A stretch of 64,000 nucleotides of DNA, from NCBI GenBank assembly GCA_964016885.1, contig OZ024746.1, positions 67,580,001-67,644,000 on the forward strand, read 5' to 3'. Positions within the stretch are counted from its first letter, which is position 1, and every line of letters starts with the position of its first letter. The translations under genes were made by a program, and so were the position numbers. This DNA comes from Eledone cirrhosa (lineage: Eukaryota). Shown here piece by piece: positions 1-64,000 of this stretch. Under the pieces are notes generated by a model, which was not told where the DNA came from, made no database searches, and worked only from the letters and a program-made list of their open reading frames with translations.

Positions 1-40
1 CACCGGCCAAATGAGCCTTCTGGCTTAAGACAAACTTTAG
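1..40 (+). mobile_element. 3' tail of tRNA-derived SINE (same family as 3189-3445)
   Basis: accggccaaatgagccttctggcttaaga matches accgaccaaatgaaccttctggcttaaga at about 3411-3439. Confidence 0.55.
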
Positions 41-727
41 ACTTTTTTTTAGATAAAGTTTATACATCGTGTTTTTTTTTTTTATTATTATTATCAGTCT
101 ACATCTGGCAGGGTAACCTTTTTTAGCATTGGGTCGCATGGCTGTGGCGCATCATAGGCAGGCCGCAATACTAAAGACGTCTAGGCGATTTTAATTAGGC
201 ATGCCATTCAGAAGGCTAAACGGGCCTTTGACTACATCGTAAGTCTAGTTGTACATTCCTAAAACATAAGGAGGTGTGGAAATAAATTTACTTTATTCTC
301 TGCATCCTATTTTTTTTTTTTTTTTTTTTGATATTCAGTATATTTTAAAATCAAAAGAATGTGAAAATAGATTTATTTTATTCATCATAAAATTTATTAA
401 AATTGTAGCTTCTATTAGAAAAGTTTTATTAGTGTTGGTGTAGACGCGATCACCACATTGTTTACATTTTCCGAGATGAGAGATGTTGGCGGTTTAATTT
501 AAGGGCTACTGCAGCACTAGAATTCCACTAACCAGTTACCCAAATTGAGTGATTTTCCGGGACATATTGGGAAAACAAATTGCATCTCAGAAACCGTCAA
601 GTACAGAAATACTTGTTTCATCTTCAGCAGCAGAAAGATGGACTGTAGCATCGCACATCACGCATAATATATATTGGCATTATGGTTTGAAAAAACGCTA
701 GTATTTGTGGTTTTTGTTAAAGTTACT

Positions 728-850
728 AATTTCAAATCCAACCGACGTCAACTCGATAGAATGAAGTACCAGTAAAATATTGGATCGATATAATCGAATA
801 TCCTCTTCCCACAAATTGCTGTTCTTGTGCCTAAATTGACAACCAATATT
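728..850 (+). mobile_element. Degenerate copy of abundant SINE family A
   Basis: ttcaaatcc..ccga.gtcaact..gatagaatgaagtaccagt..aattgctg..cttgtgcctaaat motifs shared with copies at 1985, 5798, 6019 and 18307. Confidence 0.55.
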
Positions 851-1104
851 AAATGACACGCTTCGTTATGTCCAAATCTGCCGTAGTGAACGTTTGCTAT
901 ATGGTTGTTCGTCAGTCAGTTCTGACAACAAGCGTTCTAGTTGTTTGAGCAACGGAACAGTCTGTTTATGAAATTAAGTGACAAATAGTTGAGCATTATA
1001 AATACGTGTAGTCTTAACGTAGTTCTCGGGAAGACTCAGCGTGACACAGTGTTTGACAACGTTGGACATTTGAATTACAGATACAACTCATTTTCTCCAG
1101 CTGT

Positions 1105-1222
1105 CTGAACTGAAATAACGTGAAGTAAGGTCTTGGTTAAGGACACAAAATGCTACCGGTAATCGAACTCACAACCTTACGATAATGAGCCGAACACTAT
1201 AACCACTAAATCATGAGCTTTC
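1105..1222 (-). mobile_element. tRNA-derived SINE head (family of 3189-3445), degenerate
   Basis: Reverse complement gives an A-box-like tttagtggtt, a B-box-like gagttcgatt, and gtgtccttaaccaagacctt acttcacgtt resembling 3270-3300. Confidence 0.5.
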
Positions 1223-1769
1223 ATACAACTATATTACAAACTTATTCTAAAATATATTAAATATTGTATATGTTAAAGTTGGATAAGAATAATTCTTTCT
1301 ACGATATATCATTATGAAAGTGGAATTGTCTTTTAGTGAAGATTTTCGTATATTCAATCATATAAAATGTTTATAGATCTTATGGCGTGTCATGTAGTAC
1401 TATGCACTTTATCTGCTATTTGATTTCTATTGTAGCTGCTTCATTTCTTCAGTAAACAATTTTACCAACTAGAATTTATTTTCGCTCAGTAATGATAACA
1501 TAATCAACATGGATGTCTTCTACCTAATCCTCGGGTCATCTCAAGTATTGAGTGTGAAACAGGGTCAACGCAAATATTGGGGAAGCTAGTTGGTCATCAA
1601 GGTCAATTACACTTGTTATACATGTACATATGTGCATTGTTATACCAATGTCTGTTTGTTATGTTTTTTTTTAACTTATGTTATGTCGCTTTAGACAGCG
1701 ATTCTTTCGTTTTACCGAAAAATAATAGTTATGCTCATTACAACTGGACACAGAACACGATACGCTGAA

Positions 1770-2203
1770 TGTAGAAATAGCGACGAGAATAGATTTCTCA
1801 GAAAGCCATTATTATTCTGGCTCTTTATGTTCTGAGTTCAAATCTAGCCGAGGGCAACTATACATTTCAACCTTCCAGGATCGGTAAAATATAACTTGCG
1901 TTTAATTTGATCGACACCGGTTTAATCCACTAAGCTTTCCTCCTAAATATGTGATCTTCTGTAAATTTTGGAAATTATTATTAGTGTGGTGGATAAGGAG
2001 AATCCTTGGGCGGTGAGACAAATGATTTGTAGTATTTTTTCTAGCCCTCTGCATTCTGATTTCAAATCCTGCTGAGGTCAAGTTTACCATACATTCTTTC
2101 AAGGTCGATAAATGAAAGTACCAGTTACGCACTGGAGTCGATTTAATTGACTTTCCCCCCTTTTCCAAAAGTGTTGGCCTTGTGTCTAAATCAGAAACCG
2201 TTA
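1770..2203 (+). mobile_element. Two tandem SINE family A copies
   Basis: Two ttctga(g/t)ttcaaatc...gagg(g/t)caa...ttc..gg.tcg.taaa cores; the second ends ggccttgtgtctaaatcagaaaccgttatt. Confidence 0.7.
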
Positions 2204-2841
2204 TTTACGTTTTGTGTATTACCAATTATGATGCTGAAATCCTTATCCAGTTAAACGTGTATACAAAAACATCCTTTCGAAAAAGAACTCTTATGTCCTT
2301 AATTTACTGAAGATTTGAACAGAAGCCTACATTGTAGCAAGATAAACTGATGTAAATAGTTTACATACACTTTGCCCAAAGGCATTGAGTAGCGCTTGCA
2401 ATGAAATATAAATATTATCACCACCAACACCATCCACTACAGCTGCAAACGCCATGAACACCAACAACAACAAGAATAAGAATAACAACAACTCAATTTA
2501 GCTAAGGGCAAAAATAATAAATGTATTCTCTCTGAAATTAATAGCCATAATAGTATGTACTTCAATGAACGAGTCAGCTGAACGAACTGAAGTATATTTT
2601 CAAAGATGAACGCTGAAACCATCCTCTCTGTCCAAAGTACATTTCATAATCTAATGACAAATTCGATTCTCTTATTTCATTTCTCTCTTTATTATGAAAA
2701 GTTGTACTCACCAGGTTTTTCTTTAACATCTTTGAAATACTTTTATCGATTATATTTATATTTGTCTATGATTAGCCAGTTTAACTAATCAGAATTCAGT
2801 GCAATTCTCATTCTATTTTTTCTAATTTTCTCTCTCCAGCC

Positions 2842-3007
<166 letters not shown>

Positions 3008-3145
3008 ATCTATCTATATATATGCGTATGTATGTTGCATTTCATCCTTTCGGGGTTGATAAAATTAAGTATTAATTGAGGGCGGTGGAGTAGCAAAACC
3101 ATTAGAAATTCAGTCAAAATGCCTTGTATTTATATATATATACAT

Positions 3146-3182
<37 letters not shown>

Positions 3183-3188
3183 CAAGGT

Positions 3189-3445
3189 GGAGGCACGTGG
3201 CCTAGTGGTAAGATTGTTGGACTTACTATCATAATGTCGTGGGTTCAATTCCTGGGTTGCGTGTTGTGTTCTTGAGCAAAACACTTCATTTCACGTTGCT
3301 CCAGTATACTCACCTGAAATTGAGTACCAGCAAAAGCTGGAGGTTTAACCCTGCGATGGACTGGCGTCCTTTTACTGTCAGTCGCTTCACGCCATGAAAC
3401 CGGGATAAGTACCGACCAAATGAACCTTCTGGCTTAAGAAAAAAG
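3189..3445 (+). mobile_element. tRNA-derived SINE, near full length
   Basis: Head ggaggcacgtggcctagtggtaag (A box) and gggttcaattcc (B box), followed by body gttcttgagcaaaacacttcatttcac...ccctgcgatggactggcgtcc. Confidence 0.75.
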
Positions 3446-3469
3446 GATATATACAAGGCATTTTGACTA

Positions 3470-3905
3470 AATTTATAATGGTTTTGCTGCTCCACCGTCC
3501 TCAATTAATACTTAATTTTATCAATCCTGAAAGGATGAAATGCAACGTTAACCTAGGTGGGATTGAATATCAAAGCGTAATCAGTCCAAACAAATACTGC
3601 GAGACATCTGTAGCTCTAACTGCTCTGCCAATTCACCGCCTTTAAGCCGAAAGACAGATCACATCTAACACCGAACTAGTCCACAACGAGATATGTACGG
3701 AAAGGACTAGAAGAAATGCTACACAGCATCTTGTCCGGCGCCATAATAATTTCACCAAGTCTTTGACCTAGGCTGATAGCTTCTTTTATCGACTCAGAAA
3801 GGAGGACAGATAAAATTGATCCCGGTAGGATTTCAAATAAAAACACAGTGAGCCGGAACAATTACCGCAAAGTATTTTATCCTACACTCTAACAGCTCTA
3901 CCAAC
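3470..3905 (-). mobile_element. Two degenerate SINE family A copies
   Basis: tacttaattttatcaatcctgaaaggatgaaatgcaacgttaacct and ttttatcgactcagaaagga are reverse complements of the family core. Confidence 0.55.
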
Positions 3906-4252
3906 TCACTACCTATTGCAACCAGATCAAATGACTGTCTAAGACTCGCTGGCTAACTTGAATAACTAATATTTCTAAATCGATTCACTCGATCTAAATG
4001 TCCCTTGTGAGTATAGTTGTGTAACTTAAGTAAGCCACTCCCACGCAGGTGAATGGCCTTGTATCTAATCATAAAGAATCAATATTTGAAGTATGAAGTA
4101 AATTATGATTCAGACGTTTGACTCTGTAGAACATATAACTAACTGTAGTATAGGATGTGCTTTCGGCTCATTTTTATATTTAAATCTCACAGGCGTTGGT
4201 TTTACCATTCATCTATCTCCTATCAATATTATTAGTTGCAATAATATGATGT

Positions 4253-4452
4253 NNNNNNNNNNNNNNNNNNNNNNNNNNNNNNNNNNNNNNNNNNNNNNNN
4301 NNNNNNNNNNNNNNNNNNNNNNNNNNNNNNNNNNNNNNNNNNNNNNNNNNNNNNNNNNNNNNNNNNNNNNNNNNNNNNNNNNNNNNNNNNNNNNNNNNNN
4401 NNNNNNNNNNNNNNNNNNNNNNNNNNNNNNNNNNNNNNNNNNNNNNNNNNNN
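4253..4452. other. Assembly gap (200 N)
   Basis: Run of N. Confidence 1.
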
Positions 4453-4584
4453 AGAGAGATATGTAGATAGAAACATTGTAAAATATTCTTATTTTGGCAC
4501 AAGGTAATAAATTGTTGGGGTAGAGATATAGACGTGAGTACCATTCTGACTACATTACTGGTACATATATGTTATGGACAGTAG

Positions 4585-4808
4585 AATAATGGTTTCTTAT
4601 ATAGGCACAAGGCCAGCAATTTTGGGGGAAGGGAAAGTCGATTAAATCGACTCCAGTGAGGGCATGATTGGTACTTTCTTTTATCGACCCTGTAAAGGTG
4701 AAAGGCAAAGTTAACCTCGGCGGGATTTGAACACAGAACGTAAAGGACCGTAACTCTATGCTGCAAAGCATTGAGCCCGACGCTCTACTGATTCTGCAAA
4801 TCCGCCCT
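4585..4808 (-). mobile_element. SINE family A, near full length
   Basis: ggcacaaggccagcaattttggggg...tttatcgaccctgtaaaggtgaaaggcaaagttaacctcggcgggatttgaacacagaacg. Flanked by a direct repeat tggacagtagaataat (about 4575 and 4810), a likely TSD. Confidence 0.8.
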
Positions 4809-5271
4809 TTGGACAGTAGAATAATAACAGGTAAAGTCGACTGTGGTTGTGTTTAAAGTCAGAATGTATAAGGGGGGATGGGATGCAACTGAATACCATG
4901 TAGCATTTTGTTCAATGTTCTACCAACAATATCAAAACCCATGTACGGCTTCTCCACTAAAAGTTCCCTATTCTTGCGTAAAAGCATTAGGTTGTGAAAT
5001 ATATATCTTTCACTTTCCACCTTCCTTCTTTCTTACCCCTAACTACCTATAACTCACTCAACCCCCGATTCCTCAACCCTCACTTACATAAAACTACTAG
5101 AGACTACACACAACTACATCGTCTACACAACCCACCAAAACTATAGTTTCACTATCTTTATATCAGTATAATTTTTCACACTTGGCATCGAGATATTGTG
5201 AGAATAAGTCTCTATCATGGCTCACTGGAGAATATAAATATGTCAACAATTATAGAACAGAGACTTTAGGG

Positions 5272-5565
5272 CAGTCATGGGCAACCTGCGGCCCGCGAAG
5301 CTTTCTGGATGACTCGCCTAAGTCATCACCTAAGTGAAACCTTTCTGATGTTTTTACCCCAACTTTTCAGTCGTAATTTATTTTTCTATCATTTTTACGA
5401 TCGAGGAAAACAACGTGTACGAATTCTGAAGAAACAAATCAAAACAACCTGAGTTACCGCCCTTTTTTAATGTGGACACGAATATTAATTAGCGCTTGCG
5501 GCCGCCTTGTGATAAGTTATATCGCATGCGGCCCCCTTCTCGAAAAAGGTTGCCAATAATACCTG
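5272..5565. mobile_element. hAT (Charlie-like) non-autonomous MITE
   Basis: Imperfect TIRs cagtcatgggcaacct / aggttgccaataatacctg, subterminal gcggccc motifs, and an 8-bp TSD ctttaggg / ctttagag (7/8 match). Confidence 0.75.
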
Positions 5566-5797
5566 CTTTAGAGAATATATCTTGATCAAAGCCCTGGTAT
5601 TAGTGAATACATAGAAAAACAGTATCCATGTTGCTGTTACTGGCTTTAATGTAGAACTGACACCGTGGTTTATAAAAACATCTGAGATTTAAGCCTAAAT
5701 TGTATCATTTTCGTTCAACGCTAAATGTTTTAGGAACATATATTTAAATAATTTTTAACATCCAGAAAATTATAGATAAGCATATTCGTTATTATTT

Positions 5798-6208
5798 TGG
5801 TGGATTGGAAGTATCTGTAGATCATCGGACAACATGCTTCGTGGCACAGAGTTACGGCCCTTTGCGTTCTGATTTCAAATCCCACCGAGATTAGCTTTGC
5901 CTTTCATCCCTACGGGGATCAATAAAATAAAATACTAGCAACGCACTGGAGTCGATTTAATCGACTTTCCCCAACTCCCCAAAATTGCTGGCCTTGTGTC
6001 AAAATCAGAAACCATTATTTGTGGATTGGCAGTATCAGTAGAGGGTCGGACGCCATGCTTTGATGCAAAGAGTTCCGTCCCTTTACGATCTGAGTTCAAA
6101 TACCGCCGAGGTTAACTTTGCTTTTCATCCTTACGGGTTCGATAAAAAAAAGTACCAGCAATGTACTGGGCAATTGCTGGCCTTGTGCAAAAAGTAGAAA
6201 CAATTATT
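5798..6208 (+). mobile_element. Two tandem SINE family A copies
   Basis: Each begins tggtggattgg(a/c)agtatc, has the ttcaaat.cc.ccgag.tta.ctttgc.tttcatcc core, and ends ggccttgtg..aaa...agaaac.attatt. Confidence 0.8.
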
Positions 6209-6554
6209 TTGTTTAGTCACAATTATTTCCCACTATTACATGGGATTGTTTACATGTGGCTGCAGTCAGCAAACCAGTGTATCGACTAGACTGTTGCTTG
6301 AAGAGAAATCAACAAATTTCGAAATTCAGAAAGTGGAATTATTATACTTGGCATTCCAACGATTTTAAAGTGCAGTCCAAATAGTTTTTCGCTAGTAGAC
6401 TTAGTATCTTCAGGTTATAAATATTCAATAGGATTCCACATGCAGAAATATCAGCCACACATGCAGCAACTAAATCAATATTCATATCTATCTGTTTATC
6501 TCTCACTCTCTCTTTCTCTATCTATCTATATCTATCTATCTATCTCTATATATG

Positions 6555-6601
<47 letters not shown>

Positions 6602-6603
<2 letters not shown>

Positions 6604-6882
6604 GATATTAAATAAATGGAAACTATATTTATAAAACCATATTTATTTCATTATACATATTTCAGGGATACCAAATTAAAATATGGCATGCCTTCGTCAG
6701 ATAAAATACAATATATAAACAGTTTTATAAATAATTTTGACGTACCCTATTAGAAGCGATTTATAAATATAGTTTCCATTTATTTAATATCGTACATCTA
6801 CTCCAAAAACTTGTCGAGTGCTTTATATCAGTTATAAAATATTTACTTGTTGTATCCCAACAATTTTAAATAACACTTTTGC

Positions 6883-6883
<1 letters not shown>
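6602..6883. mobile_element. Small PLE pLTR-derived foldback element with hammerhead
   Basis: About 34-bp inverted repeat 6602-6635 / 6760-6794. Homologous to 40490-40888; tail repeated at about 7000-7087 and inverted at 23494-23566. Confidence 0.65.
6644..6708 (-). ncRNA. Type I hammerhead ribozyme motif
   Basis: Reverse complement: tattttat-CTGACGA-agg..cct-GAAA-tatgt-ATA-atgaaata; stems I and II pair, stem III is minimal. Confidence 0.7.
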
Positions 6884-6950
<67 letters not shown>

Positions 6951-7082
6951 GTATTGTTAAAATCGTTTTTTTTGGAAAGAGATCTTAAAGAATTCCATTT
7001 TTACTCCAAATATTTGTTGAGTGCTTTATATCAGTTATAAAAATATTTGCTTGTTGTATCCCAACAATTTAAATAGAACTTT

Positions 7083-7200
<118 letters not shown>

Positions 7201-7625
7201 TATATATATATATATATGAGTGCGTGTGTGTGTGTGTAGCCATCTATATATTGTGGAAAGATATATATTGCATGTGAGCACATATGAACTTATATATGTA
7301 TTAATGTTTATATGGAGTGAGAGAGAAGGAGAGCTAGAGAACGTTTTGTAAATTCGACGATGACAAATGAGTGATGACTACTAAAATGGTTTTATTGATA
7401 TTGTCTACTCTTCAATGAATCAATTTAGCTGTAACAAGTTATATCGAACATAATAAAATTATGATATGAGTCTTCATTTTCCACATGAAAGGTAAAAACT
7501 GAAAATATTCGTGTCACAAAAATACGGTCGAACAGGTGTAAATATTAGAGATGCGCTAAGCAGACGAAACACACACACACAGACACACACAAACACACAC
7601 ACACATATATATATATATATACAAA

Positions 7626-7660
<35 letters not shown>

Positions 7661-7753
7661 TATATATATATATATTTGTATATGTATATATATATATAAC
7701 GGCGATGAATTAGTTTTGCGAGGTTTTTTATATGAAATCGTGTGTCGAAACAA

Positions 7754-8070
<317 letters not shown>

Positions 8071-11000
8071 AAGCCCGGAGACATATCACTAACACGATGT
8101 TACTGTCGTTAAAAGACTGAAAGTACAAGATACTTCCCTGAACAGGAGGCTGCTGCACCAGTTGTTACTGGTATTCATTTGCAATTGCATAGATTGAAAT
8201 AACGAAGTTAAGTGTTCTGCTCAAGAATAAAACGTGTTGCTCGACTGGGAATCGAACCCAACTTTGTAACTACTAGGCAATAATGTTAATTGATGTTATC
8301 AATATATTTTCATTGTAAAATTCGAGCCATGCGTTTCAAATTCACAAAGTAGTTATACAATTTCCATTTAAGGCGTTTATCTAAGCATCAAACTCACTTA
8401 CGAATTTCACCAATCAACAAGGAAAACACACGCTTGGCTGCGCAACCAAATACAAATCTTTTGGTTACGATTTATTTGAAAATTAAATTTTAGGTGAGGG
8501 CTACACCGTTCAACCAGAAAGTAAGTACAAGAATCAACTTTGAGAAAATGACTAATCCCATAATCCAAACTATTTCATAGATACGTATTTCCATGGGTTT
8601 ACCATCAGTCTGAAGTGTAAGTAGGAAGGGGACAGAGCTAAGATGATTCAAAAATTGTATCTGTATAGTAATTTCAATAAATACCAGTTTTGACTAAATG
8701 ATAGAGTCAAGAAATGTTAATTTCGTGATCAATTTGTAAGTTGGCGAGGTTTAGGTGAGGTTAGAATTAGAGTTAAATTATTGATTTAACCTAAGTTTAA
8801 TATTTAGCAAGATTAAATATAAAGTTTTCGCAAATAGAATATATTTGATAATATCTATCCATGTTTATTATCTCGCATAAAATATCTAAAACAATTGAAG
8901 CAGATAACATTTATGTGTTTCTTATATCAATTATCATATCAAAATGGATGACATAAATTTGATAAGGATTTAAGAAATAACTATATTAGATTGTAGCTAT
9001 CGTTAAAAGGATAAATCATCTTTACTATTTACATATAAGTATCATTTTTCTTTTGCCTTTTCCCACGTGACTTTAGCTAAATGAAGTCACACACATAAAG
9101 TATAAATATTTGCTCATTTCTAGTAGCTAAAGTTTTCTGTTATGTCCTACATAACGTGAATAGAGAAGTTAGACACTCAAGAAGAAATCATAATTCACTT
9201 ACTGCATGTACTTACATCCATCTATTGCAAATTCGTTAGTATTTAATTCAATTTGACTTCCATCTATCTCTTGTTTATAAAACATGTATCCGTTATTGTT
9301 ATGCAACTGTAGATCAATGCTGATCCTGCAATCCTATAGAAAATACATACTGTGATAGATGTGATCCTATCGTGAAGATTTAAAAGTCAAATGTTTCGGA
9401 AAGGAAATGCAGTGAAAGCAAGAAGTGGAACTGGGGAGCCAAATTGATGTGATGTGAGAGAATCAGATTATGAAGTCGGGTAAATTGAGAGTAAATGAAC
9501 GAAAAATAATAAATGGGAAAGGGATAATTATAGTATGTTCGTCAGGGTGTTCTCAAAGATAGCAGGTTGGTGGTAACGTACTGGAAAACATCGAACAAAC
9601 ATACTTATCCGTATAGGCACCTATATTCACAGGCATATATGTACATCATCGAACATATGCATGCAGATATATGCGCACATACGCGGCCATACAGTTACAC
9701 TCATATACACAGGTGTGCGAGGGAAATCTCAAAGAAGCGTGAGGTATATGTAAGCCTGTAAAAAGACCAACATAAATATTCTTTATATGTGAGTGTAACT
9801 AACTGCATAAAGGTGTGCAAATGTTCTATATTGCCTCACACTTACATCATATCTTCATCTAAACCACTGTATTTTCTTTTCTCCACTCTTTCACAGCAGA
9901 GAGCCAGGCTACGAACATTTTTAATATTGATGACGGGAATTACCTCGGGGGTGCGTTCTGTATACTGAATACAAATACGATATAAACACAGGTGTAATAT
10001 ATTGTGTTGTGATTCTTCAATTAACAAAGTTTATCATTGCAACTATTACACAAACGTTCCCAGTAGAGATGTTTACAATAAAAAATAACAGAAGTCAAAT
10101 GAGTTATATCCAATAATATCAGCCAACCAAAAGGTTTTGTAAATAAAGATGATACAACACCTACCTCATTTTTCACTCTCAATTCTCAAGGCAATTAGAC
10201 TAATTAACATTCTAGGAATGAATTTTTCTATTAACGAATTGATCTAGATTTATGCAAGATATATGCAGCAGCTTCATTATATTCCAAAATTCTGTCGTAT
10301 TGAACTTATCTATAGCGGAGGGTCAGACAATGCACTTTGCAATGTTGTGGTTTATATATTTATTTTGTTTTTACTATTTATTCAGGAAGAAAAGCCATGA
10401 TCTTTCTCGTGCCCTCCCAGACTGGGTGGAGGAGATACAGTACACCTCAACCTAAAGACAAGAAGCCAAAAATAAACAACGTTAAAAGCACCAAAGGGAT
10501 AGGTGATTGTGTAAACCTAGCGCTAGATTACGTTTGCCACGCAATCAAAATCAGAATGAGACCGGGTAAGGCCGGAACTTCTACTTCAAATGTCGTTCGA
10601 TGTTCTAACAATTCCGCCAAGCTGTCACTCTGAACTGACACGATGGACTATAAATAAGCGCCAACTGGGAACTAAAAGATAAATCCCTTAACAACGCCGG
10701 CATCCGCAGATGTCAGTTAAAGATTAGCCAAATTGAAAATATGTGATGAGCTGTTCTCATAACGGAACTATTGATAAACGGTCGGATGTTGGTCAGAGTG
10801 TTCTGAAAAATCGAATCTAACCAAGGCATGGCATTGTAGTGAAAAGGTCGATGCACTGAAAGACATACTGAGTCGAGCATATGTATCGATACATTTGCCT
10901 GCAGCTTTTTGTTTTCTCGACGAACCGATGCACCGTGAAAATTTAAATCTATAATTAAGTTTTCATATAACCTCTTGCATACAGCGATCCGTGCAATACA

Positions 11001-11219
11001 TAAAAATAATAATAATAATTATTATTATTTTTATTTTCTTTCATTATTGTTTCTGAGATATATGCCGAGTATCTTCCTAACACCTAGAGCAAATAAATTC
11101 ACAGTATGCATTGGTAAGCCAGTTAATACAGCACATTGATTATAATTAAAAAAATAAAAAACAGTATATACACATGTGCATATGCATATGTAAATACAAG
11201 GAGGGATATCAATCTTACA

Positions 11220-11374
11220 GAGATAGTGCTCTTCTCAATACGTGTGCAGTACCAGTCAAAACAATTTTTTGCACCTCATTCGCAAATATTGTTCTGTTCC
11301 TTTCTTGATCATTCCCAGTCCTCCCACAATCACTGGTATTGTAACGGCCTGAGGTGCCACATTTTCTCAATTTC

Positions 11375-11376
<2 letters not shown>
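11220..11376 (-). mobile_element. Degenerate R4/Dong-like LINE 3' fragment
   Basis: Resembles 11575-11760 (cattcccag..c..c.acaa.cactggtattgt...ccacattt); abuts (TTA)n. Confidence 0.55.
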
Positions 11377-11427
<51 letters not shown>

Positions 11428-11574
11428 AGTTGCATTTATCTTGCTTTATGTTCATACGAGTTATCACCAAGTCACAACCAGTGACCTCAAGAGACAACAA
11501 GGTCCGCCATGTTCAAGAAAGAACATACATACTCACACATACATCTTTAGTGTTTAGACTTGTGATGTACTTAT

Positions 11575-11935
11575 ATTGACAGAATCTTCCTTAGTATATG
11601 GGCAGTTCCCATTAGTACTATCTTTTGTATTTCTCCTATACGCGGGTTTCCTGGGATTTGCGATCAGTAATCATTAGACTCCTTAGGTATCATTCCCAGA
11701 GCGCCTACAACCACTGGTATTGTTTTAGTTCTCAATTTCCACATTTTTCCAATTTCTATCTCCAGGTCCTTATACTTGCTCAATTTTTCAAATGTTTTTA
11801 TAGATACATTCTTGTCTATTGGAACAGACATATCAATTAGCAGGCATACCCTCTTTTTAAAGTCCTTCAATATTATATCAGGTCTATTTGCATCTATTTT
11901 TCGGTCTGTTTGGATGCTAAAGTTCCACAAGATTG
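11575..11935 (-). pseudogene. R4/Dong-clade LINE restriction-like endonuclease (RLE) fragment
   Basis: WNFSIQTDRKIDANRPDIIL..LIDMSVP..EKLSKYKDL..IPVVVGALG, the RPD..D..K..KY RLE signature. Confidence 0.85.
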
Positions 11936-11981
11936 AGATGTGATCTTTTTCAAGTACGGGAGGGGGTTGATGCTCCCACCA

Positions 11982-12030
<49 letters not shown>

Positions 12031-12239
12031 GGCGACCTACGTAGGAAATCGTATTATCGTGAGCTCCGCAAAGGTTTGTTATTTCCGTTTGTTTAAAAAT
12101 TGCCATTTATGGAAAATTTTATTGTAAACTGTTTATAAGCACACATACATTGTTTTCCGAAAAGGACACCCAAAAAGATTGGGGCCTTGTGCCCAAAATT
12201 TTAACTTTTATTATTATCCAAAAATTTCTTTGAAAAAAA

Positions 12240-14220
12240 ATGGCTAATTCCCCTCTGCACGAAGCAGCTGAAAGCCTTCCTCACAAAATAACACCTCACA
12301 CCGACACCACCATTGTAAATGTTACTACGTTTGCCAACACAAAAAAAAATATAAGCAGTAGCAATATTTTAAATTTGTCTCAGGCAGACATTCATTTCCC
12401 GCCATTACCAATGACTGCAGGTGGTAAACCCTCCACCACCACCACCGCGACAACCACCACCACCACCACCACCGCGACAACAGAAACAAAAGAAGAAAAA
12501 AATAAATTAACTCGTGACGTCGAAATGAAATCAAGCAAAATGGACTCTTCCCCACCAAAGACGACTGACGTCACCACCACCACAACTGAAAATAAAATTA
12601 ATATTAACGATAGCAACAACAACAACAATGACATTATAAAACCGACCCTCAGTTTCGCCATCGTAGCAAAACAATTCGAAGCGTTCACGGTAACTCAAGA
12701 AGATTTAGAAAATGCCAAACAAATGGTAAAGAAAGATGGGTACAGGGTCAGCCTCACCTCCCCCCCCCCCACACCTAATAAAATGGAGCATCGGCGCCTG
12801 TGCACCGTGTCGTATAGAACAATAAATGTAAAATCGCGCCGAGTGGAACGGGCATCCGAGTCCCAAATCCAAAAAGCTTTGGGACATGTGTGGGCAAGAA
12901 AAACCCACATCAGACGTGGGCAAAAGTATGGAACCGTGGATGTGTTCTTTGAAACACCAGATGAGGCTAGAGAACACTCCATGGCCCCATTAAAAAGTGA
13001 CGACCTCACACTCGTCCCAAGCTATTGTGGCCAGAGACTCGTAAAGATCAGGGTGACCCCCGTTCCACCGGCCATCGAAATTCCCTGGCTAATAGCGGCT
13101 GTCCTCGCCGGCATCGAAGCCAACACAAAAATAATAGCAGTAGCAAAAGTAAAGCAGGAAAACTGGTCCGGATCTGGGATGGAGCTCCTGATCCAAGCGG
13201 ACCAAAAAAGCATTGAGGAGATCCCAGAGGTAATAGACCTCACTGACGGCAGCCACCTCACGGTAATTGTCGAGGGCAGAAGACCTAGGTGTGTCGTTTG
13301 CGGTGAAGGAACCCACCTAAGGGCTTTCTGCCCTCAGGCTAAAAGGTTGAGGCCACCTCTCCTACCCACCCCAGTGACACAACCATCAACACCACCAGTA
13401 GCAGAGATGGTAGCAACAACTGTAGCAGCAACAACAGAAGCAACTATAACAGCAACAACCCCAGCAACAGTAGCAAAACCAACACCACTACCACCACCAG
13501 CAAAACCAACACCACCACCACCCAACGCTTCAGAACTAGCACCAGCGCCTACACCATCCACCACACCACAACCAAAACTAACGGCTGTGGAGGATTTTCC
13601 ACTCCCCGGCCTATCACAACTGGAGACAGATTGTGACGACGAGGAGTGGGAAACGATATCCGGAAAAAAAAAAGAAACCAAAAAAGAAAAAATTCTCTTC
13701 CTTCCCCCTCCAAAAACAAAATACAGAGGGAAACAAATAAACTAAGAAACAAAAAAGTTAGGACAGATATGCCACCATCCACACCAGCATCACCAACCCC
13801 ATCAACCCAAACACCAACACTATCACCATCATTATCCCCAGCACCACCATCACCTACACCACAAAAGTCACCAAAATGCGAAACAGAAACAAACCCACAA
13901 CAAACGCAAACAAAACAAAACAACCAAAACGATACACACTACACAGCATTAAATTTGAACAACAAGCAATTATTACACTACATCCAACACAACACCAGCA
14001 TCACAGAAAAAGACTACACAACAACCCAAAATTCACACCACCTCCACACATACAAATCACTCGCATCACACAGAAAACGTACATGACACTAAAACAAAAA
14101 TTCCCCAAAGACATCGGAGACTTCCGACAAGCACTCTCCAGGAGGATTTATAAGGACATCCTTCCTGAGGAGGCCACAAGCAGTGAAAAGGATGGAAAAG
14201 CCGTACGAGAAGTAAGGTAA
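12240..14220 (+). CDS. Tx1 ORF1 (gag-like nucleic-acid-binding protein), apparent frameshifts near 13670 and about 14030
   Basis: RRM-like GTVDVFF, CCHC knuckle CVVCGEGTHLRAFC and a Pro/Thr-rich tail; reading continues in ORFs 13646-14086 and 13876-14220. Confidence 0.75.
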
Positions 14221-14254
14221 GTGGTCTTTCCCATCTTTTCCACTCCTTTTCAAC

Positions 14255-17200
14255 ATGACCTCACTCAGAATAGGCAGCATAAATGCGCGTGGCTTGGGGT
14301 CGTCATGGAAGCAGGGCCACCTGCTCAACGACATCAGGTCACTAAACATAGATGTAGTGGCCATCAGCGAGACCAGAATCTCCGAAGCACAGGCTTTCGC
14401 ACCGATCTTCGGCGGCTACGATGTGTACGCATCTCCCAGCCGTCCGGGATCGGGGGGAGGAGTTGCTGTGCTTTTTCGGAGAGGTTTGGATCTTGCCATA
14501 CGGGCCATCTTCCTGGACCCAGAAGGTAAGTTGGTGGTGCTGGACGTGACCAGCGGAGACGGGCAAGCTTTCAGGTTAGTGGCCGTCTATGCCCCGACAG
14601 GAGCAGGGCGGCCTGATTTCTTCCGGCGTCTGGAGACCTTTCTTGGAACGTCCCGCTCTTTAGTGTTAGTGGGCGACTGGAACGGGATCTTAGATGCACG
14701 CTGGGATTGTGTGGGATTAGTGGATAGGGAAGGAGGGTGCAAGAGTCTCACCAACCTGCTCAGACGTTTTGAACTGTCTGAGAGGTACCGAATGGATTTC
14801 CCGAATGTACCAATGTGGACTTGGACAAATCGCATAGGGTCATCCAGATCATATCTAGATAGAGTATTTTGTAGGGAAATAGATAGGTCTAGCATAGGCT
14901 GTCCACAATTCAAGATAGTCAGCTACACGGACCACAAATTCGTGATCTGTGTGCTTGACTTAGATAGGCTTCATAGACGAGGACCCGGCTACTGGAAGTT
15001 AAACGCGTCCTTACCAGCGCGCAAGGCCTATAGAGACCGGATTAGCGAACTAGTTAAGCGGGCGTTGACGGGGGCCATCGTCAACAACAAGTGGTGGTTT
15101 GCTCTGAAAAGAGCAATTAGAATAGAGTCCATTAGGTTTAGTAAGACTTTAGCAATAGAGAAAAATAGAGCAGAGGGAGAATTAGTTAGAAAATTAGATG
15201 AGGCGCTTAGCAAAGGCATCGCGACCGACGTACTTGCGGCGAAATTGGCCCTTGACCAATTCTTCAATGCAAAGCACGAAGGCTGCGTTGTCAGAGCTAG
15301 GGTGCGTGCTCTCAGACACGAGGGGACGAAAGCCGTTCAATGGGCCCGAGTGGCGGAGGCGCGTCGTGGCAACAAAGCCACGATCCGGTCTTTGGTGGAC
15401 CACGACGGGCGCATGCTACTCGATCCCGGGCAAATGTGTGAAGCTTTTCAGCGACACTTCGCTCAACTGTTCGGGGGCAGTGGCGGGCCGGATCGAGGGA
15501 TGGACTTTAGTGTCTACCTCGACGGACTGCCGCGGCTTTCGGCCACTGAGGCGGAGTGTTGCGAAAAGCCGATAACAACCGCTGAAGTACGGGATGCAAT
15601 GACTAGTTGCACAAGGGGTAAATCGCCTGGTTTGGATGGTCTGCCCTATGAACTTTACGTACAAATGCCAAACTTGTTCGGAGGCCTCTTGGCGGACGTC
15701 TACTGCAACTGGCAACAGAACGGGAGAATTCCCAGCTCTGTGAGCCGAGGAGCGGTGGCGCTGCTGAGAAAGGATCAGAACAAGGGGGATAACATAGATA
15801 ATTTTAGGCCCATAACTCTGCTAAACACAGAGTTCAAGATTTTGGCCAAGGTGCTAGCAAAGAGGTTGGCACTTGTCGTTGGTGGTCTGGTGGGAGAGGC
15901 ACAGACATGCGCCATTCCCGACAGATCCATCCACGACAACCTCCACCTCATGCGATACATCGTAGAGAGGGTAGCTAGGGAACCTGGCACGGGTGGGTCT
16001 TTGATCAATTTAGATCAGTCGAAAGCCTTCGATAGGGTCGACCATCGTTACCTAGCGGCAGTCCTGAGGGCGGCTGGCTTTGGGCCCGTCTTCAGAGGCT
16101 GGATCGCTGCCATGCACAGCGACATCTGCTCTGTAGTGAGAGTGAACGGTCACCTTTCGGAACCGTTCAACATCATGCGCTCGGTCCGCCAAGGATGTCC
16201 CCTCTCGTCCCTATTGTACGTATTGACTCTCGAGCCATTACTGCACAAACTGGAGACGTTGAGGGGGTCCCGCGCGAACTAGGATGCGGAAGATCCGTGT
16301 CAGCATATGCCGACGATGTCACCGTAGTGGTGTCGAACGCCAAACACATCGAGGCGATCGGCACTACACTAAGAGAATACGAAGCGGTGACAGGAGCAAT
16401 GATCAACCAGGAAAAGTCAGTGGGCCTGCAGCTCGGCACCTGGAGAGGCAGGTCCATGCCGTCCAACAGCGTCGTCGGGCGCTGGACGGACGGACCGGTT
16501 AAATTGCTAGGGGTCTGGTTCGGTCCAGACCTCCAGACGGACAAAAACTGGGACGAGGTGACGAGCAGGGTGGCTTCTCTCACCCAGAAATGGGCCGAGA
16601 GGAAGCTATCCCTGAAAGGTCGAGCGGAGGTGGCGAATGCGTACATCGCATCCGTCATCTACTACCGCCTGACCGTCGTACCTTGTCCTAAGCCCCGCCT
16701 GACTGCGTTGGAGCGTTTGCTCTTTCGCTTCTTGTGGAAGGGACGCGCTCCGATGGTCAGGCGGTCCATCTGCTGTCAACACCCGCTACGTGGAGGGCTG
16801 GGCATGCCGTGGCTGATGATGCGCAGACACGCGCTCAGGATACGACATCTCCACCTCTTCCTCGACAGTGATCAGGTGTGGTTGCCGTTTGCAAGACGCG
16901 TTTTTCCCCAGCTCGTCTCCTTGACGGAGCTGCAGTCCTGGGTCAAGCGAAGACCGAGAGGGAGCGCTTGGAGACTGGAATGTCTTCAGGCGCTCACAGC
17001 CCTCGACCAATCGGGCAATGTGATCGGTGGAAACTCCACCTTGGCGTTCTATAGGGGATTAGTGGAGGGGAAGAGCGACGACGTACTTGGAGAAACTCTA
17101 GGCGTCGACGAAAATCAACTAGCCAATCTCTTCGGAAGGACTTTCGGGCCGGGGCCTATGGACAACTTCCAGAAATCCCTGGCCTGGCAGTGCTACCGAG

Positions 17201-17673
17201 GAGCTTTGCCAGTTCGGGATAAACTCTACAGGCATGGAGGTGCCGTCAGCCGGGCATGTCCGAGATGCGCGCAGGGCGACGAAACCGTCCTGCACGCACT
17301 CGTCCAGTGTCCGAGCATTGCTGACTTGTGGGTTTATGTCGAACACCTGCTGTCACGTGTAGGACGGATCCAGCTATCAGCTGAGTCCATCGTGAGGATT
17401 GCCCCGCCCCCTTCCTTTAGCCTGGAAGGGCAGGCAGTTTTTATCTGTCTGGTGGCCATGGCGAAAGAGATAGTATGGTGGACACGTTTGAAAGGGCTGA
17501 AGACGAGCACTTACCTCTTCGGTGATGCCCTGATTAACTTTTTCAAATTTCATTTGAAAAGGAAAATCAGGGTAGAGAGGGAAGTGCTCTCTTCCCAGCA
17601 TTTTGTTGAAAGATGGGTGAGAGAAGCAAGTATGGCCCGAATGAATGGGCCTTCTCTGAGTATGTGTCTGTAA
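14255..17673 (+). CDS. Tx1 ORF2: APE endonuclease + reverse transcriptase + C-terminal Cys motif, one frameshift at about 16265
   Basis: SINARGL, SETR, GDWN, YLDR, TDH (APE); PGLDG, FRPITLLN, DQSKAFDRV, RQGCPLS, YADD (RT); CPRC..ETVLHALVQC. Confidence 0.92.
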
Positions 17674-17944
17674 ATTAAAGGTGGAAAACTGGGAGAGGGC
17701 ACTTGCCCTGGTGGTCAGGGCCACTGTGGTCTTTTAATGGGCTTTCTCCACAAATGTCCCTTGGAAGTCTCCCCCCTATTGGGGAATTTTTCTTTGTTAT
17801 TTTATTTCAACCTCTGTTTTTTTACACGCAGAAATGCCCATTTGTACCGTCCTGTATTGTCCTGTACTGTCCTTAATGTCTACTTTATGTGAACCCTTGT
17901 GGTTAATAAAGAAAACATTATTATTATTATTGTTGTTGTTATTC

Positions 17945-18272
17945 CTTGAATCTCAGTCATTGATGTTGGTTAACTGGAAAGTCCGTTGGATTGAATATCA
18001 AGCCACTACCTGCAGCCTCAGATATTCAGGACGTATCGGAGGGTTCTTGCTGTTCCAAGCAAGCATGCCTTTTGAAGCGTTCCAAAAAGCGTGAAGGGGC
18101 CGATTTTCTTTAACCATCCCTGGAAACTTTTGGAGATAGTCCCCAGTGCGCCTATGACAATCGGGATCACTTTGACTTCATGGCAGTTCCAAATTCTTTT
18201 CACCTCCCACTTTAGGTCCTGCTATCGGTTAATTTTCTCCCTCTCCTTCTCTTGCACTCTCGTGTCGAACGG
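17945..18272 (-). pseudogene. R4/Dong-like LINE 3' fragment
   Basis: PFDTRVQEKEREKINR..KVIPIVIGALGTISK..LQKACLLGTARTLRYVL. Confidence 0.8.
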
Positions 18273-18274
18273 GC

Positions 18275-18306
<32 letters not shown>

Positions 18307-18307
<1 letters not shown>

Positions 18308-18431
18308 GGTCTGAGTTCAAATCCCGCCGAGGTTTACTTTGCCTTTCATCCTTATGGGGTCGATAAAATAAAGTACCAGTAATGCACTGGGTAATAACTG
18401 GCCTTGTGCCTAAAGTAGAAACAATTATTAT
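18307..18431 (+). mobile_element. 5'-truncated SINE family A in (TTA)n
   Basis: tctgagttcaaatcccgccgaggtttactttgcctttcatcc..ggccttgtgcctaaagtagaaacaattatt. Confidence 0.8.
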
Positions 18432-18439
18432 TATTGTAC

Positions 18440-18945
18440 TTTGAGTCTCAGTCATTAATGTTATTTAACTGGAAAGTTTGTTGAAATGAATATCAATCCG
18501 CTACCTGCAGCCTCAGATATTCAGGGCGTATCGCAGGGTTCTTGCTGTTCTCAGCAAGCATGCCTTTTTAAGTGTTCCAAAAAAACGGGGCTGGACGAAT
18601 CTTTTTTAACCATCCTTGAAAACACTTTGAGATAGTACCTAGTGCTCCTATGACAATCGAGACGACTTTGATCTCATGACAGTTCAAAATCCTTTTTAAC
18701 TCCCACTTTAAATCCTGGTATCGGTTAATTTTCTCCCTCTCCTTCGCTTGCACTCTCGTGTCAAATGGGCAGGCTACATCTACAATCAGGCACCATCTTT
18801 TGTCCTTGTCAAAAAACCACTAGGTCAGACCTGTTGTGTTCTAATTTCTTGTCCGTCTGTATCATAAAATCCCATAGCACCTTCACTTGATCGATTTCTA
18901 TCACCGACTCTGGCTTATGCTCATACCACTTCTCAGAATGTGGTA
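18440..18945 (-). pseudogene. Second, longer R4/Dong-like LINE 3' fragment
   Basis: WYEHKPESV..VLWDFMIQTDKKLEHNRSDLVV..EKINRYQDLKWEL..IVIGALG; paralogous to 17945-18272. Confidence 0.85.
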
Positions 18946-19739
18946 AATTGTTTAGAGCTATATTTTTGATAGGGTATAGTGTTGTGAACTCTGGTAGAGA
19001 TTCTATATTTTTATTCATATTTTTTTAATTTGCAGGATCAGAATTTATCATTCCGATTATTATTTGTACAGTTTTTACCTTGATACTCCTCATCTTGTGT
19101 ATTTTCATTTTAAAGATCCTCTTATTTTGACAATTTCCAAATTCTTCTCGGGAAATATTTTGATTAGAAAGGATTTCCATGGCTATCGTTATGCATGCTT
19201 CCTTTCTTTTTCTGTTATGCCTGGGTAGTTTGATTTCTTTTTTATTTTGGACGGGCATAACCAAGATGATTGAGGACAAGAATTGCTAAATAACATCAAT
19301 CTGTAACAACTCAAAACTTGCCAATAGTCCTCTGAGGCAAATCCACCCTCACAAAGGCTGCTATCTACACCACCAGGTAGCAATAATGCCAAAATCACTA
19401 TGGCAGTGGAGATACAAGACAATTGTATAATTAACCTAAGAACACTGCTCGCAGACGAATAAATGCCATCTCAATTATAGCAGACGATAAGGCGGATTCA
19501 GGGGACTTGTTACCATCTCGTGTTACAATAACAGATATAAAACCACAGCATCTGAAAATTCGAGTTGTTCAGCCGCTGTATTTCCAATTCTCCTTATTAT
19601 TTGATCGAATCTGAAACCGGTTGATAAATCAAAAACTCCGAATATTAAAAAAGATATGTGCTGATTACATTCCTTTTATGTTTGTACCCAAACTTGCATA
19701 TACATAATTATGTATATATAGACGTTCTTTTTGCTGTGG

Positions 19740-21530
19740 CGAAATGCATGGAAATGATCAGCGATGCGATTTAGTGTTCCGAGGAGTTGACACTGAGGAA
19801 CTGGGCCTCCTCTTTAGACTTACCTGTGACAGAGAATATCTAGATGAATACAACCTTAGCTGTTTCTGCCCCAGTAGACCTGTAAGATGTAGACATCCCA
19901 CTATCACCTCAATGGCCAAAACAGACCCTATGGAAAGATGGAATAGGTGGACCAGATCCATACAGACCCTCAGACATGCGGTGGGAGTGGCTATTAAAAC
20001 TACCGTTAACGGCAATGTGTTTAAGTTCAATAATAAAATATTCGCTCAAGAAGAGGGAGCGGCCATCGGTTTCAGCATCGTTGGCGATGTGGTTAATCTG
20101 TTCTTTGTGTGGTTGGACATGAGAGTACTCATGAATTGGATCTAGAAGCTAGCAGCAGGGAGAGCATCCAGTAAATAGGTAACTCCATCCACTAGAGAAT
20201 TAAAGCAACAGTAGACCACCCAACTAATCCCACAACCATCGACTACACGGTAACAGTAGACCACCCCACTAAGCCCACAACCATCGACTACACGGTAACA
20301 GTAGACCACCCCACTAAGCCCACAACCATCGACTACACGGTAACAGTAGACCACCCTACTAAGCATCCCAACCATCAACTACACGTGTTAGATACAGAAC
20401 TAAGAGCGTAAAGTCCAAATCTTCCATTCACATTATACCAAAGCCATGGCCTCCAAATACCACACGAACTAAGCTATATCAATATCTTGATAGCGGACCA
20501 AATAAGGGTGATGGGAAATGTGTCCCGCAACATAGTTAAAAAGACATATACAGCACTTCATCCACCGCATGCAGTTCTCTGGTTATAACCAAAGAGGATC
20601 AGAATGTGCAAAAGACCCATGCCTAAATTCAAAACCAATATGGAGAAGGATACTAATGTGATTTGCCTATTATACAGGAACACACCATGGAATAGCATAG
20701 AAAAGACTAAGAAAAAGTAAGGAAAATTAACTCATGGTATGACAGCCAAAAATACCAGTGTCATGTTCGTCTATACTACCCCTAGAGGCAAACTAGTCTA
20801 TCCTTTTAAAGAGCTTTCGACAACATAAAATCCTGGATCAATAGGAAACCCCCATGTACTGACAGAACCTGTATAGTCTTTAAGATAAGCCCGCAGGTAA
20901 ACTGCGAAACTAGAAATGTAGCCTATAGGATAAGATATACAGAGGGAAGGTGTAGCAGCAAGATAATGACATACATAAGAGAGACAGCCCAAAGCATAGG
21001 GGGAACTTAAGGAGAAGAAATGTTCATTAGTGCTATACCACCAACATGCCAAACTGGGACACAGTGCCTCATTATATAACATAGAAGTAAACATCCTATC
21101 CATACGTAGAACTGTCGCAACACTCACATATAACAGAAGGTAGATCTAGCCTGAACATAAAACATGAGTAGAATAGTAACAGCCCGCAACTTGACGACTG
21201 AAGACAAAATATGGGAAAAAGACACATAAAACACACACATAAAACACACATAGACATGAAAAACACAACAAACACACACATACAAAAGGGTAGGCACAAA
21301 CGTATGCCCAGACACGAATCAAGAAATACGCACCACCGACAATATACAAAGTATGGAGGTAAAAAGAGGGGGCATAAAACATATTCATTGAGGAGGTCAC
21401 AGAATGTGTGACGAAAGAACTTTGGCAAAGGAATGAATAACGAGCAATAAAGATAAAGTGGAAATTATACGGTGCGTATGTTTCTTTCTATTGGCAACAG
21501 GGCCATCGGCAACTGTAACAATATAGAAAC
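19740..21530 (+). mobile_element. Old degenerate Penelope-like element
   Basis: NVFKFNNKIFAQEEGAAIG (PLE RT motif), VLDTE..HYTKAMASKY thumb-like segment, many stops; hammerhead remnant at about 21385-21425. Confidence 0.6.
20207..20385 (+). repeat. 45-bp minisatellite x4 inside the PLE
   Basis: Unit aacagtagaccaccccactaagcccacaaccatcgactacacggt. Confidence 0.9.
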
Positions 21531-21549
21531 CTATATATATATATATATG

Positions 21550-21656
<107 letters not shown>

Positions 21657-21668
21657 TTACATATATAC

Positions 21669-21756
<88 letters not shown>

Positions 21757-21762
<6 letters not shown>

Positions 21763-22032
21763 ATACTTTGGGAGGGTCATGTTGCCAATAAGAAACACAC
21801 ACACCAATTGCTTTCACTTCAATTTATTATAATAAATTTATAAATTAATAAATTTCTGGTTGGTTGGTTGGTTCCACAACCAGATAGTTGTTTATATATT
21901 GTCATAGTTCTTTCGTCACACACTCTGTGACTTCTTCACATACACATAAACGCACACTCACATAGGCCATTTTGTATAACAATATCGGTTTCAACACACG
22001 ATTTCAGATAAAGAATCTTGCTAAACAAATTC
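21757..22032 (-). mobile_element. Inverted PLE pLTR fragment
   Basis: Diverged reverse complement of 21390-21520 (gtcaca..tgtgacgaaagaact; ttggcaac); also related to 7705-7790. Confidence 0.55.
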
Positions 22033-22078
22033 AGAAACGAAATATATATATATATATATGAATAAAAATAGACCGAGA

Positions 22079-22153
<75 letters not shown>

Positions 22154-22164
22154 TATATATATAG

Positions 22165-22271
<107 letters not shown>

Positions 22272-22283
22272 TATATATATATT

Positions 22284-22341
<58 letters not shown>

Positions 22342-22746
22342 ATGTCTTTAAAAACATATATATGTATCGAAAAAATCTACAAATGTAATGTATAAAGCTT
22401 AATAAAGACACAAACACTGCATTATTGAGTATTTGGTCTTTTTATTTCTAAATGTAGTCTTCTCGAACTTTTTCGAGAACTGTCTTTGTGTGTGTATGTA
22501 TGTGAGGGAGAGAGTGTGGCTATGTGCGTGTGTTTGTGTGTTTGTGTGTAAAGGGGAGAGTGAGAGTCTGTGTTTGTGTGTGTGTGTTCGTGTTTGTAAG
22601 TGTGTGTGTAACTTTGTGAGTTAATATTTATAGGTATATATTATATATGAATACAATGACGATTGTTTATCAACGTATAACATCTATAAATATATAAACC
22701 CCTACCATCATCACCGACATAACACACACAATCTCTCTCTCTCTCA

Positions 22747-22821
<75 letters not shown>

Positions 22822-23565
22822 TCTCTCTCTCTCTCTAATATTAAAGATACTATTTTCGTTGAAAGGGACTGCAGCCATTTTTGTTGTTGATGTCGGCCTT
22901 GGTTCTTCTTGTCTGTAATATATCTACCATCCGACAAACATATACATTTCTCTATTACCGCTGTGTATTGCCTTCTTAAATAATTACCTTCTTCGAATAT
23001 CATAATATATACGCTCTCAAATAACTTGGCATCCAGGTTAGCTTCAGAAATCGATTTAACCATTAATTATCGGTTGGGAAAAAAAGACTTATTGAGTAAA
23101 AATGTCAAATAGCTTTTAAATCAGTGTGTTTGTTTTGTTTTTTTCGTAATATATCAGCTGATAAATATAAATACTAACAACCTATATCAAGTATCAAACT
23201 ACTAACCATAAACAATCTCATATGTGTCGGTGTACGCGCGCATATGAATGAGTGTGTATGTGAATTCTATGCTTGCGTGTATGTACGTATATATTCACAT
23301 TTGTATGTCTGTATCACTTGCGTTAATATGTGTCCGCTTATTAGTGTAGATATCTGAGGAAGAAGTATTTGACAATTTATTTTAGCTAACGATATATATG
23401 CACTGAAGTGTGTATTAGAAATGGTGGTTTACACATACACATAAACGCACACTCACATATGCATGTGCATATATATATATGATATTATATATATGCAAAA
23501 GTTCTATTTAAATTGTTGGGATAAACAAGCAAATATTTTTATAACTGATATAAGGCACTCAACAA

Positions 23566-23605
<40 letters not shown>

Positions 23606-23790
23606 CATACATCTATGTCTAAACACACACATACTGTATGATATATATATGAGAAAAACCACAGACCCTCCATCTCAACTCTACTTTTGAAAATGAGAAA
23701 GAACTGCGAAACAGGTAAGGGAACCAAATAAATATATATATATTTTTTTTTAAATAAGACTCCAGTTGCATTTTCGATTCATCTTTTTTT

Positions 23791-23850
<60 letters not shown>

Positions 23851-23926
23851 TAATAAATTTGAAGACTAAAATCCAAAGAGAGCTCGATAAGGATAAATAT
23901 ATATCAAATATATAAGAACCGTAGAG

Positions 23927-24161
<235 letters not shown>

Positions 24162-24192
24162 GTGTATATATATATATATATACATATGTATG

Positions 24193-24292
<100 letters not shown>

Positions 24293-24345
24293 CATATATA
24301 TATATATACATATATATATATTTAACCCGGAATAACGTATATATA

Positions 24346-24797
<452 letters not shown>

Positions 24798-24820
24798 TAC
24801 ATATATATAGATATATATAT

Positions 24821-24928
<108 letters not shown>

Positions 24929-24930
24929 CC

Positions 24931-24962
<32 letters not shown>

Positions 24963-24963
<1 letters not shown>

Positions 24964-25150
24964 CGTTATTCCGGGTTGAATATATATTTTTTGGATACTA
25001 TTATTTTTGGATACCCAGATTCCTGATGATTTCTAAAGAATGAAACAGTTCTAGTCCTGTAGAATCTCATATATATTAAAACTTTTATACTCTGGTATGT
25101 ATTGAGTACCTTACTTACTGTGGTTACCTCCGATTCAACCCGGAATAACG

Positions 25151-25151
<1 letters not shown>
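24963..25151 (+). mobile_element. 189-bp hammerhead-bearing mini-element with 19-bp inverted ends
   Basis: acgttattccgggttgaat ... attcaacccggaataacgt, embedded in (TA)n. Confidence 0.75.
25017..25067 (+). ncRNA. Type I hammerhead ribozyme
   Basis: agattc-CTGATGA-t ttct aa agaa t-GAA-acag ttctagtc ctGT-A-gaatct; all three stems pair, GUA cleavage triplet. Confidence 0.85.
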
Positions 25152-25189
<38 letters not shown>

Positions 25190-25251
25190 GTATATATATG
25201 TATATATATATATGTATATATATATATGTATATATATGTATATATATATAC

Positions 25252-25286
<35 letters not shown>

Positions 25287-25339
25287 AATATATATATATA
25301 TACATACATATATATATACACATATATATACATATATAT

Positions 25340-25550
25340 ATAGAAAAGGGAATATATAGTAAAGGGAATTCATTAAAAGGTAATTCTTTAAAGTTCTACT
25401 TAGAGTGACAAAGGCCAAAAGAATTCTATAGACCAGTTCAAAATATTGGGTGCCTATCATATCATTATCTTCAAATTTCTCTTAAGCTATATTCCAGGTC
25501 TCAACAGACACACTCATAAACACACACTCACACGCACATATACGTATATA

Positions 25551-25592
<42 letters not shown>

Positions 25593-25673
25593 TATATATA
25601 TATATACACATACATATATACATACATATACACATACATATATACATACATACACACATATACACATATATAC

Positions 25674-25746
<73 letters not shown>

Positions 25747-25757
25747 CACATACCCAC

Positions 25758-25839
<82 letters not shown>

Positions 25840-26000
25840 GACGTAAAATAAGAAAATTTTAAAAATTAAAAATTGACACGTACACATGTATATATATTTA
25901 TATATATATATATGTGTGTGTACGTGTTAATTTTTAATTTTTAAAATTTTTTTGTTTTACGTCTTTCATATATATATATATATCTATGTATATATGTGTG

Positions 26001-26043
<43 letters not shown>

Positions 26044-26094
26044 ATATGTGTGTATGCATATATGTATGTGTATATGTATGTATATATGTATGTG

Positions 26095-26154
<60 letters not shown>

Positions 26155-26365
26155 CATATATACGTATATGTGCGTGTGAGTGTGTGTTTATGAGTGTGTC
26201 TGTTGAGACCTGGAATATAGCTTAGGAGAAATTTGAAGATAATGATATGATAGGCACCCAATATTTTGAACTGGTCTATAGAATTCTTTTGGCCTTTGTC
26301 ACTCTAAGTAGAACTTTAAAGAATTATCTTTTAATGAATTCCCTTTTCTATATATTCCCATTTCT
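25340..26365. repeat. About 1-kb foldback with microsatellite-containing arms
   Basis: 25340-25545 is the reverse complement of 26150-26365, and 25835-25885 of 25918-25968; further copies at 34893-35810. Confidence 0.85.
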
Positions 26366-26418
26366 ATATATATATGTATATATATGTGTATATATATATG
26401 TATGTATATATATATATT

Positions 26419-26452
<34 letters not shown>

Positions 26453-26465
26453 TGCATATATATAC

Positions 26466-26513
<48 letters not shown>

Positions 26514-26648
26514 AGTGTAATTTTCTACACAAAACGAAGGTTATAGAGAAAATTGAGGTTGGTAATGGCACATGGAATATATAAGAGACAGAATACTTTT
26601 TTGTGAAAAAACATAATTTTATAAGGTAAGGAAATAATAAAGGGTATA

Positions 26649-26698
26649 AAAAATGACCGGTTTCGATGGGTCTGCAAAAGCCATCTTTTCAAATGTTG
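26649..26698 (-). ncRNA. Variant (U3-A8) minimal hammerhead
   Basis: Reverse complement: TTGAAAA-gatgg..ccatc-GAAA-ccg-GTC. Confidence 0.65.
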
Positions 26699-27067
26699 AT
26701 TAATATTAAGAAAAATTAATAATACGAAGAGTTAAAATTTGAGATTTGAAAATTCAAGTATAAAATTCATTGTGGGATTTCATAGCAGTTTTCATCTAGG
26801 TAGCAACAACAGGTTGACTGCTGTGTCCCTTTCTGGTAGTGAATGAGAAGTTATTTGGGGTGTGGGTTATTTTATAAAGGTCAGATTTAGCAATCGCCAA
26901 CTGGCCAGCTGCTGGTCAGTGAGGGGGTGGAAGCAATATACATACACATATCTTCCTGTGGTGGGTAGGAGAGTGGAGCTTGATAGAAAGGGATTTAGTG
27001 CACTTACACCTATATATACACACATACCTTTATCCACACATACATACATATACATATACATATACAT

Positions 27068-27098
<31 letters not shown>

Positions 27099-27263
27099 CA
27101 CACATACATACACACATACATATACATACACACATACACACACACACATATATACACATACACACACATATATATATATACACACACACACACACATATA
27201 TATACATACACATACATCCAGATACACACATACATACACACACACACACATATATATATACGC

Positions 27264-27303
<40 letters not shown>

Positions 27304-27457
27304 CCACAAATACATACACACACACACACATATATATACATACACACATACAAACACACACACACACATATATATACACATACACACACATATACACACA
27401 CACACACACACGCTTATATATATATATATATACACATACGCATACATCCAGATACAC

Positions 27458-27492
<35 letters not shown>

Positions 27493-27891
27493 ATACATAC
27501 ATCCACATGCACACACATACACACACACACACATATACACATACATACACCCACACACAGAGAAATGGCCTCCAAATATATATATATATATATACATACA
27601 GACACATATTTTTTCCATAATATAAGAAGTTGGGACAGTGAAATTAAAATGCAAGTCATTCTGATCACATTGAGTTCTTCATGTAGATTGGGCCCCGCAA
27701 CCGACAGTGGTGAATTCTGTGTGCGCATATATATATAGATATATGTGTGTGCACGTGCAGGGTTTAACATGGATGTGTTGGTCACACAAAAGCATGGTCT
27801 GTCAACGAATAAACCTGATTCTACAGAATTGGTCTCTGGTCTTTAATAGTAGTGATTCCGTGCGTATGTGTGTTTATATTTTATGACAATT

Positions 27892-28824
27892 CTATTGGGG
27901 TGATAACCCGTTTAGTTTTGGTTTAAATTTGTTAAGGAATAGATTTTCTTTGTTTATTCTTTGTTGCTGTGTGAACGAATCTGAGCACTTGTAGAAGGGG
28001 AAGATTTTAAAGTTGGGTAGTGTCATTCCTGCGCAGTTCGCAATATGGCTGCTCAAGGGGATTTTTCTTGTGTTAGCGTCCCGGATTTGTTGGCGGTGGA
28101 TGGTCATTCTTTTGCGTAATGAGGTGCCCGTCTGTCCTATGTAGTTGTGTTTGCACCCACCGCAAGTTATTGCGTAAATCAAGTTCTCCGAGTTGCAGGT
28201 GAAATTGTTTTTTACTGTAAATGTTTGGCCATCTTTGAATGTAAATGTTTGTCCTTCAGTGAGGTAGAGGCACGTTCCACAGTTTGTTCTACCACATTTG
28301 GTAACTGTAGGGTTGAGGATTGGTTTGGGTATATTTGGTCCAGTGAGAATGCGTTTAAGTGATTTGGGTTGTCTTTTACTTTTAAGGATCTTGTGTGTTT
28401 CAAGAATAGACTTCATTTTTACATCTTTAAGTAGGATGGGGAGGTTTTTGTGTAGGTGATCAAACATTTCGGTATTTCTGGGGTTGAAAGTGGATACATA
28501 TGGCAGGGTGTTGAGTGTGGTTTTCTGTTTTGGATTGTTAAGTTGATGGGGATTTAGGTGTTTTGCCCTGTCTATTCCATTGTTGATTATTTCAAGTGGA
28601 AAGGCTCTTACGATAAGGGTGTCTTTTAGTTCCTTTAGTCTTTGCTCCCGTTTAGGTGGATCTGATACTATGGTACATATACGTTTGGCCAAATTGTAAG
28701 GAATGTTAAGTTTTGTATGTTTTGGGTGACATGATGTGAAAAAGAGGTATTGCTTGGAATCTGTGGGTTTATAGAATATATCTGTATCTAATTTCCCGTC
28801 TATTACAGAGATGAGAATATCCAA
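27892..28824 (-). pseudogene. PLE RT thumb + GIY-YIG endonuclease (5'-deleted, open frame)
   Basis: FYKPTD..CHPKH, CGRTNCGTC, LIYAITC..NYIGQT..RMTIH. Confidence 0.9.
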
Positions 28825-29250
28825 GAAGGCTAATTCCTTGAAGTTGTGTTGTCTTGTTCCAGTGCCATTTTCCGGATTTACGTGATCAGAATGACTTGTA
28901 TTTTAATTTCACTGTCCCAACTTCTTATATTATGGAAAAAATATGTGTCTGTATGTATATATATATATATATTTGGAGGCCATTTCTCTGTGTGTGGGTG
29001 TATGTATGTGTATATGTGTGTGTGTGTGTATGTGTGTGCATGTGGATGTATATATTGTGTGTGCGTGTGTGTGTGTGTGTGTATGTATGTGTGTATCTGG
29101 ATGTATGTGTATGTGTATATATATATATATATGCGTGTGTGTGTGTGTGTATATATATGTGTGTGTATGTGTATATATATGTGTGTGTGTGTGTATGTTT
29201 GTATGTGTGTATGTATATATATGTGTGTGTGTGTATATATGAGGGGGGTG

Positions 29251-29281
<31 letters not shown>

Positions 29282-29350
29282 ATATATATATGTGTGTGTG
29301 TGCGTGTGTGTATGTATGTGTGTATCTGGATGTATGTGTATGTATATATA

Positions 29351-29381
<31 letters not shown>

Positions 29382-29456
29382 GTGTGTGTGTATGTGTATA
29401 TATGTGTGTGTGTGTATGTGTGTATGTATATGTATGTGTGTGTGTATGTATGTGTG

Positions 29457-29495
<39 letters not shown>

Positions 29496-29856
29496 GTATA
29501 TGTATATGTATGTATGTGTGGATGAAGGTATGTGTGTATATATAGGTGTAAGTGCACTAAATCCCTTTCTATCACGCTCCACTCTCCTACCCACCACAGG
29601 AAGATATGTGTATGTATATTGCTTCCACCCCCTCACTGACCAGCAGCTGGCCAGTTGGCGATTGCTAAATCTGACCTTTATAAAATAACCCACACCCCAA
29701 ATAACTTCTCATTCACTACCAGAAAGGGACACAGCAGTCAACCTGTTGTTGCTACCTAGATGAAAACTGCTATGAAATCCCACAATGAATTTTATACTTG
29801 AATTTTCAAATCTCAAATTTTAACTCTTCGTATTATTAATTTTTCTTAATATTAAT

Positions 29857-29906
29857 CAACATTTGAAAAGATGGCTTTTGCAGACCCATCGAAACCGGTC
29901 ATTTTT
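29857..29906 (+). ncRNA. Variant (U3-A8) minimal hammerhead in 5' pLTR
   Basis: aacat-TTGAAAA-gatgg cttttgcagac ccatc-GAAA-ccg-GTC-atttt. Confidence 0.65.
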
Positions 29907-30074
29907 TATACCCTTTATTATTTCCTTACCTTATAAAATTATGTTTTTTCACAAAAAAGTATTCTGTCTCTTATATATTCCATGTGCCATTACCAACCTC
30001 AATTTTCTCTATAACCTTCGTTTTGTGTAGAAAATTACACTTTTCATATATACTAACCTACGCAAATCCGGAAA

Positions 30075-31341
30075 ATGGCACTGGAACAAGACAACACAAC
30101 TTCAAACTCCAATATAAATGAGGAAATCCTGAAAATCCTAAAAATGATAAATGGAAAACTCACCTTTCTGACTAAAAAACAGGATATACCCCAAACCACC
30201 ACACCGACTGACAACCAAATTTAGTTAAACGTTCAAAACGTATTCAACTCCATCGAAAAACTTATGAATACCAACACAGAACAAACGACATTGCTCCATA
30301 TCAAAAACCAAATGGGACACCTCTGGAAAAAAACATCTAAAAACCAGAAAATTCACTTTCTGGAATATGATAAAAAACCTCAACAAAGCTGGAATTTACC
30401 AAAAATGGATTAACACAACACCGATAGTTTTACCACGTAAATTCCAAATAAAGCATATTACAAACGAACCTGAACCAGAAAGAAAACTCCGTGAACAAAT
30501 GTCACTCAACAGGATAAACATGGAAATAGAACTCCTAAAATTAAGGGCCACCTCAAACGAGCAAGAGTATAAGGATACTGATAAAAATATGGAGGAAGAA
30601 TGCACTAAAAAGGCCGAGGGAACAACCCTACAAAATTGAATCAAATCGTGGAAACAGGACTGCGAGAATGCAGAAACTATTTCCCTTAAACGGTGTGAAA
30701 AATCCGAAAACTGGTTCCTCAAATATGAAGAAGACTTTAAAAGGACGCACCAAACAGGTAACCCCTTTATAAAGCATTTGAACATAACAAGAACTACAAC
30801 AGACACATTTACACCACCAAACCCAACACACACTAACCACAGGCACATCCCCCACCAACACAAACCAAATACGGCCAACTACACCAAAAGAAACACACCC
30901 AACCACCACAACACAGGTTTCCGTAGAAATGCCCCCTACATAAACCAACGACGAAATAACATAGATCCAACTCACAACACACACACCACATTCCTCAGAA
31001 GAAATCCACCCAGACCACTTGAAATCACAACAGAACTTACCCACAACCACACCAGACATCACCCTCAATCCAACAAAAGACAACCCCCCAACCTCAACAC
31101 TCTGTACCACAGAAATAACGCACCCAGACCACATGAACCAACAACAGAACCCTTGCTCATCAACAACCACAACACATACCACCCCCACCATCACATTCAC
31201 CCTCATGAAACAACAAGCTACAGACCCACACGCAACAGACCAACAAAATATAATCACACACAAAACTACATTCCTTTTTTAGGGAAAAGCCTGAGATACC
31301 AGGATACTCGATGGCCCCCCCTCAGGAGAAACCAAAAATAA
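30075..31341 (+). pseudogene. Disrupted upstream ORF of the PLE (helical/coiled-coil-like region, then basic His/Arg/Asn/Thr-rich region)
   Basis: ATG at 30075, stops at about 30222 and 30637, one frameshift at about 30340-30360; segments 30367-30639 and 30778-31341 share a frame. Confidence 0.6.
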
Positions 31342-33587
31342 TCAACCTCTCAAAGACACCTCTAACCAACACACAAATCAACATTTTAAGTAAGGGCCTG
31401 AAATTTACACCTACACCACGTAAACCAAACTTCCCCGAAATGAAGGATGACATCATGGAATACTGCCGAAAGCTGCGACTAACGGAATTCTTCCACAACG
31501 ACACCAACACTGAAGACGAATCACTGGTTAGAAATAAAAGCAATTTCTGCCCACAAAAGGGAAGAAATAAAGCACTGGACACGTACTGCGAACACATCAC
31601 CAACTTTCCCTATGAAAAAATTACAAATAAACACACGAAATCAAACCTATCTACACACGAATGGGAAGAATTATTCACACTTAGAAACAACCCTGAGTTA
31701 ACTATCAAAGAAGCCGATAAAGGCAGTACTGTTGTCATTATGAATACGGACTACTATAGGACCCTCGCACTTAACATTTTAGAAAACAACACATACTATG
31801 AAAAAACAGAAAACTACAAACACACCAAAACAATGGGGAACCTTTTGACCTTACTGAATAAATACCGCAACAGCTTAACCACAAAAGAGTTTAACTATAT
31901 AAGCCACTTCAAATGCAATACAAGCTCTTTTTACGGCTTACCGAAACTCCACAAATGTAAACCCATAAACGATGCATGTGACACCTCAACCAACAATTAC
32001 ATTGAACTAACACCACCAGAAGACCTAAAACTCAGGCCAATTATAGCAGGCCCTACATGTGAAACCCACAGACTTAGCAACTTTCTGGACATCCTACTGA
32101 AACCCTTTCTACAACATATACAGAGCTACATACGAGATGACCTTGACATGCTGAAACACCTCCCTAAAACAGTAAGTGCAAATACAATTCTTGTCTCCTT
32201 TGACGTAATAAACCTCTACACAAACATACCTCACAACTATGGAATAACAGCAGTCCAATACTGGCTTAACACACACCCATCAGAAATACCGACACGCATC
32301 AACACAGATTTTATCACTGACGGACTCCGCTTTATCCTACAAAATAACTACTTCACATTCAATGGTTCAACATACAGACAAGTATCAGGTACGGCAATGG
32401 GCACGAAAGTAGCACCCACATATGCCAACCTAGTCATGGGATTCCATGAACAACAAATATACAGTCAGTCCCTTCTCTTATTTGGAGACTCTTTCCACAC
32501 ACACCTCAAAGCCAATTGGAAAAGATATCTAGACGACTGCTTTATCCTATGGCAAGAAGACATGAACTCACTTACTACGTTTAAAAACATGATAAACAAC
32601 ATAGATAATAACATACAATTCACAATGGAATCCAATCCTAAGGAATTAGCCTTCTTGGATATTCTCATCTCTGTAATAGACGGGAAATTAGATACAGATA
32701 TATTCTATAAACCCACAGATTCCAAGCAATACCTCTTTTTCACATCAAGTCACCCAAAACATACAAAACTTAACATTCCTTACAATTTGGCCAAACGTAT
32801 ATGTACCATAGTATCAGATCCACCTAAACGGGAGCAAAGACTAAAGGAACTAAAAGACACCTTTATCTTAAGAGCCTTTCCACTTGAAATAATCAACAAT
32901 GGAATAGACAGGGCAAAACACCTAAATCCCCATCAACTTAACAATCCAAAACAGAAAACCACACTCAACACCCTGCCATATGTATCCACTTTCAACCCCA
33001 GAAATACCGAAATGTTTGATCACCTACACAAAAACCTCCCCATCCTACTTAAAGATGTAAAAATGAAGTCTATTCTTGAAACACACAAGATCCTTAAAAG
33101 TAAAAGACAACCCAAATCACTTAAACGCATTCTCACTGGACCAAATATACCCAAACCAATCCTCAACCCTACAGTTACCAAATGAGGTAGAACAAACTGT
33201 GGAACGTGCCTCTACCTCACTGAAGGACAAACATTTACATTCAAAGATGGCCAAACATTTACAGTAAAAAACAATTTCACCTGCAACTCGGAGAACTTGA
33301 TTTACGCAATAACTTGCGGTGGGTGCAAACACAACTACATAGGACAGACGGGCACCTCATTACGCAAAAGAATGACCATCCACCGCCAACAAATCCGGGA
33401 CGCTAACACAAGAAAAATCCCCTTGAGCAGCCATATTGCGAACTGCGCAGGAATGACACTACCCAACTTTAAAATCTTCCCCTTCTACAAGTGCTCAGAT
33501 TCGTTCACACAGCAACAAAGAATAAACAAAGAAAATCTATTCCTTAACAAATTTAAACCAAAACTAAACGGGTTATCACCCCAATAG
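31311..33587 (+). CDS. PLE reverse transcriptase + GIY-YIG endonuclease, single premature TGA at 33183
   Basis: LSKGLKF, ADKG, FYGLPKLHK, RPII, FDVINLYTNI, GTAMG, RYLDD, FLD, YKPT; LIY..YIG after the stop in the same frame. Confidence 0.93.
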
Positions 33588-34124
33588 AATTGTCATAAAA
33601 TATAAACACACATACGCACGGAATCACTACTATTAAAGACCAGAGACCAATTCTGTAGAATCAGGTTTATTCGTTGACAGACCATGCCTTTGTGTGACCA
33701 ACACATCCATGTTAAACCCTGCACGTGCACACACATATATCTATATATATATGCGCACACAGAATTCACCACTGTCGGTTGCGGGGCCCAATCTACATGA
33801 AGAACTCAATGTGATCAGAATGACTTGCATTTTAATTTCACTGTCCCAATTTCTTATATTATGGAAAAAATATGTGTCTGTATGTGTATATATATATATA
33901 TTTGGAGGCCATTTCTCTGTGTGTGGGTGTATGTATGTCTATATGTGTGTGTGTGTGTATGTGTGTGCATGTGGATGTATGTATTGTGTGTGCGTGTGTG
34001 TGTGTGTGTGTATGTTTGTATGTGTGTATGTATATATATGTGTGTGTGTGTGTCTGTATGTATGTGTGGGTGTGTGTGTGTGTGTGTATGTGTGTATGTA
34101 TATGTATGTGTGTATGTATGTGTG

Positions 34125-34179
<55 letters not shown>

Positions 34180-34534
34180 GTATATGTATGTATGTGTGGA
34201 TAAAGGTATGTGTGTATATATAGGTGTAAGTGCACTAAATCCCTTTCTATCACGCTCCACTCTCCTACCCACCACAGGAAGATATGTGTATGTATATTGC
34301 TTCCACCCCCTCACTGACCAGCAGCTGGCCAGTTGGCGATTGCTAAATCTGACCTTTATAAAATAACCCACACCCCAAATAACTTCTCATTCACTACCAG
34401 AAAGGGACACAGCAGTCAACCTGTTGTTGCTACCTAGATGAAAACTGCTATGAAATCCCACAATGAATTTTATACTTGAATTTTCAAATCTCAAATTTTA
34501 ACTCTTCGTGTTATTAATTTTTCTTAATATTAAT

Positions 34535-34584
34535 CAACATTTGAAAAGATGGCTTTTGCAGACCCATCGAAACCGGTCATTTTT
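34535..34584 (+). ncRNA. Variant (U3-A8) minimal hammerhead in 3' pLTR
   Basis: Identical to 29857-29906. Confidence 0.65.
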
Positions 34585-34681
34585 TATACCCTTTATTATT
34601 TCCTTACCTTATAAAATTATGTTTTTTCACAAAAAATATTCTGTCTCTTATATATTCCATGTGCCGTTACCAACCTCAATT

Positions 34682-34768
<87 letters not shown>

Positions 34769-34835
34769 ACAATATATATGTATGAACTTTTTTTGTTTAA
34801 TATAAGGAACTGTTTCATTGTTTTATTCATTATTT

Positions 34836-34892
<57 letters not shown>

Positions 34893-34897
<5 letters not shown>

Positions 34898-35037
34898 GAC
34901 GTAAAGTAAGAAAATTTTAAAAATTAAAAATTAACACGTACACATATATATATATATAAATATATATATATGTGTTCATATATATATATACATATATATA
35001 TATATACACATACATATATACATACATACACACATAT

Positions 35038-35080
<43 letters not shown>

Positions 35081-35085
35081 CACAC

Positions 35086-35117
<32 letters not shown>

Positions 35118-35176
35118 GAAAGACGTAAAATAAGAAAATTTTAAAAATTAAAAATTAATACGTACACATGCATATA

Positions 35177-35213
<37 letters not shown>

Positions 35214-35255
35214 ACGTGTTAATTTTTAATTTTTAAAATTTTCTTATTTTACGTC

Positions 35256-35303
<48 letters not shown>

Positions 35304-35308
35304 GTGTG

Positions 35309-35394
<86 letters not shown>

Positions 35395-35638
35395 CATATA
35401 TACGTATATGTGCGTGTGAGTGTGTGTTTATGAGTGTGTCTGTTGAGACCTGGAATATAGCTTAAGAGAAATTTGAAGATAATGATATGATAGGCACCCA
35501 ATATTTTGAACTGGTCTATAGAATTCTTTTGGCCTTTGTCACTCTAAGTAGAACTTTAAAGAATTACCTTTTAATGAATTCCCTTTTCTATATATATATG
35601 TATATATATGTGTGTATATATATGTATGTATATATATA

Positions 35639-35684
<46 letters not shown>

Positions 35685-35685
35685 C

Positions 35686-35763
<78 letters not shown>

Positions 35764-35810
35764 GACGTAAAATAAGAAAATTTTATAAATTAAAAATTAA
35801 AACGTACACA
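34893..35810. repeat. Rearranged copies of the 25340-26365 foldback unit in (TA)n
   Basis: gaaagacgtaaaataagaaaatttt occurs three times plus one inverted copy; 35400-35590 matches 26160-26350. Confidence 0.8.
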
Positions 35811-35859
35811 TATATATATATATATATAAATATATATATATGTGTTCATATATATATAC

Positions 35860-35962
<103 letters not shown>

Positions 35963-35969
35963 TATACAT

Positions 35970-36050
<81 letters not shown>

Positions 36051-36125
36051 GCATAGTTGTAACTAAGTGCTTCTGTAGGCGCTATGCCAAAATTAGCACT
36101 CGATATTCATCAGAGTAGAGTGTAA

Positions 36126-36293
36126 ATATTATCAAGAAAACGAAAAATCAGTGATGCATCTGGACATAATCCGCAGAAGTAGAATCAGCCAGATCCATAC
36201 AAGGACCATGACTAGAGCTACATGCCGGCGAATCATTTGTAACATGAAATAAACTAAGTCCAGATGCATCATTAATTTTTCGTTTTCTTGATA

Positions 36294-36297
<4 letters not shown>
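36126..36297. mobile_element. About 170-bp foldback/MITE-like element
   Basis: About 40-bp imperfect inverted ends atattatcaagaaaacgaaaaat.a.tgatgcatctggac / gtccagatgcatca.t.atttttcgttttcttgataatat. Confidence 0.7.
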
Positions 36298-36341
<44 letters not shown>

Positions 36342-36383
36342 CTGACAGTTGAAAATTGCAAACTTGACTGTCACCACACATTG

Positions 36384-36421
36384 TGAACCTGAAGATTGCG
36401 AAGCATGAAAGTACTTGTTCA
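36384..36421 (+). ncRNA. Minimal type I hammerhead ribozyme
   Basis: tgaac-CTGAAGA-t tgc gaa gca t-GAAA-gta-CTT-gttca; palindromic stem III agtact. Confidence 0.7.
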
Positions 36422-36571
36422 ATTAACACTTAAGATTTAATATTCCACCATACTATTTCATTCTAATACCATTATAAATTTTAAAGGATTGTAAATAAAA
36501 CGAGTAAATCAGACAAAGTTGGAATTCCTTTTATTAATATAATCATCTATACACTCATAAACACCCGTGTA

Positions 36572-36669
<98 letters not shown>

Positions 36670-37254
36670 TATATATACACACACATACACACATATATGG
36701 TGGCTGCCAACTCGTTTTCGAGTACGGCCGCTACTTTATATCCATGCAGGAGAACCTCTACCGATGCGCTGAACGAATGTGACTTTTTAATCCAGCCAGC
36801 GACTTGAAAACTCTGGTACAAACACTACACTTGTGACAATTATTGTCACATAGTGCTGGGCCCATGGTACCATGTGACGACAAGTGCAGAGAGGTCTCCA
36901 GATATAAAGCAATACCTCTGCCGTGAAGATTTTATAGTGAGCAAAGGCACTGCACAAAGCCAGTCCCAGGACTAAAAACACACATATATACATATATATA
37001 TATATACATACATATATATAAATATATATATATATATACATATATATACACACACACAAACACATATATATATATATATATTTATACATACACATACATA
37101 TATACATATATATATATATACACATATACATATATATATATATATATATATACATATACACATATATATACATAAAACATACATATACATATATATATAT
37201 ACACATACATACACACACAAATACACATATACACACATATATACACACATACAC

Positions 37255-37305
<51 letters not shown>

Positions 37306-37432
37306 CACATACAAACATATATATACACACACACACATATATATATACACATATATGTATACACGTATATATATATATACAAATACACACACATATATAT
37401 ATACACAAATACACACATATATATACATATAT

Positions 37433-37475
<43 letters not shown>

Positions 37476-37742
37476 TACATATATATATACATATATATAT
37501 ACATATACATATATATATATATATACACACGCATATATACATGTATATATACACACACACATACACAAGACCATATATACATACAAATAATATAAATATA
37601 CACACAGAGAGGACAAGTAATCGCACCTACACACAGCAATATGCATACAAACGAACGACAACTCATACAAATACATAAAAATAAGTATATACAAATACAT
37701 ACTCATAAATATACGTATATACACAGGCACATAAAAACAGCT

Positions 37743-39540
37743 CTACAAGCAGAAAATCCAGATAGGTAAGAGGTACTCACATAACCATAGTCGCCGTATT
37801 TCAGGTTGAGGAGGGGTGGGGTGTGCTGGGAAGGGCGTTAACACTGGCCTAAGGTATTTGAAAGTTGCAAAGTTCTTGTGCATGCAGTTCGGGCAATGTT
37901 CAGAGAGTTTGTTCAGTAGCGGCCCTTGGCGAATAAAATTTCGTAGCTCTCTGAGATACAAAGGTCGCACTCTTGTGTCCTCCGTTGTAAGAGCGCGCTT
38001 TCTGGAGTATTTTCCATTTAAGCGTGAAGGGGTGGAGTTCCTTTTGAGGTCCCAAACATAGGAGGCGAGTGTTGTCTGGTTTGATTTGTCCGGTCTTCTG
38101 AAGGAGTGGGTATGGGCATACCAACGGGTCTTAAAGTTATTGGAAGTCATGCCGATGTAAGTCTTTTTGTTGTTGCAATCATCGGTGCCTGAGATGACAT
38201 CGCATTGGTATACGATATCATTTGTCAAGCATTTGTTTTCAAGTGGGCAGGCTTCCTTATTTAGGCAATTACACAAGGCCCCAGTCCGGGGATTAGGTTC
38301 GGAGGTGGTTGGCTTAGTTAATTTTTTAGAATTGTGATTGGCTATATTCCTAGCTAGGTTAGGTGTGGTGGAGTAGGAGAGTCTTATTGTGTTTTTATTA
38401 AAGATGGTGTAGTATCTATGTTTATGGGGAAGTGTGTTTTCGGCAAAGTGAAGAAAATCTTAGATATAGGTGTAGAGACTCTCTGTTGAAGGGAGGGTTG
38501 TACCAGCTAATCTGCCTATGCATATTCCTCCTCTGCAGACTTGCGGTGCTTTCTAGGTAGGTTATCTTTTCTTTAAATCCGCTGCGGGCGAGGGCGTCAT
38601 TGTAGTAGGAGGCACAGGCGTTTTAAATATCTTCATTGGCAGAGAGGCCAGAGATTCTAATAGAGACGCTTTTTACTAATTTATCAGTGATGTTTTTGGG
38701 GTGGTTAGAATTAACATTAATATATCTAAGGGACTCGTTAGGTTTGTGGTACGGGTAATAGAGCGAAGTATCTAGGTCGAGAGTGACATCTAAGAAGTTA
38801 GCCCTAGTCATATTAGATTCTATAGTTATACTAAATCCTAGATTAGAGAAGAACGAGCTTAAGTTTCTCCGAAACCCATCGGTGGTTCTGGGGTTAACCT
38901 TGTGCAGGGCAAAGAGGCCGTCATCTCGGTATAAACCTCCGGTTAGGCCAGTAAAGAGGTTCTTCAGGTGATGTAAAATGTACAAGCCAACAAGGTCGCT
39001 AATTTCAGCCGAGTCACTCCCTCCTATGCGTCAAATGGGGTCTGAGACTTCTTGTTGATCCAGTAAGATCCATCGTGGTATAGAAAGGTCTTACGGCCGT
39101 GGAGGATAACAACTTGCTCAGCATCAGTAATAGTGGTAAAATTCCTGGCAAAGGTAATTGCGTCCTTCAGGAGGGGCTCTGAGATATAAGCATAGTAGTT
39201 TTCTATGTCGAGTTGCAGGAAGCGAGTGTGGCGTTTGTCGGGTAAATCTTGGAACCAGGATATTGCCTCAGATGTTCTGCTCCAGAGTGGGAGTGGTGAG
39301 GCAACCCGCAATGATGGTAGAACTCTATCTAGGATCTTCTTACTGATAGAGCCGATGTCTGAAGGAGTGGGGTTGATAAGTCTGACTGATGGTTTGTTGA
39401 GGAAGTTTCCCGTATGATCCTTCAGGGTAAAGTGTGGGGTCTTTACCCTTAAAGGTCCGGTTCGGTCATGTAATTTAAGGGACTTGGCGATTTCTTTTCC
39501 GGCCGCGTTTGTCTCAGTCAATGCCATCTCTATTACCTTT
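37743..39540 (-). pseudogene. Naiad-like PLE RT + GIY-YIG, 5'-truncated and frameshifted
   Basis: TLKDH..VRLINP, LDIENYY, GLYRDDGL, NFLDVTLDL, YHKPN, CNCLNKEACP (CxCX5C), IVY..YIGMT..KTRWYAH. Confidence 0.88.
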
Positions 39541-39578
39541 AAAAGACCTATATATACCACTTTTATTTTTGGATACCC

Positions 39579-39629
39579 AAATTCCTGATGATTTCTAAAG
39601 AATGAAACAGTTCTAGTCCTGTAGAATCT
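39579..39629 (+). ncRNA. Type I hammerhead ribozyme, same family as 25017
   Basis: attc-CTGATGA-tttctaaagaat-GAAAcag ttctagtc ctGTA-gaat. Confidence 0.8.
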
Positions 39630-40279
39630 CATCTATATATATATATATATAAATTTAATACAATAACAGAGATAGTTTAAAGCTAAACTCTGACTGGTAA
39701 CCATCTCACTCAACAAACATTAGGTTATATTAAAATATAAACCCAATTTAAGTGTTTGGGGTGCTAACAATATGTATAATGTGGAAAAACCAGTTGTATT
39801 ATTTTATGAGATATAATTAAAGTTAAAGTATATCTCTCTTTCCAAACAATTGTTTCATTATAAGTTTTCTACAAGTTTGGGAGAATGTTTCCAGTTTATG
39901 TAGAAGCCTAATATATATTCATGTAAGAATATATTTAGGTGGGCACTTATAAATTGTCAGTGGAAGCCCATTAAACATTGATATAAGAAAACAATTTCTT
40001 ACCGCTGTCAAAAATCATGTCCGTAAAGTTGGTCTCCCTCACCTCGAATGACCGCTAAATTTGAAATTCCAGCAGTTTTTGACTGAGGAAGTATCATAGC
40101 GACACGAAGCGGGAAGGGGAGACAACCCACGAAATGAGGAAAAAAATAATAATATACACGCGGGTTAATTAGTTTTTTTGAAAACATTATCAATCCAACG
40201 TGTTTAAGAACTCAATTGAAAATAAAAAAATAAATATATGCTTGTATAAATTACACACGCGTATAGATATTTTCTTAGG

Positions 40280-40371
<92 letters not shown>

Positions 40372-40450
40372 TCATAATACTCTGTTCCGTAGGAGTATAG
40401 AGTGCTCAACCGGCATACCGCCCCTGGAAGCATCTTAGCTACCTTTAGAC

Positions 40451-40489
<39 letters not shown>

Positions 40490-40622
40490 CAAAGGGATAT
40501 TTAATTTGTTGGTAATTCAACAAATATATATATTTATAACAGATTCGAAGCACTCGGCAAGTTTTCTGGAGTATAATATCAATGATATTAATAAATGGAA
40601 ACTATATTTATAAAACCATATT

Positions 40623-40683
40623 TATTCTATTATATATATTTCAAGGGTACCAAAACTTTGGTACGCTCTCATCAGATAAAATA
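40623..40683 (-). ncRNA. Type I hammerhead ribozyme
   Basis: Reverse complement: tattttat-CTGATGA-gagcgtacca..tggtaccctt-GAAA-tatat-ATA-atagaata. Confidence 0.75.
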
Positions 40684-40781
40684 CAGTGCTTGTTTTATAA
40701 ATATTGACATATCAAGTTTTACCAGATAAAACTTGAACCGTTAAGGATACATAAATGTCAATATTTATAAAACAAGCTCTG

Positions 40782-40841
40782 TATTTTATCTGATGAGAGC
40801 GTGCCAAATTTTGGTACCCTTGAAATATATGTAATAGAATA
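40782..40841 (+). ncRNA. Type I hammerhead ribozyme
   Basis: tattttat-CTGATGA-gagcgtgcca..tggtaccctt-GAAA-tatat-GTA-atagaata. Confidence 0.78.
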
Positions 40842-40882
40842 GATATGGTTTTATAAATATAATTTCCATTTATTAATATCAT

Positions 40883-40964
<82 letters not shown>

Positions 40965-40965
<1 letters not shown>

Positions 40966-41260
40966 ATGATTTGGGTTGTGAAAATCGGAAATTGGCGTCA
41001 ATTAATTACAAATGAAAGTGTAAGCGGAATCTTGCCGAAGATAAAAACAACAATTGAATGGTTACGATTTACAGGACATTGCTGCAGAAATAAGCAGGAA
41101 GTTATAAACGAGTTACTATAGTGGGAACCGACTCACGGGGGATGGAGATGAGTAACACATTCATCGATCAACGCTCAGAACATACAAATCTCAGTAAGGA
41201 ACTGTTGCAATGGAGAATCGTAAATTTCGAAGACTTTGTCAGGAATGATCGATTGTAGTC
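40965..41260 (+). pseudogene. Degenerate RTE-group LINE 3' fragment
   Basis: ITNE..LPKI...LRFTGHCCR..ELL*WEPTHG, homologous to 24346-24690. Confidence 0.65.
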
Positions 41261-41372
41261 GTAATGATGATGATACATATAATGCATACATGCATATCTG
41301 CACGATCAGACAGACACAGATACACAAACACACACACACACTTATATATGTGTGTGCGTGCATGCGTTTGTA

Positions 41373-41425
<53 letters not shown>

Positions 41426-41713
41426 GTAAAAAAGAAAAAAACTAAATCCTAAAGGGATTTTCTCTTAGAATAACAGCAAAATAGGAATTTCCGTATTTTT
41501 CGTACCGGTTTCAGCTTAGGGGCTTCTTCATGCGACGGAAGTGTATCATGAAATTAAATTGTATAATAATAAGAATATGGCGTGGGGGGTAACATGCTTT
41601 ACATACATATATGTAGAGTAGAGTTCACATTTTTGTTTGTCGTATTCTGTCTTTCTCTCTTGTTGTTGACCATAGCTGTGTCACAGTTCGTTCTGTTTTA
41701 GGTGTTGGCGTCT

Positions 41714-41755
<42 letters not shown>

Positions 41756-41916
41756 AACGAGTAGGTCCTACTCGTTCCTATTACCCAATCTACTACCCTA
41801 AGTATTGAGTACTTTGGTGCGTTATGGTCCATCTGGTTCCATACCACATTTCCTCCGTTATATATATATATATCAAAATGAAAATCCGAAGGCAAGGTAA
41901 AATTCCAATCATTTAA

Positions 41917-41990
41917 TCACGACACATGTTTCAATAAGAGATAGATCGATTGTGAAGCCATGATCGATTATTACTTATCTCATCAGGTGA
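41917..41990 (-). ncRNA. Type I hammerhead ribozyme with long stem II
   Basis: Reverse complement: tcac-CTGATGA-gataag...cttatt-GAAA-catgt-GTC-gtga. Confidence 0.8.
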
Positions 41991-42269
41991 AAATGAATTG
42001 TCTTCAAATTCTGTATATGAGGGAGAAAAAATAACGATGTTCTCTCACAGAATTCATTCCCTCATATGGAGACACACCAGTCAGTCAGAGACACGGCGAC
42101 TGCTATTAGCTTCAGTTTAGGTCATAAAAGCTTTTAGATTTCTATCGCTGCAAAAGACGCTAGACATCAATCAAATCTGTCAGTCACAGTTAAAAGTGAG
42201 TGGGTACACACACACTCCACACCCAAATACATCGGCTCGAGGTCAAAGAGAAATATATACATATATATA

Positions 42270-42481
42270 CACACATCAACACAGTATTAAACCCGTAGAA
42301 TTAGCGTGGGTGAGTAAACACACACTTTCACACACACCGAAGCGATGTCCGAGAAAAAAACAAATATAATAAAACAAATATAAGAATGTACCAACACAGC
42401 ACTCACCGAAAGTTAGTTCACAAAAAAAAGCCATGTCGGTCAAATCTCAATTTGACGATGTAAATTGAAAATATTGACTTA

Positions 42482-42514
<33 letters not shown>

Positions 42515-42779
42515 TGCAAGTAAGTTCAGTTCAGTGTTCTGCTATACGTGTATAGATCGAATTATAACATCCATATCTTCAAGTGTATGTTATGGTATAT
42601 ACACACACACTTTCACACACACCGAAGCAATGTCCGAGAAAAAAACAAATATAATAAAACAAATATAAGAATGTACCAACACAGCACTCATCGAAAGTTA
42701 GTTCACAAAGCAACAGAAGCTATGTCTGTCAAATCTCAATTTGACGATGTAAATTGGAAATATTGGGTTAATCAACGCA

Positions 42780-42870
<91 letters not shown>

Positions 42871-44870
42871 GTCCAACTGGAACTACCCAGATCGATAGCA
42901 AAAAATGTAACTGCAGAAACACCTCCACCTGCCCCATGGCTGGGAAATGCCTTACCAAAAACATAGTCTATGACTGTAAGGTCTCCACTCCTGATAGAAC
43001 CTTTAGGTATGTTGGGGCAACTGCCACGGAATGTAAGGCTAGATGGTATAATCACCGCCATACCTTTAATAGATTAGATTAAAAAAATAGCACGGCACTT
43101 TCGGAATTAGTCTGGAAGCTTAAACATCGGAATATAGAGCATTCCTTATCCTGGTCCATAGTTTGCTCAGCCCAACCTTATAACGGCAGCACTGGCGTCT
43201 GCAATTTATGTATAGCTGAAACTTTTAATATTATTAGAGGCGGCCTCCTATTAATTAATAGGAGAGCAGATTTTTTTCAACAACTGTCAACATAGAACCT
43301 CAAAAACCTTCCGCAGGATTTTTGGAAGGTAACCTACCAATAACTCCTCCCTCTCTACTTTAGCCATAGAGTTCTCTCAATAAACGGACAGTCACGTACT
43401 TAGGTAGTTAGACCGCTAAGATTGTTTGCGTACTTGCAAACGATACTCGGCCTGTTTCCACGGAGTTCTCACAGCTGAGTGCTCTCTTTTATAATACCTA
43501 GCTAGTAAATAGTTAGATTGATTACACACTTAGTTAGGACCGATTACGCTATCTATACACAGCTCTACACACAGTACCCGTTTCCTTTAGACATTGATCT
43601 CCCACATTTGCAACTGTCACGTTCCTACCGACTGAACACTACACCAGGTTTTGATGCGTAATCATCTAACCATGGAGGACTCACTTTTACGGATTGAACA
43701 ATAATACTGACACACCATTAATGGGCCTACACACATCCTTTGGATTTTACTGTCCTATGTTTTCTTACTTCCCCTTCTGTGTTGGATAACACGCCTCCAC
43801 CATTCAAACAACTATCTTAAAGCTCATTGGCCCATATGACGGGAAATCGCACTTGCGGACGCATTTACCCAATACCCAACCCTACACGGAGCCCTTTGCC
43901 GGCCTACATTGCTGTTGCTTGCACGCACGGATTTGATGACACTGATTCTCAATGGGACAGCAGCACACAAGGAGTTCGACATGAGCTGATTGCTTGCTCT
44001 TTACATGGATGTGTATATTCTCGGATATACCCCCTTTTTGGGACGATTCGGATGTGTATATACCATAACATACACTTGAAGATATGGATGTTACAATTCG
44101 ATCTATACACGTATAGCAGAACACTGAACTGAACTTACTTGCGCGTGCGCGCGCGCGTGTGTGTGTGTGTGGGGTGTTGGTTAACTCAATATTTCCAATT
44201 TACATCGTCAAATTGAGATTTGACCGACATGGCTTTTTTTTGTGAACTAACTTTCGGTGAGTGCTGTGTTGGTACATTCTTATATTTGTTTTATTATATT
44301 TGTTTTTTTCTCGGACATCGCTTCGGTGTGTGTGAAAGTGTGTGTGTACCCATTCACACTAATTCTACGGGTTTAATACTGTGTTGATGAGTGTATATAT
44401 ATTTGTTGTGTTCCATTCAACATTTGATCGCGTATCGTTGTTCGATATTTTACTGCATCCCAAATGTAACAGAGGTTATAAACACGTCTGTACATAAACA
44501 GCACGATGTTAAAACAAATATGTACATACAGCCAAGATCATAATCAACGCGCCATTATCCATCAACGGGATGATGCCTTAAAATGTCGTACATAGACAAA
44601 TGAGTACCCTTACTCTGGAGACATATCTCGTATACAAATACATATCTACTTAACGCACAACTTTATATGTATCTTAATTAACTAACATGAGTGCTAATGA
44701 TATGCAGACATGTACGTCCCTTTCAGGATGTAGCTATAAGTGAAAGGGTATATAAACGATTCGATTACGCATTCCCTCGTAGTTGTTTGGATGATATACA
44801 TACCTCCTGATGAAGGACCAAACCAGGTTTGATAATCGTTTAAATGTATTTATTATTTCTTAATTTACAG
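42270..44870 (+). mobile_element. 5'-truncated Naiad-like PLE with inverted 5' pLTR piece
   Basis: 42270-42600 is the reverse complement of 44058-44395; 42600-42780 re-duplicates 42320-42490; CTGATGA remnant at 44807. Confidence 0.75.
42870..43300 (+). pseudogene. PLE GIY-YIG endonuclease fragment
   Basis: KCNCRNTSTCPMAGKCLTKNIVY..RYVGAT..KARWYNH..STALSELVWKLK..CNLC, with a stop codon and frameshift. Confidence 0.85.
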
Positions 44871-44899
44871 GGAAACACAAACATTTGGAATGTATAAAT

Positions 44900-45680
<781 letters not shown>

Positions 45681-46260
45681 TGTTGAGTGGTGTATAACCA
45701 GAAATTTCAACAAGCAGCAGTATTATGTTGCTTTCATTCATTCATTCATTCAGTACAATTAATTTAACAATCGAATAAACAGTACTAAACATACTAAATT
45801 TCTCTTCTGAATTTGTTTTGAATTGATCAAATAACATCATAAAAAGTCTACCCTCTATTCACCTCGTCAACCATCCACATTCCCTCCATCCCAGCCTCGC
45901 CCTTACATCAAATACAAAATTCATAACTATCAACCCACAGTCTCTCCATCCCTTCTTCACCTTTACATCACCTACAACATATATAAGCATCCATCTAACC
46001 TCAGTCTCCCCATCTCTACATCACCTTTATATCACCTATAATATAAATGTCCACCCACCTACCCACATTCCGGCCACCTCCTCATCACGCTTACATCAAC
46101 TATAATATGCATAACCAACCACAGTCCCTCCATCACTACCACATCCTTACATCATCTACCACATACATAACAACCCACCCACAGTCTCTCCATCACTACA
46201 TCACCCTTACATCACGTATAACATATATAACCACCTACAATCTCTCCATCCCTTCTTTAT

Positions 46261-49200
46261 AAATATATCATCTACCACATACGTAACAACCCAACCACAG
46301 TCGCTCCATCTCTACCACATCCTTATATCATCTACCACACACGTAACAACCCAACCACAGTCCCTCCATCTCTACCATATCATTGCATCATCTACCACAT
46401 ACGTAACAACCCAACCACAGTCCCTCCATCTCTACCATATCCTTATATCACCTACCACATACGTAACAACCCAACCACAGTCCCTCCATCTCTACCATAT
46501 CCTTGCATCATCTACCACATACGTAACAACCCAACCACAGTCCCTCCATCTCTACCATATCCTTATATCATCTACCACATACGTAGCAACCCAACCACAG
46601 TCCTTCCATCTCTACCATATCCTTATATCATCTACCACATACGTAACAACCCAACCACAGTCCTTCCATCTCTACCACATCCTTATATCATCTACCACAT
46701 ACGTAACAACCCAACCACAGTCCTTCCATCTCTACCACATCCTTACATCATCTACCACACACGTAACAACCCAACCACAGTCCCTCCATCTCTACCACAT
46801 CCTAACATCATCTACCATATACCTAACAACCCAACCACAGTCCCTCCATCTCTACCACATCCTTATATCATCTACCACATACGTAACAACCCTACCACAG
46901 TCCCTCCATCTCTACCACATCCTTGCATCATCTACTACATACGTAACAACCCAACCACAGTCCCTCCATCTCTACCACATCCTTACATATTCTACCACAT
47001 ACGTAACAACCCAACCACAGTCCCTCCATCTCTACCATATACTTGCATCATCTACCACATACGTAACAACCCAACCACAGTCCCTCCATCTCTACCATAT
47101 ACTTGCATCATCTACCACACACGTAACAACCCAACCACAGCCACTCCATCTCTACCACATCCTTACATCTTCTACCACATACGTAACAACCCAACCGCAG
47201 TCCCTCCATCTCTACCATATACTTGCATCATCTACCACATACGTAACAACCCAACCACAGTCCCTCCATCTCTACCATATACTTGCATCATCTACCACAT
47301 ACGTAACAACCCAACCACAGTCCCTCCATCTCTACCATATACTTGCATCATCTACCACATACGTAACAACCCAACGACAGCCCCTCCATCTCTACCACAT
47401 CCTTACATCTTCTACCACATACGTAACAACCCAACCACAGTCCCTCCATCTCTACCATATACTTGCATCATCTACCACATACGTAACAACCCAACCACAG
47501 TCCCTCCATCTCTACCATATACTTGCATCATCTACCACACACGTAACAACCCAACCACAGCCGCTCCATCTCTACCACATCTTTACATCATCTACCACAT
47601 ACGTAACAACCCAACCACAGCCCCTCCATCTCTACCACATCCTTACATCTTCTACCACATACGTAACAACCCAACCACAGTCCCTCCATCTCTACCACAT
47701 CCTTATATCATCTACCACATACGTAACAACCCAACCACAGTCCATCCATCTCTACCATATCCTTATATCATCTACCACATACGTAACAACCCAACCACAG
47801 ACCCTCCATCTCTACCATATCCTTGCATCATCTACCACATACGTAACAACCCAACCACAGTCCCTCCATCTCTACCATATCCTTGCATCATCTACCACAC
47901 ACGTAACAACCCAACCACAGTCCCTCCATCTCTACCACATCCTAACATCATCTACCATATACCTAACAACCCAACCACAGTCCTTCCATCTCTACCATAT
48001 CCTTATATTATCTACCACATACGTAACAACCCAACCACAGTCCCTCCATCTCTACCATATCCTTATATCATCTACCACATACGTAACAACCCAACCACAG
48101 CCCCTCCATCTCTACCATATCCTTACATTATCTACCACATACGTAACAACCCAACCACAGTCCCTCCATCTCTACCACATCCTTATATCATCTACCACAC
48201 ACGTAACAACCCAACCACAGCCCCTCCATCTCTACCACATCCTTATATCATCTACCACATACGTAACAACCCAGCCACAGTCCCTCCATCTCTACCATAT
48301 CCTTATATCATCTACCACATACGTAACAACCCAACCACAGTCCCTCCATCTCTACCATATCCTTGCATCATCTACCACACACGTAACAACCAAACCACAG
48401 CCCCTCCATCTCTACCATATCCTTACATCATCTACCACATACGTAACAACCCAACCACAGTCCCTCCATCTCTACCATATCCTTATATCATCTACCACAT
48501 ACGTAACAACCCAACCACAGTCCCTCCATCTCTACCACACACGTAACAACCCAAACACAGCCCCTCCATCTCTACCATATCCTTATATTATCTACCACAT
48601 ACGTAACAACGCAACCACAGTCCCTCCATCTCTACCATATCCTTATATCATCTACCACATACGTAACAACCCAACCACAGTCCCTCCATCTCTACCATAT
48701 CCTTGCATCATCTACCACACACGTAACAACCCAACCACAGTCCCTCCATCTCTACCACATCCTAACATCATCTACCATATACCTAACAACCCAACCACAG
48801 TCCTTCCATCTCTACCACATCCTTACATCATCTACCACATACGTAACAACCCAACCACAGTCCCTCCCTCTCTACCATATCCTTATATCATCTACCACAT
48901 ACGTAACAACCCAACCACAGTCCCTCCATCTCTACCACATCCTTATATCATCTACCACACACGTAACAACCCAACCACAGCCCCTCCATCTCTACCACAT
49001 CCTTATATCATCTACCACATACGTAACAACCCAACCACAGTCCCTCCATCTCTACCATATCCTTATATCATCTACCACATACGTAACAACCCAACCACAG
49101 TCCCTCCATCTCTACCATATCCTTGCATCATCTACCACACACGTAACAACCAAACCACAGCCCCTCCATCTCTACCATATCCTTACATCATCTACCACAT

Positions 49201-52200
49201 ACGTAACAACCCAACCACAGTCCCTCCATCTCTACCATATCCTTATATCATCTACCACATACGTAACAACCCAACCACAGTCCCTCCATCTCTACCATAT
49301 CCTTATATCATCTACCACATACGTAACAACCCAACCACAGTCCCTCCATCTCTACCACACACGTAACAACCCAAACACAGCCCCTCCATCGCTACCATAT
49401 CCTTATATTATCTACCACATACGTAACAACCCAACCACAGCCCCTCCATCTCTACCATATACTTGCATCATCTACCACACACGTAACAACCCAACACAGC
49501 CCCTCCATCTCTACCATATCCTTATATCATCTACCACATATGTAACAACCCAACCACAGCCCCTCCATCTCTACCACATCCTTACATCTTCTACCACATA
49601 CGTAACAACCCAACCACAGTCCTTCCATCTCTACCACATCCTTAAATCATCTACCACATACGTAACAACCCAACCACAGCCCCTCCATCTCTACCATATC
49701 CTTACATCATCTACCACATACGTAACAACCCAACCACAGTCCCTCCATCTCTACCATATCCTTGCATCATCTACCACATACGTAACAACCCAACCACAGT
49801 CCATCCATCTCTACCATATACTTACATCACCTACCACATACGAAACAACCCAACCACAGTCCTTCCATCTCTACCACATCCTTACATCTTCTACCATATA
49901 CCTAACAACCCAACCACAGTCCCTCCATCTCTACCACATCTTTATATCATCTACCACATACGTAACAACCCAACCACAGTCCCTCCATCTCTACCATATC
50001 CTTATATCATCTACCACATACGTAACAACCCAACCACAGTCCCTCCATCTCTACCATATCCTTGCATCATCTACCACATACGTAACAACCCAACCACAGT
50101 CCCTCCATCTCTACCATATCCTTGCATCATCTACCACATACGTAACAACCCAACCACAGCCCCTCCATCTCTACCAGATCATTATATCATCTACCACATA
50201 CGTAACAACCCAACCACGGTCCCTCCATCTCTACCATATCCTTGCATCATCTACCACATACGTAACAACCCAACCACAGCCCCTCCATCTCTACCACATC
50301 CTTATATCATCTACCACATACGTAACAACCCAACCACAGTCCCTTCATCTCTACCATATCCTTGCATCATCTACCACATACGTAACAACCCAACCACAGC
50401 CCCTCCATCTCTACCACATCTTTATATCATCTACCACATACGTAACAACCCAACCACAGTCCCTCCATCTCTACCACATCCTTGCATCATCTACTACATA
50501 CGTAACAACCCAACCACAGTCCCTCCATCTCTACCATATCCTTGCATCATCTACCACATACGTAACAGCCCAACCACAGCCCCTCCATCTCTACCATATC
50601 CTTATATCATCTACCACACACGTAACAACCCAACCACAGTCCCTCCATCTCTACCACATCCTTATATCATCTACCACATACGTAACAACCCAACCACAGT
50701 CCCTCCAACTCTACCACATCCTTATATTATCTACCACATACGTAACAGCCCAACCACAGTCCCTCCATCTCTACCACATCATTATATCATCTACCACATA
50801 CGTAACAACCCAACCACAGTCCCTCCATCTCTACCACATCTTTATATCATCTACCACATACGTAACAACCCAACCACAGTCCCTCCATCTCTACCACATC
50901 CTTATATCATCTACCACATACGTAACAACCCAACCACAGTCCCTCCATCTCTACCACATCCTTATATCATCTACCACATACGTAACAACCCAACCACAGT
51001 CCCTCCATCTCTACCACATCCTTATATCATCTACCACATACGTAACAACCCAACCACAGTCCCTCCATCTCTACCACATCCTTACATCATCTACCACATA
51101 CGTAACAACCCAACCACAGTCCTTCCATCTCTACCATATCCTTGCATCATCTACCACATACGTAACAACCCAACCACAGCCCCTCCATCTCTACCAGATC
51201 CTTATATCATCTACCACATACGTAACAACCCAACCACAGTCCCTCCATCTCTACCATATCCTTATATCATCTACCACATACGTAACAACCCAACCACAGT
51301 CCCTCCATCTCTACCATATCCTTGCATCATCTACCACATACGTAACAACCCAACCACAGTCCCTCCATCTCTACCATATCCTTATATCATCTACCACATA
51401 CGTAACAACCCAACCACAGTCCCTCCACCTCTACCATATCCTTGCATCATCTACCACATACGTAACAACCCAACCACAGTCCCTCCATCTCTACCACATC
51501 CTTATATCATCTACCACATACGTAACAACCCTACCACAGTCCCTCCATCACTACCAGATCCTTATATCATCTACCACATACGTAACAACCCAACCACAGT
51601 CCCTCCATCTCTACCACATCCTTATATCATCTACCACATACGTAACAACCCAACCACAGTCCCTCCATCTCTACCACATCCTTATATCATCTACCACATA
51701 CGTAACAACCCAACCACAGCCCCTCCATCTCTACCAGATCCTTATATCATCTACCACATACGTAACAACCCAACCACAGTCCCTCCATCTCTACCACATC
51801 CTTACATCATCTACCACATACGTAACAACCCAACCACAGTCCCTCCATCTCTACCATATCCTTGCATCATCTACCACATACGTAACAACCCAACCACAGC
51901 CCCTCCATCTCTACCAGATCCTTATATCATCTACCACATACGTAACAACCCAACCACAGTCCCTCTATCTCTACCATATACTTGCATCATCTACCACATA
52001 CGTAACAACCCAACCACAGTCCCTCCATCTCTACCATATCCTTGCATCGTCTACAACATACGTAACAACCCAACCACAGTCCCTCCATCTCTACCACATC
52101 CTTATATCATCTACCACATACGTAACAACCCAACCACAGTCCCTCCATCTCTACCATATCCTTACATCATCTACCATATACCTAACAACCCAACCACAGC

Positions 52201-55200
52201 CCCTGCATCTCTACCACATCCTAACATCATCTACCACATACGTAACAACCCAACCACAGTCCCTCCATCTCTACCATATCCTTGCATCATCTACCACATA
52301 CGTAACAACCCAACCACAGTCCCTCCATCTCTACCATATCCTTGCATCATCTACCACATGCGTAACAACCCAACCACAGCCCCTCCATCTCTACCATATC
52401 CTTGCATCATCTACCACATACGTAACAACCCAACCACAGTCCCTCCATCTCTACCATATCCTTATATCATCTACCACATACGTAAAAACCCAACGACAGT
52501 CCTTCCATCTCTACCATATCCTTATATCATCTACCACATACGTAACAATAAAACCACAGTCCCTCCATCTCTACCATATCCTTATATCATCTAGCACATA
52601 CGTAACAACCCAACCACAGCCTCTCCATCTCTACCAGATCCTTATATCATCTACCACATACGTAACAACCCAACCACAGTCCCTCCATATCTACCACATC
52701 CTTATATCATCTACCACATACGTAACAACCCAACCACAGTCCTTCCATCTCTACCATATCCTTATATCATCTACCACATACGTAACAACCCAACCACAGT
52801 CCCTCCATCTCTACCACATCCTTATATCATCTACCACATACGTAACAACCCAACCACAGTCCTTCCATCTCTAACATATCCTTATATCATCTACCACATA
52901 CGTAACAACCCAACCACAGTCCCTCCATCTCTACCATATCCTTACATCATCTACAAACATACGTAACAACCCAACCACTGTCCCTCCATCTCTACCACTT
53001 CTTTATATCATCTACCACATACGTAACAACCCAACCACAGTCCCTCCATCTCTACCATATCCTTATATCATCTACCACATACGTAACAACCCAACCACAG
53101 TCCCTCCATCTCTACCACATCCTTATATCATCTACCACATACGTAACAACCCAACCACAGTCCCTCCATCTCTACCACATCCTTACATCTTCTACCACAT
53201 ACGTAACAACCCAACCACAGTCCCTCCATCTCTACCATATCCTTATATCATCTACCACATACGTAACAACCCAACCACAGTCCCTCCATCTCTACCATAT
53301 CCTTGCATCATCTACCACACACGTAACAACCCAACCACAGTCCCTCCATCTCTACCACCCACGTAACAACCCAACCACAGTCGCTCCATCTATACCACAT
53401 CCTTATATCATCTACCACACACGTAACAACCCAACCACAGTCCTTCCATCTCTACCACATCCTTATATCATCTACCACATACGTATCAACCCAACCACAG
53501 TCCCTCCATCTCTACCACATTCTTACATCATCTACCACATACGTAACAACCCAACCACAGTTCCTCCATCTCTACCACATCCTTACATCTTCTACCACAT
53601 ACGTAACAACCCAACCACAGTCCCTCCATCTCTACCACATCATTATATCATCTACCACATACGTAACAACCCAACCACAGTTCCTCCATCTCTACCACAT
53701 CCTTACATCTTCTACCACATACGTAACAACCCAACCACAGTCCCTCCATCTCTACCACATCCTTATATCATCTACCACATACGTAACAACCCAACCACAG
53801 TCCCTCCATCTCTACCACATCCTTATATCATCTACCACATACGTAACAACCCAACCACAGCCCCTCCATCTCTACCATATCCTTATATCATCTACCACAT
53901 ACGTAACACCCAACCACAGTCCTTCCATCTCTACCATATCCTTACATCATCTACCACATACGTAACAACCCAACCACAGTCCCTCCATCTCTACCACATC
54001 CTTACATCATCTACCACTTGCGTAACAACCCAACCACAGTCCCTCCATCTCTACCACATCCTTATATCATCTACCACATACGTAACAACCCAACCACAGT
54101 CCTTCCATCTCTACCATATCCTTACATCATCTACCACATGCGTAACAACCCAACCAAAATCCCTCTATCTCTACCACATCCTTATATCATCTACCACATA
54201 CGTAACAACCCAACCACAGTCCCTCCATATCTACCACATCCTTATATCATCTACCACATACGTAACAACCCAACCACAGTCCTTCCATCTCTACCATATC
54301 CTTATATCATCTACCACATACGTAACAACCCAACCACAGTCCCTCCATCTCTACCACATCCTTATATCATCTACCACATACGTAACAACCCAACCACAGT
54401 CCTTCCATCTCTAACATATCCTTATATCATCTACCACATACGTAACAACCCAACCACAGTCCCTCCATCTCTACCATATACTTGCATCATCTACCACATA
54501 CGTAACAACCCAACCACAGTCCCTCCATCTCTACCATATACTTGCATCATCTACCACATACGTAACAACCCAACGACAGCCCCTCCATCTCTACCACATC
54601 CTTACATCTTCTACCACATACGTAACAACCCAACCACAGTCCCTCCATCTCTACCATATACTTGCATCATCTACCACATACGTAACAACCCAACCACAGT
54701 CCCTCCATCTCTACCATATACTTGCATCATCTACCACACACGTAACAACCCAACCACAGCCGCTCCATCTCTACCACATCTTTACATCATCTACCACATA
54801 CGTAACAACCCAACCACAGCCCCTCCATCTCTACCACATCCTTACATCTTCTACCACATACGTAACAACCCAACCACAGTCCATCCATCTCTACCATATC
54901 CTTATATCATCTACCACATACGTAACAACCCAACCACAGACCCTCCATCTCTACCATATCCTTGCATCATCTACCACACACGTAACAACCCAACCACAGC
55001 CCCTCCATCTCTACCACATCCTAACATCTTCTACCACATACGTAACAACCCAACCACAGTCCCTCCATCTCTACCACATCCTTATATCATCTACCACATA
55101 CGTAACAACCCAACCACAGTCCATCCATCTCTACCATATCCTTATATCATCTACCACATACGTAACAACCCAACCACAGACCCTCCATCTCTACCATATC

Positions 55201-58200
55201 CTTGCATCATCTACCACACACGTAACAACCCAACCACAGTCCCTCCATCTCTACCACATCCTAACATCATCTACCATATACCTAACAACCCAACCACAGT
55301 CCTTCCATCTCTACCATATCCTTATATTATCTACCACATACGTAACAACCCAACCACAGTCCCTCCATCTCTACCATATCCTTATATCATCTACCACATA
55401 CGTAACAACCCAACCACAGCCCCTCCATCTCTACCATATCCTTACATTATCTACCACATACGTAACAACCCAACCACAGTCCCTCCATCTCTACCACATC
55501 CTTATATCATCTACCACACACGTAACAACCCAACCACAGCCCCTCCATCTCTACCACATCCTTATATCATCTACCACATACGTAACAACCCAGCCACAGT
55601 CCCTCCATCTCTACCATATCCTTATATCATCTACCACATACGTAACAACCCAACCACAGTCCCTCCATCTCTACCATATCCTTGCATCATCTACCACACA
55701 CGTAACAACCAAACCACAGCCCCTCCATCTCTACCATATCCTTACATCATCTACCACATACGTAACAACCCAACCACAGTCCCTCCATCTCTACCATATC
55801 CTTATATCATCTACCACATACGTAACAACCCAACCACAGTCCCTCCATCTCTACCACACACGTAACAACCCAAACACAGCCCCTCCATCTCTACCATATC
55901 CTTATATTATCTACCACATACGTAACAACCCAACCACAGTCCCTCCATCTCTACCATATCCTTATATCATCTACCACATACGTAACAACCCAACCACAGT
56001 CCCTCCATCTCTACCATATCCTTGCATCATCTACCACACACGTAACAACCCAACCACAGTCCCTCCATCTCTACCACATCCTAACATCATCTACCATATA
56101 CCTAACAACCCAACCACAGTCCTTCCATCTCTACCACATCCTTACATCATCTACCACATACGTAACAACCCAACCACAGTCCCTCCCTCTCTACCATATC
56201 CTTATATCATCTACCACATACGTAACAACCCAACCACAGTCCCTCCATCTCTACCACATCCTTATATCATCTACCACACACGTATCAACCCAACCACAGC
56301 CCCTCCATCTCTACCACATCCTTATATCATCTACCACATACGTAACAACCCAACCACAGTCCCTCCATCTCTACCATATCCTTATATCATCTACCACATA
56401 CGTAACAACCCAACCACAGTCCCTCCATCTCTACCATATCCTTGCATCATCTACCACACACGTAACAACCAAACCACAGCCCCTCCATCTCTACCATATC
56501 CTTACATCATCTACCACATACGTAACAACCCAACCACAGTCCCTCCATCTCTACCATATCCTTATATCATCTACCACATACGTAACAACCCAACCACAGT
56601 CCCTCCATCTCTACCACACACGTAACAACCCAAACACAGCCCCTCCATCGCTACCATATCCTTATATTATCTACCACATACGTAACAACCCAACCACAGC
56701 CCCTCCATCTCTACCATATACTTGCATCATCTACCACACACGTAACAACCCAACACAGCCCCTCCATCTCTACCATATCCTTATATCATCTACCACATAT
56801 GTAACAACCCAACCACAGCCCCTCCATCTCTACCACATCCTTACATCTTCTACCACATACGTAACAACCCAACCACAGTCCTTCCATCTCTACCACATCC
56901 TTAAATCATCTACCACATACGTAACAACCCAACCACAGCCCCTCCATCTCTACCATATCCTTACATCATCTACCACATACGTAACAACCCAACCACAGTC
57001 CCTCCATCTCTACCATATCCTTGCATCATCTACCACATACGTAACAACCCAACCACAGTCCATCCATCTCTACCATATACTTACATCACCTACCACATAC
57101 GAAACAACCCAACCACAGTCCTTCCATCTCTACCACATCCTTACATCTTCTACCATATACCTAACAACCCAACCACAGTCCCTCCATCTCTACCACATCT
57201 TTATATCATCTACCACATACGTAACAACCCAACCACAGTCCCTCCATCTCTACCATATCCTTATATCATCTACCACATACGTAACAACCCAACCACAGTC
57301 CCTCCATCTCTACCATATCCTTGCATCATCTACCACATACGTAACAACCCAACCACAGTCCCTCCATCTCTACCATATCCTTGCATCATCTACCACATAC
57401 GTAACAACCCAACCACAGCCCCTCCATCTCTACCAGATCATTATATCATCTACCACATACGTAACAACCCAACCACGGTCCCTCCATCTCTACCATATCC
57501 TTGCATCATCTACCACATACGTAACAACCCAACCACAGCCCCTCCATCTCTACCACATCCTTATATCATCTACCACATACGTAACAACCCAACCACAGTC
57601 CCTTCATCTCTACCATATCCTTGCATCATCTACCACATACGTAACAACCCAACCACAGCCCCTCCATCTCTACCACATCTTTATATCATCTACCACATAC
57701 GTAACAACCCAACCACAGTCCCTCCATCTCTACCACATCCTTGCATCATCTACTACATACGTAACAACCCAACCACAGTCCCTCCATCTCTACCATATCC
57801 TTGCATCATCTACCACATACGTAACAGCCCAACCACAGCCCCTCCATCTCTACCATATCCTTGCATCATCTACCACACACGTAACAACCAAACCACAGCC
57901 CCTCCATCTCTACCATATCCTTACATCATCTACCACATACGTAACAACCCAACCACAGTCCCTCCATCTCTACCATATCCTTATATCATCTACCACATAC
58001 GTAACAACCCAACCACAGTCCCTCCATCTCTACCACACACGTAACAACCCAAACACAGCCCCTCCATCTCTACCATATCCTTATATTATCTACCACATAC
58101 GTAACAACCCAACCACAGTCCCTCCATCTCTACCATATCCTTATATCATCTACCACATACGTAACAACCCAACCACAGTCCCTCCATCTCTACCATATCC

Positions 58201-61200
58201 TTGCATCATCTACCACACACGTAACAACCCAACCACAGTCCCTCCATCTCTACCACATCCTAACATCATCTACCATATACCTAACAACCCAACCACAGTC
58301 CTTCCATCTCTACCACATCCTTACATCATCTACCACATACGTAACAACCCAACCACAGTCCCTCCCTCTCTACCATATCCTTATATCATCTACCACATAC
58401 GTAACAACCCAACCACAGTCCCTCCATCTCTACCACATCCTTATATCATCTACCACACACGTATCAACCCAACCACAGCCCCTCCATCTCTACCACATCC
58501 TTATATCATCTACCACATACGTAACAACCCAACCACAGTCCCTCCATCTCTACCATATCCTTATATCATCTACCACATACGTAACAACCCAACCACAGTC
58601 CCTCCATCTCTACCATATCCTTGCATCATCTACCACACACGTAACAACCAAACCACAGCCCCTCCATCTCTACCATATCCTTACATCATCTACCACATAC
58701 GTAACAACCCAACCACAGTCCCTCCATCTCTACCATATCCTTATATCATCTACCACATACGTAACAACCCAACCACAGTCCCTCCATCTCTACCACACAC
58801 GTAACAACCCAAACACAGCCCCTCCATCGCTACCATATCCTTATATTATCTACCACATACGTAACAACCCAACCACAGCCCCTCCATCTCTACCATATAC
58901 TTGCATCATCTACCACACACGTAACAACCCAACACAGCCCCTCCATCTCTACCATATCCTTATATCATCTACCACATATGTAACAACCCAACCACAGCCC
59001 CTCCATCTCTACCACATCCTTACATCTTCTACCACATACGTAACAACCCAACCACAGTCCTTCCATCTCTACCACATCCTTAAATCATCTACCACATACG
59101 TAACAACCCAACCACAGCCCCTCCATCTCTACCATATCCTTACATCATCTACCACATACGTAACAACCCAACCACAGTCCCTCCATCTCTACCATATCCT
59201 TGCATCATCTACCACATACGTAACAACCCAACCACAGTCCATCCATCTCTACCATATACTTACATCACCTACCACATACGAAACAACCCAACCACAGTCC
59301 TTCCATCTCTACCACATCCTTACATCTTCTACCATATACCTAACAACCCAACCACAGTCCCTCCATCTCTACCACATCTTTATATCATCTACCACATACG
59401 TAACAACCCAACCACAGTCCCTCCATCTCTACCATATCCTTATATCATCTACCACATACGTAACAACCCAACCACAGTCCCTCCATCTCTACCATATCCT
59501 TGCATCATCTACCACATACGTAACAACCCAACCACAGTCCCTCCATCTCTACCATATCCTTGCATCATCTACCACATACGTAACAACCCAACCACAGCCC
59601 CTCCATCTCTACCAGATCATTATATCATCTACCACATACGTAACAACCCAACCACGGTCCCTCCATCTCTACCATATCCTTGCATCATCTACCACATACG
59701 TAACAACCCAACCACAGCCCCTCCATCTCTACCACATCCTTATATCATCTACCACATACGTAACAACCCAACCACAGTCCCTTCATCTCTACCATATCCT
59801 TGCATCATCTACCACATACGTAACAACCCAACCACAGCCCCTCCATCTCTACCACATCTTTATATCATCTACCACATACGTAACAACCCAACCACAGTCC
59901 CTCCATCTCTACCACATCCTTGCATCATCTACTACATACGTAACAACCCAACCACAGTCCCTCCATCTCTACCATATCCTTGCATCATCTACCACATACG
60001 TAACAGCCCAACCACAGCCCCTCCATCTCTACCATATCCTTATATCATCTACCACACACGTAACAACCCAACCACAGTCCCTCCATCTCTACCACATCCT
60101 TATATCATCTACCACATACGTAACAACCCAACCACAGTCCCTCCATCTCTACCACATCCTTATATTATCTACCACATACGTAACAGCCCAACCACAGTCC
60201 CTCCATCTCTACCACATCATTATATCATCTACCACATACGTAACAACCCAACCACAGTCCCTCCATCTCTACCACATCTTTATATCATCTACCACATACG
60301 TAACAACCCAACCACAGTCCCTCCATCTCTACCACATCCTTATATCATCTACCACATACGTAACAACCCAACCACAGTCCCTCCATCTCTACCACATCCT
60401 TATATCATCTACCACATACGTAACAACCCAACCACAGTCCCTCCATCTCTACCACATCCTTATATCATCTACCACATACGTAACAACCCAACCACAGTCC
60501 CTCCATCTCTACCACATCCTTACATCATCTACCACATACGTAACAACCCAACCACAGTCCTTCCATCTCTACCATATCCTTGCATCATCTACCACATACG
60601 TAACAACCCAACCACAGCCCCTCCATCTCTACCAGATCCTTATATCATCTACCACATACGTAACAACCCAACCACAGTCCCTCCATCTCTACCATATCCT
60701 TATATCATCTACCACATACGTAACAACCCAACCACAGTCCCTCCATCTCTACCATATCCTTGCATCATCTACCACATACGTAACAACCCAACCACAGTCC
60801 CTCCATCTCTACCATATCCTTATATCATCTACCACATACGTAACAACCCAACCACAGTCCCTCCACCTCTACCATATCCTTGCATCATCTACCACATACG
60901 TAACAACCCAACCACAGTCCCTCCATCTCTACCACATCCTTATATCATCTACCACATACGTAACAACCCTACCACAGTCCCTCCATCACTACCAGATCCT
61001 TATATCATCTACCACATACGTAACAACCCAACCACAGTCCCTCCATCTCTACCACATCCTTATATCATCTACCACATACGTAACAACCCAACCACAGTCC
61101 CTCCATCTCTACCACATCCTTATATCATCTACCACATACGTAACAACCCAACCACAGCCCCTCCATCTCTACCAGATCCTTATATCATCTACCACATACG

Positions 61201-64000
61201 TAACAACCCAACCACAGTCCCTCCATCTCTACCACATCCTTACATCATCTACCACATACGTAACAACCCAACCACAGTCCCTCCATCTCTACCATATCCT
61301 TGCATCATCTACCACATACGTAACAACCCAACCACAGCCCCTCCATCTCTACCAGATCCTTATATCATCTACCACATACGTAACAACCCAACCACAGTCC
61401 CTCCATCTCTACCATATACTTGCATCATCTACCACATACGTAACAACCCAACCACAGTCCCTCCATCTCTACCATATCCTTGCATCGTCTACAACATACG
61501 TAACAACCCAACCACAGTCCCTCCATCTCTACCACATCCTTATATCATCTACCACATACGTAACAACCCAACCACAGTCCCTCCATCTCTACCATATCCT
61601 TACATCATCTACCATATACCTAACAACCCAACCACAGCCCCTGCATCTCTACCACATCCTAACATCATCTACCACATACGTAACAACCCAACCACAGTCC
61701 CTCCATCTCTACCATATCCTTGCATCATCTACCACATACGTAACAACCCAACCACAGTCCCTCCATCTCTACCATATCCTTGCATCATCTACCACATGCG
61801 TAACAACCCAACCACAGCCCCTCCATCTCTACCATATCCTTGCATCATCTACCACATACGTAACAACCCAACCACAGTCCCTCCATCTCTACCATATCCT
61901 TATATCATCTACCACATACGTAAAAACCCAACGACAGTCCTTCCATCTCTACCATATCCTTATATCATCTACCACATACGTAACAATAAAACCACAGTCC
62001 CTCCATCTCTACCATATCCTTATATCATCTAGCACATACGTAACAACCCAACCACAGCCTCTCCATCTCTACCAGATCCTTATATCATCTACCACATACG
62101 TAACAACCCAACCACAGTCCCTCCATATCTACCACATCCTTATATCATCTACCACATACGTAACAACCCAACCACAGTCCTTCCATCTCTACCATATCCT
62201 TATATCATCTACCACATACGTAACAACCCAACCACAGTCCCTCCATCTCTACCACATCCTTATATCATCTACCACATACGTAACAACCCAACCACAGTCC
62301 TTCCATCTCTAACATATCCTTATATCATCTACCACATACGTAACAACCCAACCACAGTCCCTCCATCTCTACCATATCCTTACATCATCTACAAACATAC
62401 GTAACAACCCAACCACTGTCCCTCCATCTCTACCACTTCTTTATATCATCTACCACATACGTAACAACCCAACCACAGTCCCTCCATCTCTACCATATCC
62501 TTATATCATCTACCACATACGTAACAACCCAACCACAGTCCCTCCATCTCTACCACATCCTTATATCATCTACCACATACGTAACAACCCAACCACAGTC
62601 CCTCCATCTCTACCACATCCTTACATCTTCTACCACATACGTAACAACCCAACCACAGTCCCTCCATCTCTACCATATCCTTATATCATCTACCACATAC
62701 GTAACAACCCAACCACAGTCCCTCCATCTCTACCATATCCTTGCATCATCTACCACGCACGTAACAACCCAACCACAGTCCCTCCATCTCTACCACCCAC
62801 GTAACAACCCAACCACAGTCGCTCCATCTATACCACATCCTTATATCATCTACCACACACGTAACAACCCAACCACAGTCCTTCCATCTCTACCACATCC
62901 TTATATCATCTACCACATACGTATCAACCCAACCACAGTCCCTCCATCTCTACCACATTCTTACATCATCTACCACATACGTAACAACCCAACCACAGTT
63001 CCTCCATCTCTACCACATCCTTACATCTTCTACCACATACGTAACAACCCAACCACAGTCCCTCCATCTCTACCACATCATTATATCATCTACCACATAC
63101 GTAACAACCCAACCACAGTTCCTCCATCTCTACCACATCCTTACATCTTCTACCACATACGTAACAACCCAACCACAGTCCCTCCATCTCTACCACATCC
63201 TTATATCATCTACCACATACGTAACAACCCAACCACAGTCCCTCCATCTCTACCACATCCTTATATCATCTACCACATACGTAACAACCCAACCACAGCC
63301 CTTCCATCTCTACCATATCCTTATATCATCTACCACATACGTAACACCCAACCACAGTCCTTCCATCTCTACCATATCCTTACATCATCTACCACATACG
63401 TAACAACCCAACCACAGTCCCTCCATCTCTACCACATCCTTACATCATCTACCACTTGCGTAACAACCCAACCACAGTCCCTCCATCTCTACCACATCCT
63501 TATATCATCTACCACATACGTAACAACCCAACCACAGTCCTTCCATCTCTACCATATCCTTACATCATCTACCACATGCGTAACAACCCAACCAAAATCC
63601 CTCTATCTCTACCACATCCTTATATCATCTACCACATACGTAACAACCCAACCACAGTCCCTCCATATCTACCACATCCTTATATCATCTACCACATACG
63701 TAACAACCCAACCACAGTCCTTCCATCTCTACCATATCCTTATATCATCTACCACATACGTAACAACCCAACCACAGTCCCTCCATCTCTACCACATCCT
63801 TATATCATCTACCACATACGTAACAACCCAACCACAGTCCTTCCATCTCTAACATATCCTTATATCATCTACCACATACGTAACAACCCAACCACAGTCC
63901 CTCCATCTCTACCATATACTTGCATCATCTACCACATACGTAACAACCCAACCACAGTCCCTCCATCTCTACCATATACTTGCATCATCTACCACATACG
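46261..64000 (+). repeat. 60-bp tandem satellite array, about 295 monomers, running off the window end
   Basis: Consensus tctaccacatacgtaacaacccaaccacagtccctccatctctacca(c/t)atcctt(a/g)(t/c)atca; degenerate edge from about 45860. Confidence 0.98.

Follow-up and report, generated by a model that had tools for sequence, protein, structure and literature searches.

A very probable -1 ribosomal frameshift between ORF1 and the reverse transcriptase-endonuclease ORF of a Neptune-like Penelope element in Eledone cirrhosa

Introduction

Penelope-like elements (PLEs) are presented, in the accessible text of PMC6431247, as having either a single ORF with an endonuclease (EN) or two ORFs without one. 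The window analysed here, a 64,000-nt stretch of Eledone cirrhosa DNA (contig OZ024746.1), contains an EN-bearing PLE in which ORF1 overlaps the reverse transcriptase (RT)-endonuclease ORF in the -1 frame. How is the RT of such an element produced? A sequence-only reading of the window had proposed a gag-pol-like two-ORF strategy, with -1 frameshifting on a slippery heptamer helped by a downstream hairpin. The two-ORF -1 strategy is strongly supported by the comparisons reported below, from which we infer it, but the hairpin was not upheld.

Results

The Penelope-like element lies on the plus strand of the window, where two pseudo-LTRs (pLTRs) bracket ORF1 and ORF2. The 5' pLTR (28882-30013, plus strand) has a (TA/TG)n tract inside and is defined by direct repeats D13 and D14 with 33811-34690, the 3' pLTR (plus strand), which ends in a (TA)n tract. 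ORF1 occupies 30058-31341 on the plus strand, with ATG at 30075 and the stop codon at 31339-31341. ORF2 (31254-33587, plus strand) is in the -1 frame to ORF1 and encodes RT, a C-x4-C-x2-C linker, and a GIY-YIG endonuclease, with Pfam matches to RVT_1 and, at the C terminus, to GIY-YIG. An inverted, 5'-truncated copy of the 3' part of the element (RT end, linker, GIY-YIG, and pLTR) is situated at 26503-28839 on the minus strand, as judged from inverted repeats I1 (27578-28839 versus 32640-33901, 99%) and I2 and from an ORF at 27892-28902 on the minus strand. Direct and inverted repeats are thus both present, as in the pLTRs of EN+ PLEs. In the translated endonuclease, CxxC stands between LIY and YIG, and two His residues complete the CCHH motif. 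The C-x4-C-x2-C linker between RT and EN, found in intact copies and read in the minus-strand copy, corresponds to the CX2-5CxxC linker given in the accessible text of PMC8557442 as a mark of Neptune common to Nematis. By these sequence features the element is classified as a Neptune-like, endonuclease-bearing Penelope retrotransposon, with an RT tree that holds no named reference elements. It is not of the EN-minus Athena/Terminon type, as GIY-YIG sits in the RT ORF. Intact copies of three families have two overlapping ORFs and not the single ORF of canonical EN+ PLEs; the single ORF was treated as a descriptive trait and was not used to exclude the element from PLEs. No hammerhead was found among Rfam matches to E 1 at 5 loci, a search that minimal PLE hammerheads may escape.

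The window copy is decayed. A single inserted base and two stop codons break its ORF1 upstream, and a TGA at 33183 in the RT-EN ORF is found in this copy only. Intact copies have an ORF1 of 427 codons and an RT-EN ORF of 777 codons, with an overlap of 85 nt. Elsewhere in the window, at about 46000-64000, GC skew is about -0.82 and GC 0.45, which suggests a C-rich telomere-like or satellite array.

The RT frame is opened by TAA at 31251-31253. The heptamer T TTT TTA (31275-31281, plus strand), the candidate -1 frameshift site, stands in X XXY YYZ phase with ORF1 (CCT TTT TTA GGG), where it encodes Phe-Leu; the RT frame, which is the -1 frame, reads Phe-Phe-Arg. An ATG follows at 31311. These positions and the phase had been given in the sequence-only reading and were all confirmed. 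The family DNA search gave 627 candidates, of which 40 were scored and the 30 best-scoring copies fetched; the heptamer is kept in all 30 of them, and the whole ORF1 in 12. An unbiased pattern search recognized 177 junctions; among the 100 listed, 94 have T6A, five a substitution, and one T5. Two further families in the genome, with ORF1 of 409 and 455 codons and RT 57 and 60% identical, share the layout and have CAT TTT TTA G in ORF1 phase. In neither does an AUG precede the conserved RT start; their first RT-frame Met is at codon 162 and 69. The in-phase heptamer is present at 48/54 of their loci with RT (drawn from 60, some places fetched twice), and the remaining six have local mutations or indels. 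The heptamer and its phase are therefore no quirk of the window copy, and a conserved in-phase X XXY YYZ heptamer inside a -1 overlap, as expected for programmed -1 frameshifting, is present.

An indel or an assembly error in the T-run was considered as another source of the two frames. The genome contains no T7 copy, T6A prevails at the listed junctions, and contigs of runs X1-X3 are without an insertion, so this explanation was dropped. In a broader form, the source copies or their transcripts would have one continuous ORF, restored by homopolymer slippage in DNA or during transcription through an extra U in the heptamer or an extra C in the C7 run at 31315-31321 (plus strand). The C7 run is unstable across genomic copies, and certain expansions fuse ORF1 with RT-EN into an ORF of 1138-1181 codons; among 14 copies chosen for long frames, eight are fused by C-run expansion and one by deletion. 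Furthermore, the heptamer is one T longer in one contig, at depth 4.9, of run X4 (another sample, kind unknown); the added base, at window position 31274, would bring ORF1 and RT in frame and is not in the assembly. Against slippage, a pure run of at least eight C occurs in 16/112 copies with no frame bias (seven fuse, nine do not), the expansions lie in mixed subfamily backgrounds without a common diagnostic variant, and the least diverged copies are unfused. Other families have no C run, yet T6 is exact in all of them, and the X4 rows listed include no family B insertion. C-run expansion is ordinary homopolymer instability, and a continuous source ORF is very improbable. Expansions of C7 reach +16 (loci L204-L212 and L218-L226), with intact-looking single ORFs of 1176-1181 codons at L207 and L208.

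Junctions in other organisms were surveyed in DNA of 80 metagenome and 7 MAG loci. RT homologs with source names come from bivalves or symbiont bins. Animal PLE RT genes stand under bacterial symbiont or MAG names (P0168, P0175, P0230, P0258; L185-L190) and are probably host DNA binned with bacteria. A quick IQ-TREE tree of 84 RT rows, none of them a named reference, places the three genomic families inside an 18-row clade (SH-aLRT 98). The RT N-terminal motif was found at 16 loci, a set that takes in members of this clade together with five short, closely related sequences outside the tree. An in-phase U UUU UUA or U UUU UUG lies in a -1 overlap at 13 of these 16; the three loci without it are L120, where the contig ends, L163, a decayed relative of L105 with T5G, and L183, which has no upstream ORF. 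As L110/L112 and L106/L111 are close pairs, the 13 loci represent about 11 families. The same site occurs at L160 and L176, loci of another clade with a different ORF1 (that of L160 is unrelated). At these 15 loci the RT frame opens 0-45 nt ahead of the heptamer. In-phase U6R in the overlaps exceeds chance: it was counted at 3 of 9154 RT codon positions as background, versus one per overlap in 15 overlaps that total 315 positions and were picked after the site was seen. Single-ORF PLEs of the same tree lack the site. A large clade, made up of 40 PLEs at a greater distance, mostly has an N-terminal extension in the RT frame that is long and led by Met, with no U6R overlap.

L160 (1911-3839) and L176 (1-975) have an ORF1 ending in a segment that resembles a GDSL/SGNH esterase when judged by eye. 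U UUU UUA is common to both, and their stops lie 10 and 11 codons further along. The esterase-like ORF1 of L176 had no Pfam or PDB match and, used as query, was not found in the genome of the element.

The upstream ORF encodes a conserved protein that is helical according to its predicted structure, in which AlphaFold places confident long helices at 52-230 followed by a disordered tail. Its homologs form 462 clusters at 50% identity. ORF1 had no Pfam, Atlas, or Foldseek match, its structural matches were generic helical bundles only (best Z 9.1, rmsd 6.4, 124 aligned), and a search of viral contigs gave no result. The ORF1 alignment is too variable for locus searches. Phe-Leu is present within the last 45 aa in 59 of 79 homologs of at least 300 aa (own ORF1 included) versus 8 of 158 control windows upstream; 15 of the 79 have neither Phe-Leu nor Phe-Phe there. 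At the residue ahead of Phe-Leu, K, E, Q, M, and W are all absent (0/59, against 21% expected from their share of the tails), which fits the T-ending codon required by the heptamer. Candidates of 948-2705 aa contained no fused ORF1-RT protein, a weak test, and the 150 best-matching of the 462 ORF1 homolog clusters do not exceed 541 aa.

The T-rich motif could also be read as a 3' splice acceptor, with an intron ending at the AG at 31282 whose removal would connect the RT ORF with an exon upstream. The stretch TTTTTTAG suits an acceptor and is present at 10/15 loci, which leaves room for a family-specific splice, and spliceosomal introns are carried by PLEs according to the accessible parts of PMC8557442 and PMC3846280. 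As a general explanation splicing did not hold, for L105, L114, L116, L176, and L185 have six T in the same phase without AG, and AG is excluded by 19/59 Phe-Leu tails, in which the codon of the next residue cannot start with G. Nor would splicing need Phe-Leu to be encoded across the site by ORF1. CAG is common in splice acceptors, but the seventh base of the site varies from A to G and never gives CAG. A short motif list, which makes a weak test, revealed no consensus-like in-phase donor in ORF1 of the three genomic families. No GT-AG joints were listed in contigs of four runs, whose kind is unknown, so that they are uninformative on splicing. An intron at this place is the least credible of the alternatives, and highly improbable.

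Separate translation of ORF2 from the ATG at 31311 would proceed by leaky scanning, from a shorter transcript, or by reinitiation after the ORF1 stop 28 nt downstream. This ATG is in the RT frame just ahead of the conserved RT start and is found in copies of the family, and many predicted RT homologs have a Met shortly ahead of the RT motif. Nevertheless, there is no AUG between heptamer and RT start at 13/15 loci, both sister families included, and the first Met of many homologs is inside the conserved motif. The ATG is itself part of CGA TGG at the codon equivalent to the ORF1 stop of other elements, and separate initiation leaves the heptamer unexplained; its probability is accordingly very small. 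Both splicing and separate initiation thus fail as a general rule, because AG is lacking at five and AUG at 13 of the 15 sites. Judged from the conservation of the site in sequence comparison, programmed -1 ribosomal frameshifting at U UUU UUA very probably yields the RT, fused to ORF1 and EN.

A stem-loop or pseudoknot 5-9 nt past the heptamer is a mark of programmed -1 sites, and no conserved one was recognized here, with pseudoknots sought by eye. Two pairings had been suggested for the window. For the CCTG-agatac-CAGG hairpin, folding of 31282-31400 showed no advantage over shuffled sequence (z -0.50 to +0.53). The alternative CCTGAG/CTCAGG pairing needs a G at 31295 that is private to the window copy, as 29/29 other copies have A. 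A fold z below -2 was reached at only 1/15 junctions, and the 50 nt of family C, at 0 kcal/mol, do not fold. With z about 0 in the window family, a private base, and one structured junction in 15, the hairpin was rejected as stimulator. No stimulator is evident for the window family (fold z about 0, stop gap 19 codons).

A separate clade, in which no endonuclease was seen, has 10 loci with A AAA AAC, -1 overlaps of about 600-640 nt, and an ORF1 of 600-800 aa. Its loci include L139, L140, L157, L162, L164, L168, L170, L171, and L184, with heptamers at, for example, L139:2361 and L184:1811. Nine aligned loci share an H-type pseudoknot with 126/126 cells paired and 10 compensatory cells, a score reached by 0/500 shuffles; the pseudoknot was drawn by eye from these same sequences. 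Its recovery indicates that the approach sees structure where one exists, and it agrees with the Fig. 1 legend of PMC8557442, according to which a frameshift with a pseudoknot can set ORF1 apart.

The distance from the slippery Leu to the ORF1 stop was examined in 64 long ORF1 homologs with Phe-Leu or Phe-Phe near the end. None has a gap shorter than 10 codons, 22 have exactly 10, and four have 11, with 1/10 residues identical in the spacer between Leu and stop. In the null, the +1 frame of RT DNA, 53% of gaps are shorter and 3.6% equal to 10. When proteins of all lengths are included, the exact gap occurs in 29/95 and a shorter tail in 4/95, and those four (126-274 aa) are probably fragments. 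Since 20 of the 22 proteins with exact spacing are inside one 30-row clade (eight changes, FastTree tree), binomial values make the cases look more independent than they are. U is also scarce in the 30 nt that directly follow the heptamer (9.6% versus 21-29%), and this alone makes early stops less probable. No clear second spacing peak, as for two queued ribosomes, was found.

At the DNA level, the ORF1 stop is the 11th codon past Leu at 7/15 loci and at L142, which has A AAA AAC and no EN seen; the 10-codon spacing hence recurs with another heptamer (L142) and with an unrelated ORF1 (L160). The base after the stop is C, a weak termination context, in 6/8 such loci. At precisely the stop-equivalent codon, TGG is found in the window family, in family B, and in L107, all of which appear to have lost the stop. 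In the window this TGG (31312-31314, plus strand) is the 11th ORF1 codon past the slippery Leu and overlaps the non-conserved ATG at 31311; Trp is followed by Pro-Pro, and the stop comes nine codons further on, which gives a gap of 19 codons. Trp at this position is seen in 5/56 longer tails, mostly in one subclade, and is there likely due to descent.

Discussion

If frameshifting operates as proposed, most ribosomes would end at the ORF1 stop and yield an abundant coiled-coil protein, presumably for particle or RNP assembly, while a minority would slip back one base on Phe-Leu and continue into RT. A 10-codon gap is the minimal separation of collided yeast ribosomes in the accessible part of 10.1101/2023.02.01.526718. 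Across the clade, a ribosome paused at the ORF1 stop 10 codons downstream might block its follower just as it sits on the heptamer, a step that we consider plausible but still somewhat short of an even chance. For E. coli reporters, the accessible text of PMC6815119 describes a stop-stalled ribosome promoting -1 shifting of the trailing one, and in SARS-CoV-2 stop position tunes shifting by another route (PMC8168617, likewise in part). We therefore put forward only tentatively that this EN-bearing PLE clade uses a natural, collision-driven, structure-free -1 frameshift with the ORF1 stop 10 codons past U UUU UUA/G. As the window family has Trp at the stop position and its stop nine codons later, it would depend on a different pause or on the slipperiness of the heptamer itself.

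The element resembles Neptune in RT with a C-terminal GIY-YIG, the CX2-5CxxC linker, pLTRs with an inverted partial copy, and the (TA)n context, and an upstream ORF is noted in some Neptunes. It differs from canonical EN+ PLEs and from killifish Neptune in ORFs that overlap at -1 with a conserved U6A/G. PLEs without EN that use a frameshift with a pseudoknot, which we take to be of the Athena/Terminon type, also have a coiled-coil ORF1 ahead of RT, a -1 overlap, and a slippery heptamer. The clade of the element differs from these by its endonuclease, its U6A/G heptamer, the shortness of the overlap, the lack of a conserved structure, and the constraint on its stop position. The HIV-1 frameshift site has a stable downstream stem-loop. 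The element shares with HIV-1 gag-pol the identical heptamer (U UUU UUA is named as the HIV site in the accessible part of PMC5009743) and a structural ORF ahead of the enzyme ORF, but has no conserved stem-loop and lacks a protease, an integrase, and a true LTR. As in the mechanism suggested here, the E. coli collision reporters (PMC6815119) and SARS-CoV-2 (PMC8168617) have their -1 shifting modulated by a 0-frame stop placed at a given distance, as far as the accessible text of each goes. The former are engineered and bacterial, with a stop-stalled ribosome one footprint ahead as the stimulator and a peak at a 9-codon spacer, and in the latter the stop aids pseudoknot refolding, whereas the present case, if real, is natural, eukaryotic, and structure-free.

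The literature on EN+ elements of the Neptune clade includes PMC8557442, PMC12602865 on killifish Neptune, and PMC5408684 on esterase-bearing Neptune-like PLEs, each in its accessible part. Killifish Neptune has two non-overlapping ORFs, with no linking mechanism given in that part of PMC12602865. The literature searched contains no description of a slippery site for Neptune or for EN+ PLEs of other kinds, although the PMC8557442 figure, Repbase, or Arkhipova 2006/2007/2017 may note one. One searchable supplement of PMC8557442 has no Neptune frameshift, the first 300,000 characters of PMC5009743 do not mention Penelope, and the accessible parts of 10.64898/2026.07.22.740005 and PMC3846280 contain nothing on slippery sites of EN+ PLEs. 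Structure-free, stop-spaced frameshifting in EN-bearing elements was not found in the literature searched either. PLE frameshifting with a pseudoknot is already published (PMC8557442, Fig. 1 legend). The suggestion that a two-ORF strategy is new for EN+ PLEs was somewhat overstated in view of that legend and of the two ORFs of killifish Neptune (PMC12602865, in its accessible part).

The finding changes the gene model of widespread animal retrotransposons that are usually drawn as single-ORF, and it adds a conserved, unannotated ORF1 family of 462 clusters with no Pfam match. The RT-EN of these PLEs is probably produced solely in the form of a trans-frame fusion, a point of relevance to rebuilding PLE transposition assays and to annotating mollusc genomes. 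If the collision reading is true, RT output would climb with the ribosome load on ORF1. If stop spacing is the stimulator, these elements would be a natural eukaryotic case of ribosome collisions as a recoding signal, shown so far, in the literature searched, in engineered bacterial reporters, and here with dozens of natural variants.
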